From contig JBAXPN010000006.1 in the NCBI GenBank assembly GCA_037132255.1, positions 1-51,469 on the forward strand: a DNA stretch of 51,469 bases. The letters run 5' to 3'. Below, in pieces: positions 1 through 51,469 of this stretch. Positions within the stretch are counted from its first letter, which is position 1; every line of letters starts with the position of its first letter. This DNA is from Candidatus Falkowbacteria bacterium. GTDB lineage: Bacteria; Patescibacteriota; Patescibacteriia; Patescibacteriales; UBA12465. The notes under the pieces were generated by a model, which saw only the letters and a list, made by a program, of their open reading frames with translations, ran no database searches and was not told the origin of the DNA. Made by a program: the position numbers and the translations under genes.

Positions 1-126
1 ATTTCTTTAACAAAAAAATCCCAATCCCAAATTGGCTTGAGTTCAAGTTTATTTAATTAATTATTTTTTCTATAAATCACTTTTTTTAGTTAAAAAAGTG
101 TTAATGTTTTTATAATATAACATCGG

Positions 127-1560
127 CTATTGTTTGTCAACATGCATTTTTTCAGTGATTGCCTCTTTTACGGCAACGCGGTCATCCCAAGGAATTTGCT
201 GTTCTCCCTCAACGCAAATATATTGCTCCGCTCCTTTGCCGGTAAATAGGAGTAAATCGCCTTCTTCGGCTAATAATAGCGCTTTTCTTATTGCCTCGCG
301 CCGATCTAAAATTTTAAAGAGATTGTTATTTAATATCTTGCCTAATTCCTCTGCTCCGGCGGCTACCTCATTTATAATATCTGTCGGGTTTTCGTCATAT
401 GGGTCCTCGTTGGTCACTATGACAATATCCGCATTCTCAGCAGCAATTCTCCCTAAGATTGGCCGACGTGCTTTATCTCTTCCACCGCCAGTTGAGCCTA
501 AGAGGTGAATAACTTTATTTCTCGGAATAAGTGCGACCGCTTGATATAGTTTCTCAAGCGCTTTCGGCTCAAAAGAATAATCAACTATCGCCGTAAAGTT
601 TTGGCCAGCTGAAATTAATTCTAGTTTCCCCGGCAAACCCGAAATACTTTCAAGCCCGGATTTTATTTTCGCAGTTGAGATTCTTTGATTAAGTCCAACG
701 GCGTAAGCTGAGATAGCGTTAAAAGCATTAAATTCTCCAAGCAGGTTTAATTTAATATCCTGTTTATCAATAATTAAAGAAATTCCTTCCGGATGAGAAT
801 TAATATCAGATCCGCGAACAACAGCAAAATCTTTCACTATCGCCTCGCTATTTAAATTTTTAGTAAAATAATCGGCATTAATCTCTGACCGAAAAGTATA
901 AGCCATCTTCGCTTCGCTCCAAAAATTCAAGAAATAATTAGCGTGTTCGTCGTCGCCATTAACAATAATCGTCTTTAAAACTCGGCTTAAATCTAGTTTT
1001 TTTAAATTGCTCTTAGGACTAATTACCTCTTTATTCTCATTAATATATTTGGTCGCACAATTTTTTAAATGCGCGAATAAAAGGCCCTTCGCTTCTTTAT
1101 ATTTTTCAAATGTACCATGGGACTCAATATGCTCAGGATATAAACCGGTAAAAATAATTACATCATAATTAATAAAGCGGTGACGGAATTGTTTAATGCC
1201 CTCAGAAGTTGTTTCCACGATTGCATAGCGGCATTTATTTTTTAGCATTTGCTGCAAGGTTCTCTGGATAAACAAGCGCCCCGGCATTGTCATTTTCTTA
1301 TCATTAAGCCATTCCGAATTACCATCAGAAAAACTTGCTGTCGACGTAAACCCAGTCTTATAGCCAGCGCCGGAAAGCATCTTGGCAAGAAGATAGACAG
1401 TCGATGTTTTTCCAGCCGTACCTGTTACGCCAATAACTATTAATTTTCGACTCGGAAAACGATAAACTAAAGCTGCTATCCAAGCAACAAAAAAATGGTA
1501 AAGCGGTTGTAGAGCTTTAAATAATTTATGAGGAAGAAGCTTTTTAATTCGTTTTAGCAT
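127..1560 (-). CDS. murE: Mur ligase, MurE-type (UDP-MurNAc-tripeptide synthetase)
   Basis: GVTGTAGKTST P-loop, PEHIESHG, VDYSFEP, GGGRD, NEDPY and GKGAE motifs. Start placed at ATG 1560 (MLKR) because TG-n-TATAAT lies 7 nt upstream. Confidence 0.85.
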   Translation of the reverse strand: MLKRIKKLLPHKLFKALQPLYHFFVAWIAALVYRFPSRKLIVIGVTGTAGKTSTVYLLAKMLSGAGYKTGFTSTASFSDGNSEWLNDKKMTMPGRLFIQRTLQQMLKNKCRYAIVETTSEGIKQFRHRFINYDVIIFTGLYPEHIESHGTFEKYKEAKGLLFAHLKNCATKYINENKEVISPKSNLKKLDLSRVLKTIIVNGDDEHANYFLNFWSEAKMAYTFRSEINADYFTKNLNSEAIVKDFAVVRGSDINSHPEGISLIIDKQDIKLNLLGEFNAFNAISAYAVGLNQRISTAKIKSGLESISGLPGKLELISAGQNFTAIVDYSFEPKALEKLYQAVALIPRNKVIHLLGSTGGGRDKARRPILGRIAAENADIVIVTNEDPYDENPTDIINEVAAGAEELGKILNNNLFKILDRREAIRKALLLAEEGDLLLFTGKGAEQYICVEGEQQIPWDDRVAVKEAITEKMHVDKQ

Positions 1561-1621
1561 ATAAGACATTATAACAGAGAAAGAGAAAAATAAAAAAGAG
1601 CAGGAAGGGGGTGCAAAAAAC

Positions 1622-1730
1622 AAAAACCACCCCGATTCCGAGAGGTGATTTTGTTTAATTTTATACTTTTGTTATACGTAATTGGTCCGGGGAATCAATT
1701 TAATCTCCCTTCCAATTATCTCTAATAATA
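1622..1730 (-). ncRNA. Candidate small RNA or leader transcript with a hairpin and intrinsic terminator
   Basis: Minus-strand TTGATT(1765-1760)-17-TATAAT(1742-1737), hairpin at 1679-1718, terminator hairpin ~1622-1652 followed by a T-run. Confidence 0.4.
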
Positions 1731-1802
1731 ATACGAATTATATAATAAATCGTTACAGTAATCAAGCGGCTTTTTTATTGATAAATTATCAATTATAATT
1801 CC

Positions 1803-4382
1803 TTATTTAGCGAAAAACATCTCGTCATCTTCTTCAAAGGCTTTGCTGCTTTGTTCTGGTTTTTCTTTCTTTGCGACTTTCACTACTTTTGGGCTCTCCT
1901 CGTGTTTTGATTTATCCTCGCGAATCTCTTCTAAAATCTCATCTTCGTCTTCAATTACTTCATCCTCCTCCTCTGGAGTTAAAGCTAATTCTTCTTTAAT
2001 GGATTCTTCCTCCTCTTTAGAAATTTCTTCTTCTGGCTCCTCTTGAGATTCTTCGCCGTCCTCTTCTTTAATATCTTCTACCTTATCTTTTTTAAATACC
2101 AAAGTATCATCATTGCCTTCATCCTCTCCCAAATAACTTGCCGGAGCGCTTGTGCTTGCACGATCATGAACAGGAATACCACTAATTACTTCCGTATTCA
2201 TAGCTTCGTATTGTTCGGCGCTAATCATTACTTCGCGCGGCTTAGCACCATTAGATGGGCCGATTATTCCGGCTTCTTCGAGCATGTCTAAAATTTTTGC
2301 AGCCCGACCATAGCCAATCGAAAGGCGACGTTGAAGCATTGAAGTCGAAGCCTTATTCGCTTTAACAATAAGTTCTTTGGCAGCCTCGAATAATTCATCT
2401 TCATCGCCGTGATTTCCATCAAGACCAACTCCCGCATTTCCACCAACTTTCTGACGGTCAGTAACACCTTCTAAATATTCCGCTGGACCACTCTTATCTT
2501 TAATATAATTTACAACATCATTAATTTCCGCATCACTTAAATATGCTCCTTGGATTCTCTTTGGTTTAGAAAATTCGGCCGTCATAAATAACATATCACC
2601 TTGGCCCAATAATTTTTCGGCGCCTGATGAATCTAAAATAGTTTTTGAATCAACGAGTGACGCAACGGAGAAAGCGATACGTGTTGGGACATTAGCCTTA
2701 ATCAAACCAGTAATAACATCAACGCTCGGACGCTGGGTCGCAAGAATTAAATGGATACCGATAGCGCGTGACATTTGAGCTAAGCGAATAATTGACGCTT
2801 CCATTTCTTTGCCGCTCGTCATCATAAAATCCGCAAGTTCATCAATGATAAAAACAATATAAGGAAGCTTTTCTTTTGCGACAGTATTATATGATTGAAT
2901 ATTACGCTTCCCGGCTTTATTTAAAACATCATAACGCCGTTCCATCTCATTCAAGCACCACTTAAGTGCGTTAATAGTTTTATTAACATCAGTAATAACC
3001 GGAGTAAGCAAATGAGGGATGCCGTTATAAGTTGGAAGTTCTACCCGCTTCGGGTCAACCATGATAAAACGTAAATCGTCAGGATTATTTTGATATAATA
3101 AACTAACAATAATTGAATTCAAACAAACTGACTTACCGGAATTAGTTGCGCCGGCAACAAGAAGATGCGGCATGCGTGTTAAATCGTATAACCAAGCGGT
3201 GCCAGCAACGTCTTTACCAAGCACAACGAATAAATTATTTTTTCTATCTTTAAATGATTGGTCTTCCAAAATTTCACGAAGTCCAACAATCGCTTTCGCG
3301 CGATTTGGCACTTCAACACCAACTAAAGACTTACCTGGAATTGGTGCTTCTATTCTAATCGGATGCGCCGCGAGCGATAATGATAAATCATTACTTAAAG
3401 TTGTGATACGTGACAACTTAACACCCTCGGCTGGCCTAAAAGTATATTGCGTAACCGTCGGCCCAACTTTTGTTTCTCCCATTTCAACATCAATCCCAAA
3501 TTTGTTTAAAGTTTTTTGAATCTTTAAGGCATTAGCTTCGGTATCGCCGCCAATCGCTTTAGAAAATTTATTATTTAATAATTCCATCGGCAAATCTATT
3601 TTTATCGAGCGCTTCGGCCAAGTTATTTTTTCCTGAACTTTCGGTTTATCTTTTTGCGCTTTCGCGGGCGAAACAATTTCTTCCGCCAAATCCATCTCCT
3701 CTTCTTCCGGCTTAACTTCCTTTTTTTGCCAAGCTGTTAAAATTTCCTCCTTAGCTTCAGCGACAAATTTTTGTCCTTGATTATCTTCAACTTCGGAGCT
3801 AGAAAATAAATTCTTAAAGAATATAGCAAAAGGACGGAATATTTTAGCCAGAATACTTTCTTGTCCGATAATACGTGCGAGCGAAGTATTAAAAACAAGA
3901 ACCAGAGATATTAAAAGAAGGGCGAACAGAACTAAGACTCCGCCCCAAAAACCTAAAATATAATAAAATAATTGGCTTAAGTATAAACCAATATAACCGC
4001 CACCGATGCCGGCGTCGACGGTCATTTCCCAATTCGCTTTATTAATAAAGAAATGGAAAAGAGTTTGGTAAGAAATAAATAAAGTGCTCAGGCCCAAATA
4101 ATCTGTGAACTTCAGAGGTTTTTTTGTTTTGCGAATAAGAATCATCGCCCAATAAAGGAAAATTAACGGGACAAGCCATTTCCCGAAACCAAATATTAAG
4201 GTTAACCATTTAGATAAAAACTGCCCGAGATGACCGGAAAGATTAAAGAGACCAAGCAAACTGACAAGGCCCAAAACAATCAGAACGACAATAATAATAC
4301 TGCGCTTAGCGCGGTCATCAAGATCAAACTCCGGCAAGGAGATATAATCCATTGGGTTGTTAGATTTTTTCTTTCGGGACAT
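1803..4382 (-). CDS. ftsK: DNA translocase FtsK/SpoIIIE
   Basis: N-terminal TM helices, PHLLVAGATNSGKS Walker A, IIDELAD, ATQRPSVDVITG, gamma domain (LQRRLSIGYGRAAK), acidic tail. Confidence 0.97.
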   Translation of the reverse strand: MSRKKKSNNPMDYISLPEFDLDDRAKRSIIIVVLIVLGLVSLLGLFNLSGHLGQFLSKWLTLIFGFGKWLVPLIFLYWAMILIRKTKKPLKFTDYLGLSTLFISYQTLFHFFINKANWEMTVDAGIGGGYIGLYLSQLFYYILGFWGGVLVLFALLLISLVLVFNTSLARIIGQESILAKIFRPFAIFFKNLFSSSEVEDNQGQKFVAEAKEEILTAWQKKEVKPEEEEMDLAEEIVSPAKAQKDKPKVQEKITWPKRSIKIDLPMELLNNKFSKAIGGDTEANALKIQKTLNKFGIDVEMGETKVGPTVTQYTFRPAEGVKLSRITTLSNDLSLSLAAHPIRIEAPIPGKSLVGVEVPNRAKAIVGLREILEDQSFKDRKNNLFVVLGKDVAGTAWLYDLTRMPHLLVAGATNSGKSVCLNSIIVSLLYQNNPDDLRFIMVDPKRVELPTYNGIPHLLTPVITDVNKTINALKWCLNEMERRYDVLNKAGKRNIQSYNTVAKEKLPYIVFIIDELADFMMTSGKEMEASIIRLAQMSRAIGIHLILATQRPSVDVITGLIKANVPTRIAFSVASLVDSKTILDSSGAEKLLGQGDMLFMTAEFSKPKRIQGAYLSDAEINDVVNYIKDKSGPAEYLEGVTDRQKVGGNAGVGLDGNHGDEDELFEAAKELIVKANKASTSMLQRRLSIGYGRAAKILDMLEEAGIIGPSNGAKPREVMISAEQYEAMNTEVISGIPVHDRASTSAPASYLGEDEGNDDTLVFKKDKVEDIKEEDGEESQEEPEEEISKEEEESIKEELALTPEEEDEVIEDEDEILEEIREDKSKHEESPKVVKVAKKEKPEQSSKAFEEDDEMFFAK

Positions 4383-4411
4383 ATTTTTATATTATATCAC
4401 AATGCTAATTA

Positions 4412-5464
4412 TTAATTAATCTCAATATCGATAAAAACTGCTTGTGGGACCTTAGTTCTTATCTTCTTTTCAATCTCATCAATTTTGCGACCAACGAGGC
4501 GCGGCACACGGTCCAGATATTCAACCGAAAATTTCATAAAGTTTTCAAAACTATCTTTAGCTTCTTCATATTCATTTTCAAAAAAATGATGCTGTGACAT
4601 TTCCTTAAGGAGAATCGAGGCATTAAATTCGACATCAAATTTAATCAGATATTTATCAACGTCAAGAATAGCTGATTTAAAATCGAGAACTTTTTCAATA
4701 GTTGGATCAGCATTCAAAATATCCATCACCATTTCTTCGATCTCTGGCGGGATTGATTTCGTAATTAAATAATTTCTGTTCTTAGCAATTAAAACTATCG
4801 CCATTATACCAAGTAAAATACCGATCAGAATCGAACCAACTGCATCCCAATAAGTTTTACCGGTATAATAAACTAAACTCAAGCTGATAAGCGCAATAAT
4901 AATGCCGATCACTGCGAGTCCATCTTCATAAAGAACAGCCAGGACGGAAGGGTCGGCTTCGGCGAGAGCTTTCTTTAATTTCATTTTTGGACTTTTTAAA
5001 AGATGGCCTCTTATCTCGCGAACGGCTATCAAGAAAGTAGAAAACTCAATTATGAATGAAACAACTAAAATAATTATCGCCCAAATATTAAAATGGATTT
5101 CCGGCTCATGGATTAAAGCGGCAATACCGTGATAGACGGTAATACCGCAACCAATAAAGAAAATACCACAAGCCGAAATAAGTGCCCAAATAAATCTTTC
5201 TTTGCCGTAACCATAATTAAATTCTTTGTCAGCAGCCTTTGACGATTGGCGAACGCCAATCACCAGCAAGAACTGGTTAGCCGTATCAGCAAAGCTATGA
5301 ATCGCTTCTGAAAAAAGCGCGCCTGAGCCGGTAAAAAAGAAACCAACAAACTTGGCCGAGCACACGACCGCATTACCAATTAAGGCCGCTACTACCGGCA
5401 AGAGGCCGGATACTTTTTTTGAATGATCAAGCGGAGTCGCAGGCGTCGTCGCTTTAGCTTTCAT
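4412..5464 (-). CDS. Cation diffusion facilitator (CDF) transporter
   Basis: SEAIHSFADTANQ, YGYGKERF and EDGLAV motifs with about 6 TM helices. Confidence 0.9.
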   Translation of the reverse strand: MKAKATTPATPLDHSKKVSGLLPVVAALIGNAVVCSAKFVGFFFTGSGALFSEAIHSFADTANQFLLVIGVRQSSKAADKEFNYGYGKERFIWALISACGIFFIGCGITVYHGIAALIHEPEIHFNIWAIIILVVSFIIEFSTFLIAVREIRGHLLKSPKMKLKKALAEADPSVLAVLYEDGLAVIGIIIALISLSLVYYTGKTYWDAVGSILIGILLGIMAIVLIAKNRNYLITKSIPPEIEEMVMDILNADPTIEKVLDFKSAILDVDKYLIKFDVEFNASILLKEMSQHHFFENEYEEAKDSFENFMKFSVEYLDRVPRLVGRKIDEIEKKIRTKVPQAVFIDIEIN

Positions 5465-5509
5465 AAATTTAATTTAATTTCTTAAAAAATTTGTCTAATC
5501 TATTAATTA

Positions 5510-6076
5510 TTATTTTTTTATCCAATCAGAAATAGTCTTTAGAGCCTGCTCGTCAGGGAAAGCATCGATTTCAACACTTATGTGCTCTAATGAGCTATTC
5601 TTTATCCTTTCTTTATATAAGGCTTGCTGTTTAATATAATCCAATGGCGTTTTCGCGATTCGTCTATAACTTGGATAAAGATTGAGACGGTCTTGTAGGC
5701 GCTTAGCAAGAGAGGCCTCGTCCTCGGGGAAGCTCAAGAAAACAATTTTAAAATTAAGTCTTTTTAATTTTCTTTCTATTTTTTTAAAATCGGGAAACGA
5801 AACTTGATTGAACTCACTATAAACTTGATTAGCTAATTGAAATTTTTCAACTAATATATTCTTCTCTTTTAAATTCCGAAATATGCGAAGGTAATTCTTC
5901 ATTATTTTCGGCGCCAACTTTGTTCCGAAAAAACCCAAGTCACAATTGAACCAATAACAGCCATCCATAATATTAGGGCTCGTAGCGAACTTCGGCTCAA
6001 GCTCATTATAGATTTGGGACATAATCCAGCTTTTCCCACTCAACTCGGCTCCCTCAAAAATTACATGATAAGCCAT
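5510..6076 (-). CDS. P-loop NMP-kinase-like protein
   Basis: N-terminal VIFEGAELSGKS resembles the thymidylate/deoxynucleoside kinase Walker A. Confidence 0.6.
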   Translation of the reverse strand: MAYHVIFEGAELSGKSWIMSQIYNELEPKFATSPNIMDGCYWFNCDLGFFGTKLAPKIMKNYLRIFRNLKEKNILVEKFQLANQVYSEFNQVSFPDFKKIERKLKRLNFKIVFLSFPEDEASLAKRLQDRLNLYPSYRRIAKTPLDYIKQQALYKERIKNSSLEHISVEIDAFPDEQALKTISDWIKK

Positions 6077-6077
6077 A

Positions 6078-7100
6078 TTAAAGATTTAAACTCTTTTTTA
6101 CTTTATTAAGTAAGGCTTCGGCCCGTTCTTCGTTATGGCCAAATTTCAGAAACCAATAAGTTGATGTTCTAATGGCCGTCCAATTATAATATAAGTCTAT
6201 TCTTTCCTGCAGGTTTCTGTCGAGTTCAATTCCGGCGGAAATCAAATAATTATTTAAAAATATTTCCTTCATTTTATCGGCGAATTCATGATTGCCCATT
6301 TTCATTACAATCTTATAATCTAATTGCTGAAGAAAGGCTCCTAGGTCGCGAGCCGGATCGCTCAAACATAAATCAGTAAAATCAATTATTCCGATTCTGT
6401 CTTCAGATGTTTTAATAATATTTTCCGGATGAGCATCGCCATGAATTAACTTTAACGATTCTCCGGAGTGGAAGAACTTCTCCTCCTGACTTATGAAATA
6501 ATCATAAAGTTTCTGTAAATCAGGACAGTACTTGTCGCCGTAACGAGCGGTCATTTCCGTAAAAATCATCGCCGTCCCAGGAATAACTGTTCTAATCCGT
6601 GAATTCATCGGATTGAAATTTGCCTCTACTCCGGCCGGCAAGGCGTGCAATTTCGCAAAGAGCTCCGCCGACTTAATCACAATTTTTTCAATATTTTTGG
6701 CATCCCTCTCTTTAATATAATATAAAAGATTCTCACCATTTATCGCTCGATAAAAAGTTCCATTAAAATATTCGGAATAAAAAAGTGGACGAGGCAAATC
6801 GACGCCATGCGAAGAAAATTTCTTTGCCCAAAGATATTTTAAAGCCGTATAAACATTTTCGCGCGGTTCGTCGCTATGGGCAGAACAAACGACCGGTATT
6901 TTCTTCTCGTGCCCTAGCTCATTTAAAAAATAAACATCAAACCCAATAACAACATGATAAGTTGTTTCCCAAACCATTTTTTTATAAGGATTGATATTGA
7001 CCCGTTTAATCCCAGTAAAGGTCGGGTAAAGAGGCAGAAGCTCGCGTTTGAAATAACCAACGACGAATTCCTCATCAAATAATTGCAAGATTTTATTCAT
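6078..7100 (-). CDS. APH/choline-kinase-like phosphotransferase
   Basis: AKLH, Brenner motif HGDAHPENI, IIDF and DPARDLG. Confidence 0.85.
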   Translation of the reverse strand: MNKILQLFDEEFVVGYFKRELLPLYPTFTGIKRVNINPYKKMVWETTYHVVIGFDVYFLNELGHEKKIPVVCSAHSDEPRENVYTALKYLWAKKFSSHGVDLPRPLFYSEYFNGTFYRAINGENLLYYIKERDAKNIEKIVIKSAELFAKLHALPAGVEANFNPMNSRIRTVIPGTAMIFTEMTARYGDKYCPDLQKLYDYFISQEEKFFHSGESLKLIHGDAHPENIIKTSEDRIGIIDFTDLCLSDPARDLGAFLQQLDYKIVMKMGNHEFADKMKEIFLNNYLISAGIELDRNLQERIDLYYNWTAIRTSTYWFLKFGHNEERAEALLNKVKKSLNL

Positions 7101-8301
7101 ATTGTTTCTTCCAGTGTTTTTTCCAATGTTCTTCCCAGATTAATTTTTTTATTTTTAAATAGTATTTTTCTGCTTCCAGCTTTTTCTTTTTTGTCTTCGC
7201 ATCATTCAGAGACCTCACGCTACGAATTAAATCCTCGAGTCCTCTTTCGATATCGTCCGGGCTCCAAGCATAAGGACCAAATATTTTAGAGAAATCCCTA
7301 GCGCTGGCCCACCAAAAAGTACAGCTCGCAAGACCGCGCGCTAAATGCCAACGATACCAATAATAATTCTTATCTTTTTTATATTTTGTCTCAAGCTCTA
7401 AAGAAAGATTAGCTAATTTCCAAAGGAGAATTTGAATTTTATTCTTTTTATTGTGCCACAGAGCATAAGCATCGCCAGATTTTATCTCCGCTGGGTTCGA
7501 CTCCCAAGATGATGACCAAATTTTAATTTTTAAAGCCTTTTTTTTCTCAAGTTTTTTAATATAGTCGGAGAGACAAAGCGTTTTTAATTCTTTAATCTTA
7601 ACAATTTTTTCCATCTCGCCCGTCGGGTCCTCATGTCGTAAACCATAAAGCTCCGCATCGGTTGCAGTTAAATATACTTCATCCCTTATTTTCTTTGTTT
7701 CTTTTTCTGTTGTCTTAACTTTTAATAATGGCAAGATTTTATCTGGTGGATAAGCGCTTGAAAAAATACGATCACGGAAAATGACTTTTAAGCCACTCGC
7801 TTCATCAATATACAAACGCTCGATGTCTGGGCGTTCCTTAGTTCCTCCGCTATAGGCAAGCTCATCTAAAATAATCCAATCATAACCTAAGCGCTTTATA
7901 ATTTTAGCGACAGCTGATGAGTATGACATTTCTGGCAAGAAAAAACCGCTCGGTTTAAAATTCTTTCCAAATAATTTTTTTAATATTTTTTCGTTCTCTT
8001 TAATCTGACGAACAACTTCTTTTTCCGGTAATAGTGGTAAAAAGCCATGATAAAAAGCAGAACCGGTTAATTCAATCCGGCCCTTTTTTACTAAAAATTT
8101 TAAGCGCTCTAAAAACGCTTTTTCTTTGGCTTCTTCGAGGCGTTCAAGCAGGCAACCACTAACATTAAAGGTCATTTTTAAGTTCGGATGCTCTTCCATT
8201 AGACGAAGTAGGCGCCAATAACTTTTATCAAGCGCCTTGCGGATATTATAAAACTCAGCGTTTGCTGGTTGATAAAAATGTAAAAAATTAAGCCACAACA
8301 T
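7093..8301 (-). CDS. Glycoside hydrolase family 57 protein
   Basis: LHFYQP, ELTGSAFYH, FLPE (nucleophile) and TDAELYG (acid/base) motifs. Confidence 0.88.
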   Translation of the reverse strand: MLWLNFLHFYQPANAEFYNIRKALDKSYWRLLRLMEEHPNLKMTFNVSGCLLERLEEAKEKAFLERLKFLVKKGRIELTGSAFYHGFLPLLPEKEVVRQIKENEKILKKLFGKNFKPSGFFLPEMSYSSAVAKIIKRLGYDWIILDELAYSGGTKERPDIERLYIDEASGLKVIFRDRIFSSAYPPDKILPLLKVKTTEKETKKIRDEVYLTATDAELYGLRHEDPTGEMEKIVKIKELKTLCLSDYIKKLEKKKALKIKIWSSSWESNPAEIKSGDAYALWHNKKNKIQILLWKLANLSLELETKYKKDKNYYWYRWHLARGLASCTFWWASARDFSKIFGPYAWSPDDIERGLEDLIRSVRSLNDAKTKKKKLEAEKYYLKIKKLIWEEHWKKHWKKQYE

Positions 8302-8307
8302 AATTTT

Positions 8308-9774
8308 TTAGTACTTAATTACCTTATTATATAATTCCACATATTTTTTGGCCGGAATCTCCCAACTTGTCGACTGCTTCATAGCGCGCTTTACCAAACT
8401 TCCCCAAACTTTTTTATGTTTAAAGTTTTCAAGAGCGCGAATAATCGTCGCATAAAATAAAGTTTCATCTTCAGTTTTAAAAGTGAAGCCCGTCCCCTTT
8501 CCCGTTGTCGGATTAAAATTTTCAACCGTATCATAAAGACCGCCGATTTCACGAACAATCGGAATGCAGCCGTAACGCATCGCGATTAATTGGTTTATAC
8601 CGCAGGGCTCGTGATTTGAAGGAAGCAGAAATAAATCCGCCGCCGCATAAAGCAGATTCTCTTTCTTCTGATCGAAGGGCAACCAAACAATTTTATTTTT
8701 ATATTTTTTCTGTAGTTTTTTTATCGGTTGAATATATTCCTTACTCCCATCACCCATAAATATTAATTGGATATCGAGCTTTAAAAGTGAATCAATAATT
8801 TTCAAAATAAGATTAAAGCCTTTCTGGAAAGTTACTCGAGACGTCGTACATAAAATTGGGATATCTTTATTGACGGGCAGGCCAATTTTTTTCTGCAAAT
8901 ATTTTTTATTATCATCTTTGACCGCTAATTTATCATAGGAATAACGACGAAATAAATCTTTGTCCTTCTCCGGATTATAAGTATTGTAATCAATACCATT
9001 AATAATTCCGAAAAGGCGTCCCGCTCGGTTTTTTAAAACGCGCTGCAAATCCTGACCAAATCTTTTAGTCATGATTTCTTCGCGATACTGTTCACTTACC
9101 GTATTTATAATATCAGCCGAACGGATAGCGCGCTTAGCGAAATTAATGTCCTCAATTTTTGGATCACTTAAATGAGGGATCCGACTACGACCGTAATCTT
9201 TTCGCTCTGGTGGAATTTCCCACCAATTATGACCAAGCTGAAAAATCAAATTATGGATAGTAAAAATTGTTTTCGCTTTCTTAAGAGTTTTTGAATAACG
9301 AAATTCTGTTTTTAAATAATATGGAATTAAACCAGTCTGCCAATCATGACAATGAATAATATCAGCAGGAAATTTTAACAATGATAATAATTTAAGGGCG
9401 GCCACATTAAAAACAAGAAAACGAGAATTTTCATGGCTTGAGCCGTAGATATTTTTATGTTTGGAAAAGAATTTTTTATTTTCAACAAAATATACCGGCA
9501 AGCCTTTCATCAAATAGCCGCGCCAATAATTTACTTTTACCGTTTCTTGAGAATTTAAGCGTAAGTCAACGTTTTCAAAAATACGCTCAAGCCCATATTC
9601 TTTTTTATCAATCGTTCGTCCGTATAAGGGTGTAATTATTATAACTTCATGCCCCAACCTCTTTAGGGCCTTCGGTAAACTGCGCGCCACGTCACCAAGA
9701 CCACCCGTCTTAGAAAACGGGGCTACCTCAGAAGCAATATGCACGATTTTTAATTTTTTTTGCATAAGGGACAA
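8308..9774 (-). CDS. glgA: Glycogen synthase (GT5)
   Basis: SEVAPFSKTGGLGDV, IHCHDWQTG, PSNHEPCGINQL and GGLYDTV. Confidence 0.96.
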   Translation of the reverse strand: MSLMQKKLKIVHIASEVAPFSKTGGLGDVARSLPKALKRLGHEVIIITPLYGRTIDKKEYGLERIFENVDLRLNSQETVKVNYWRGYLMKGLPVYFVENKKFFSKHKNIYGSSHENSRFLVFNVAALKLLSLLKFPADIIHCHDWQTGLIPYYLKTEFRYSKTLKKAKTIFTIHNLIFQLGHNWWEIPPERKDYGRSRIPHLSDPKIEDINFAKRAIRSADIINTVSEQYREEIMTKRFGQDLQRVLKNRAGRLFGIINGIDYNTYNPEKDKDLFRRYSYDKLAVKDDNKKYLQKKIGLPVNKDIPILCTTSRVTFQKGFNLILKIIDSLLKLDIQLIFMGDGSKEYIQPIKKLQKKYKNKIVWLPFDQKKENLLYAAADLFLLPSNHEPCGINQLIAMRYGCIPIVREIGGLYDTVENFNPTTGKGTGFTFKTEDETLFYATIIRALENFKHKKVWGSLVKRAMKQSTSWEIPAKKYVELYNKVIKY

Positions 9775-10238
9775 TTTAAACCACAGATGGCGATGGCAAG
9801 CGCATCCGCCGCGTCATCGGGTTGTGGCAATTCTTTTAAATTAAGAATGAGTTTAACCATTTTCTGAACCTGCAACTTTGAGGCCTTTCCGTATGAGGAA
9901 ACAGCGGATTTAACTTGTGAAGGAGTATAATCAACAATCTGAAGATTATTTTGTTTGAGAGTCAAAAGCGCAACGCCACGCGCCTGTCCAACAATTAGAG
10001 CGGTACGAACATTTTTATTAAAAAATAATTGTTCAATCGCCGCTAAGTTAGGTTTATATTTTTTGATAATTTTATCAAGTTCCTTATGAAGAATATCTAA
10101 ACGAGTAATGAGATCTAATTTCGAACTAGTTTTAATTGAACCGTAAGTAAGGCACTTTAAACGACTGCCTTCAACTTCAATCACGCCATAACCAGTATCG
10201 GCAATTCCGGGATCAATCCCTAAAATTATTTTCGCCAT
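9750..10238 (-). CDS. ruvC: Holliday junction resolvase RuvC
   Basis: ILGIDPG, AIEQLFF, GQARG and DDAADALA. Confidence 0.97.
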   Translation of the reverse strand: MAKIILGIDPGIADTGYGVIEVEGSRLKCLTYGSIKTSSKLDLITRLDILHKELDKIIKKYKPNLAAIEQLFFNKNVRTALIVGQARGVALLTLKQNNLQIVDYTPSQVKSAVSSYGKASKLQVQKMVKLILNLKELPQPDDAADALAIAICGLNCPLCKKN

Positions 10239-10249
10239 ATGGAAGGCGC

Positions 10250-10969
10250 TTATAATAAATTAGTATAATAATCACTCACATCCTCGTTATCATCGAGAGT
10301 TTCCATAAACTTTTCTAATTTTTCTTTGTCATCGGCTGGCGCTTCCATTTTTTCTCCGGCAACGTACTCAATATCGGCCGACTCAATCTTTAATTTTTTA
10401 GTTTCTAAAAACTCTTTCGTTTTTTGCAAATCTTTCATTTCTGTATAAATCGTAATCCCCTCTTCTTCGCTCGCGAAATCTTTAATATTTTGATCAATTA
10501 ATTCTAATTCTAAATCTTCACTACTAAGTTTTTGTGCTTTTATCTCGCTGGTCGCAATCCGAATAACTCCGAGCTGAGAAAAATTCCACATTACCGCGCC
10601 GAATGCGCCCCCGTTTTTGGTGAATAAATGACGAACGGTTGAGCCGCTACGATTTTTATTATCAGTTAAACATTTAACAACTACTTGGATACCGTGAGGC
10701 AAAAGACCCTCATAAAACAATTCTTCAACAATCGCACCGCCTAATTCGCCAGTTCCCTTTTTTATCGCGCGTTCAATATTGTCTTTTGGCATACTCGCAT
10801 CACGTGCCCGATCAACGGCCGCTCGAAGCGATGGGTTACTATTAGGATCGCCCCCTTTACGGGCGGCAATCGTTATAATATTGGCTAGTTTTGTAAAAAC
10901 TGCTCCGCGTTTTGCATCAACTAATTCTTTCTGGCGATGAGTTGTCGCCCATTTTGAGTGTCCAGACAT
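10250..10969 (-). CDS. yebC: YebC/PmpR family protein
   Basis: MSGHSKW, NIERAIKKG and TDNKNR; adjacent to ruvC. Confidence 0.96.
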   Translation of the reverse strand: MSGHSKWATTHRQKELVDAKRGAVFTKLANIITIAARKGGDPNSNPSLRAAVDRARDASMPKDNIERAIKKGTGELGGAIVEELFYEGLLPHGIQVVVKCLTDNKNRSGSTVRHLFTKNGGAFGAVMWNFSQLGVIRIATSEIKAQKLSSEDLELELIDQNIKDFASEEEGITIYTEMKDLQKTKEFLETKKLKIESADIEYVAGEKMEAPADDKEKLEKFMETLDDNEDVSDYYTNLL

Positions 10970-11067
10970 AAAATAAATTCGTTAATAATCATTTTTATCC
11001 TACCGCAAATTGAAATAAAAATCAAGATGAATTATAATAAAAACATATATAAAATAAGCGAAAAAAT

Positions 11068-11985
11068 ATGAATATCCTTAAATTGCCAAATCTAAACGAA
11101 ACTGTGCTCTCGGCGCTCGATTTCTTTGTAAGAAATAATCCGCACCATTTAAATCTTAAGCTCTTTACTCTACCGATAGTTGTCGGGAGCGGTAACGCCT
11201 TTAATACTGCTCAAATTATTTTTTCCGGTCGCCCGGCGATTATCGCCAATGAAAGTAATTTTAAAACAATCCTAAGCGGATACAAAAAATTAATTAGTAA
11301 TAAAACCATTAGCCAGGCAATTATTATTTCCGCCTCAGGCGAGAAAGATTCTATTTGGGAAATAAAATTAGCAAAAAAAAGTAAATTAAAGACTATTCTC
11401 CTAACATGCAGCCCTGACTCGAGCGCAGCCAAATTAGCAGATCAAGTTATCACCTATAAAAAACTCCCCGAACCATATACTTACAATGTCTCAACTTATT
11501 TAGGAATAATTCTCTCCGCTGGTCGAGAAGAAGCACGCGGAATTAAGGAATTTATTAACAAAATCAAATTACCGGCAAATTTTAGAAATTTCAGCTCCTT
11601 CTCTTTTATTCTGCCTGATGAGTTTGGTGCTATTTCTCCAATGCTTGAGATCAAACGTAATGAATTGTTCGGTCCCTATATTTCCCTGCGCGCTTTTAGT
11701 TTCGGTGAAGCCCGTCATGCTAAGTTTGTTAATAACTCGGACAAAGAATTAGTTATTAGTTTCGGGGAAAACAAATATTTTGGCCTTAAAAAAAATCGCT
11801 GGGAAATTAAAACTCCTCGTAATGCCGGCAATAGCTTTATTATGGCTCTATCATATTATTTAATCGGCAAAATCCAAGAGTCAAAAACACCATATTTTAA
11901 GAAAAACCTAGCTAATTTCTGCCAGGAGGGACCACTCGCCTACGGAAGCAAGAAGCCCTTTGATATGATTGTCCCAGGAAATTAG
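11068..11985 (+). CDS. SIS-domain (sugar isomerase) protein
   Basis: VGSGNA and IISASGE resemble SIS phosphosugar-binding loops; GEARHA resembles the GlmS C-terminal GE.kHG motif. Confidence 0.55.
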   Translation: MNILKLPNLNETVLSALDFFVRNNPHHLNLKLFTLPIVVGSGNAFNTAQIIFSGRPAIIANESNFKTILSGYKKLISNKTISQAIIISASGEKDSIWEIKLAKKSKLKTILLTCSPDSSAAKLADQVITYKKLPEPYTYNVSTYLGIILSAGREEARGIKEFINKIKLPANFRNFSSFSFILPDEFGAISPMLEIKRNELFGPYISLRAFSFGEARHAKFVNNSDKELVISFGENKYFGLKKNRWEIKTPRNAGNSFIMALSYYLIGKIQESKTPYFKKNLANFCQEGPLAYGSKKPFDMIVPGN

Positions 11986-12015
11986 ATTAATATTAGCTAA
12001 ATAAACGTAAACCAT

Positions 12016-12041
12016 AAAAGCCCTTAAAACAAAGGGCTTTT
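12016..12041. terminator. Intrinsic terminator
   Basis: AAAAGCCCTT/AAGGGCTTTT inverted repeat. Confidence 0.7.
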
Positions 12042-12172
12042 ATTATTGACAAAAATAGCAATATCGTGCTATATTATAAGGTTCTTGAGGCGAAAAGGCA
12101 GTAAATGCCTCGTAGTTAATTCTTGAGAACTCCTTACCCAGGGAATGGGCAGAACGTTAAAAATTTAAAAAC

Positions 12173-13600
12173 GTGAAAACAAATCTCAAAAAATGGATTG
12201 CTGGAGCAACTACTCTTGGCATTATTGTCGCTGCAATTATTGGCGGCGAAGCATTAGTAAATGCTATTGTTCTCAACTGGCCAGAAATATTTGGCTGGTT
12301 AACCACTGTTTCTGTTTTTGTCGCCTGTGTCTGCGTCACTGTATTTATTGTTGGTTATTTTTTCTTCTTAACATCCAGGATAAACCGCCACCAGAGAGGC
12401 TTTGCGCGCCTAGTAAAAAAGCTCACTTGGAAAACCGCTATTTTCTTTGAGCGCTGCAAATTATCAAACAAAGATATGGCAAAAATAAGTAAAGTGCTTT
12501 TCATAATAGCCATACTAGTTTTTGCAGTTAACACTTTCCCTCTTTTTAACCATTTTGATTTATTAAGACTTTGGCTAATAATTGTCGGTGGGGTCTTAAT
12601 TTCTGCACTCATTATTTTGCTTGTCGTGGGCGTAGAAAATGATGTTATTAAGAACACGGCCGTTGCAGTAATCACCTTTTCTGCTCTCCTACTAGGCCTT
12701 ATGTACTACCTTGATATTTTCATCTTTTCCTGGAACAGGCCCTGGATAACTGGCGTTGTAGCTATACTGCTGACGTTGTTTCTCACGACTAAACTAATCA
12801 GAGAAAGAAGAAGGGCTCGCAAAGAGAAACTTGAACAAGCACAATATAATGCCAAAACCGCTGCCGATGAAATAGTAAAAATGAAGAATAGATTAGAAGC
12901 TAAATCGAAACTGGAAATGCGCCTATCTTCACTATCCTTCTACGATTTGGTAATTTACTACTTCAATGAAAAGAAGGAAAACGAATTAATCTACTGGGAT
13001 GACATTGTAAGTATTTACATTGAGGCCATGAGAGCGCTTATCAATGACAACACAGGAAAGCTTGAAGCAAGCGCCGACCAAAAAAAACAAATTGCCCGGT
13101 TTCTGTCTCAAAAAAAATCTGACAAATCAAGTAAATTCTACAAGGTGATAGCTGCTGTATTCTCAGAGTCAGACGGCGAAGCTGTTTTGTTCTCAAATGT
13201 TGACGGAGCGACTACTAGAGTCGTACCGGAGGCATTTGCGCAATGCGCCCTAAAGAAAGAAGTTGTCGCTAGCTTCCTCTCTCAAGAATTCGATGAGAAA
13301 TATAAAAGGCTTCTATATAACAAAGTTAAACGTGAATTCGCACATAATGAATTTTACGGCCTTATAAACGCGCTCATCTACTCATACCAAAAAACCTGGG
13401 ACGAAGAGTTGTCCGCAAAAATTCTGGATCGCATTAATGAAATTTTTATCTTTGCAAATGACTGCCTTAATTCTATGTGGCAAAAAAGCAACCGCACTTC
13501 ACTCCGGAAACACATGGAGGCAATTCATGGAAACTGCCTATTAAGCGGAGTCCACGTCTCACTGCCATTAATAAACCAGGAAAAGGAAGAAGAACTCTGA
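12173..13600 (+). CDS. Hypothetical membrane protein (about 6 TM helices plus soluble helical C-domain)
   Basis: 475-aa ORF with hydrophobic N-half; own promoter (TTGACA at 12046) and downstream terminator. Confidence 0.7.
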   Translation: MKTNLKKWIAGATTLGIIVAAIIGGEALVNAIVLNWPEIFGWLTTVSVFVACVCVTVFIVGYFFFLTSRINRHQRGFARLVKKLTWKTAIFFERCKLSNKDMAKISKVLFIIAILVFAVNTFPLFNHFDLLRLWLIIVGGVLISALIILLVVGVENDVIKNTAVAVITFSALLLGLMYYLDIFIFSWNRPWITGVVAILLTLFLTTKLIRERRRARKEKLEQAQYNAKTAADEIVKMKNRLEAKSKLEMRLSSLSFYDLVIYYFNEKKENELIYWDDIVSIYIEAMRALINDNTGKLEASADQKKQIARFLSQKKSDKSSKFYKVIAAVFSESDGEAVLFSNVDGATTRVVPEAFAQCALKKEVVASFLSQEFDEKYKRLLYNKVKREFAHNEFYGLINALIYSYQKTWDEELSAKILDRINEIFIFANDCLNSMWQKSNRTSLRKHMEAIHGNCLLSGVHVSLPLINQEKEEEL

Positions 13601-13642
13601 ATTGAACTATAGACTAAAAACAAATCACACTCTTGACAACAA

Positions 13643-13671
13643 AAGCCTCGCAGCTAATGCGAGGCTCTTTT
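13643..13671. terminator. Bidirectional intrinsic terminator
   Basis: AGCCTCGCA/TGCGAGGCT hairpin between convergent genes. Confidence 0.75.
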
Positions 13672-13693
13672 ATTTTCTAAATATATTCACTTC

Positions 13694-14443
13694 TTATTTC
13701 TTTTTCTTTTCTACTTTTCCTTGATTCTCAACTTTTGTAATCGCCGCTTTTATTTTTTTAGCATCAGCTAAATAATAATGTTTTATTGGTTTTAATTTTT
13801 CGTTCAGCTCATAAACCAAGGGAATGCCGGTTGGAATATTTAGGCTAGCTATTTCCTTCTCGGGCACTTTGTCTAAGTATTTTACAATAGCACGAAGACT
13901 ATTGCCGCTCGCAACAATAATAATTTTTTTGCCCGCTTTAATTTCTGGAACGATTTCGGTTCGCCAAAAAGGCAGAACACGAGCGACCACATCTTTAAGG
14001 CTCTCTGCCTCAGGAACTTTAATCCCCTTATACATTGGATCACCCTTCTGATTATATTTATTATGACTATCAATTTTTGGCGGACGAACGCTATAGCTTC
14101 GTCGCCAAATTAATATTTGTTTCTCGCCAAACTTTTCGGCCATTTCTTTTTTATTAAGCCCCTGTAAATTACCATAATGGCGCTCATTAAGACGCCAATC
14201 AACTATAACCGGAGTTTTGGCCGGTTTAAGCTCACGCAAAACTATATTTAAAGTTCGCGCCGCGCGTATTAATAAAGACGTATAGGCTAAATCAAATTTT
14301 AAGCCTCTTTTTTTAAATTCCTGGCCAGCTTCCTCTGCCTCACGAACGCCATTCGCCGTCAAATTAACGTTTGTCCAACCCGTAAATAAGCCTTTTTTAT
14401 TCCAAGTACTTTCACCGTGACGCAATAAGATAATTTTATACAT
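13694..14443 (-). CDS. gpmA: 2,3-bisphosphoglycerate-dependent phosphoglycerate mutase
   Basis: LRHGES, FTGW, LNERHYG, WRRSY, GNSLRA and IPTGIP. Confidence 0.95.
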   Translation of the reverse strand: MYKIILLRHGESTWNKKGLFTGWTNVNLTANGVREAEEAGQEFKKRGLKFDLAYTSLLIRAARTLNIVLRELKPAKTPVIVDWRLNERHYGNLQGLNKKEMAEKFGEKQILIWRRSYSVRPPKIDSHNKYNQKGDPMYKGIKVPEAESLKDVVARVLPFWRTEIVPEIKAGKKIIIVASGNSLRAIVKYLDKVPEKEIASLNIPTGIPLVYELNEKLKPIKHYYLADAKKIKAAITKVENQGKVEKKKK

Positions 14444-14628
14444 AAATAGAAACAAATATTCTTAGTTTTTATATTATATCATAAATTGACTATAAAAGTT
14501 CAAAAATGATAGTATACTTATGTGCTTAAAATAATCATATCAATAAGCCAAAACCAAGACAATTCAAAAAAATAGCAGTAGAAACTGGCTTAATCACAAT
14601 TAAGGCCACTTTTTTATTAAAAAAGCTA

Positions 14629-15918
14629 TTGTCTCATCCTATCCGGTTTATCGCCGGTTTTTTTCGTTGGACTTTCAAATTTCTTTTTTATAAAATATTA
14701 GTCAAAATATATTATCAACTTTTTCGTTGGCGTAAATCTGGTTTAATAAAAAACTCTCCGCTTGAACTTCTTAAAAAGCAGTCCGTTTATTTTTTTATCT
14801 TTGCGCTTGTATTTTTAATTCTTTTCTCTAATCTAACCAATAAAGACCGGGCCGGCGCTATGGAAACAAAAATACCAAAAACCGTCATGTCCAATTTAGT
14901 TAAGAATGAATTTAGCACAACCCAAGACGAAGAGTTAATTGAAGAAACTTTAACACCGAATGATATTTTAACAGCCGGCAAAGATAAATATATTGATAAT
15001 TCTTGTGCTTTGCAAAAACAACCAAGCTTAGATACAAGCGAAGAATATATTGAATCTAACACTCTCTCATTTAATGAAAGCAGCGATTTAGTTTTTAAAC
15101 CGCAACTTCTTACTGAGGGATCGGGCGCTGACAGTGAGTCGGCGGCCGTGAGAAAAGAAATTATTTATTATACAGTTCAAAGCGGTGATACCATCTCAAC
15201 TATTGCGCGCCGTTTCGGCCTAACCGTTAATACTATCCTATGGGCGAATAATTTAACTTCGTTCAGTTTAATACGTCCTGGCGATCGCTTGGCCGTTCTA
15301 CCTTATAGCGGTGTTCTCTATACTGTTAAGAAGGGTGATACTTTAGCAAAAATTGCGCAAACATATGATATAGAGTTGGAAAAAATATTAAGTTGTAATA
15401 CACTTGGTAATAGTTTGGTCGTTGGACAAAAAATTGTTGTCCCGGGGGCTAAGAAAATTAGCGATATCGTTGCCGTGCGAAAACCAAGCAGTAATTATAC
15501 CGGCATCTCAGTAATCAAAGATTTAATTAAAAATCCTGGAGTTAAGCCTACCGGAAATAAAATGACCTGGCCAACGGTTGGCACTCGCATAACTCAATAT
15601 TTCTCTTGGCGTCATAATGGAGTCGATATCGCTAATAAGATTGGCACACCGATTTATGCGGCTGATAGCGGTACAGTTATTATTGCTCAAGGTGGTTATA
15701 ACGGCGGTTATGGAAATACAATTGTCATTGATCACGGTGGCGGAAAAAGAACTCGTTATGGCCACGCCTCAAAATTATTTGTTAAAGTAGGAGATGAGGT
15801 TGAGAAGGGAGAAAACATTGCCGCCATGGGCTCAACCGGACGTTCAACTGGCCCACATCTTCATTTCGAGGTTTTGATTAATGGCGCTAGATACAATCCA
15901 TTAAATTATGTAAGATAA
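14629..15918 (+). CDS. Membrane-anchored 2xLysM + M23 endopeptidase
   Basis: YTVQSGDT and YTVKKGDT LysM repeats; HNGVD and TGPHLHF M23 motifs. Confidence 0.92.
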   Translation: MSHPIRFIAGFFRWTFKFLFYKILVKIYYQLFRWRKSGLIKNSPLELLKKQSVYFFIFALVFLILFSNLTNKDRAGAMETKIPKTVMSNLVKNEFSTTQDEELIEETLTPNDILTAGKDKYIDNSCALQKQPSLDTSEEYIESNTLSFNESSDLVFKPQLLTEGSGADSESAAVRKEIIYYTVQSGDTISTIARRFGLTVNTILWANNLTSFSLIRPGDRLAVLPYSGVLYTVKKGDTLAKIAQTYDIELEKILSCNTLGNSLVVGQKIVVPGAKKISDIVAVRKPSSNYTGISVIKDLIKNPGVKPTGNKMTWPTVGTRITQYFSWRHNGVDIANKIGTPIYAADSGTVIIAQGGYNGGYGNTIVIDHGGGKRTRYGHASKLFVKVGDEVEKGENIAAMGSTGRSTGPHLHFEVLINGARYNPLNYVR

Positions 15919-15924
15919 AAAAAT

Positions 15925-16191
15925 ATGGGACACGTTATTTTAGGAATTATTATCACGGCCGCCGCAGTCGGCATGATACTTAAGACCGAATGGTTAATAA
16001 ATAATTTCGGACGTATCGCCTGGTTCGAAGATAAGCTTGGTTCTGAGGGCGGAACAAGGCTTGGCTACAAGCTAATCGGCATAGTCGTATTATTTGTCGG
16101 TATTGTAGTTATGACCGGCAGCGGCCCCGAATTTATGCGCTGGTTAGTCAGCCCACTCGTCAATTCTAGCCAAGGCCCTTCACAAAATTAA
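15925..16191 (+). CDS. Small 2-TM membrane protein
   Basis: 88-aa ORF starting 6 nt after the M23 gene; two hydrophobic segments. Confidence 0.75.
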   Translation: MGHVILGIIITAAAVGMILKTEWLINNFGRIAWFEDKLGSEGGTRLGYKLIGIVVLFVGIVVMTGSGPEFMRWLVSPLVNSSQGPSQN

Positions 16192-16238
16192 TAATCCTGT
16201 TTATAATCATAAAGTCATCTTTCTAAGGTGACTTGTCT

Positions 16239-16314
16239 GGGCCCTTAGCTCATCTGGTAGAGCACCTGCTTTGCAAGCAGGGGGTGGCAGGTTCGAGTCC
16301 TGTAGGGTCCACCA
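16239..16314 (+). tRNA. tRNA-Ala(TGC)
   Basis: Cloverleaf, G3:U70, anticodon loop TTTGCAA, encoded CCA. Confidence 0.97.
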
Positions 16315-16400
16315 AAAAAAAGATCTGACGAAAGTCAGGTTTTTTTATTTATATAAATAAAAAGCCCTGCTTTGCAGGGCTATAAAAATATCATTTAAAA

Positions 16401-17540
16401 TTACTGGGAAAAATTCTCCGGATTCAAATCTGGCTCAAAAATATTTATTGGCCGATTTGGCGGGATGCGCGAGAGAATTTCCATAAAGCTCATGCTTTTT
16501 AGCATGCCAATATCTTTAATGGTCGGATACTGGGCAAACTTAGCAATCTTTTTTGCCTCCTGATCAGTAAGAAGAGCCATGATAAGCAAGGGGTCATATA
16601 TTTGATTTCCTGGCCAATCACTGAGAAAATGATGGACTGAATTCAAATCTGTTACGGCCTGTTGTCTTGGGCCCTCATCATTTAGTTTGTAATATAAATT
16701 GGTGTAGGACCACTGGCGGATTAATTCGAATTTTTGCGCGACATCAGAATCAGCAAAAGAAACAAAACCTTTTTCACTGCTTTCTTTAATCAAGTAGTAA
16801 AGACAATTAAGCCAGCGCTCTCTTTGATTTTTTCCCAATGCAGCTACTTCAGCCGGAAGATTTCTTTCGCTTAAATAATTACAGCGAACTGCATCATTTA
16901 AATCAGAAAATGTATAGGCGATCTTATCGGCTAGCATAACGACATTATGTTCTTGCGGCAAATTTGCATTAACATGTAAACCGTTTTTACCCCGTGAATG
17001 ATGGAGTATTCCTTCGAGTGTTTCAAATGATAAATTGAGACCACGGCCGCCGCGTTCAATTTGCTGAGCAATTACAACACTCATTATTTCATGTTTAAAT
17101 GGTTGTCCAGCAATTTCGCTAATCACTTTTTCTCCCAGGTGCCCAAATGGCGAATGCCCAAGGTCGTGACCCAAGGCGCTAGCTTCAACTAAATAGGTAT
17201 TTAAACCCAGGATGCTCGAAATTTGCACTCCAAGAGCGGCGACCTCATCCGTATGAATTTTACGGTTTCGCAGGTGTTTATTCTCATAGTGGTCAACAAA
17301 GACTTGGGTTTTGTCAGCCAAACGACGCCATGTTTTGCTAAAACTAATTTTTATTCGATCCATCAAAAATGGGTCATGAACATTGAAGTAGGCGGAATCA
17401 TCATCTTCAACTCTAAGTTTCTCACGACCAACTTTATCATCATAAACGCGGAAATGTCGGCGGCCACGAGTAGAGTTAGATTGAAAAGCTTTCGTTGCCA
17501 GCGAATTGATAAAGGGGCGAAAATCGAATTTTGTCTTCAT
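16401..17540 (-). CDS. dgt: HD-domain dNTP triphosphohydrolase (dGTPase family)
   Basis: RRLADKTQVF, RNRKIH, GHDLGHSPFGH and ADKIAY..SDL.D. Confidence 0.9.
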   Translation of the reverse strand: MKTKFDFRPFINSLATKAFQSNSTRGRRHFRVYDDKVGREKLRVEDDDSAYFNVHDPFLMDRIKISFSKTWRRLADKTQVFVDHYENKHLRNRKIHTDEVAALGVQISSILGLNTYLVEASALGHDLGHSPFGHLGEKVISEIAGQPFKHEIMSVVIAQQIERGGRGLNLSFETLEGILHHSRGKNGLHVNANLPQEHNVVMLADKIAYTFSDLNDAVRCNYLSERNLPAEVAALGKNQRERWLNCLYYLIKESSEKGFVSFADSDVAQKFELIRQWSYTNLYYKLNDEGPRQQAVTDLNSVHHFLSDWPGNQIYDPLLIMALLTDQEAKKIAKFAQYPTIKDIGMLKSMSFMEILSRIPPNRPINIFEPDLNPENFSQ

Positions 17541-17633
17541 GGTATGGTGGATTTTTTGTTTATTTTAAAGTTCGAAATTATATTTAGATAATTAAGACAT
17601 TGTAGTATAAATACCCAAATTGTCAAATACAAA

Positions 17634-17662
17634 TTGACAGCCCACGCTAAATTTTATAGAAT
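17634..17662 (+). promoter_or_regulatory. Sigma70-type promoter
   Basis: TTGACA(17634-39)-17 nt-TAGAAT(17657-62). A divergent TTGACA-16-TACAAT for dgt lies at 17626-17599. Confidence 0.75.
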
Positions 17663-17721
17663 ATATAAAGAAGATAATTAACTAGCATACAATAACTTAA
17701 CCTGTGTGTTAACTGGAGCTT

Positions 17722-17865
17722 GCCTACCAAGATAGCGATCACATTTGATCTATATCTACTCTCTCTCGTTCTAACGATTTATTTTCTCACAGTTCTTTGT
17801 AATCTAATTACTCTGCATCTCTAGCCTATCAAGACAATGGTCACATTTGACCTATGTCTACTCTC
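17722..17865 (+). repeat. Two 42-nt imperfect direct repeats (17722-17763 and 17824-17865)
   Basis: 35/42 identical by manual alignment; each contains an interrupted palindrome centred on CATT. Confidence 0.92.
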
Positions 17866-17914
17866 AATTTCTATTGTTCCGTTTGTGCTCTTTTTAACAC
17901 TCATTTTCGCTCAC

Positions 17915-17952
17915 AACGCTCCAGCTACCATCAGTTGGAGCGTTTTTCTTTT
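17915..17952 (+). terminator. Intrinsic terminator
   Basis: AACGCTCCAGCT-ACCATC-AGTTGGAGCGTT followed by a T-rich run. Confidence 0.8.
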
Positions 17953-17986
17953 TGCCCCTTATGGGTAAAGATGGTAAAATTAAGCC

Positions 17987-20779
17987 ATGTCTAAAACAAA
18001 ACCCAAATTAATCATTATTGACGGAAACGCCCTTATTCATCGGAGTTTTCATGCCCTGCCGCCAACACTACGCACTAAAAAAGGCGTGCTAGTTAATGCT
18101 GTTTATGGCTTCACTTCTTTTCTCCTAAAAGCCTTAAATGAATTTCATCCCGAATATGTAGTTTTAACATTAGATAAAAAGGGACCAACCTTTCGCCATG
18201 AAGCCTATACCGAATACAAGGCGACGCGCGTTAAGGCGCCGGACGAATTATATGAACAAATCCCTTTGGTAAAAAAAGTGGCCGAAGCTTTTAATATTCC
18301 GATCTTCGAATTAAGCGGTTTTGAAGCGGACGATCTTATTGGCACAATTTGTGAGAAAACAAAAAAAGAAAAAAACCTAGAAAAAATAATTATTACCGGC
18401 GATCTTGATACTTTGCAATTAATCGACAACCAGACAAAAGTTTATACAATGAGCCGCGGACTCTCAGATAGTGTTTTATATGGCGCCGAAGAAGTTCGTG
18501 CACGATACAGTCTTAACCCCGACCAAATTATTGATTATAAAGCTTTACGCGGTGATGTGAGCGATAATATTCCGGGCGTTAAAGGTATCGGCGAAAAAAC
18601 GGCCAGCGAATTACTAGTTGAATTTAAAACTCTTGATGGCGTTTATACGGCGGCCGAAAAAAATAGCGCGAAAATTAAGCCACGCATCATTGAATTATTA
18701 AAAGAACATAAAGATAGCGCCTATTTAAGTCAAAGCTTGGCAACTATTCATCTCGAAGCACCTCTAAAATTTTCCCTTCGCGATATTAGCTTTACCTCAT
18801 TCAAGCTAGAGAATGTCATGGAGGTATTTAGTGAATTTGAGTTTAAATCACTTCTGATTAAAGTTAAGGACCTGCGTGACAATATTAATAAAGCACATGA
18901 TCGTCAGGAAAGTTCTTCGGCAAAAACTAATAGCAAAGAAACCGAGAATCAGGGCGATGGACAAAAATCGGGTGAACTTAAATTTGTGCGTAATGCTAAA
19001 AAATTTAATTATCAATTAGTTGATGACGATAAAAAATTCTCCAGTTTTTTAAAAAAACTAAAAATTCAAAAAGAGTTTGCGCTCGATACTGAAACTTCAG
19101 GACTCGACCCAATAACAGCCGAATTAATCGGCATCAGTTTTTCCTGGAAAGAAGGCGAGGCCTATTTTATTATTATTAATAAAAATAGATTAAGTGAATT
19201 AAAACCAATTTTGGAGAATACTAAAATAAAAAAGTTTGGTCATAATTTGAAATTTGATTGGCGCGTTTTAAAAAACCAGGGAGTAGAACTAAATGGTTTA
19301 AACTTCGATACGATGATTGCTTCCTATTTATTAAACCCGGGGAACCGCCAACACAATTTAGATTCAATCGTCTTTACTGAGCTCGGTTTTGAAAAAATCA
19401 GTAAAAGTAATCTAGCCTCTACGCAGCCCGCCCAACTATCAATAGACTTCAAAGCGCTTGATCCAGAAAAATTAAGTCTTTATTCCTGCGAAGATGCTGA
19501 TTTTACGAACCGCCTGGTTAAAATATTAAGTAAACGCCTTAAGACGGAAGGGCTTAGCGATTTATTTAATCGTCTTGAAATGCCGCTGGTCGCCATACTC
19601 GGCGAAGTAGAAAATAATGGGATAATATTAGACTTAGAGCCGCTAAAACTTTTAGACAAAGAGGTTGGCGGAAAACTCGCGCAACTTGAAAAAAATATTC
19701 ATAAGCTAGCAAAAGTAAAATTCAATATTAATTCAACCAAGCAATTAAAAGAAGTTCTCTTTGAAAAATTAGCCATTCCGACTGATAATATTAAAAAAAC
19801 AAAAACTGGTTTTTCGACCGCCGAAGATGAACTCGAGAAATTAAATGATCTTCACCCCATAATCCCGCAACTCCGCGACTATCGAGAATTAAATAAACTA
19901 CAAACAACTTATTTAAATGCTTTGCCAACAATGGTCAACGCGAAGACAGGGCGAATCCATACTAACTTTAACCAAACTGTGGCCGCCACTGGTCGCCTTT
20001 CTTCAAACGACCCAAATCTCCAAAATATTCCAACCCGAACCGAAGAAGGACGTAAAGTCAGAGCGGCTTTCGTTGCTGCGCCTGGCTTCCGTCTAATTGG
20101 TTTCGATTATTCACAAATCGAACTTCGTCTCGCCGCCCATATTTCCGGAGATAAAAAAATGATTAGCGCTTTTAAAAATAAAGAAGATATTCATACGGCA
20201 ACGGCCGCGGAAATAAACGGCGTCAAATTAAGCGAGGTGGCAAAAAATATGCGCCGCGAAGCAAAGGCGATTAATTTTGGCATTCTCTACGGGCAAGGGC
20301 CGCATGGTCTAAGCCAATCAGCCGGTATTCCCTATTGGCAAGCAAATGAATTTATTAAAAAATATTGGGAAGTTTATCCGAGTGTTAAAAAAATGATTGA
20401 TAGTTCAATTAAAGAGGCGAGAAAAAATTCTTATGCCATTACTTTATTTGGACGTAAGCGCCCATTACCGGAAATAAATTCTAGCATTCCGATGATTAGA
20501 AAAAGTGCTGAGCGCATGGCGATAAATACGCCGCTCCAAGGAACAGCGGCCGACTTAATAAAGATGGCAATGATTAAAGTTGAAGAATTAATTAAAGGCC
20601 AAGAAGATGATATCCGAATGCTTCTACAGATTCACGATGAGTTGATTTTTGAAATTAAAAAAGATAAGATTAGTTTTTATTCGCCGAAAATAAGAGATAT
20701 CATGCAAGATGTCTTAAAGTTACGCGTGCCAATAATCGTTGATGAAAGTATTGGTGATAATTGGGGCGAACTAAAATAA
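17987..20779 (+). CDS. polA: DNA polymerase I
   Basis: 5'-3' exonuclease (IDGNAL, EADD), 3'-5' exonuclease (DTET, HNLKFD, YSCEDA), polymerase motifs DYSQIELR, KAINFG.LYG and QIHDEL. Confidence 0.98.
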   Translation: MSKTKPKLIIIDGNALIHRSFHALPPTLRTKKGVLVNAVYGFTSFLLKALNEFHPEYVVLTLDKKGPTFRHEAYTEYKATRVKAPDELYEQIPLVKKVAEAFNIPIFELSGFEADDLIGTICEKTKKEKNLEKIIITGDLDTLQLIDNQTKVYTMSRGLSDSVLYGAEEVRARYSLNPDQIIDYKALRGDVSDNIPGVKGIGEKTASELLVEFKTLDGVYTAAEKNSAKIKPRIIELLKEHKDSAYLSQSLATIHLEAPLKFSLRDISFTSFKLENVMEVFSEFEFKSLLIKVKDLRDNINKAHDRQESSSAKTNSKETENQGDGQKSGELKFVRNAKKFNYQLVDDDKKFSSFLKKLKIQKEFALDTETSGLDPITAELIGISFSWKEGEAYFIIINKNRLSELKPILENTKIKKFGHNLKFDWRVLKNQGVELNGLNFDTMIASYLLNPGNRQHNLDSIVFTELGFEKISKSNLASTQPAQLSIDFKALDPEKLSLYSCEDADFTNRLVKILSKRLKTEGLSDLFNRLEMPLVAILGEVENNGIILDLEPLKLLDKEVGGKLAQLEKNIHKLAKVKFNINSTKQLKEVLFEKLAIPTDNIKKTKTGFSTAEDELEKLNDLHPIIPQLRDYRELNKLQTTYLNALPTMVNAKTGRIHTNFNQTVAATGRLSSNDPNLQNIPTRTEEGRKVRAAFVAAPGFRLIGFDYSQIELRLAAHISGDKKMISAFKNKEDIHTATAAEINGVKLSEVAKNMRREAKAINFGILYGQGPHGLSQSAGIPYWQANEFIKKYWEVYPSVKKMIDSSIKEARKNSYAITLFGRKRPLPEINSSIPMIRKSAERMAINTPLQGTAADLIKMAMIKVEELIKGQEDDIRMLLQIHDELIFEIKKDKISFYSPKIRDIMQDVLKLRVPIIVDESIGDNWGELK

Positions 20780-20840
20780 AAAACCGCCTCAGGGGAGACG
20801 GTTGAACATAGTTTAAAAAAAGAAATTTTAAAAGGCCAAT

Positions 20841-21101
20841 TTAGGTCACCACTGCTTGGTTATCGGGAACAGGATCTTCTTCCTCGGGATAAACCAACAT
20901 GGCTGGTATCACGGAAAGGATTCCTCCGATAAGGATCAGGTAGGCTACCCATTGATGACTAGATGGTTCAAACCAGGCAAGCGGTTGCATTGTAAACAGG
21001 CAAAGGTCAACACCGAAGCCAAAGTACAAAATAACATTTACCACCAAGAGAGCAAAGATGAACCAGCAAAAGTAAGACAGGATTTTTCTGAATTTTTTCA
21101 T
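20841..21101 (-). CDS. Small 2-TM hypothetical protein
   Basis: 86-aa ORF with two hydrophobic helices; 5' leader resembles that of dgt. Confidence 0.6.
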   Translation of the reverse strand: MKKFRKILSYFCWFIFALLVVNVILYFGFGVDLCLFTMQPLAWFEPSSHQWVAYLILIGGILSVIPAMLVYPEEEDPVPDNQAVVT

Positions 21102-21202
21102 GGATTGTGGATTTTTAGTTTATATTTGGGGATTTAATGAACTACCAAAACATTATAATATTTCATAGCTATAGTCAATAAAACAAGCAGTGCATAAATA
21201 CA

Positions 21203-23836
21203 ATGAAAATAGAAATTAAAAAACCGAATATTTTTACATTTGAATCTTATTTTATTAATGAAAAATTAAATACGATTAGTTTTAATTATTCTTTTAATAA
21301 TGGACTTAAATTTACCGAGTCAATTTCTCTTGGGGGTGGCCAAATTAATTGGAAAGGGCTTAACCACGAATTGATTAATCGAATTGTTTTCAATCTTCAG
21401 CTCGCGCTTGGCATCGGCTACTATAAAACATACTGCCCAAAAAAAATTGTTATTAAAAATGGGGTTCTCTCAAAAGCTGAGGCAGTGTTCTGGAATAAAC
21501 TTTATACCAAAGGTCTCGGTGAATTTTTTTATCGCAATAAAATTGATTACCGCGGTCTAATAAATTTCCCTTATCAAAAAAACCAAAAGACTCAGGCAAT
21601 TAATATTAAGCTTTCTAATAATGTCTTACTTCCTTGGGGCGGAGGGAAAGATTCTTGCGTCTCTGCCGAACTATTAAAAGAGCTTGGCCATGATTTTACC
21701 CTAATTACTTTGCGCGATAGCGATATCCAAAGAGCGACGGCGAAAATTAGCGGCAAAAGAAGAATTATAAATGAGCGGACAATCGACCCAGCCTTAATCG
21801 AATTAAATAAAACCGGAGTTTATAACGGACATATTCCTATTTCAGCTATCTACTCCTGGACCACTGTTTTAACGGCCGCTCTCTATAATTACCGCCATAT
21901 TATTTATTCAAACGAAGCCAGCGCTAATTTCGGGAATGTTAAATATCTAGGCTCAGAAATTAATCACCAATATAGCAAGTCACTTGAATTTGAAAATGAC
22001 TTTCGAGAATATTTAAAAAACTTTGTCTCCCCAGATATTAATCATTTTAGTTCCCTGCGCCAGTTTTCTGATTTAAAAATCAGCCGTCTTTTTTCTAAAT
22101 ATCCACAATATTTTCCCGTATTCTCAAGTTGTAATCGTAATTTTTCAATTACTAAACATTCCTCCTCACGCTGGTGTGGTAAGTGCCCGAAATGCTTATT
22201 TACTTTCTCACAACTTGCCGCTTATATTGAGCGGCCAAAATTAATTAATATCTTTGGACAAAATCTTTTTGCCAAAAAAGAGCTCCTGCCTTTATTCCAA
22301 GAACTCTGGGGCGAAAAAAGATTTAAACCTTTTGACTGCGTCGGCACGCCGAACGAAGTTAGGGCTGCGTTACTTCTTGTCAGTGCAAAGGCGGCATGGA
22401 GAGAAGATTATATTGTTAAGTATTTTCAAAAAAATATTGCCTCTAAAATTAACAAGCCCGAAAACATTATTAGCGCTGCTCTAAAAAATAAAAGTGAACA
22501 TAATATTCCGGCTGACTTCCGCTCAACTTTAATTCTTGGTTACGGGCTAGAAGGAAAATTCGCTTATTCTTATTTACGTCATAAATACCCGGATTTCAAA
22601 TTTGCGTTAGCCGATAAAAAACCCATTACAATTTCCGACAAAAAGGTTAAAGTTATTTCCGGCCAAAATTATTTAGATGCTATAAATGATTACGAAGTGA
22701 TTATCAAATCTCCTGGCATTAGCAATTTTGAGCCGAGACTAATTAAAGCAAAGTCTGCCGGGCGAGAAATAAGCTCGATAACTAACATTTTTCTTAGCGT
22801 CTATGGAGCGCAAACTATTGGCGTTACCGGGACCAAAGGAAAAAGCACAACCGCTTCTTTAATTTACGAAATATTAAAAGCCAGCGGAAAAAAAGTTTAT
22901 CTTATTGGTAATATCGGTTTCGATCCACTTGAACATTTAACAGCCAAATTCGACGAGAACAAAATATTTGTTTACGAATTATCGAGCTATCAATTATCCA
23001 TTGCAGATCAGAGTCCTCATATTGCAGTTTTTATTAATATATTTCCCGACCACCTTCCCTATCACCAAGGTTTTAATAATTATTTCCGGGCCAAAACCAA
23101 TATTACGAATTTCCAAAAAAATAATGATTTCTTAGTATATAATTCCGAATACGAGGCAATCAAAAAATTAGCTGCAAACACAAAGGCGAAGGCAGTATCT
23201 TATCTTAAGGAGTGCTCGATTCAAAATGATAGTATTTATTATCACAAAGAAAAAATAATAGCACTAAATAAAATTAAACTTCTCGGAACTCATAATCTAA
23301 AGAATATTATGGCGGCGATCTGCGTCGCCAAACAATATAAAGCGGCGGATACGGCCATCTATAAAGCCTTAGTAAAATTTGTTAATCTTGAACATCGCCT
23401 CCAATTCGTTGGTCAATTTAAAGGTATCTCATTTTACGATGATGCTATTTCAACTACTCCAGAATCAACGCTTGTTGCCCTTGAAGTCTTCAAAGAAAAA
23501 ATTGGAACAATTATTCTTGGCGGCGAAGATAGAGGCTATAAGTTTAGCACGCTAGCAAAACGCTTAGCCGAATTAAAAATTGAAAATTTTGTTTTCTTCC
23601 CTGATAGCGGAGAAAAGATCGCCAAAGAAATTAAGCTTGCCTACCAGAAAAAGAAATTAACATTACCAAAAATTCTCTTTACTAAAAATATGGACGCGGC
23701 AGTAAAATTTTCCTACCAGAACACCAAGCCTGAACAAGTCTGTTTACTCTCTACTGCTTCTCCAAGCTATTCCCTGTTTAAAGATTTCAAGGAAAAAGGA
23801 AATTTATTTCAATCGGCTATAAAAAAAATTCAATAA
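21203..23836 (+). CDS. MurL-like epimerase fused to MurD(2)-like ligase
   Basis: N-half GLGEFFYRN, GGGKDS, NGHIP, SNEASA, NHQYSKS, SSCNRNF and WCGKCPKC; C-half LGYGLEG, GTKGKST, ELSSYQL, PDHL and HRL. Confidence 0.85.
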   Translation: MKIEIKKPNIFTFESYFINEKLNTISFNYSFNNGLKFTESISLGGGQINWKGLNHELINRIVFNLQLALGIGYYKTYCPKKIVIKNGVLSKAEAVFWNKLYTKGLGEFFYRNKIDYRGLINFPYQKNQKTQAINIKLSNNVLLPWGGGKDSCVSAELLKELGHDFTLITLRDSDIQRATAKISGKRRIINERTIDPALIELNKTGVYNGHIPISAIYSWTTVLTAALYNYRHIIYSNEASANFGNVKYLGSEINHQYSKSLEFENDFREYLKNFVSPDINHFSSLRQFSDLKISRLFSKYPQYFPVFSSCNRNFSITKHSSSRWCGKCPKCLFTFSQLAAYIERPKLINIFGQNLFAKKELLPLFQELWGEKRFKPFDCVGTPNEVRAALLLVSAKAAWREDYIVKYFQKNIASKINKPENIISAALKNKSEHNIPADFRSTLILGYGLEGKFAYSYLRHKYPDFKFALADKKPITISDKKVKVISGQNYLDAINDYEVIIKSPGISNFEPRLIKAKSAGREISSITNIFLSVYGAQTIGVTGTKGKSTTASLIYEILKASGKKVYLIGNIGFDPLEHLTAKFDENKIFVYELSSYQLSIADQSPHIAVFINIFPDHLPYHQGFNNYFRAKTNITNFQKNNDFLVYNSEYEAIKKLAANTKAKAVSYLKECSIQNDSIYYHKEKIIALNKIKLLGTHNLKNIMAAICVAKQYKAADTAIYKALVKFVNLEHRLQFVGQFKGISFYDDAISTTPESTLVALEVFKEKIGTIILGGEDRGYKFSTLAKRLAELKIENFVFFPDSGEKIAKEIKLAYQKKKLTLPKILFTKNMDAAVKFSYQNTKPEQVCLLSTASPSYSLFKDFKEKGNLFQSAIKKIQ

Positions 23837-23841
23837 ATAAA

Positions 23842-24810
23842 ATGATCATATTTTTACACGGCGCCGATTCCTTCCGCAGCCATCGGATGCTCCTGGAAAT
23901 GAAAAAAAAGTTTATAAGCGACACTGACCATGATTCGAATAGTTTAAGTTTACTCGACGGTCAAGCGACAACTCTAAAAGAAATCGGCGAAAAAATAAAT
24001 ACCGGTTCGCTTTTTGTAAAAAAGCGGATGGTTATTATCGAAAATATATTCAAAAATAAAAAAACTAAAATATTTACTGAGCTCGCTGATTACCTTAAGA
24101 AGTTTTCCGATAGCGAAGATAATATAATTATTTTTATTGATGAAGAAGTTGGCGGGAAGAATAAAGTCTTAAAAGTAGATGCAAAAAAATTGTTTACTTT
24201 CTTAAACAAACAAAAATACGTCCAAGAATTCCCGCCACTTTCAAATATACAACTCCTAAGTTTTATTAAAAAAGAAGCATCAACATATAATAAAGAGATG
24301 GCTGCTAACGCCGCCGCTTCCCTCATAAATTTAGCCAACGGAGATTTATGGATTATGTCTAGTGAAATAAAAAAACTTTCTTTCCATACATCAGCTAAAA
24401 TTATTAGTGACAGCGATGTCCAAGAACTTTGCGCCGGAGCGATTAACGATAATATCTTTGCTTTAACCGATGCGCTTAGCGCCAAAAATAAAAACCTGGC
24501 TTTAAAATTATTAGAAGAACAATACGCCGCAGGACTTAGCGATGAATATCTAATCGCGATGCTAATCAGACAATTCAAAATTCTTCTCCAAATACGAACG
24601 GCGATTGATAGCAATTTAAGTCAGACCGAAATGGCAAGCCAATTAAAACTTCACCCCTTTGTTGTTAAAAAAGGATTATTTCAAGCGAAAAATTTTAGCG
24701 CCACTAATTTGAAAAATTACTTAAATCAATTGATTCGTTTGGACTTTTCAAATAAAAATGGTCTAAGTCAGATAAAAACTGAACTAATGTTACTTATTTC
24801 CACCCTCTAA
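23842..24810 (+). CDS. holA: DNA polymerase III delta subunit
   Basis: FLHGAD start, SLF..KR, EI.KL, IFALTDA and LHPFVVKK. Confidence 0.9.
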   Translation: MIIFLHGADSFRSHRMLLEMKKKFISDTDHDSNSLSLLDGQATTLKEIGEKINTGSLFVKKRMVIIENIFKNKKTKIFTELADYLKKFSDSEDNIIIFIDEEVGGKNKVLKVDAKKLFTFLNKQKYVQEFPPLSNIQLLSFIKKEASTYNKEMAANAAASLINLANGDLWIMSSEIKKLSFHTSAKIISDSDVQELCAGAINDNIFALTDALSAKNKNLALKLLEEQYAAGLSDEYLIAMLIRQFKILLQIRTAIDSNLSQTEMASQLKLHPFVVKKGLFQAKNFSATNLKNYLNQLIRLDFSNKNGLSQIKTELMLLISTL

Positions 24811-24861
24811 AGACTTGCCTTTTTATTTATTATTTGTTACATTATTACACGTCAATTCAAA

Positions 24862-24935
24862 GGGCAATTAGCTCAGTTGGTTAGAGCGCAACACTGATAA
24901 TGTTGAGGTCGGAGGTTCGAATCCTCCATTGCCCA
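24862..24935 (+). tRNA. tRNA-Ile(GAT)
   Basis: Cloverleaf; anticodon loop CTGATAA. Confidence 0.96.
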
Positions 24936-24950
24936 CTCTATAGTATTTAT

Positions 24951-25023
24951 AGCGGGATAGAGCAGTTGGCAGCTCGCTAGGCCCATAACCTAGAGGTCGT
25001 CGGTTCGAGTCCGACTCCCGCAA
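24951..25023 (+). tRNA. tRNA-fMet(CAT), initiator-like
   Basis: 1:72 mismatch (A/A), A11:U24, anticodon loop CCCATAA. Confidence 0.9.
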
Positions 25024-25050
25024 CTAGTTTTAACAATTTTATTTTTTCAT

Positions 25051-25125
25051 GCCTCGGTAGCTCAGTGGTAGAGCAAAGGACTGAAAATCCTTGTGTCGTC
25101 AGTTCGATTCTGACCCGGGGCACCA
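25051..25125 (+). tRNA. tRNA-Phe(GAA)
   Basis: Cloverleaf; loop CTGAAAA; encoded CCA. Confidence 0.96.
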
Positions 25126-25190
25126 AGAAAGAAATAAAGATGTAAACCTGTTGTATTGTTGTCGGGTTTATTTTTTTACATAGCATGCCA

Positions 25191-25265
25191 CGGGGTGTGG
25201 CCCAGTTGGTCTAAGGCGTCTGGTTTGGGACCAGAAGATCGAGAGTTCGAATCTCTCCACCCCGA
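25191..25265 (+). tRNA. tRNA-Pro(TGG)
   Basis: C1:G72; loop TTTGGGA. Confidence 0.95.
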
Positions 25266-25320
25266 CATTCAAAAAAGAAGCTTATAGCTTCTTTTTTATT
25301 CCCCATTTTTAATTTAACGA

Positions 25321-26433
25321 TTAACTTATCTTTATTGGTGCTGGCGGTGCTGGTTTTTTAGATAGATAATTGGTCACTTTTGAAACCATCCAAGCAAGCC
25401 CGACGAAAAAAACAAAATATACTAAGGTCGCGAGCCAAGCCGGCATAAAACGATAAAAAATATCATAACGATACATTATCGGCCAATGCCAGAGATAAAT
25501 TTCATAAGAATAAATACCAATCCAATAAAAGATTTTAAATTCAATTTTCTTAAGGATAAATACAAGTGAAATTGCTAAAACCGCAATAATACTCATCCAC
25601 TGTTCTTTGTTCGGTGTCCCGCCAATTCCGGAATTATAATTAGCATAATAAAAAATAACCAAGAGTGCGGCAATAATTAAATAATAGGCACTCGCCCGCC
25701 AACCATGCGCAAATTTTTCTAATATCTCCGCTCCTTTTAATTTACTTACTCCCCAGGCAGCTAAGATGCCAAGCGGGAAAGCCATGATATGTACTTGATA
25801 TAAATGCAAGACGTAATCAAGCGAAGTCGGCTGTAAATCTATAACGAGGTAAGCAATTAAATATAAAATTATCGCCGAAATCCAGGGGTTTTTCTTGGAA
25901 AACACTAATGGGAATAATAAATAATAAGCAATAATAAAAGTTAAATACCAAAGAGGAGAGTTTATATCTTCATATAAATTGGCATGCGCAAAAATACCAA
26001 TTACCGCCTTCCCGATGTATCCCCAGGAGTAAGTTAATTTTAAAACAAAGAGATCCAGTCCCAAGAAAACAAAAAGCGATATCCAAAATGGTATGAATAA
26101 TTTAAGCAATCTTTTTTTATAAAATTGCCAGACGCCCAAATCTTTCTGTAATTGGCTAACAGTTAAGCCAAATCCAGAAAGGAAAAGAAAGAGGTTCACG
26201 CCAACACCAGCCATTATCGAAAGCGGCCAGAGAAAGCGCGTATCGCTCACTAAAAAATAACCAACATGAGAAAGCACTATCATAATAATAGCGAGTCCCT
26301 TGAGTTCGGTCGTTAAAGAAGAAGGAAACCATTCGGTAATTTTTCGCGGTTTAATAAAAATGAAAAGAATAACAAAAAAGACAATGGAAAAAATCCAGGT
26401 CTCTTGTATCGCGTTAGTTACTGGTATCAGCAT
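25321..26433 (-). CDS. Acyltransferase-3 (OafA/OatA-type) membrane protein
   Basis: LKGLAI..IV.SH, GVNLFLFLSGFGL, FYKKR, LWYL and SYEIYLWHWP. Confidence 0.9.
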   Translation of the reverse strand: MLIPVTNAIQETWIFSIVFFVILFIFIKPRKITEWFPSSLTTELKGLAIIMIVLSHVGYFLVSDTRFLWPLSIMAGVGVNLFLFLSGFGLTVSQLQKDLGVWQFYKKRLLKLFIPFWISLFVFLGLDLFVLKLTYSWGYIGKAVIGIFAHANLYEDINSPLWYLTFIIAYYLLFPLVFSKKNPWISAIILYLIAYLVIDLQPTSLDYVLHLYQVHIMAFPLGILAAWGVSKLKGAEILEKFAHGWRASAYYLIIAALLVIFYYANYNSGIGGTPNKEQWMSIIAVLAISLVFILKKIEFKIFYWIGIYSYEIYLWHWPIMYRYDIFYRFMPAWLATLVYFVFFVGLAWMVSKVTNYLSKKPAPPAPIKIS

Positions 26434-27184
26434 AAATTAAATCGGCCCAAATTTTATAACCTTGCGCAGAAGGATGAAAAAAATCAGCGGCGTAATAAGA
26501 ACCGTTCTCCTTAAATAGATCTTCGGTTTGTGTATATAAATCAATATATTTAACATTATATTTCGTGGCTAACTCTGCAATGACTTTGTTATATTGCTTA
26601 GTGCGACGATCAAATAAATAATTATAAGGAGGTAAAACTAAATTATTAGCACCAATGTAAGGAATATTTATAATATATATTTTAGCTTTCGTTTCTTTTG
26701 TTAATCTCTTTAATATTTTTTCATAATTAGCTTGAAATTCCTTTAAGCTAATTTGGCTATGCACGTCATTAACGCCAATTAATAAGGTTATAATATCGGG
26801 ATTATCGCGAATAGCAGCCGGGACTAGACCATCCAAAAGGTCCTTGGTCTTAGCACCAGGAATGGCCCTACTTTTGATAGCTACTTGATAGTCGTTCCCG
26901 GCAAAGTACTCGGCAAGCAAATGGGGGTAGCTTTGGTCATAAGTATCAACCCCAACGCCAGCCGTTAACGAGTCGCCTAAAGCGACATAGGTCAAACTTG
27001 AACTAGCCATCTCATTATTAACAACGAGATGGGAATGACTACGATCCGGGTTTTGTAGGTCAATTTTATCGATATGGTTATAGATATAGGCGTAAGAACG
27101 ATTAAAGTAGAGAGTGATAATAATAGCTAAAGCTAAGATAAGGGCTCCGAGCCAGGCGGCTCGTTTATAGTTGTGTTTATTCAT
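26414..27184 (-). CDS. Membrane-anchored SGNH/GDSL hydrolase
   Basis: N-terminal TM, GDSLTAG, GVND and DFFHPS. Confidence 0.9.
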   Translation of the reverse strand: MNKHNYKRAAWLGALILALAIIITLYFNRSYAYIYNHIDKIDLQNPDRSHSHLVVNNEMASSSLTYVALGDSLTAGVGVDTYDQSYPHLLAEYFAGNDYQVAIKSRAIPGAKTKDLLDGLVPAAIRDNPDIITLLIGVNDVHSQISLKEFQANYEKILKRLTKETKAKIYIINIPYIGANNLVLPPYNYLFDRRTKQYNKVIAELATKYNVKYIDLYTQTEDLFKENGSYYAADFFHPSAQGYKIWADLIYADTSN

Positions 27185-27301
27185 ACGCTAATATTATACA
27201 ATATTTTTCAAAAACGTGCATGTCCCGTGGGTCTTGATTTTTATTTACTATTATGTTAGTATTTGATTACTTTTAATTAATTAATATTTAGAAAATTCCG
27301 T

Positions 27302-27562
27302 ATGCCAAATAAGAAATCGGCGGAAAAAGAGTTGCGAAAGACTGTAAAAAGAAACGCCGCCAACAAGAAAGTAGCTAATAAGCTTAAGGATTTGGTTAAA
27401 ACTAACTTCAAGCAAATTAAAGCTAATGATAAGAAGGTTAAAGAAGATTATACCAAGACTATTAAAGCTATCGATAAGGCAGCTAAAAAAGGTATTATCA
27501 AGAAAAACACTGCTTCTCGTAAAAAATCGAGACTAATGAAAAAAGTTAACGCTTTAAAATAA
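27302..27562 (+). CDS. rpsT: 30S ribosomal protein S20
   Basis: MPNKKSA.K and IDKAAKKGIIKKNTASRKKSRL. Confidence 0.97.
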   Translation: MPNKKSAEKELRKTVKRNAANKKVANKLKDLVKTNFKQIKANDKKVKEDYTKTIKAIDKAAKKGIIKKNTASRKKSRLMKKVNALK

Positions 27563-27587
27563 GCGAATTATTAATATTAATATGAAC

Positions 27588-27642
27588 TTTTTCTGGGATG
27601 GGGGACAGCTTGGCCCACTTCTCGGATAAAGCCAAAGAAATT
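27588..27642 (+). promoter_or_regulatory. Putative structured rpsO leader
   Basis: TCTGGGA-TGGG...CCCA-CT-TCTCGGA stem; TTGGC can pair with GCCAA just before the ATG. Confidence 0.5.
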
Positions 27643-28020
27643 ATGTTAGACAAAAAAGCAAAGGAGAAAATTATTAAAAAATTCCGAGTCCATGACACCG
27701 ACACCGGTTCACCTCAAGTCCAAATTGCAATTTTAACTGAAGAGATCAAAGAATTGACTGAGCATTTAAAAAAACATAAACACGACTTCTCTTCTCGCCG
27801 CGGATTGCTTAAAAAGGTTGGCGAAAGACGTAAATTATTAAAATATTTACAAAAAGAAAGCGCAGAACAATTTAGAGATTTAGCTGAAAAGCTTAAATTA
27901 AAAATCGCTCAGAAATTAAGAGAAGAAGAAGAGGAAGAAAAAAAGAAGGAAAAGAAGTATATCGATCCTGAGGACGAGGCCGCTGAACCGAAAGAAGAAG
28001 TTTTGGAAGAGGACAAATAA
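27643..28020 (+). CDS. rpsO: 30S ribosomal protein S15 with acidic C-terminal extension
   Basis: [13 protein letters not shown] and [11 protein letters not shown]; start at ATG 27643. Confidence 0.96.
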
Positions 28021-28025
28021 AAAAA

Positions 28026-28529
28026 ATGATAAAACACAAAGAACAACGAGTGGGAATTTTAGTAGATGTGTCGAACATGTATCATTCTGCTAAGAATTTA
28101 TATAACAGAAAAGCTAACTTCAAAGAGATATTAGTAAAAGCAGTGGCCGGCCGGAAACTTATCCGGGCCACTGCTTATGCTATCCGGACGGAAAATCAAG
28201 ATGAGGCTCCGTTTATCGAGGCTTTAAGCCAACAGGGCTTTGAAGTTAAAATGAAAGACTTGCAGATTTTCGCCGGCGGCGCTAAAAAGGCTGACTGGGA
28301 TGTTGGAATCGCAATCGACGCCATTAAATTGGCTGATAAATTAGACGTTTTAATAATTGTTTCCGGCGACGGAGATTATTTACCACTCGTCTCATACTTA
28401 CAGAACAATAAAGGCTGTTTGGTTGAAATTATGGCCTTCCGTAAAACTTGTTCCTCAAAATTAATCGAGGAAGCGGATGACTACACTGATTTAGGAGCTA
28501 ATAAGAAGTTTTTAATTTACAATAATTAA
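28026..28529 (+). CDS. NYN (LabA/DUF88) domain protein
   Basis: VDVSN, KADWDV.IAID, SGDGDY and LIEEAD. Confidence 0.9.
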   Translation: MIKHKEQRVGILVDVSNMYHSAKNLYNRKANFKEILVKAVAGRKLIRATAYAIRTENQDEAPFIEALSQQGFEVKMKDLQIFAGGAKKADWDVGIAIDAIKLADKLDVLIIVSGDGDYLPLVSYLQNNKGCLVEIMAFRKTCSSKLIEEADDYTDLGANKKFLIYNN

Positions 28530-28580
28530 AATAGATTTAGGGCTGGCTTTTTAGCCAGCCTTAAAAAATAATTAAATAAT

Positions 28581-28638
28581 TCTGACCGTTAAATAGATAG
28601 CACTGTATCTAATACAGTTCTTTAATTTAACGGCCAGA
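28581..28638 (+). promoter_or_regulatory. Long stem-loop in the pnp leader
   Basis: TCTGACCGTTAAAT/ATTTAACGGCCAGA outer stem with ACTGTAT/ATACAGT inner stem. Confidence 0.7.
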
Positions 28639-28649
28639 CAAATAACACT

Positions 28650-30896
28650 ATGGAAAAAGTATTTTCTGGAGAGTGGCTTGGCCGTCCTCTAAAAATAACG
28701 ACTGGTAAAGTCGCAAAACAAGCTGATGCTGCTGTTTGGGTCCAATATGGCGAAACGGTTGTTCAAGCTACTGTCGTTCAATCTAAAACTGAGCGGGAAG
28801 GAATTTCATTCTTCCCTCTTATGGTTGAATTCGAAGAAAAATTATATGCCGCCGGCATAATTAAAGGTTCTCGCTGGATTAAGCGTGAAGGCCGCCCAAG
28901 CGACCAGTCAATTTTAACTGGACGCATGATCGACCGAACAATCCGCCCTTTATTTGCTACTGGCGACAATCGCGATATACAAGTAATCATTACTGTTTTA
29001 GCGATTGACCAAGAGAATGATCATGATATCGTTGCTCTTATTGCTGCTTCCGCCGCCCTATCAATTTCTGGCATCGTCTGGAATGGTCCAATCGGCGGCG
29101 TTCGCGTCGGTTTAATTGAAGATAAATTTATTTTCAACCCAACCAACGAAGAGCAAGCTAAGAGTACTCTCGATTTAATCGTTGCCGGAACAGATAAGAA
29201 GGTTATTATGATTGAAGCGGGTGCCAATGAAATTCCTGAAGATAAGATGTTCGAGGCGATTATGGCCGGGCAAAAAGAAATGCAAGGCGCAATCGACTTA
29301 ATCAAAGAATTAAAAGCCGGAGTCGAGCCAAAAGCTCGCCCCGTTGTAAAAGTTAAAGCTAAGACTGAAGAAGAATTAAAAGCCGACGAGGAAAAAGTTG
29401 AAATGCTTAAGATCGGTGAAGCTTGGCTTAACGAAAACATTAAAAAAATACTATTTGTTAAAGAGTATTATACTAAAGGCGAAAGAAAGGCTGCAGTCGG
29501 CGCAATCAAAGAGCAGCTTGATGAATATCTTGAAGCGCAAGGCTTAAGCGCTGATAAACGTCATTACATCGCTAAAAAATTAGTGGAAGAAATGATTGAT
29601 ACGGAAATTACACGCGCCATTGTTGAAGAACAAAAACGCGTTGATGGCCGTAAATTAACCGAGATTCGTGAATTAAGTGCCGAAGTCGGCATCATTCCTC
29701 GCGATCACGGTACTTCCCTTTTCTCACGTGGCGAAACGCAGGTTATGTCTATTGTAACTTTAGGTGCCCCTGGTCTTGAACAATCTCTTGAAGGTATTGA
29801 TGGTCAAAGCAAAAAACGCTACATGCATCATTATAATTTCCCACCGTATTCCGTTGGCGAAGCTTCTCCATTACGTGGCACTGGTCGCCGTGAAATCGGC
29901 CATGGCGCACTCGCCGAAAAAGCATTACTACCAATGATTCCAGATCGTGAAGATTTTTCTTACACTATTCGCTTAGTCAGTGAAACTCTGGGTTCTAACG
30001 GATCCTCCTCAATGGCTTCGACTTGCGCTTCGACTCTAGCTTTAATGGACGCCGGTGTTCCAATCAAGAAACCAGTCGTTGGTATTGCTATGGGCTTAGC
30101 TTCTAATAAGGATATGAGTAAATGGGAAATCTTAACTGATATTCAAGATCTTGAAGATGGTGATGGTGGCATGGATTTCAAAATTACCGGAACCGATACT
30201 GGTTTAACCGCTATTCAACTTGATACTAAAACTGATGGCTTAACCGAAGCTATTATCAAAAAAACCTTAACTCAGGGTCGAGTTGCTTTAAATGAAATTC
30301 TTGAAGTAATTAAAGCCACGATTGCTGCTCCACGTGCTGAATTATCAAAATACGCTCCACGCATTATTAGTTTCAATGTCGATCCAGAGAAGATCGGCGC
30401 TATCATTGGTCCCGGCGGAAAAATTATTAACCGCATTATCGATGAGACTGGCGTTAGCATCGACATCGAAGATACTGGTTTAGTTATGATCTGTGGTACA
30501 GACGCAGCCGGTGTTGCGGAAGCTGTTAGACAAGTTAAAGATATTGTTCATGTCTTTGAGGCTGGCGAAATTATGAAGGGCAAAGTTGTCCGTATTCTTG
30601 ATTTCGGAGCTTTCGTTTCTTTAAACGCTAACCAAGACGGTATGGTTCATGTCAGCGAACTCGCTCCTTATCGTATTGAAAAGCCAAGCGACTTCTTAAC
30701 AGTTGGTGACGAGGTTACAGTCAAAATTAAAGAGATTGATGACCAAGGCCGTGTAAATCTAACTATGAAAGGTCTAACTGAAAATATGGATCTCTGGAAA
30801 GACGAAAAGGGTAAGTCAAACGGCACCAGTTTTGGTGGCGGTAGCCGTGGCCCGGCTAGACCGACTCGCTTTGGCGCTAGACCACCACGCAATTAA
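28650..30896 (+). CDS. pnp: Polyribonucleotide nucleotidyltransferase
   Basis: RMIDRTIRP, FSRGETQ, RREIGHG, SNGSSSMAS, KH (IIGPGG) and S1 domains. Confidence 0.98.
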   Translation: MEKVFSGEWLGRPLKITTGKVAKQADAAVWVQYGETVVQATVVQSKTEREGISFFPLMVEFEEKLYAAGIIKGSRWIKREGRPSDQSILTGRMIDRTIRPLFATGDNRDIQVIITVLAIDQENDHDIVALIAASAALSISGIVWNGPIGGVRVGLIEDKFIFNPTNEEQAKSTLDLIVAGTDKKVIMIEAGANEIPEDKMFEAIMAGQKEMQGAIDLIKELKAGVEPKARPVVKVKAKTEEELKADEEKVEMLKIGEAWLNENIKKILFVKEYYTKGERKAAVGAIKEQLDEYLEAQGLSADKRHYIAKKLVEEMIDTEITRAIVEEQKRVDGRKLTEIRELSAEVGIIPRDHGTSLFSRGETQVMSIVTLGAPGLEQSLEGIDGQSKKRYMHHYNFPPYSVGEASPLRGTGRREIGHGALAEKALLPMIPDREDFSYTIRLVSETLGSNGSSSMASTCASTLALMDAGVPIKKPVVGIAMGLASNKDMSKWEILTDIQDLEDGDGGMDFKITGTDTGLTAIQLDTKTDGLTEAIIKKTLTQGRVALNEILEVIKATIAAPRAELSKYAPRIISFNVDPEKIGAIIGPGGKIINRIIDETGVSIDIEDTGLVMICGTDAAGVAEAVRQVKDIVHVFEAGEIMKGKVVRILDFGAFVSLNANQDGMVHVSELAPYRIEKPSDFLTVGDEVTVKIKEIDDQGRVNLTMKGLTENMDLWKDEKGKSNGTSFGGGSRGPARPTRFGARPPRN

Positions 30897-30967
30897 GCCT
30901 ATATTGACTTTTAACTAATATTAAGTTATTATTTTCCAATATAAAATAATACTGAAAAAACAAAACT

Positions 30968-31378
30968 ATGTTAGCAATTAAATTGTCCCAAACCGGAAAA
31001 ACCAACAAAAAGATGTTTCGCTTAATCATTTCCGAAAAGAGCCGTGATCCATATGGAGATGCTCTTGAGATCCTTGGATCTTATAACCCTCATTCCAAAG
31101 AATTGGCTGTAAAAGCTGATCGTGTTAATTATTGGATTTCAAAGGGTGCACAAATGACGGATACCGTAAACAATCTTTTAGTAGAAAAGAAAATTATCGA
31201 AGGCAAGAAAACTGTCGCTTCTAAACCTGGTAAAGCCAGCGAAAAACGCCTTGGCCAAATCAAAACTAAGGCTGACAAAAAAGCTTCTCGCGAAGCCGCT
31301 CCAGTCGTAGAAGAAGTTGCCGCTCCTGAAGAAGCACCAGCTGAAGAAGTTACAGAAACTCCTGTCGAGAACGCATAA
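30968..31378 (+). CDS. rpsP: 30S ribosomal protein S16 with C-terminal extension
   Basis: EILGSYNP and YWISKGAQMTDTV. Confidence 0.95.
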   Translation: MLAIKLSQTGKTNKKMFRLIISEKSRDPYGDALEILGSYNPHSKELAVKADRVNYWISKGAQMTDTVNNLLVEKKIIEGKKTVASKPGKASEKRLGQIKTKADKKASREAAPVVEEVAAPEEAPAEEVTETPVENA

Positions 31379-31433
31379 TTATCATTTTTTGTAGATTGAC
31401 AAAATCAGTATTTCTGTTATAATTAATGTATAA

Positions 31434-31510
31434 GTCTGCTGAAAAGCAGTTATTTAATAACATTCTTTCTACTTTGACCGCGGGAAACCGCTCAAATCCT
31501 GAAAGACGAA
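31434..31510 (+). promoter_or_regulatory. Structured khpA 5' leader
   Basis: Downstream of TTGACA(31396)/TATAAT(31418); CTGCT-GAAA-AGCAG and TTTGA..GCGG-GAAA-CCGC-TCAAA enclosed by TCTTTC/GAAAGA. Confidence 0.55.
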
Positions 31511-31519
31511 AACAAACGT

Positions 31520-31855
31520 ATGGTAGAACAAGACAAGCAGTTTTTAGAAACTGTTGTAAAACAAATCGTTGGTAATCCGAACGATGTGGTTGTGGACAGA
31601 ACGATTGATGAAAGAGGTGTCTTATTGACCCTTAAAATCAATCCAGCTGACATGGGTTATGTTATCGGCCGCAAGGGCCAGACCGCGCAAGCGATTCGCA
31701 CCTTATTAAAAATTGTTGGTGCTAAAAACAACTCCCGCGTCAATTTAAAAATCTATGATCCAGAGGGTGGTAACCATCGTCCTTCAGCCGATCGCCCAAT
31801 GGGTGACCGTCGTGAAGATATCGATACTTCTGCGATTGATGATTTAAAAATCTAA
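31520..31855 (+). CDS. khpA: KH domain RNA-binding protein KhpA
   Basis: DMGYVIGRKGQTAQAIRTL; located after rpsP. Confidence 0.93.
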   Translation: MVEQDKQFLETVVKQIVGNPNDVVVDRTIDERGVLLTLKINPADMGYVIGRKGQTAQAIRTLLKIVGAKNNSRVNLKIYDPEGGNHRPSADRPMGDRREDIDTSAIDDLKI

Positions 31856-31935
31856 TCAAAGCAAAATTGAATAAACAAAAAAGCACCGTGTAAAAGTGGT
31901 GCTTTTTTGATATAATAGTCTTGAACAATAATCAT

Positions 31936-32607
31936 ATGAAATTTCATCTACTGACAATCTTTCCAGGAATCTTTGACTCATATTTAAATGAGAGTATTTT
32001 GCGCCGCGCGAGCGACAAAAAAATCGTTAAGTTTAAAGTTCATAATTTACGTGATTGGACAAACGACAAACATAGGTCCGTTGACGACGCCCCTTACGGT
32101 GGCGGTGCTGGCATGCTCATGAAGATTGAACCCTTATATAAGGCGCTCACGGCTATTAAAAAATTAGACAAAAAGATAAAACCGAGTAAGCGTAAAATAA
32201 TATTATTATCAGCGGCCGGAAAAAACTGGAATCAAACACTAGCTAAAAAATATTCTAAATTAGAGGAAATAATTTTTGTCTGCGGACGATACGAGGGCGT
32301 TGATGCGAGACTAAAAAATTTTATTGATGATGAAATTTCGGTTGGTGATTATGTTTTAACTGGAGGAGAGCTCCCGGCCCTGACAATTATTGATTCAATT
32401 ACTAGATTACTTCCTGGTGTATTAGGAAATAGAGAGAGTATCGTCGAAGAGTCTCATTCTGAAGAAGGTATAACCGAGTACCCACAATATACTCGACCGG
32501 AAGTTTTTAAAGTTGGCACAAAAAAATATTCTGTTCCAAAAATATTGCTTGAAGGCGACCATAAAAAAATCAAAGAATGGCAAATGAATAATCGGAAGAA
32601 TAAATAA
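31936..32607 (+). CDS. trmD: tRNA (guanine-N1)-methyltransferase
   Basis: VDDAPYGGGAGM, CGRYEGVD, GDYVLTGGE and YPQYTRP. Confidence 0.97.
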   Translation: MKFHLLTIFPGIFDSYLNESILRRASDKKIVKFKVHNLRDWTNDKHRSVDDAPYGGGAGMLMKIEPLYKALTAIKKLDKKIKPSKRKIILLSAAGKNWNQTLAKKYSKLEEIIFVCGRYEGVDARLKNFIDDEISVGDYVLTGGELPALTIIDSITRLLPGVLGNRESIVEESHSEEGITEYPQYTRPEVFKVGTKKYSVPKILLEGDHKKIKEWQMNNRKNK

Positions 32608-32679
32608 TTTTAAAATTAGCTTGAAAATAAAAAAGCCCGGTTTAGCGCCGGGTTTTTGGTTTGCGACTCTGGTTTTAAA

Positions 32680-33075
32680 TCAGAATTTTTTGCCACTTGT
32701 CTGCGGGGCATATTTTTTCATGATTTTTTTCTGATTTTTGCGCTGTTTAAATTCCTTGGTATCGATAAGCGACTGGGTTATCGGCCCATCAAGTGTGTCA
32801 CGTGTATAAACGTTAAACTTGAGTTCGAACTCAGTTTGGCTTTTATAAAATTCCAAAATTAATTTATGGGATTCAACCCGATACACTGAGTGCGGAAAAC
32901 CATTTACATCGTTTATTTGCAACTCTGAGTTATCAGCAATTTCGTTAAGATCAGCTAAGCGACGTGCGATAACTCTATTAGTATGGGCACCAATCGGCTC
33001 AATAAACCAAGATGTTTGTTTTGGTTTTACCGGCTCTTTCGGCCTTCTGACTAAGTCCTTTTTTTTGTCTTCCAT
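32680..33075 (-). CDS. Hypothetical protein
   Basis: 131-aa ATG ORF filling the gap; bidirectional hairpin at ~32631-32657. Confidence 0.65.
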   Translation of the reverse strand: MEDKKKDLVRRPKEPVKPKQTSWFIEPIGAHTNRVIARRLADLNEIADNSELQINDVNGFPHSVYRVESHKLILEFYKSQTEFELKFNVYTRDTLDGPITQSLIDTKEFKQRKNQKKIMKKYAPQTSGKKF

Positions 33076-33145
33076 TGTGACTAAATTTTTAAGTTACTAT
33101 TTACGTTTATTTGATTGTTATTTTATCGTTTTATTATATTTACTT

Positions 33146-34165
33146 CTATTCAATATTTCTAATAATTTTCCAGCCCGTTTCGGTCGCTTTTAAGCGCCCT
33201 GGAGTTGAGAAGCCTGCGGCCTTCTTATGGCCTCCCCCTCCCCAATTTTGGGCTAATTTAGCCACATCTACGTCTTCGGCGGTTGTTCTTAGACTACCCT
33301 TTACTCTACCCCCCTCCTCCCTTAAAAGCAAGGCAACGCGCACTCCCGATAAGCAACTTAAAAATGAGACAATATCACCAAATAAATCAACATGACTTTC
33401 TTTTTCTTCGGGTGTCAGAAGTTCGGAGAGCTCAGATTCAGATAAAGCCGACGAGGCAAAACCAGAAGAGGCGTCAAATTTCATATTTTCTAAAGCCCTT
33501 CCCCAAACTTTTAAAGTCGCAAAACTTTTATTATTAATTGTCTTATTTATAATTTTTGGTAACGAGGCGCCAAACAGCAACATCTCTGAAGATACAGCAA
33601 GCGCTTCGCGTGATGAGTTCGCATGTAAAAAATGTCCCGTATCAGTCATAAGCCCAATCAGAATACAATCCGCCAAAGTCTTTGTTATACTTAAATTATT
33701 TATCTTCAAAAAATGATAAATTATTTCCGTTGTTGCCGCTTTATCCGCTTCTCTAATTTCTAAATCGGCATAAGATTCCTGCTGCTCATGATGATCAAAT
33801 TCAATTATATATGGGCGAGATGAAATTTTTCCATCCTTAGCTGATGTTAGTAAATTTCGCAATCTTAATTCTAAACCGGTACGAGAAATTGAACCACAAT
33901 CAAGAATTAAAATAAGATCATAAACTCTTAAATCGGCCGGCTCCTCAGAACTAACTAATCTTTCATTACTAATAAAATCATAAGCGCCAAGAGATTTGCG
34001 ATCAGCGTAGGCATAAACCGAGAGACCGAGCGACTCAGATACCTCAATCATTGCCCCTAAAGAAGCGAGGGCGTCAGCGTCAGGCGCGGTATGAGCGATA
34101 ATTAATATACGCTTAGACGCGAGCATTTTTTTATAGGCAAATTGTAATTTGGTATTAAAATCCAT
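33146..34165 (-). CDS. nrnA: DHH/DHHA1 phosphoesterase (NrnA-like)
   Basis: HTAPDADA, LDC, DHH, TDTG and GGGGH..AAG. Confidence 0.9.
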   Translation of the reverse strand: MDFNTKLQFAYKKMLASKRILIIAHTAPDADALASLGAMIEVSESLGLSVYAYADRKSLGAYDFISNERLVSSEEPADLRVYDLILILDCGSISRTGLELRLRNLLTSAKDGKISSRPYIIEFDHHEQQESYADLEIREADKAATTEIIYHFLKINNLSITKTLADCILIGLMTDTGHFLHANSSREALAVSSEMLLFGASLPKIINKTINNKSFATLKVWGRALENMKFDASSGFASSALSESELSELLTPEEKESHVDLFGDIVSFLSCLSGVRVALLLREEGGRVKGSLRTTAEDVDVAKLAQNWGGGGHKKAAGFSTPGRLKATETGWKIIRNIE

Positions 34166-34218
34166 AATTGATTATTCTAACGATAAAAAACAAAAAAGTC
34201 CAGATTCCTCTGGGCTCT

Positions 34219-34563
34219 CTAGTCTTCCTCGCTTTCTTCGTCTATTCCAGCGATTAACCTTTCAATTTTACTCGCCTCCTTCTCAGTGGCGTCGAACTCC
34301 CAAATTAAATGGGGCAATTTACGCATCTTTGTTCTGGTTCGCAATATGCCGACTAATTGGCTCGTCGCGGCCGTTAATTTACGAATCGCTGTCCCGGTTA
34401 AATTATCAGGTAAAACCGAAAATCCGATTTTTGCCTGTTTTAAATCAGGTGAACATTCAACATAAGTTATGGTAATCAAAGCATTCTCAACCATCACCTC
34501 ACGGTTAACGGCATAAGCTAATTCCTCCAATAATAAATCGTTAATTCTATCTACTTTTGCCAT
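34219..34563 (-). CDS. rbfA: Ribosome-binding factor A
   Basis: ITITYVECSPDL.QA and P.L.WEFD; follows infB. Confidence 0.92.
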   Translation of the reverse strand: MAKVDRINDLLLEELAYAVNREVMVENALITITYVECSPDLKQAKIGFSVLPDNLTGTAIRKLTAATSQLVGILRTRTKMRKLPHLIWEFDATEKEASKIERLIAGIDEESEED

Positions 34564-34564
34564 A

Positions 34565-36538
34565 TTAAATCTTATCGATAATTCGCTCTTCGCGATAAAT
34601 TACTAAAATATCATCAACCGCTACAACTGGTTTGCCTTCATAACGAATACCAGCCTCCTGATCCTGACTAACAGCTTTAACATCCTGTTTACCGGATTGT
34701 AAACGAGTTAATTTTCCAGAAACAATATAATCATCACCGCGCTTAACATCAATCAAGCTATTATTTTCAATTTCTCCGTCGAGAACTTTGCCGCCAACAA
34801 TTTGACTATTGGTCTCAGTTCTAAAAACAGCTAAAACTTTTAGACGACCTAATTCTATGCGATTAATTTCAGGCTTAACCATTAATTGCATTTCTTCTTT
34901 AACATATCGGATTAAGTCATAAATAATCGTAAAAATCTTAACTGTAACTTGCTTTTCACGAACCAGAGTTTCAATCGCCGGAGACATACGAACATTAAAT
35001 CCTAAAATCTTAGCACTTGAATCTTCGGCCCTTTTAACATCACCTTCGGTAATATAGCCTAAACCTTTATTAATAATCCTAACTTTAACTTTCTCGTTAT
35101 TTAACTTCATAAGTGATTCTTCAATCGCTTCAGCAGAACCCAAGAAATCGGTTTTAATCACAACGTTAACTTTCGGAGTTTTATCTTCAACATTATCATC
35201 GCTTGCACTCGGCATAACATCGGCGGCATGAGAGCTAACTTTAATATTTTTAGTTTTAACTTTTTCTCCTTCACCAACATTTAAAATATCCCCCACGGCT
35301 GGAGAAATTTTTAGTCCTAAAATTTTGGCCGGCGTTGATGGGCCCGCTTCTTTTATTTCTTCACCCTTATAATTTTTTAAAGATTTTACTTTACCATAAA
35401 TAATGTCATTGAAACATAATTGATCGCCAACGCTCAAAGTTCCATTCTGGACTAAAATAGTCGCGAGCGGTCCGGCGGCTTTATCAACGTTTGATTCAAT
35501 AACTGTCCCGGCAGCTGCTGTATTTGGGTTAGCCTTAAGACTTATCGCTTCTGTTTCGGCAACGAGCAGAACCATATCTAAAAGATCTTCTATGCCAGTT
35601 CCATCTTTCGCGGAAATTGGCGTACAAATAATCTTACCGCCCCAATCTTCTGGGGTAATATTCAATTGAGTTGATAATTCTTGTTTGGTTTTATTAACGT
35701 CAGCGGCCGGTTTGTCAATTTTATTTATTGCAACTAAATATGGTATTTTTGCGGCTTCAATAATTCTAAAAGCCTCAACAGTCTGCGGTTTAACACCATC
35801 ATCAGCGGCCACTACTAAAATAGCAATATCAGCAACCTTAGCGCCACGACTTCTCATAGCAGTAAAAGCTTCGTGTCCTGGAGTATCAATAAAAGTTAGA
35901 ACTCTTTCTTTGCGGGTAATTTGATAAGCGCCGATATGCTGAGTAATTCCCCCAGCTTCGCCGGCAACAACGTTCGTACTACGGATAGAATCGAGTAATC
36001 TCGTTTTTCCATGATCGACGTGACCCATAACAACAATAACTGGTGGGCGGTCCATCATGTCCTTAGCATCTTCTCCGGCTAAAATAGCTTCTAATTTTTT
36101 ATCTTCTTTATCATCTTCAGCAACTTTTGTATCAGCTATCTGCACATCTAAATTTAAATTCTCACCGATAATAACGGCTGTATCAAAATCAATTTTTTCA
36201 TTTATTGAAGTAAACACGCCATTCTTCATGAGCTCGGCTAGAACACGATTAACCGGGATGCCAGCGAGTTCGGCATAAGCGCGAACCGTAATAACTCTTG
36301 GGACGGCGATCGTCTTCTTTTCTTTCGGTAAAACTTCATCCTGCTTTTTAATAGCAGCATCCGCTTTCTTTTGCTCCCATTGTCTTCGTAAAAAAGGCCA
36401 ATCTTTAATAATTTTCTTGGCGGTATTATTATCAACTTTAATCGCTTTTTGACCAATTGCAAAACCGAGCTGAGGCAGTAAGTCGCGCAACTCTTGAGGT
36501 GGGATCCGTAAAATACGGGCAAGCTCGGTGATATTCAT
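34565..36538 (-). CDS. infB: Translation initiation factor IF-2
   Basis: [26 protein letters not shown] and NKID. Confidence 0.98.
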
Positions 36539-36730
36539 AAATTTTTATTTTATATTAGTAAAATAAAAAGCTTATTTAAGCTTAATAAATCTCTATCTTG
36601 TTATTTTATATTACTTTATTATTACGATTTAGTCAATCAGTCTTAATTTGACTAATCAATCATAATTAGCTAAAGTAATGGGATTTATTTGAACTTTAAC
36701 AAACAATAATAACCTAAAAACCATATACCG

Positions 36731-39435
36731 ATGAAAGATAGCATGAGGATTATCATCCACGGACCAGCGACGCATATCTTCGCCCAAATCCTACTCGAAA
36801 AAGCCTTAAGGCTAGAGGAAGGAATTAGTGTTGAAGTTTGTGAGTCCTGGTCAGATTTAATTAGCCGACTGCCTAATTTAGAATCAGCGACAATTTTGCT
36901 AATTAACGCCAATGAGAAAACTGGCCTCGAAATTATCTCGCGCCAAGCGAAATGCCGGCTCTTAATGTGCCGCGGCGGAGAAAAAGAATTTCAACCGAAT
37001 TTGACGCTTCTGCGCAGCAACAATAATCATCAACATTTTCTTTTTGAAAACTGGAATGATTTTGTCGCTAAAATTAAAGACACGCCGCTTAACAATTCGC
37101 CGCTTCTCAGCGCAACTACTGACCCAAGCATCTACCGAGTAAATTACGAAAACCTGCCTGACTTACTTGCGCGCCAAAAAATGACAGTCGACCAAAAATT
37201 CTTTTGGTTCTCGGCTTACTTTTCAAAGCATTACCTCTTATGGCTTGAGAATTGGAATAATCAAGTTATGCGAATGCGTTGGCGCCTGCACATTAAACTT
37301 TCCGAAAAAGGCAAAACAAAAAAATTAAGTTTTCCTTTCGAAAATGTTTATCAAGGCGAATTAATTTTTCGCGAAGGAGAGCAAATGTATTTCGACATTT
37401 ATGGCCCTCATATTAAAACATCTCTGTTAGCGGTACAATTATTTCATCTGATGAAGAATCGCTTGAGCTTGTTCTCGACAAGGCAATCCAAAAAAGAGTA
37501 TTAAACCATATTGACGTTGTCACCAAGGGTTCAAATATTCTTAATCATACTATTCGTGCCTACCGCAATTCCTGCGCCGGCTACTCCGATTTAAGTCCCA
37601 ATGATTATATTTATGAATTGGAAAATCAATATAATCGGCCCGAAGATTTCTTACGAGGCTATATTCCAAATCATAATGCTCTTCATTTACCAATTACCAG
37701 CGTAAAACTTGACGGCCCCTCAAAAGCAATCCTGTACGATGAGTCCCAAACAAAGTCACTACTCGAAATGCTTGGTCCAAGTTATGTCTCTCTTGTCTCG
37801 GGTGGTCCGGGTACAGGAAAAACAACTTTAACGGCAGTCGCCATCAAACAATTGGTTCTCGCCGGTCGTGTGATTCTTCTTAGTTCTCATAGCAATAAGG
37901 GCTTAGATAATTTATTAGAATCATTAGTTGAACACTTGGACGAAAAAATTATTTTCCGTCTCGGAAACAATCCTCAACTAATAAGCTCTGATAAAGCCAA
38001 AAGACTTAATCGCTTTGAGCGCTACGCCAAACAAACGGCGGCGGCAAAAAAGGCCTGGGATGAATACATGGAGAAATCGAATATTGAAAAGGCCGCAAGA
38101 ACCGACTTCAAGTCGGAGGAATTTACTTTGATGCAGGAAAATAAAGCTATTTGGGAATTAATTTGTGCCGGCAAAAGTTTAGTTTTAGCGGCCACGATAA
38201 ATTCAGTGGTCTTCGATAAACAATTAAAAGCTCTCTATCACCAAAACGAGCTTATTTGGGGAGCTGATATTAAGTCTTTTTCAGAGGTAAACGAAAAACC
38301 TAAATCAAAATCCGAAGTTAGTGATTTTGAACTAAACATTCCTTATGAGGTTGTGAAATATATGTGGGATGAAGCAAAAAAAATTCGACCTACATTTTCT
38401 ATCGACACAACATTCATTGATGAAGCTACTAAGGCTCGTTTTTTCGAGATAGTTCCCTTAATTAAAAAAACTGATTATAAATTAATTTTAATCGGCGACA
38501 CAGACCAACTAGGAAATATCGAGATATCAGCCGAAGCCGGCGAAAACATGATGTGGCGAGTTTACGAGGAATGTGGTTTTGACGAATATTATAGCAACAG
38601 GACTGTGAATAAAAAATTATTTCAAGATTCTGTTTTTACTATAAATCCGCGAAAACTAACCGATGATGATCATGTTCTCATGCCTCTTAGCTCTACGGGC
38701 AAAGAAGTTGAAGCTTGGTTTAAGTACTTTTCTGACGGCGTATTCTTCTCGCTCGCTGACGGCACTAAATTATCTGGCGATAAATTAAATGTTAATCGTC
38801 GTTCGCTTGAAAATATCACCAAATTTCTTAACCATGTATTTTTAAAAGAAATGAAGGTCGGTCGTTTCAACCCACATTCCCGCGGTTCAGTTATATTTCT
38901 TGACGTGCAGGGTAAAGAGGAGAGAATTAAAACTTCGTATCGAAATCGCCAAGAAAAAAATTTGGTCGTCGCGGAAGTTATAAAATTCTTCAAGAAACAA
39001 TTAAGTGAAAAGGGCGTAATTAACCTTAAATCCTTAGGAGTTATCGCAACTTATCGCGGACAGATTAATTTCATCAAAGAAGCTTTACGAAACGAACTTC
39101 TCTTCCATAAAATCTTCGCTGAACTTATTACTCCTAGTAATATCGACCAAGTCTTAAGGGATATGGTTAATACTGTTGACGCCTTCCAAGGTTCAGAGAA
39201 AGAAGCAATTATTTTAAGCCTTGTCCGTGCTAATAGTGAAGGTCGAATTGGCTTCAGTACTGATCTCAGAAGAATCTACGTCGCTCTTAGCCGCGCCAGA
39301 GCCGATTTAATTATTGTCGGCGATTCAAGCACCTTCCTCAAAAGCCAAGAATTAATTATTCGAAAAGTTTTCGGCAGGATTATAAAATACACCCAAACAA
39401 AAAAAACCTATAGCCGCAAAAAAGTGGCTAAATAA
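36731..39435 (+). pseudogene. UPF1/DNA2-like SF1 helicase gene apparently split by a frameshift (ORFs 36731-37504 and 37417/37618-39435)
   Basis: GGPGTGKT, IDEA, GDTDQL, TYRGQ, TVDAFQGSE and VALSRAR; the helicase frame is open from 37417 and overlaps the upstream ORF. Confidence 0.7.
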
Positions 39436-39561
39436 AAACAACCCCGACGCAATCGATTTGATTGTTCGGGGTTTTTAAAAAAGGTGAGTAATTTGCAGCA
39501 ATTTTCTTCAGAGCGTTTTTTGATAGTTGTACTTACAACGCTGAAAAGCAGAAACCCATAT

Positions 39562-39888
39562 CTACGGAGGTATCTTAGGACGATATCCGGTCAGAATTAC
39601 ATCGCGCAGCCTGAGAGGTGCAGAAAATTGGGTTGTTTGGCCGACGTAGCGCCGGGCCGTGTTCAAGAAAGTAAATTCTGTGGTAGCTGGTATACCAACT
39701 GATGGAGATAGAGAAAGACTTTCAAGTCTCTCGGCTAATTTTTCCAAGCAATTGGTACCTGGACCTAGTCGCAGAATACTTTCATTTTGAATCACGGGTC
39801 CCTTTAGCGGCGACTCGTCAGCCATCTGCCTGGAAAATCCAGGAAAAGCTGCAAACAAGATACATAGGGTTAAAAAGAACTGTTTCAC
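39562..39888 (-). CDS. Hypothetical secreted protein
   Basis: GTG start with AAGGGAG upstream; signal-peptide-like MKQFFLTLCILFAAFPGFS. Confidence 0.55.
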   Translation of the reverse strand: MKQFFLTLCILFAAFPGFSRQMADESPLKGPVIQNESILRLGPGTNCLEKLAERLESLSLSPSVGIPATTEFTFLNTARRYVGQTTQFSAPLRLRDVILTGYRPKIPP

Positions 39889-40033
39889 GATTGGCTCCCT
39901 TCTTGTTTGATGATAATACTTTAAATTATCTAAAAAAAATTGTCAAGAAAATTAGCCTAATATTAGTCTTTACAAATCAAAATTTTAATGCTAAAGTAGC
40001 CATATATAAGTTTATAATTTATTAATTAAAAAT

Positions 40034-40259
40034 CTGTTTTTAGGAATGAGTCAGAAAAACTAAATACCGCTTATTGTTGTCATAAAAATTATTTTCGAAG
40101 ATCAATCAATTATGTTTAATCAGTTTATTACTCTAAAATTAGCTAAAAAACTAAAGATAGCTAGTAAAAACATCTTCTAAAATATCACTTCTTAAAGTGG
40201 TCCCTGTTTTTCAAAACTTAATAATAACCGCGCGTACCACCTCATTTTCTTAAAGACAG
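40034..40259 (+). ncRNA. ssrS: Probable 6S RNA
   Basis: Terminal stem 40034-40050/40241-40259, central bubble, inner stems; lies directly upstream of rny; promoter TTTACA(39969)-17-TAAAGT. Confidence 0.6.
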
Positions 40260-40270
40260 TTCCAATTTAT

Positions 40271-41794
40271 ATGGAATATCTAAGCTATGTCTTGTATGTA
40301 GTTTTGGCTGTAGGTGGTTTTTTTATTGGTTTTACTTACTACAAAAAATCAGCAACCTCAAAAGTCTCAAATGCTGCCGAAAAAGCGGAGAAATTGATTA
40401 GTGATGCCAAGCTCAAAGAAAAAGAGCTGCTTTTAAAGGCGCAGGATAAAGCCCTGCATATTATTGACGAGTCTAAAAAAGAAGAATCTTCTCGTCGCAA
40501 TGAAATCAATCAATTGCAGAAGAGATTAGAGCAACGTGAAAACTCTTTCTCGCAAAAACTTTTAGATCTACAAGAAAAACAACAAAAACTATACGACAAG
40601 GTTAATGAGGTTCAAGAAATCAAAGAAAAAATTAAAAACGTTAAAGCCGAACAAGAAGCTAAATTAGAAAAGATTTCTAATTTAAGCCAAGATGAGGCCA
40701 AGGCTATTTTAATTAAAAAGGTTGAAGAAAATATTGCTGACGATTTAGTCGTTCGCATTAATAAATTAGAAAACAATTCCGAAGACATTATCAATGATAA
40801 AGCTAAGGACATGATGGCGCTCGCCATGCAAAGAATGGTTTCTAATTATACAGTTGAACTTACAACAACTACTGTTGATTTACCTAACGATGAAATGAAG
40901 GGTAGAATTATTGGTCGCGAAGGACGTAATATTAAGGCCATCGAACAAATGACTGGTGTAGAAATCATTGTTGATGATACTCCTAACGCGATTACTGTTT
41001 CTGGTTTCTCTTTAATTCGCCGTCATATTGCCAAGAAAACACTGGATTACTTAATAAAAGACGGCCGTATCCATCCGACAAAAATTGAAGATGCGGTTGA
41101 GAATGCTAAAAAAGATATCGCGCTTGATATCAAAAAGGCGGGTGAAGAGGCGATGTATGAAGTTGGTGTTACTGGCTTCGATCCAAAATTAGTTCAAATT
41201 CTCGGACGTTTAAAATACCGTACTAGTTATGGCCAAAATGTTTTACGCCATTCAACTGAGGTTGCTCACTTAGCCGCCATGCTTGCCGAAGAATTAGGTG
41301 CTGATGTAACCCTTGCTAAGAAAGGCGGATTACTTCATGATATCGGAAAAGCAGTTGATCACGAAGTTCAAGGAAATCATACTGAAATTGGACGAGACAT
41401 TGCTCGCAAATTTAATCTTCCACCAGAAATTATTGCGCCGATTGAAACTCATCATGATGATAAACCATCAACCCTTATTGCTGTTATTGTAAAAGTTGCC
41501 GACGCTATCTCTTCGGCGCGTCCCGGAGCAAGAAACGACAACTATGAAAACTACTTACAACGTCTTGAGGAGCTTGAAAAGATCGCTCTAACCTTCGATG
41601 GCGTAGAAAAAGTCTATGCAATTCAGGCTGGTCGCGAAGTACGCGTCTTTGTTGAGCCAAATATGATCGATGACCTTAAGGCTTATAATTTGGCTAGAGA
41701 TATTGCAAAAAAGATAGAAAATGAGTTAAAATATCCAGGAGAGATAAAGGTGAATGTTATCCGCGAAATGCGGGTCACCGAATATGCTCGTTAA
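40271..41794 (+). CDS. rny: Ribonuclease Y
   Basis: N-terminal TM, coiled coil, KH (KGRIIGREGRNI), HD (LHDIGK) and ARPGAR. Confidence 0.97.
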   Translation: MEYLSYVLYVVLAVGGFFIGFTYYKKSATSKVSNAAEKAEKLISDAKLKEKELLLKAQDKALHIIDESKKEESSRRNEINQLQKRLEQRENSFSQKLLDLQEKQQKLYDKVNEVQEIKEKIKNVKAEQEAKLEKISNLSQDEAKAILIKKVEENIADDLVVRINKLENNSEDIINDKAKDMMALAMQRMVSNYTVELTTTTVDLPNDEMKGRIIGREGRNIKAIEQMTGVEIIVDDTPNAITVSGFSLIRRHIAKKTLDYLIKDGRIHPTKIEDAVENAKKDIALDIKKAGEEAMYEVGVTGFDPKLVQILGRLKYRTSYGQNVLRHSTEVAHLAAMLAEELGADVTLAKKGGLLHDIGKAVDHEVQGNHTEIGRDIARKFNLPPEIIAPIETHHDDKPSTLIAVIVKVADAISSARPGARNDNYENYLQRLEELEKIALTFDGVEKVYAIQAGREVRVFVEPNMIDDLKAYNLARDIAKKIENELKYPGEIKVNVIREMRVTEYAR

Positions 41795-41842
41795 GCTTTA
41801 AAAAGCTTAAATTATTATGTTTAGAGCTAAACATATAAACAT

Positions 41843-42130
41843 ATGAACAAAGCACAACTCATCGACAAAATTTATCATGATGTCGAAGGGCTAAACAAAA
41901 AGCAGGCGGAAAAGATGGTTGATGTCTTAACCGACACCATCATCGAAGAGTTAAAGGCTGATCGTGAAGTCACAATCGCTGGCTTCGGAACATTCTTAGC
42001 TCGTGTCCGTTATGCTCGCGGCGGTGTTAACCCTCAGAAACCTAACGAACGGATTACAATCCCAGCTGTTAAGGTTGCTAAGTTTAAAACCGGTTACCAT
42101 CTCAAGCAAGCCCTAAAGGGAAAAAGATAA
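41843..42130 (+). CDS. hup: HU family DNA-binding protein
   Basis: MNKAQLI, GFGTF, G.NP and KFK.G..LK. Confidence 0.93.
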   Translation: MNKAQLIDKIYHDVEGLNKKQAEKMVDVLTDTIIEELKADREVTIAGFGTFLARVRYARGGVNPQKPNERITIPAVKVAKFKTGYHLKQALKGKR

Positions 42131-42181
42131 ATTAAGCGCCCATCTCAGGAATATCCATCCTAGGACCGAGGGCGTTTTGTA

Positions 42182-42255
42182 GCGCCCGTAGCTCAACTGG
42201 ATAGAGTACTTGGCTTCGGACCAAGGGGTTGCAGGTCCGAATCCTGCCGGGCGCA
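42182..42255 (+). tRNA. tRNA-Arg(TCG)
   Basis: Cloverleaf; loop CTTCGGA; atypical T-loop TCCGAAT. Confidence 0.92.
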
Positions 42256-42352
42256 CATAAGCTTGAAACAGAAGCTTGAAATCTGTTTTAATATATTATA
42301 GAATGGCTGGGTAGTTAAACCCGCCGAAAGGCCGGGTATAACCCGATATTAT

Positions 42353-42426
42353 GGCTGGGTAGCTCAGCTGGTTAGAGCGTAGCACTCATAACGCTAAGGT
42401 CGCGGGTTCGATCCCCGCCCCCGCCA
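42353..42426 (+). tRNA. tRNA-Met(CAT), probably elongator
   Basis: G1:C72 paired; loop CTCATAA. Ile2 identity is not excluded. Confidence 0.88.
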
Positions 42427-42445
42427 CAAAACTTAATAGACGAAT

Positions 42446-42518
42446 GCGCTGTTAGCTCAGTTGGTAGAGCAGCTCCCTCTTAAGGAGATGGTCGCAGGTT
42501 CGAATCCTGCACGGCGCA
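42446..42518 (+). tRNA. tRNA-Lys(CTT)
   Basis: Cloverleaf; loop CTCTTAA. Confidence 0.94.
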
Positions 42519-42539
42519 CACATTAACACCTCTTAAAAT

Positions 42540-43016
42540 ATGTTTAACGTATTTAGGGCCAAGGATAAAGACTACGTTCCGAACCAACATGTTGGTGAAA
42601 CGAAGAAAATGGGAATATTTGAAGATGCTTATACAATTGCCGAACGCAAAAGAAAAGCTCAAAATGACTTGAGTAAAGGAGAATCTGGTGATGATACTTT
42701 TATTGACTTCGCAGGCAGAAAAACACCGATTAAAGATTTAAATGGCCAAACCGAACAATTACTGAGCGAAGCACGCTCAGCGATTCGAGCTGAAATATAT
42801 AATAATGAAGAATTAAAAAACGAAGAAGACATAGAAAATAATTTTCCTTCAGCGGGTAAATTAAATAAAAAATTATATCAGAAAATTGACCCTCCTGGAT
42901 TATACGGTCCGAGTGAACCAAAGGATAATCTCCTAACCGAATCACCAGTAAAAAAACGTCTCGAAATCAGACAGACCAGAAAAGCGCTTGAACGACTAGA
43001 CTCTCAAAATAATTAA
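42540..43016 (+). CDS. Hypothetical protein
   Basis: 158-aa charged ORF followed by a terminator hairpin at ~43034-43061. Confidence 0.65.
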   Translation: MFNVFRAKDKDYVPNQHVGETKKMGIFEDAYTIAERKRKAQNDLSKGESGDDTFIDFAGRKTPIKDLNGQTEQLLSEARSAIRAEIYNNEELKNEEDIENNFPSAGKLNKKLYQKIDPPGLYGPSEPKDNLLTESPVKKRLEIRQTRKALERLDSQNN

Positions 43017-43146
43017 AATAAAATTAATACAAAAAACAAGTCCTATAAAGGGACTTGTTTTGTTTATTCGACAATCAGACCAATAAATACTAAAATTAAT
43101 AGACAATGATTAATTCGTCCTTTTAAATCAATAAAAACCCATTATT

Positions 43147-43452
43147 ATGAGAAGTCTAAAACAAATATTTATGGCGCCGAAGCATGGTTATTCCGACCAT
43201 CTACTGGCAACAGTATTTGGACTCTTATTCGGAATTTTGGGAATTTTTAGCGATACGAAAATTCACACACCAATAAACCAGGCTATATTTTCTTTAATAC
43301 TTGGACTTGTTGTCGGCATATTTATCTCTCTCAGCGCCGCCAACTACCGCGAGGAAGAACCAAAAAAAGTAATTTCTCTTGGCTATTTCTACGCCGTGAG
43401 AATCGCCGCTCTTTGCTTTTCAACAATGTACTTAGCAGAACTCTTGATTTGA
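43147..43452 (+). CDS. Hypothetical 3-TM membrane protein
   Basis: 101-aa hydrophobic ORF followed by a terminator at ~43467-43491. Confidence 0.6.
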   Translation: MRSLKQIFMAPKHGYSDHLLATVFGLLFGILGIFSDTKIHTPINQAIFSLILGLVVGIFISLSAANYREEEPKKVISLGYFYAVRIAALCFSTMYLAELLI

Positions 43453-43508
43453 AATCTCTTTCAAAAAAACCGGCCAACATTAGCCGGTTTTCTAAATTCA
43501 TAGTCTAA

Positions 43509-43925
43509 TTAACTCATTAAATCAGAGGCAGTCTTAGGATATATTCGTAAAGTTTCATTATACTCTATCCATCCAGCGGCCTCTTGGCGCGGACTATCTA
43601 AAACTGGATATTCTTTATCTTCATACATTCCCTGATCCTCGAAATCAGCCTCATAAACATAGGCAATTTCATGGCCATATTCACCATTATAAACATATAT
43701 ATTCTCAGCAATTCCCAAAAGTTTTATATTTATAAGTTCAGCCGCGAACTCCTCTTTAAACTCCCTCATAAGGGCCTGCAAGGCGGTTTCTCGGAACTTT
43801 ATGCCTCCACCCATCAAACGGTAAAACTTTTCTTTTTTATCTTCGTCGAAACCAGCGCCAGCAAAAAACTTATTTTCATTTTTTATAATTGCAACAGCTA
43901 TCGGACGGATTCCCTTTTTTGGCAT
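43509..43925 (-). CDS. NUDIX hydrolase
   Basis: GGGIKFRETALQALMREFKEE Nudix box; start at MPKK. Confidence 0.88.
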   Translation of the reverse strand: MPKKGIRPIAVAIIKNENKFFAGAGFDEDKKEKFYRLMGGGIKFRETALQALMREFKEEFAAELINIKLLGIAENIYVYNGEYGHEIAYVYEADFEDQGMYEDKEYPVLDSPRQEAAGWIEYNETLRIYPKTASDLMS

Positions 43926-44023
43926 ATTATTAATATTATTGCTTAATATACCAAGTATATCCGACAGAAAGACAAAAATCAACGTAGACTTGGCCAAAAT
44001 TAATATTTCCGCTATAATGACAA

Positions 44024-44608
44024 ATGATTATGAAAAACTATATTATCTTCGGTGCCCCTGGTGCCGGCAAAGGAACTCAAGCCAAATTACTCGCTGAAAA
44101 ATTTAGCCTTATTCACCTCTCAAGCGGTGAAATTTTACGAAAGGAAATTAAAAGCGGCGATCTCGGCGACAAAATAAAAAAATATCTAGCCAGCGGACGA
44201 CTTGTTCCAAGCGAGGTAATCGACCAAATTATGGAAAAAGCCATCAAGCGCCATAAGAAGGCGAGTGGATTTATCTTCGATGGTTTTCCACGAACTCTTG
44301 CTCAAGCTAAATGGCTCGATAAAGTTTTGAAAAAAGAAGACAGACCGATTAACGCAATTTTAAAAATAAGGATTACCGAGGAAGAAGGAATAAAAAGAAT
44401 TATTGAAAGAGCAAAAACATCGGGCCGCAGCGATGATAATCGAAAAGTAATAAAAGAGCGCTTCAAAATTTACCACCACGAAATGCACACGCTTGTCGCT
44501 TACTACCAAAAGCAAAAAAAATTAATAATTATTGATGGTAACGGGACAGTAGATCAAATTTCCGACAGAATCGTTTCCGCTATGAATAAAGTTTCTCCAA
44601 AAAAATAA
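44024..44608 (+). CDS. adk: Adenylate kinase (short-LID type)
   Basis: GAPGAGKGTQ, DGFPRT and GRSDD. Confidence 0.95.
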   Translation: MIMKNYIIFGAPGAGKGTQAKLLAEKFSLIHLSSGEILRKEIKSGDLGDKIKKYLASGRLVPSEVIDQIMEKAIKRHKKASGFIFDGFPRTLAQAKWLDKVLKKEDRPINAILKIRITEEEGIKRIIERAKTSGRSDDNRKVIKERFKIYHHEMHTLVAYYQKQKKLIIIDGNGTVDQISDRIVSAMNKVSPKK

Positions 44609-44680
44609 TACGACTTAATAAAAACCGCAACGGATTACCATAGCGGTTTTTTATATGTATTATTGTGTTCTACTAATTAC

Positions 44681-45742
44681 TTATTTCGCTTCTTCAATTT
44701 CTTTACTCTTTATGGCAACAATGATTGCCTTGCGAATTTCCGCCAATAATTTCTTATCGTCTTTGATTGTTTTTTTAGCAACTTCACGGCCAGTTCCTAA
44801 TTTAATCTCACCATAAGTATAAGTATTACCACTCTTTTTAATAGTACCAACTTCGACTCCTAAATCAACTAAATCACCAGCGACCGAAATCCCTTCATTA
44901 TACATGATATCAAATTCACAAGTTTTAAATGGAGCGGCAACTTTATTCTTAACGATTTTTACTTTAACGCGATTACCAATAATTTTCTCGCCCTGTTTAA
45001 TCTGCGCCGCACGGCGAATTTCAACACGAACTGAGCAATAAAATTTCAAAGCATTGCCACCAGATGTTGTTTCCGGATTACCAAAGAAAACGCCAATTTT
45101 ATTTCTAATCTGATTAATGAAAATAACAACAGTCTTTGTCTTGCCAATAGCCGCTGTTAATTTACGAAGCGCTTGGCTCATTAAACGAGCCTGAAGCCCC
45201 ATATGCTGGTCGCCCATATCACCTTCGATTTCTTTCTGCGGAACAAGAGCGGCGACGCTGTCAACAACGATAACATCAACGGCATTTGAACGAACCAGAG
45301 TCTCAACTATCTCTAAAGCCTGTTCGCCGCTATCTGGTTGGGACAACAGCATCTCTTTAATATTAACGCCGATTTTAGCTGCATAATCAGGGTCTAGAGC
45401 GTGTTCCGCGTCAACGAAGGCCGCGATGCCTCCAGTTTTCTGAACTTCAGCCACGATATGCTGGGCTAAAGTAGTTTTGCCAGATGACTCTGGGCCATAG
45501 ATTTCAATAATACGACCACGGGGCACACCGCCGATTCCGAAAGCCATATCAAGGGATAAACAACCGGTTGAAATTGCATCGACGTTTGTTTTTTGCGCAT
45601 CACCAAAACGCATAATTGAACCTTCACCAAATTTACTACGGATTTGTTCAATTGCGTTTAGTGCCGCCTCTTCTCTTTTTAACTTGTCGTCCGACCTATC
45701 TTGGGTAACTTTTTTTTCTTTTTTTACCTTTTCTTTAAACAT
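44681..45742 (-). CDS. recA: Recombinase A
   Basis: [16 protein letters not shown] and GGNALKFY. Confidence 0.99.
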
Positions 45743-45897
45743 AGGTTTATGTGTTAGATTTATTAATTATTTTATTATAACATTCCGAGCCTTATGAATT
45801 TATTTAATATTTATATACAAAGGCTTATTTTTGGATAAATTATTTATTTTTATAATTGTCTCGAATTATCTTTTATACTCACTTATTTTCCAAAAAA

Positions 45898-46536
45898 CTA
45901 TTTAAGAAAGCTGAACGGGAGTGGTACTTTATATTCATCCCCGCTTTTCGACATAATAATTATTTCGGCGCCAATGTTTGTTTTCTGATAGGAAAATAAG
46001 TTCTGTCCAAAGTCATTAGTTTGTATTTCAAGTGGAACAGCTTCTGTCTCCTGACTATTTTTCCATTCTTCTTTCACGCTATTTTTTAATTTGGACCAGA
46101 ATCCCGTGTCCTCAGTTGTAGCGTTTGTTTCGCTTGGCACAAATTCGTTGAAATTTGTTTCGACGCTACTGGCCCCATTATTATTTATTTCGCTATTATT
46201 TAGCTCTGCATCACTTGCTTCATTTACATTAGCTACGCTTGTGTCAACTTCTTTTGTCGATGTTCCCATCAGTAACCATTGCCAATCAACTCGCGCGATA
46301 AAGTCCGCCATTGTTTTCCCGAGCCCAATATTTTTTTGCACATTAACTTCACTCATTTTTTCCGAAGCCCCTAGTAAAACACCAAGCGTTTCGCCTCCCT
46401 TCTGCACCAGACTATTATTAACTAATTCATTTTTTTGTTCTTGATCAGCGTTATAAAAAACTGAAGCGAATAGGGCTAGAACCAGGAAGGAAACAACCAT
46501 CACAATCGTACCCCAGGTTTTGCGCAGGCCAAACAT
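45898..46536 (-). CDS. Hypothetical membrane-anchored protein
   Basis: N-terminal TM with a low-complexity N/S/E/T middle region. Confidence 0.7.
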   Translation of the reverse strand: MFGLRKTWGTIVMVVSFLVLALFASVFYNADQEQKNELVNNSLVQKGGETLGVLLGASEKMSEVNVQKNIGLGKTMADFIARVDWQWLLMGTSTKEVDTSVANVNEASDAELNNSEINNNGASSVETNFNEFVPSETNATTEDTGFWSKLKNSVKEEWKNSQETEAVPLEIQTNDFGQNLFSYQKTNIGAEIIIMSKSGDEYKVPLPFSFLK

Positions 46537-46560
46537 ATATTATATTTAATACCTTCTAAT

Positions 46561-47814
46561 TTATAATAAGGGTTTTTGATAATTAGGCTTATCGCTAGCA
46601 GAAAATACTTTTACTTTTCCGTATTGTCCGTCAAATCCCGGTTCAATATTAAGCTGGCCATTTCGCACTCTTCTTATACCATCAATAACTCGCGCGTCGA
46701 ACTCTGTATTAATTTTATCAAGATCTAAATCAAGGAGAATATGAAGTTCTGGGCCAAGTCTACTTATCCAAAAAGAGTATTTTTTTTGAACCGCCTTTGC
46801 GGTCCGACTTTTGACATTCAAGGCTTCTGCTATAATCTTATCTAATTCTACGAGTTTTTTAAAGGCGGGGGCGTTTTTTGGTCGATAGCCTGAGACACGG
46901 TCGGCTAATTCTTCAACCCGATTTAGAACTCCAATAACAAGCGGCCTCTTACAAATCGGGCAAAGGTTTTTTAATTTATGGCTCTCGCTCGGCTCACAAC
47001 TGAATTTACAATCCCTGTGCCCATCCAAATGATACATGCCTTCTTCGGGGTAAAATTCAATTGTTGCTATCATTCCCTTCTTATCTTTAATATTATCGTA
47101 GATTTTCTGATATGTTATCGGCTCGCTTATTTCCATGATATTCGCCTCGCGGCCAATATTATTAAGGCTATGAGCATCGGAGTTAGAAAGCAGCGTTAGC
47201 TTATCAAGCGCAGATAAGCGCCAATTCATTTCCGGATCACTTGATAATCCGGTTTCATAAGCATATATATATTTTGTCTGGTCACCAAAACAATCCTCTA
47301 ATCGATCAAAGCCTGATTTTGAACCAAAGACAGAAAACCAGGGTGTCCAAATATGAGCGGGATAGACTAAAAATTTCTCATCAATGGCTAAAAGCATTTT
47401 TACGAGTTCAGGAGCTTTAATTCCTAAAATCGGGCGGCCGTCGGAACGAATATTATATTTCTTATCTAATTGTTTATTTAATTTTTCCGCGGCAGCAATA
47501 TTAGGAGCATGGATTACTAAATGAATCCGTCTAACTTTATCGGAATCTTTATAAATAAGGGCAACTTCGCTTGATAAGATAAATTTTATCTTATCGTCAG
47601 GCGCTATTTTTAATTTATACAGTCCAGATTTAGCGTCTGTCTCGACGAGTTCGTTTTTAATAGACTCAAACCAGGCAGGATAAGTAAAATCTCCGGTCGC
47701 AATGATATCGATACCTTTTATCCGGCAGGCATGCTCAATATTTGCGAGCGTAAGACTTGGTGAACAGGCGCGCGAATATCGTGAATGAATATGGAAGTCA
47801 AGAATCTGGCGCAT
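46561..47814 (-). CDS. Endonuclease Q family (PHP domain + Zn finger)
   Basis: DFHIHSRYS, TGDFT, AHIWTPW, ETGLSSD, SNSDAHS, GREAN and CPIC..GV..RV. Confidence 0.88.
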   Translation of the reverse strand: MRQILDFHIHSRYSRACSPSLTLANIEHACRIKGIDIIATGDFTYPAWFESIKNELVETDAKSGLYKLKIAPDDKIKFILSSEVALIYKDSDKVRRIHLVIHAPNIAAAEKLNKQLDKKYNIRSDGRPILGIKAPELVKMLLAIDEKFLVYPAHIWTPWFSVFGSKSGFDRLEDCFGDQTKYIYAYETGLSSDPEMNWRLSALDKLTLLSNSDAHSLNNIGREANIMEISEPITYQKIYDNIKDKKGMIATIEFYPEEGMYHLDGHRDCKFSCEPSESHKLKNLCPICKRPLVIGVLNRVEELADRVSGYRPKNAPAFKKLVELDKIIAEALNVKSRTAKAVQKKYSFWISRLGPELHILLDLDLDKINTEFDARVIDGIRRVRNGQLNIEPGFDGQYGKVKVFSASDKPNYQKPLL

Positions 47815-47834
47815 AAATTTTTTTCTCCTTAAAA

Positions 47835-48398
47835 TTACTTCGTTTCCGTCGCAATAAAACTTGTGAAATTAAACTTTAAATCCTGAATACCTTCTTCTAA
47901 AATTTCCAAACTATATAGTTCCGCGCAGGCCTTTGAAGCAATAACGGCAGCTTCTGGCAGCAGGACTCCGTCTCTTAAATCTGCGGCGGCTTGAGCCGTG
48001 TCGCTATACTCTTCAAGTTCGACTTCTGGCCACTTTCGTTTCAAATACATTCGACATTGGCGAAGTCCTTGTTGATGGGAAACAATCTTATTAATATTAC
48101 CAGGGTTTGTTCCCTTTTTTACGAGAAGACAGTGGCGGACATCAATTTCAAAAATGTTTTCAATGTTGAAATTGTGTTTACTCATGGCATAAACTGCTTC
48201 TTGAACAATCCCACCATTAGAATTTTCTATCGGGAAAAATCCTTTATTTATGTCCTTATTGTCATAAGCACTCAAAACACCCTCGACGCTAATTAAATAT
48301 ACTATCTGGTAATTAGTAATTTTATTTTTATGGCAATAATAGAGAGCGGCTTCTTCAGAAAAACTGCCGCGGTTGCCGGAAACTCCGATTTTTAACAT
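47835..48398 (-). CDS. Prephenate dehydratase-like protein lacking the ACT domain
   Basis: G.RGSFSEEA, PIENSNGG, SHQQGL.QC and DTA.AA; ends at N.TSF. Confidence 0.8.
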   Translation of the reverse strand: MLKIGVSGNRGSFSEEAALYYCHKNKITNYQIVYLISVEGVLSAYDNKDINKGFFPIENSNGGIVQEAVYAMSKHNFNIENIFEIDVRHCLLVKKGTNPGNINKIVSHQQGLRQCRMYLKRKWPEVELEEYSDTAQAAADLRDGVLLPEAAVIASKACAELYSLEILEEGIQDLKFNFTSFIATETK

Positions 48399-48412
48399 AT
48401 TGTTAATCTTAT

Positions 48413-49159
48413 TTATTGTAATAAATTTTCGGCGATGCTTAATTCTTCCAAACTATTAACCCCCATCGCCTCATGAGCTTCAATTCCGATTGTTCCAATT
48501 TCATATCCGCCGTCAAAAGCTAATTTAACCATATCCGTTAAATAATATTCCGCTTGATTATTATTATTCTGTAGGCTCGAAATATTTTGGAAAAGCCAAT
48601 TTGTATTAAAACACATGAAGCCGGGATTAACTTCTGTAACTAATTTCTCTTCATCGCTCGCATCTTTAAATTCAATAATTTTTTCGACTCGACTATCAGC
48701 ACCGCGAATAATTCTGCCCCAGCGATAAAAGTTTTGCTGCCAGCCATCAAAATCACTTAAGTTTGTCGGCATTATTGTTACGGTTTCTGGCATTAACTTA
48801 GCAAAACTTCTAATCGACTCACTTTTAATAAACGGGTGGTCGCAATATAGAACAAGAATGCTATCTGGCTTCAGATCATTATTATCCAAACTCTCTTTTG
48901 CGCATGATACTGCGTGACCGGTGCCGAGTTGCTTATCTTGAATAACATATTCAATATTGTATTCTTTTAACTCGGCGCTAATAATATCTTTATTATCCGG
49001 CGATACAATTACAATCGGACAAGGATCCACTCCCGCCGCAACAACAGAATCCATTAAATATTTTATCATCGGCTTATTTTTTAAAGGGACGAGAGCTTTT
49101 GGTAATTCAGAATTCATACGAGTGCCTTTGCCGGCAGCGAGAATAATTATTCGTATCAT
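48413..49159 (-). CDS. GlmU-like nucleotidyltransferase (uridyltransferase domain only)
   Basis: ILAAGKGTRM..PK, QLGTGHA, EVN.G, EYYLTD and GVN. Confidence 0.88.
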   Translation of the reverse strand: MIRIIILAAGKGTRMNSELPKALVPLKNKPMIKYLMDSVVAAGVDPCPIVIVSPDNKDIISAELKEYNIEYVIQDKQLGTGHAVSCAKESLDNNDLKPDSILVLYCDHPFIKSESIRSFAKLMPETVTIMPTNLSDFDGWQQNFYRWGRIIRGADSRVEKIIEFKDASDEEKLVTEVNPGFMCFNTNWLFQNISSLQNNNNQAEYYLTDMVKLAFDGGYEIGTIGIEAHEAMGVNSLEELSIAENLLQ

Positions 49160-49251
49160 AATATATGAAAAATAAGAGAAAATATTTATTAATTTCCCTT
49201 ATATTTTAGCATTTTTGAGGCTAGGAGGCAAACGAGAATTTATGAAATATT

Positions 49252-50676
49252 TTATTTAATATAAGCTAAAATTTTAAGTTTAATTTCATTAACTATTAGT
49301 TCTGCTTTTTCTAGAGATTTAGCTTCGCCATAGATACGAATAATCGCTTCCGTATTAGAGGCGCGTAAATGAACCCAAGAGTCGGGCCAGTTTATTTTTA
49401 TGCCATCAATATCAGTAATTTTTTCCTGCGCGTAATCGCTTTTTATCATTTTTAATATATCGGCAACATTTATCTCAGAATTTAATTCCATTTTATCCTT
49501 CACCATAAAATACTCGGGCAATTCTTTTTTTAACTCTGACATTTTAATATTTTTTTGTGCCAGATGACTTAAAAATAGAGCGATACCAAGGACAGCGTCA
49601 CGTCCGTAGTGGAGTTCTGGCAAAATAATACCCCCATTCCCCTCGCCGCCAATGACGGCTTTTATTTCTTTCATCTTTGTAACAACATTAACTTCGCCGA
49701 CCGCAGCCGCTTCATATATTCCGCCGTGCTTTTCCGTAATATCTTTAAGCGCGCGGGAGGAAGAGAGATTGGAAACAGTAGTTTTATGATACTCTCCCGG
49801 ATGAGCAGCCTCAACTAAAGAAAAGTTATTTAATACATAATCTGCTATCGCAACGAGTGTATATTCCTCGCCAAACATCTCTCCGTTTTCATCAATGAAA
49901 GCTAAGCGATCAACGTCGGGATCGACGACTATACCTAAATCCGCCTTTTCTAATTTAACGCGCTCCATTATTTGGCTTAGATTTTCCGCAATCGGCTCTG
50001 GCTTATGCGCAAAGCGACCATTTGGCTCACAGTTTAATTCAATTATTTTTTTAAGGCCCAGCTCTTTAAGCAAGCTCGGCACAATCATCCCGCCGACTGA
50101 ATTTATACCATCAACGACTATTTTAAAATTCTTTTTCTTAATTAATTTCTGATCAACCAGCGATAAATTTAATACTTGTTTAATATGATCCAAATCTAGA
50201 TAAGGATTAACAATATAGGAACCAAGATTATCTTCGGGAACAAAGCTAGAGTAATTATTTTTTTCAGCTAATTCTAAAATCTTTTCACCCTCTATTTTTG
50301 AAAGAAATTCCCCCTGAGCGTCTAGGAGCTTCAGAGCGTTCCAGCCCGAGGGATTATGGCTAGCGGTGATAATAATGCCACCTTGCGCCTCCTGGCTCCT
50401 TACCGCTAGCTCTACACTAGGAGTTGAAGAAAAACCCATATCTATAACTTCGATACCAAGACTCATAAGAGCAGAGGCGACTATATTTTTAAGCATTTCG
50501 CCTGATATACGTGCATCGCGCCCGATTACTACTTTATGCTTTAAATTAGGGCTGATTTGGATAATATAAGTGCCATAAGCCAGACTAAACTTAAGGATAT
50601 CAAGAGGGGTTAAATTTTCTCCTGGCACGCCACCGATATTACCGCGAATACCAGAAATTGATTTTATTAGAGACAT
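49252..50676 (-). CDS. glmM: Phosphoglucosamine mutase / phosphohexomutase
   Basis: SISGIRG, ITASHNP, DPDVDR, GGEGNGG and R.SNTE. Confidence 0.88.
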   Translation of the reverse strand: MSLIKSISGIRGNIGGVPGENLTPLDILKFSLAYGTYIIQISPNLKHKVVIGRDARISGEMLKNIVASALMSLGIEVIDMGFSSTPSVELAVRSQEAQGGIIITASHNPSGWNALKLLDAQGEFLSKIEGEKILELAEKNNYSSFVPEDNLGSYIVNPYLDLDHIKQVLNLSLVDQKLIKKKNFKIVVDGINSVGGMIVPSLLKELGLKKIIELNCEPNGRFAHKPEPIAENLSQIMERVKLEKADLGIVVDPDVDRLAFIDENGEMFGEEYTLVAIADYVLNNFSLVEAAHPGEYHKTTVSNLSSSRALKDITEKHGGIYEAAAVGEVNVVTKMKEIKAVIGGEGNGGIILPELHYGRDAVLGIALFLSHLAQKNIKMSELKKELPEYFMVKDKMELNSEINVADILKMIKSDYAQEKITDIDGIKINWPDSWVHLRASNTEAIIRIYGEAKSLEKAELIVNEIKLKILAYIK

Positions 50677-50810
50677 AAATATATTGTATTTAACTAATAT
50701 TTTAATTATATCAGTCTTTTCCCCAATTAAAAAACCACCGAATTAATCCGATGGCTTTTTGAATGGCTTCTAAGATCAGAAATAAATTTCCGATTAAAAA
50801 ACACCATTGT

Positions 50811-50924
50811 TCTGGCGGCGACCTACTTTCCCAGGGCTCAGGCCCAAGTATCATCGGCGCTGGAGGGCTTGACTACTGAGTTCGGGATGGGATCAGGTAT
50901 GACCCCTCCGCTCAAACCACCAGA
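50811..50924 (-). rRNA. rrf: 5S rRNA
   Basis: Minus strand contains ATCCCATCCCGAACTCAG, AGCGCCGATGATAC and AAAGTAGGTC; ends pair. Confidence 0.95.
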
Positions 50925-51009
50925 ACAATGGCGTCTTTTATATATACCATTGTTAGATAACAAAATTCATTTACAGTAAAGAATCAGAAACATTTTAAAA
51001 TAAAAGTGT

Positions 51010-51469
<460 letters not shown>

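Follow-up and report, generated by a model that had tools for sequence, protein, structure and literature searches.

We propose that positions 17669-17952 on the forward strand of the window, the name we use for the whole 51,469-nt stretch of DNA that was analysed, probably represent a gene for a structured non-coding RNA of ~280 nt. This RNA would be transcribed from a sigma-70-type promoter of its own, would end at a terminator located just before the promoter of a leaderless polA mRNA, and would have as its core a module of ~45 nt. Judged from sequence comparisons, it looks like a real, lineage-restricted structured RNA that is new as a family, and our best guess for the module is that it is a putative protein-binding element. 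The Patescibacteria (CPR), to which the window belongs, have tiny genomes and few regulators, and, to our knowledge, hardly anything has been described of their regulatory RNAs; a full-text search of the literature listed no paper on an RNA upstream of polA in Patescibacteria. In what follows, G000 denotes the window's own genome (an assembly of 1.11 Mb in 46 contigs, with 36.8% G+C), other G numbers denote genomes, and L numbers denote loci or contigs.

The predicted RNA gene is flanked by genes of recognizable function on both sides. Upstream and divergent from it is the gene for a 379-aa HD-domain, dGTP-triphosphohydrolase-like protein (16401..17540, minus strand; Pfam HD, E 3.6e-10), for which the top NCBIfam matches are dGTPase equivalogs (E 8.7e-59), every one of them under the curated cut-off. 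Downstream, on the plus strand, is polA (17987..20779), which encodes a DNA polymerase I of 930 aa (Pfam DNA_pol_A, E 3e-150, together with the 5'-3' and 3'-5' exonuclease domains). A consensus scan located the promoter of the RNA, TTGACA-17-TAGAAT, at 17634..17662 of the plus strand, where it agrees with the consensus at 11 of 12 positions and lies back to back with a promoter-like site for the HD gene, TTGACA-16-TACAAT, at 17599..17626 of the minus strand; the -35 boxes of the two genes are also arranged back to back in G068, G013 and G020. The same scan detected an intrinsic terminator at 17915..17955 (plus strand), consisting of a hairpin at 17915-17944 with a 12-bp stem (6 G-C pairs) and a 6-nt loop, followed by the T-run, TTTTCTTTTTG. 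The T-run abuts the -35 box of another promoter, TTGCCC-17-TAAAAT with an upstream TG, at 17952..17980 (plus strand), and the -10 box of this polA promoter ends 6 nt before the polA ATG. The transcript predicted from these signals, its 5' end taken from the promoter and its 3' end from the terminator, covers ~284 nt (17669..17952, plus strand). The promoter, a strong terminator and a separate promoter for polA had all been pointed out in a first-pass annotation of this DNA, and all three are present at the places that it gave. It had also described these ~280 nt as lacking a credible ORF, and this agrees with the plus-strand ORFs of the predicted transcript, which are of 34, 43 and 46 aa only and for which a search of Pfam returned zero matches.

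The arrangement of signals in front of polA is not peculiar to G000. Of the 69 genus genomes, 66 gave a polA match; the best 30 of these loci were retrieved, and 26 of them, RNA-less loci included, have TGnTAAAAT followed by 5-8 nt and an ATG; an SD-like motif precedes polA in none of the 30. Because of this combination, the polA mRNA is probably leaderless, and it would be made from its own promoter with or without the RNA being present. A leaderless polA mRNA also agrees with the G000 genome at large, in which, among 789 crude ORFs, an SD-like motif was seen for 49 and a TAnnWT at 5-8 nt before the ATG for 169.

The most conspicuous feature within the predicted RNA is a pair of direct repeats of 45 nt (17719-17763 and 17821-17865), which are 82% identical and spaced by 102 nt. 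Each of them gives rise to a hairpin module on the plus strand. Module 1 (17719..17768, with the flanks GCCTACC and ACTCTC) contains the hairpin 17730-17757, AGATA-gc-GATCA-CATT-TGATC-ta-TATCT, and module 2 (17821..17870) contains the hairpin 17832-17859, AGACA-at-GGTCA-CATT-TGACC-ta-TGTCT. The repeats had been annotated before as folding alike and as having seven differences, four of them in two compensatory pairs and three unpaired, and this description is exact, with the repeat now found as 45 nt around cores of 42 nt. The cores differ at positions 6, 12, 14, 15, 17, 28 and 33; in the hairpin, 12 pairs with 33 (T:A to C:G) and 17 with 28 (A:T to G:C), which leaves 6, 14 and 15 outside the stems. 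When seven random substitutions were simulated (n=200,000), all ten pairs remained intact in 4.9% of the trials, and in 0.09% there were, besides zero broken pairs, two or more compensated ones (P ~0.001). The hairpin pattern has two matches in the window as compared to 0.00 expected from shuffles. For the 284-nt RNA as a whole, the predicted folding energy is -63.6 kcal/mol (z = -4.64), and none of 200 shuffles is equally stable; the opposite strand of the unit is less exceptional (z = -2.37). The RNA is composed of 62% pyrimidines and 13% G. Positions 17689-17997 are covered, in pieces and with zero differences, by contigs of runs X5 and X6, which come from two other studies, and the tandem layout is therefore no assembly artefact of the G000 record. 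The DNA of the locus is present in sequencing runs X1-X8, and a look for runs on record as RNA that contain it gave none.

For searches in other genomes, covariance models were built from the two units of the window (R1), from five modules (R2) and from 12 modules (R3); module 1 matched such models with 71.4, 66.0 and 56.5 bits and module 2 with 73.9, 67.6 and 55.8 bits. A BLAST comparison of the spacer with 60 relatives had retrieved only the polA promoter and one weak match to module 2. Of the 30 fetched polA loci of the genus, six have the HD gene adjoining polA, and three of these (G068, G013 and G020) have a module at the syntenic place. In the genome searches with the covariance models, of which the one from the two units had been recommended by the first-pass annotation, strong matches are limited to four of the 69 genomes of the genus (G000 and these three), with 0 in 79 genomes from 15 other genera of the family and none in other families represented in a 151-genome sample of the order, in searches that were run with filters on, that scored part of the first-look candidates and that may miss weak homologs. 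The adjacency of HD gene and polA is kept without a module in G080 and G088, where the spacers are 180 and 228 nt, and the module is also lacking from the genomes that are closest by polA (G016, G008 and G018). Because of these absences from close relatives and from the HD-polA loci of G080 and G088, the RNA can be regarded as dispensable and could be decaying.

Metagenomes contributed further members of the group. Among 80 fetched metagenome loci that include the polA N-terminus, nine (eight of them distinct) have a module upstream of polA and in the same orientation, and the module is always on the polA strand. The HD-gene ortholog is divergent upstream in 11 of the 12 module loci, the remaining one being too short to judge. 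An exact scan with an IUPAC pattern found two contigs among species genomes (L062 and L063, both from Patescibacteria MAGs), which probably correspond to the loci of G068 and G013, and gave 0 matches among metagenome contigs; the origin of the two contigs bears out the first-pass annotation in its choice of CPR genomes as the place to search. Six weak covariance-model matches, in G069 (two), G196, G150, G139 and G188, have no promoter-terminator context and were counted as chance; four of them are inside ORFs of at least 336 aa, one lies across the junction of two ORFs, and one is in a small gene on the opposite strand that, judged by eye, we take to be thioredoxin-like. An intergenic match in G011 was also counted as chance, as it has 21% G+C, is without the conserved outer stem and is on a contig other than that of polA. 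From what these searches covered, the distribution of the element appears to be narrow and patchy, comprising a few species of one genus of Patescibacteria.

Comparison of the 12 loci brings out an architecture that is shared by all of them. A TTGAC(A/T)-17-TAnnnT promoter is found upstream of the modules, 221-541 nt before polA, in 12 of 12 loci, and so is a terminator hairpin whose T-run is placed 44-58 nt ahead of the polA ATG, hairpin and T-run ending about 40 nt short of it. Nine of the loci have two modules at a distance of 60-100 nt from each other, and the other three have a single one. Where orthologous loci have two modules, the copies are dissimilar from each other and have fixed positions. 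The locus L125, whose HD protein is the closest to that of G000 (66% identity), exhibits the two-module layout without the small ORF described below, and as its two modules are unlike each other, the 82% identity between the G000 copies probably reflects a lineage-specific duplication or conversion. We envisage that the two G000 copies were homogenised in this manner and later diverged through compensatory changes.

To describe the anatomy of the module and its covariation, we used 12 downstream-type modules of related sequence, which were aligned by fitting them to the model. The outer stem of 5 bp, A-G-A-Y-A / U-R-U-C-U, is fixed in sequence, and the flanks are conserved as YCGCCYAYC on the 5' side and as AC/AY on the 3' side. 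A small internal loop separates the outer stem from an inner stem of 4-7 bp, which varies among the modules (GAUCA, GGUCA, GGUCC, GGAUC, GGAUU, GGGU and GGUC, each with its complement) and is closed by an A-rich loop of 3-10 nt. Pairing is observed in 96.6% of the cells of the alignment vs 24-51% after a shift of the partner by 1-3 columns. Double-sided changes amount to 14 cells in four of the ten pairs, and five of the ten pairs are invariant across the 12 modules. None of 500 shuffles reached the observed covariation score, a count that overstates the significance, given the fitting of the alignment to the model and the kinship among its sequences. The fourth outer pair (15-43) is U.G in eight of the 12 modules and would be a C.A mismatch on the opposite strand, so that it can form only in RNA (or single-stranded DNA) of the same strand as polA. 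In a comparison of G013 with G068, indels have left the 5' leader unalignable; the parts retained are the module, a CGUUCUUUUUCGCUCC tail and the terminator. Judged from such comparisons, the hairpin is under structural selection on the polA strand. Selection on structure had been postulated from the two G000 copies, and it gains weight from the syntenic hairpin in other species, the covarying inner stem and the conserved promoter and terminator.

The loci of the sister clade differ in one important respect. In G020 and seven metagenome loci, i.e., eight of the 12, the transcript opens with a conserved ORF of 56-59 aa that has the pattern MMTERLLPFPSLLPPIDF.CYRP...ELPL..CG.D..K....I.FDGG and in which indels are in frame. 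It belongs to no Pfam family, and only three matching proteins were found among 5.8 billion. The modules of this G020-like clade are located ~50-130 nt past the stop of the ORF, in a well-conserved 3' region that corresponds to a 3' UTR. The element is not in general an sRNA gene by itself, since these eight loci place their modules behind the small ORF; the absence of a conserved coding frame that one expects of a free-standing sRNA was found for G000, L125, G013 and G068 and not for the G020-like clade. The four loci are without the 56-59-aa ORF, yet they have kept the promoter, the module(s) and the terminator, and it can be argued from the persistence of this unit where the ORF is missing that the RNA part is functional in itself.

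Searches against known families are consistent with a new one. With permissive thresholds, Rfam 15 assigned no family at gathering score to positions 17400-18100, and the claim of novelty that had been made for the RNA holds as far as this check goes. The best sub-threshold match was to VrrA (RF01456), with 24.1 bits vs a gathering score of 50 and an E value of 0.095, and the VrrA model aligns with the terminator hairpin and T-run only, leaving the modules outside the match. Over the whole window, Rfam recognized only rRNA, 5S and tRNAs (eight tRNAs); for the orthologous loci L048, L022 and L026 it gave 0 matches at E <= 1, and ARAGORN reported no tRNA or tmRNA in the RNA region. A search with the motif and with the full unit in all 46 contigs of G000 detected no dispersed copies beyond the two at the polA locus, and the covariance models R2 and R3 gave two matches in G000. 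The first-pass annotation had named dispersed REP-like repeats as a finding that would speak against an RNA gene. We reject a dispersed REP-like or mobile palindromic repeat, as the unit occurs at a single locus in the 1.11-Mb assembly and is syntenic across species. The complement of the conserved 5' flank has four one-mismatch matches in the G000 genome, which is about what chance would provide by a hand estimate, and we propose no target.

The functional core that these patterns suggest would consist of a fixed outer stem, an internal loop, an inner stem that needs only to be paired and a loop of variable length. A stem base, internal loop and flanks that are fixed, combined with a tip that is free, would be the pattern of a sequence-specific binding site, for which a protein may be the likeliest partner and another RNA a less likely one. 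The predicted RNA would act in trans, as a one- or two-site ligand of this partner. Two sites are not required, because three of the 12 loci have one module, and the two-site protein sponge that had been put forward for G000 is unsupported.

Several other explanations of the same locus have to be weighed against a trans-acting RNA. One that we hold to be unlikely is an action in cis on polA, with the element serving as a long regulatory leader that is subject to protein- or ligand-controlled attenuation at the terminator, or with transcription and termination over the -35 box occluding the polA promoter. The element is always directly upstream of polA and on the same strand, and in all 12 loci the T-run of the terminator abuts the -35 box of polA, as one might expect from such an action. 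In addition, the predicted fold of the G013 and G068 RNAs closes the module, in an aptamer-like manner, by a helix between the RNA 5' end and the pre-terminator tail, although this helix is predicted from single sequences only. An attenuator or riboswitch would have no promoter between itself and polA, whereas here a conserved polA promoter stands between them, and in the 26 of 30 genus loci mentioned above, most of them without the RNA, this promoter is set for a leaderless mRNA. Moreover, by inspection of the minimum-free-energy and centroid folds of four RNAs we saw no alternative pairing that overlaps the terminator stem, and occlusion would need no conserved, covarying hairpin.

It also strikes us as improbable that the element is a remnant that has no function or is in decay. 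In that case the modules would belong structurally to the 3' UTR of a gene for a small protein, with a role in stability or processing, and the loss of the ORF in the G000 lineage would have left behind a sequence that is drifting. The position of the 56-59-aa ORF at the transcript 5' end in eight of 12 loci, the failure of tblastn to find this ORF in the G000 genome and the absence of the element from most of the genus all fit a history of this kind. It is more difficult to reconcile with G000, L125, G013 and G068, the ORF-less loci, which still keep promoter, module(s) and terminator even though their HD proteins are only 54-66% identical to that of G000. Furthermore, the paired positions of the G000 copies have changed by compensation only, which argues for continuing selection.

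Action at the level of DNA is, in our estimation, quite unlikely. It could take the form of protein sites in double-stranded DNA, of single-stranded DNA hairpins, or of copies of the polA core promoter and start that have diverged. The hairpins are palindromic and hence can form on either strand, and in 11 of 12 loci polA opens with the same seven bases, ATGTCTA, that stand in the 3' arm of the module. The loop and 3' arm also resemble the stretch between the polA -10 box and ATG, with shuffles as good in 0 of 500 cases for G013, 1 of 500 for L100 and 32 of 500 for G000 module 2. However, this likeness to the polA promoter is not significant in six of the nine modules tested, ATGTCTA is a common start that opens 16 of the 789 crude G000 ORFs, and the consensus scan scored no promoter-like site inside the modules. 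The conserved arms are separated by anything from 17 to ~30 nt, the inner arms show covariation in place of a fixed half-site sequence, and the U.G pair in eight of 12 modules becomes C.A on the opposite strand; these same three features make operator sites in double-stranded DNA, the other finding that had been named as counting against an RNA, unlikely. The element is also single-copy and syntenic, hence not mobile.

The ATGTCTA in the 3' arm allows for another reading, which we regard as very unlikely, namely that the module imitates, as a decoy, the 5' end of a leaderless polA mRNA and titrates whatever recognises that end. The 3' arm, AUGUCUA, the same as the polA opening, would be held in the hairpin by the conserved complementary arm, and the partner to be titrated would be the ribosome, an initiation factor or a dedicated repressor. 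If true, this would be a Patescibacteria-specific control of DNA polymerase I synthesis in a setting where Shine-Dalgarno sequences are hardly used. Two other connections between module and polA were considered and set aside. Antisense pairing of the 5' arm with the polA 5' end would involve only 5 complementary nt, and in G020 polA begins with ATGCCC and the modules have ATGTCTA; the idea that module and polA promoter have evolved together finds no support in the G020-like clade, where the polA promoter is constant and the module loops vary.

Finally, it is scarcely credible that a small peptide or leader peptide (MST...) is made from the ATG in the 3' arm: this ATG is kept in 17 of 21 modules, the frames of G013 and G068 differ by an in-frame 3-nt indel and by mostly synonymous or conservative changes, and SD motifs are rare enough in G000 (49 of 789 crude ORFs) that the absence of one is no objection, but the products would range from 8 to 68 aa with no shared length and nothing conserved past MS(T/I), four of the frames run through the terminator and beyond the polA start, four of the 21 modules are without the ATG (G000 module 1, which has ATA, and three others), the ATG is buried in the conserved stem, and the ORFs of the window have no Pfam match. 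We would read the module as non-coding, a reading that leaves the retention of the ATG without an explanation.

The structured RNA that we favour is a defined candidate, with a promoter, a terminator, a covarying module of 45 nt and a fixed place between two DNA-metabolism genes. Natural variants of it are available, with one or two modules and with or without the small ORF, and the locus is tractable for metatranscriptomics and pull-downs. Its reach is small, i.e., a few species of one genus, with close relatives in which it is dispensable.

Several known systems invite comparison with this element. The arrays of type III toxin-antitoxin systems (ToxI-like) are contiguous tandem RNA repeats that are followed by a terminator and then by the gene for a ToxN-like endoribonuclease, and the order of repeated RNA units, terminator and protein gene is indeed similar. 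Here, however, 45 of every 102 nt are repeated, the units are dissimilar in other lineages, three of 12 loci have only one unit, and the gene downstream is polA, and we see no likeness that would justify the antitoxin-like RNA of the first-pass annotation. Its processed mini-array fares no better. CRISPR-like arrays have near-identical repeats with unrelated spacers, and the element does not resemble them, its two copies in G000 being 82% identical and its orthologous loci having one module or two dissimilar ones. REP/BIME or MITE-like repeats are likewise imperfect palindromes of intergenic regions, and unlike them the element is found at one locus, is syntenic across species and covaries.

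A parallel in terms of genetic linkage is the translational operator of phage T4 DNA polymerase (gp43), a hairpin in the polymerase's own mRNA, at the ribosome-binding site. In both cases, RNA hairpins with single-stranded flanks are linked genetically to the gene of a DNA polymerase; unlike the T4 operator, the hairpins described here would be on a separate, terminated transcript, and the polA mRNA is probably leaderless. The class to which the element seems to compare best is that of the bacterial trans-acting and 3'-UTR-derived sRNAs, with which it shares a promoter-to-terminator unit of ~140-280 nt without a conserved ORF, a structured core and pyrimidine-rich single strands, and, in the sister clade, the placement of the core in the 3' UTR of an mRNA. 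It differs from trans-acting sRNAs in that the conserved part is the stem base with its flanks and no single-stranded seed is obvious. On balance, the predicted RNA fits the picture of an ordinary free-standing or 3'-UTR-derived bacterial sRNA, and it is a new family of that kind.

The RNA predicted at window positions 17669-17952 is low in G (13%) and consists of 62% pyrimidines, a value at the 97th percentile of 284-nt windows, and its hairpins are separated by CU-rich tracts. For the single-module RNAs of two other genomes of the genus, G013 (L026:2438-2586, minus strand) and G068 (L022:1303-1462, plus strand), folding of the individual sequences predicts that the module is enclosed by pairing between the extreme 5' end and a conserved CUUUUUCGCUC tail, which lies immediately 5' of the terminator. 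The long-range helix that is likewise predicted from single sequences for the window's RNA and for that of L125, a two-module locus lacking the small ORF described below, encloses the first module only. Beyond the divergent dGTPase-like gene, just past its 3' end, lie a tRNA-Ala(UGC) gene (window 16239-16314) and an 88-aa ORF (window 15925-16191) for which no Pfam or NCBIfam family was found.

Upstream of polA in the G020-like sister clade, the transcript that carries the modules opens with a conserved ORF of 56-59 aa (L107:1038-1208, plus strand; present too in L048, L092, L100, L103, L106, L111 and L114), which was not found in the window's genome. Its copies differ by in-frame indels and share the consensus MMTERLLPFPSLLPPIDF.CYRP...ELPL..CG.D..K....I.FDGG; no Pfam family was found for the predicted product, which matches just 3 proteins in a set of 5.8 billion. 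Conservation in the alignment of this clade (A8) remains high from the small ORF to the terminator (L107:1205-1475 and orthologs), a region that includes an invariant GCACCGGGGAGCGGUGC predicted hairpin directly after the stop codon, a predicted CGAU/AUCG hairpin 3' of the second module, and further predicted helices.

The sequence of window 17952-17989 and of 30 genus loci (L021-L050) suggests that polA is leaderless: its ATG is preceded by TGnTAAAAT ending 5-8 nt upstream in 26 of the 30 loci, and an SD-like motif precedes it in none of them. Of 789 crude ORFs across the genome of the window's organism, just 49 carry an SD-like motif, as against 169 in which a -10-like hexamer is placed 5-8 nt ahead of the ATG; these counts suggest that leaderless or SD-independent initiation is widespread in this organism. 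The polA gene starts with ATGTCTA, and these seven bases recur within the 3' arm of the module at 11 of the 12 module-bearing loci compared (in the window, 17852-17860 versus 17987-17993). A more extended resemblance, between the module's loop plus 3' arm and the stretch from the polA -10 element to the ATG, was seen for G013 (0/500 shuffles) and for L100, a G020-like locus (1/500 shuffles), and was absent in six of the nine modules tested. The likeness between module and polA may reflect common descent through promoter duplication, mimicry or chance.

Follow-up and report, generated by a model that had tools for sequence, protein, structure and literature searches.

The window analysed here, a 51,469-nucleotide contig of a Candidatus Falkowbacteria bacterium, contains a gene (21203..23836, forward strand) that fuses two enzymes of peptidoglycan precursor synthesis. 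We consider it probable (roughly 0.85) that its product is a bifunctional enzyme performing both steps of the racemase-independent MurD2/MurL branch, in place of the glutamate racemase MurI. The gene is a single uninterrupted ATG-initiated ORF of 877 codons plus stop, and its product comprises an N-terminal MurL module (aa 1-442; 21203..22528, forward strand) and a C-terminal MurD2-type Mur ligase module (aa 443-877; 22529..23836, forward strand). The ligase module would join L-glutamate to UDP-MurNAc-L-Ala with the use of ATP, and the MurL module, a predicted QueC/QatC-like PP-loop ATPase, would adenylate the α-carboxylate of the terminal L-Glu, converting ATP to AMP, with C379 or conserved His/Lys residues as candidates for the base. 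This two-step route on one polypeptide would replace MurI in the organism, and the fusion may couple both steps. We infer the ligase and epimerase activities by analogy with the published enzymes of X. oryzae. As described in the consulted portions of two reviews, the MurL chemistry, its ATP-to-AMP stoichiometry and its one-way L-to-D direction come from the separate X. oryzae enzymes MurL (XOO_1319) and MurD2 (XOO_1320), with assayed orthologues in Micromonospora and Salinispora (PMC8788868, PMC5808125). The MurD2/MurL pathway itself is known, and the fused polypeptide is a variant of it.

In profile searches, residues 10-442 align with positions 9-442 of the 447 positions of the NCBIfam MurL model NF041275 (E 5.6e-120, 400.8 bits), a full-length match to a curated family. 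Residues 443-874 match the murD model TIGR01087 at 307.5 bits (cut-off 211.95), and the same half contains the Pfam Mur_ligase_M and Mur_ligase_C domains. As the MurL match ends at aa 442 and the murD match starts at aa 443, the domain boundary is placed at nt 22528/22529; the two matches adjoin directly, and a linker is absent. An AlphaFold2 model of the whole 877-aa protein has a pLDDT of 92.9 and a pTM of 0.87, with a pLDDT of 94-95 at the junction. The earlier note, made from the letters alone, had proposed an 877-aa ORF with a MurL-like N-half and a MurD C-half that meet at about nt 22510. The ORF and the two full-length matches, which identify both families, bear out this layout, and the proposed junction lies near the profile-based boundary. 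The motifs on which that reading had been built are likewise all found: GGGKDS at aa 146-151, NHQYSKS at 254-260, WCGKCPKC at 324-331, DAISTT at 747-752 and STASPSYS at 850-857.

The N-terminal half is a distant MurL, as its score falls below the NCBI equivalog cut-off of 700 bits. The NF041275 model was built on Xanthomonadales; the cut-off is exceeded in 31/31 genomes of a Xanthomonadaceae-type reference family and reached by none of 201 sampled genomes of Patescibacteria. The half shares 33-35% identity with 12 MurL proteins from one such family. Among 121 MurL sequences (12 of them over the cut-off), 30 positions show conservation of 98% or more; at each of these the window protein carries the conserved residue, and the family-invariant motifs (PP-loop GGKDS, NGH, NHQxSK, SCN, WCGxCPKC and KPFxCVG) are all present. 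The PP-loop GGGKDS (21638..21655, forward strand) is the predicted ATP pyrophosphatase or adenylation site, and includes G148, D150 and S151 among the conserved positions. The NHQYSKS motif (21962..21982, forward strand) contributes N254, H255, Q256, S258 and K259. It is followed by a cysteine cluster (22124..22195, forward strand) made up of SSCN (C310) and WCGKCPKC (C325, C328 and C331), all four of whose cysteines belong to the same conserved set. The FDCVG segment (aa 377-381; 22331..22345, forward strand) contains an invariant fifth cysteine, C379, which along with K375, P376 and V380 is conserved at the same level and is a candidate catalytic acid/base. The nearest ESM Atlas clusters of this half are all MurL families (MurL_N plus MurL_epimerase_C).

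A structure model of the MurL half (pLDDT 94.8) aligns with QatC over 314 residues (Z 19.6, rmsd 3.6, model residues 7..410), with QueC over model residues 138..345 (Z 13.3), and with Cap9 (Z 13.2), and its PP-loop core aligns with QueC, TtuA and NAD synthetase. The half is thus predicted from the model to adopt a PP-loop ATPase fold that is closest to QatC, followed by QueC and Cap9, which is consistent with the reported AMP-forming activation. The cysteine cluster falls within the QueC-aligned stretch, and we take the metal site of QueC to be its counterpart; by this analogy the cluster may constitute a putative QueC-like metal site. At the sequence level, the MurL half had no match to the Pfam QueC model (PF06508) at E<=1 and none to the PADLOC QatC or Cap9 models at E<=10. 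When the PDB was searched by sequence, all 35 matches fell within aa 443-877 and none in the N-terminal half.

The fusion is genuine and ancient. In two other samples, the contigs (S3, covering 21718-23059, and S4, covering 21425-23460) bridge nt 22528 with 0 differences, while those of X5 and X6 stop about 20 nt beyond the junction and are not counted as bridging. In at least 1108 protein clusters, 775-2210 aa long, a match to the MurL half was obtained at E<=1e-20; among the matches listed, MurL and Mur-ligase domains of Pfam occur together in 120/120 clusters. The fused architecture, maintained down to 41% identity, is thus common in databases and in the genomes of the phylum rather than rare. 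It was encountered in 7 of the 29 sampled genomes with MurL and in 14/80 public loci, with MurL N-terminal in 21/21 cases; in the other 22 genomes the two genes are separate, mostly adjacent and in unchanged order. For one such split pair (locus L013), complex prediction of MurL with the ligase gave an ipSAE of 0.00 in two runs made without controls, a value that carries no weight for or against binding.

Residues of the ligase half were mapped through an alignment to E. coli MurD. Its P-loop GTKGKST (aa 543-549; 22829..22849, forward strand) aligns with the E. coli GSNGKST that includes K115, and G543, K545, G546, K547, S548 and T549 do not vary among 60 fused homologues. According to the consulted parts of the reviews, the determinants of X. 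oryzae MurD2 are R358, P433, F435 and E197, the K319T variant of E. coli MurD acquires L-Glu acceptance, and E197D alone changed the stereospecificity of X. oryzae MurD2 (PMC8788868, PMC5808125). The window ligase has three of these four determinants, and lacks the counterpart of Glu197. Its GGEDRG motif (aa 773-778; 23519..23536, forward strand) provides Arg777, which corresponds to Lys348 of E. coli MurD and Arg358 of X. oryzae MurD2. Arg occupies this position in 26/28 MurL-linked ligases and in all 12 MurD2 proteins of the Xanthomonadaceae family, versus 1/31 MurI-linked ligases and 0/20 from genomes with neither enzyme. Nevertheless, Arg is insufficient by itself as a marker, because the best PDB match of this half, the S. 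agalactiae D-Glu MurD 3lk7, likewise has DRG, and the S. mutans MurD with Arg remains a D-Glu enzyme in the portions of the reviews consulted (PMC8788868, PMC5808125). The STASPSYS segment (aa 850-857; 23750..23773, forward strand) corresponds to S410-D417 of E. coli MurD, with Pro854 at the Ala414 position and Tyr856 at the Leu416 position (P433 and F435 in X. oryzae). Pro is found there in 19/27 MurL-linked ligases as against 0/51 ligases of MurL-less genomes, while an aromatic residue at the Leu416 position is non-discriminating, since ligases of MurL-less genomes have Phe there.

The remaining signature, DDAISTT (aa 746-752; 23438..23458, forward strand), corresponds to D317-N322 of E. coli MurD (DSKATN), with Ile in place of Lys319. 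The corresponding motif is DSISTT in 12/12 MurD2 proteins of the Xanthomonadaceae family, giving D[SA]ISTT as the form common to these and the window protein, and the full pattern of that family is E / DSISTT / DRG / SPGAPSF. The window protein has Asp616 where E. coli MurD has D182 and X. oryzae MurD2 has E197; Glu is found here in 16 and Asp in 12 of 28 MurL-linked ligases, and Glu in 12/12 of the Xanthomonadaceae family. Both replacements pointed out in the earlier note, of DSKATN by DAISTT and of SPACASxD by STASPSYS, are present, but loss of the Lys does not serve as a diagnostic, as only 3/31 ligases of MurI-bearing Patescibacteria keep it; in the second motif the informative change is that of Ala414 to Pro. 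One genome with MurL (G134) has a canonical Lys-type ligase.

Phylogenetic trees of the ligases show a split with 38 MurL-linked ligases of Patescibacteria and 18 proteobacterial MurD2 proteins on one side, where the window ligase falls, and 51 ligases from MurL-less genomes plus 5 exceptions on the other. The SH-aLRT support of the split, the only support measure of these trees, is 99 under LG+G4 (112 rows) and 99 under LG+C20 PMSF (a quick tree of 62 rows). The window ligase therefore groups with the MurD2 of genomes whose MurL exceeds the curated cut-off and is separated from MurI-linked MurD. Together, the determinants and the tree position suggest that the ligase half is of the MurD2 (L-Glu) type. 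Only three independent contrasts on the tree bear on the relation of MurL linkage to Arg348 or Pro414, too few for significance; Arg behaves as expected in one or two of them and in reverse in none. The residue associations with MurL linkage mostly reflect inheritance within one clade. Fused sequences occupy at least three places on the tree, with weak separating branches, and a single fusion followed by fissions, rather than several fusions, may account for this.

The host has a Patescibacteria genome of 1.1 Mb that is 97.9% complete, and in it we found no MurI (TIGR00067), no other member of the Asp/Glu racemase family (PF01177), no dat-type class-IV aminotransferase (PF01063) and no second murD. 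The absence of murI and dat, which the earlier note had set as a check, held at this level of completeness. In this genome MurL is thus partnered, by fusion, with a MurD2-type ligase where both MurI and Dat are missing. MurC, MurE, MurF, MurG and a PBP are present, and MurE (127..1623, reverse strand; TIGR01085, 316.6 bits, cut-off 257.3), which follows in the pathway and uses the D-Glu product, is encoded in the window itself. Across the phylum, a strong MurL match was obtained in 29/201 sampled genomes. MurI scores over its cut-off in 0/29 of these, versus 63 of the 172 others, and in six families (f12, f15, f17, f26, f40 and f55) a MurL genome without MurI has same-family relatives with MurI. 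A class-IV aminotransferase is present in 7/29 MurL genomes. Of 20 picked MurD-bearing genomes of the phylum, 18 have neither MurI nor MurL nor a class-IV aminotransferase; as many MurD-bearing Patescibacteria thus lack both routes, absence of MurI alone is no proof of a need for MurL.

This last observation lends some weight to the view that the ligase half acts as a D-Glu MurD, either canonical or of dual specificity, on D-Glu that the cell scavenges from a host or from its surroundings, with the MurL half only proofreading or salvaging precursors mischarged with L-Glu, as some other supply of D-Glu must exist in the phylum. The Asp at the E. coli D182 position and the Arg of the closest solved relative, a D-Glu MurD, are in keeping with it. 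However, we regard it as very unlikely, given that none of the 29 MurL genomes has MurI over its cut-off, that one route takes the place of the other within six families, and that the ligase shares I319, R348 and P414 with the MurD2 of the Xanthomonadaceae family and groups with them. The retention of a tight fusion down to 41% identity further argues for an obligatory two-step unit.

That the N-terminal half is instead a QueC/QatC-like adenylating enzyme catalyzing another reaction on the nucleotide-peptide, such as amidation of the activated carboxylate, appears highly improbable. QueC, QatC and Cap9, the closest folds, do activate a carboxylate and hand it to a nitrogen nucleophile, as stated in the consulted portions of the literature on them, and the protein scores under the MurL equivalog cut-off. 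Yet the MurL match is full-length and retains all family-invariant residues, the Pfam QueC and PADLOC models give no match while the nearest ESM Atlas clusters are exclusively MurL, and the distribution of MurL complements that of MurI. Such a reaction would also leave the organism with no predicted source of D-Glu. An assembly or gene-calling artefact that merged two neighbouring genes is conceivable in that the genes are separate in 22/29 MurL genomes, usually side by side in the same order, but its chance is close to nil: the ORF has no stop or frameshift, the S3 and S4 contigs cross the junction unchanged, the long clusters carrying the MurL half derive from many assemblies, and the junction is modelled with high confidence. 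The bifunctional MurL-MurD2 reading, as put forward in the earlier note, is hence supported by the profile matches, the junction seen in two other samples and in over a thousand clusters, the missing racemases, three MurD2 determinants and the grouping with MurD2.

With the X. oryzae system the window protein has in common the two enzyme families, the order of MurL followed by the ligase, the conserved MurL motifs, the Ile/Arg/Pro signature of MurD2 (DAISTT / DRG / STASPSY here versus DSISTT / DRG / SPGAPSF) and a genome without MurI or a D-amino-acid aminotransferase. It differs in being one linker-less polypeptide, where 12/12 loci of the Xanthomonadaceae family have two overlapping genes, in the low MurL identity noted above, and in having Asp for the Glu of E197, Tyr for the Phe of F435 and, where E. 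coli MurD has P411, Thr instead of Pro. The host phylum is also missing from the taxon list in the consulted parts of the reviews (PMC8788868, PMC5808125). Canonical MurD-MurI systems share the three-domain Mur ligase fold and the P-loop, but the window system has no MurI, Lys348 or Ala414, and its ligase lies opposite those of MurI-bearing Patescibacteria across the 99-supported split. QueC, QatC of QatABCD and Cap9 of type IV CBASS resemble the MurL half in predicted fold and in the succession of PP-loop and cysteine cluster, whereas there is no sequence-level match and identity in structural alignments is 9-15%. Furthermore, the MurL substrate is a UDP-sugar peptide and not a deazaguanine, and MurL is reported to epimerise this substrate instead of forming an amide.

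Other Mur fusions similarly unite, in a single polypeptide, steps of precursor synthesis that are successive or related, namely MurC/Ddl (PRK14573), MurE/MurF (PRK11929) and MurF/Alr (PRK11930) in NCBIfam, and a MurC-MurD-MurE protein in one sampled genome (G104), and members of the phylum appear to join such steps habitually. In these fusions, ligases are combined with other ligases or with D-Ala enzymes, whereas in MurL-MurD2 the partner of the ligase is the epimerase by which the stereochemistry of the ligase product is corrected. No description of a MurL-MurD fusion was found in a literature search outside the primary pathway papers, where a mention is possible, and the words "fused" or "fusion" are absent from both Dairi-lab reviews (PMC8788868, PMC5808125), in agreement with the earlier note, which knew of no characterised fusion. 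We likewise found no literature on MurD2 in Patescibacteria or in a fusion, as far as titles and abstract openings tell, none on MurL with Patescibacteria or CPR among the papers listed, and none linking MurL with QueC or the PP-loop; two papers on the QueC family do not contain "MurL".

The consulted portions of the reviews describe the MurD2/MurL pathway as occurring in only a few genera and as one against which narrow-spectrum agents could be directed, and MurL as being without known conserved domains (PMC8788868, PMC5808125). The predicted QatC/QueC-like fold would assign MurL to a structural family, and the occurrence of the pathway in 29 of the 201 genomes, where it excludes MurI and is fused in about a quarter of cases, extends it to Patescibacteria. 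Databases name the fused proteins "D-glutamate ligase" or "epimerase", never both, or label them as ordinary MurD; because such annotation gives just one function, metabolic reconstructions of Patescibacteria will miss the source of D-Glu. The single-gene version would be the simplest reagent for study of the epimerisation mechanism and for a direct test of channelling.

More tentatively, and with considerable doubt, the fused enzyme might be a channelling machine, and the MurD2/MurL route might have been born in Patescibacteria and then passed to Xanthomonadales and other Proteobacteria. On such a reading the L-Glu intermediate would stay on the enzyme and the two sites would be fixed relative to each other, in line with the pTM of 0.87 and the missing linker. 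The suggestion of a patescibacterial origin draws on the diversity of the route and its repeated swaps with MurI in the phylum. In the ligase trees the proteobacterial MurD2 proteins nest among Peribacteria-type sequences, and MurD2/MurL is also found in Marinicella, Myxococcota and Magnetococcales records.

The gene at 21203..23836 (+) of the window is a single unbroken open reading frame with an ATG start, coding for 877 aa and flanked on its 5' side by polA (17987..20779) and on its 3' side by holA (23842..24810). Its N-terminal half matches the NCBIfam MurL model with an E-value of 5.6e-120 and 400.8 bits, under the 700-bit equivalog cut-off, while aa 443-874 cover positions 3-440 of the 441 positions of the murD model TIGR01087 with 307.5 bits (cut-off 211.95). 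Both matches are full-length and abut without a linker. Pfam searches recover the Mur_ligase_M and Mur_ligase_C domains in the C half and gave no significant match for the N half. The unbroken frame and the two NCBIfam matches confirm the claim of the earlier note that MurL and MurD are joined in one polypeptide, and each of the motifs it quoted lies where it had been placed in the protein.

The fusion is real. The earlier note had allowed for an assembly artefact, and the domain boundary at nt 22528/22529 is spanned, with 0 differences, by contigs from two additional samples taken in the same study (covering 21718-23059 and 21425-23460); contigs from two further studies, which end about 20 nt beyond the boundary, were left out of this count. 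In three runs, foreign contigs match in short segments confined to 22816..22852; these represent the conserved ligase P-loop (GTKGKST) sequence of other organisms rather than a junction. polA and the fused gene are separated by 423 bp, within which lies an ORF of 86 aa (20841..21101, minus strand) with a hydrophobic, membrane-like product. An AlphaFold2 model of the whole protein has a pLDDT of 92.9 and a pTM of 0.87, and as the HMM matches abut and residues 431-450 reach a pLDDT of 94-95, the model suggests a fixed arrangement of the MurL and ligase modules. MurL is N-terminal in 21/21 fused proteins examined.

As a reference for both halves we used the genome family of a Thermomonas MAG (Xanthomonadaceae), to whose record a public locus had led. 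MurL scores over the 700-bit cut-off in 31/31 genomes of this family, and in the 12 loci fetched it is always followed by the ligase gene in an overlapping frame (split 12/12, fused 0/12). The window MurL half shows 33-35% identity to these 12 proteins. An alignment of 121 MurL sequences was built from the window protein, the 12 references, 80 public loci and 28 sequences of sampled Patescibacteria. Conservation reaches at least 98% at 30 positions, and the window protein has the prevailing residue at every one of them, including G148, D150 and S151 of the PP-loop, H210, N254-H255-Q256-S258-K259, S309-C310-N311, W324-C325-C328-K330-C331, K375-P376-C379-V380 and E385. On this sequence evidence the N half is a MurL.

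The AlphaFold2 model of aa 1-442 (pLDDT 94.8, pTM 0.93) retrieved with Foldseek QueC, TtuA, QatC, MnmA, TilS and NAD synthetase, all of them PP-loop ATPases. A second structural aligner placed QatC (9y02_B) first, with Z 19.6 and rmsd 3.6 over 314 residues (model 7..410), followed by QueC (3bl5, Z 13.3, model 138..345; 2pg3, Z 13.3, model 138..442) and Cap9 (9nto_B, Z 13.2), the remaining matches, YcfA and then other PP-loop ATPases, having Z of at most 9.5. Searches with Pfam and PADLOC models gave no sequence-level match of the N half to QueC, QatC or Cap9, and no link of MurL to QueC or PP-loop enzymes was found in a literature search. Reviews describe MurL as being without known conserved domains and as consuming ATP to form AMP (PMC8788868, PMC5808125); a PP-loop enzyme of the carboxylate-adenylating type fits this AMP formation.

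Residues of the ligase half were mapped to E. coli MurD via a HMMER alignment to PDB chain 1e0d, the numbering being checked on K115, N138 and H183, which we take to be published landmarks of this enzyme. The window has Asp616 at D182, Arg777 at K348, Pro854 at A414 and Tyr856 at L416, and D317-N322 (DSKATN) correspond to DAISTT, with Ile in place of K319. According to one review, E. coli D182, K348, A414 and L416 correspond to E197, R358, P433 and F435 of X. oryzae MurD2, whose double mutant E197D/R358K switches to D-Glu, and a K319T mutant of E. coli MurD gains acceptance of L-Glu (PMC8788868). Applied to the 12 Xanthomonadaceae ligases, the same mapping gives the residues that the review describes (Glu, DSISTT, DRG and SPGAPSF), which validates it. 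The window protein has Ile319, Ser320, Thr322, Asp-Arg-Gly and Pro414 (E. coli numbering) in common with these bona fide MurD2, whereas it differs in Asp at D182, Thr at P411 and Tyr instead of Phe at L416. Arg348 also occurs in the streptococcal D-Glu MurD, by the review and our mapping alike. Judged from these residues, the C-terminal ligase belongs to the MurD2 type.

To place these residues in context, we compared 28 MurL-linked loci with 31 MurI genomes and 20 with neither (79 of the 161 murD-positive genomes in our phylum sample). Arg at K348 is present in 26/28 MurL-linked ligases, against 1/31 and 0/20 in the other two sets; Pro at A414 (19/27) and Thr or Met at P411 (12/27) are absent from the 51 others, and Glu at D182 is found in 16/28 against 13/51. 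The replacement of DSKATN by DAISTT, noted earlier as a change in the D-Glu site, is present, but loss of K319 is not diagnostic by itself, because Lys is rare here throughout the phylum (0/28, 3/31 and 0/20, respectively). These associations with MurL mostly reflect descent within a single clade: the tree offers only 3 independent contrasts, with Arg in the expected direction in 1-2 and in the opposite direction in 0, too few for a test. At one locus (L015, G134:C3:25900-29800) MurL is convergent to a canonical Lys348-type MurD nearly the same as that of MurI-bearing congeners, and MurI was not found in this 96%-complete genome.

In a 79-row ligase tree, 23 MurL-linked ligases (16 split, 7 fused) are set apart by themselves from all other rows by a branch with SH-aLRT 100. 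Upon adding 18 proteobacterial MurD2 and further public loci, and dropping one truncated row, a 112-row tree is divided by a branch with SH-aLRT 99 into two sets of 56. The first comprises the 31 MurI-linked ligases, the 20 whose genomes lack both MurI and MurL, and 5 exceptional MurL-linked ones; the second comprises 38 Patescibacteria-type MurL-linked ligases and all 18 proteobacterial MurD2. A 62-row subset under LG+C20+F+G4 (PMSF) gave the same split (SH-aLRT 99). The rows nearest to the window ligase are L127, which is split and 55% identical, and three fused ones (L114, L115 and L136). Fused rows occupy at least three places, joined by weak branches, and may stem from one fusion event or from several. 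The proteobacterial MurD2 adjoin Peribacteria-type sequences in this unrooted tree, in which many rows fail the composition test, and their nesting there is only a lead. A small MurL-linked group (L014, L019, L033 and L034, from G087, G063, G010 and G178) lies among canonical MurD in every tree, with ligase preceding MurL in 3/4 and Arg at the K348 position in 3/4; here a MurD may have been recruited separately for L-Glu. Four loci from public records titled Gammaproteobacteria, Bacillota and Weeksellaceae (L115, L113, L136, L112) have MurL-linked ligases, two of them fused, that cluster within Patescibacteria sequences, reflecting either mislabelled bins or gene transfer.

The window's genome (1.11 Mb, 46 contigs) is 97.9% complete. 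As a racemase-independent route would predict, neither MurI (TIGR00067) nor the class-IV aminotransferases that include Dat (PF01063) were matched in it at E<=1, nor were the Asp/Glu racemases (PF01177); each of these models matches 11-14 of 14 control genomes. The fused gene is the only murD-scoring gene and the only predicted D-Glu entry. MurE (127..1623, minus strand; 316.6 bits), MurC (427.4 bits), MurF and MurG (281.8 and 244.9 bits, each slightly below its cut-off) and a PBP transpeptidase are present, and therefore peptidoglycan precursor synthesis is encoded. By extension from the published separate enzymes and the anatomy of the protein, the ligase half would add L-Glu and the PP-loop half would adenylate its new alpha-carboxylate; the activated residue would then lose a proton and regain one on the opposite face, with the invariant C379, H210, H255 and K259 as candidate bases, and hydrolysis would free the D-Glu product for MurE. 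QueC has a cysteine cluster with a bound metal, and by analogy the four-cysteine cluster of the MurL half probably holds one.

The fusion is conserved. The best 120 matches to the whole protein are all 811-952 aa long (query coverage 93-100%, identity 41-88%). Homologues with a named source belong to 'Patescibacteria group', Falkowbacteria, Moranbacteria, Uhrbacteria, Kuenenbacteria and the like. The MurL half retrieves at least 1108 clusters of 775-2210 aa at E<=1e-20, and MurL_N, MurL_epimerase_C and Mur-ligase Pfam domains occur together in 120/120 among the matches listed; at least 7083 of 8000 candidates scored are of standalone length (243-774 aa). Some standalone homologues (among P0164, P0215, P0234 and P0268) are named '7-cyano-7-deazaguanine synthase' (JGI) and others 'endonuclease domain-containing protein' (NCBI), which look like annotation errors; many are 'hypothetical protein'. 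Two reviews assign the pathway to Gamma- and Alphaproteobacteria and rare actinobacteria, with no mention of fused forms (PMC8788868, PMC5808125). The earlier note knew of no characterised fusion, and a literature search, with primary papers and supplements outside its scope, likewise found neither this fusion nor MurL in Patescibacteria. The ORF is thus one member of a large group, plainly visible in databases, for which we found no description in print.

Of 201 sampled genomes of the phylum, the window's own among them, 31 match MurL, 29 at E<=1e-57 and two weakly. Fused forms (open frames of 812-939 aa) occur in 7/29: the window's genome G000, and G058, G082, G102, G183, G145 and G193. Among the 22 split genomes MurL precedes the ligase on one strand in 16, follows it in 3, is convergent in 1 and is not adjacent within the fetched DNA in 2. 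MurI matched 84 genomes, 63 over the cut-off, and is over the cut-off in 0/29 MurL genomes (three have weak partial matches of 29-44 bits); if MurL and MurI were distributed independently, about 9 genomes should have both, a figure that ignores kinship among genomes. These counts take in an unpublished MurI-positive g48 genome (G154), on which alone no claim is made. Six families (f12, f15, f17, f26, f40, f55) contain a MurL genome lacking MurI alongside relatives with MurI, and the swap occurs within three genera (g77, g127, g48). A class-IV aminotransferase is present in 7/29 MurL genomes. PF01063 is absent from 18/20 picked genomes with high-scoring MurD and neither MurI nor MurL (present only in G061 and G099), and therefore some further D-Glu supply exists in the phylum.

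Fusions between Mur enzymes of successive steps seem to be customary in the phylum. One locus (L180:948-4964, plus strand; G104:C20) codes for a 1338-aa MurC-MurD-MurE triple fusion (aa 12-450, 464-888 and 902-1337, all above cut-offs). Another (L181:1210-2721, plus strand; G041:C2) codes, directly upstream of murD, for a 503-aa fusion of MurI (aa 2-262) to the peptidoglycan editing factor PgeF (aa 304-502).
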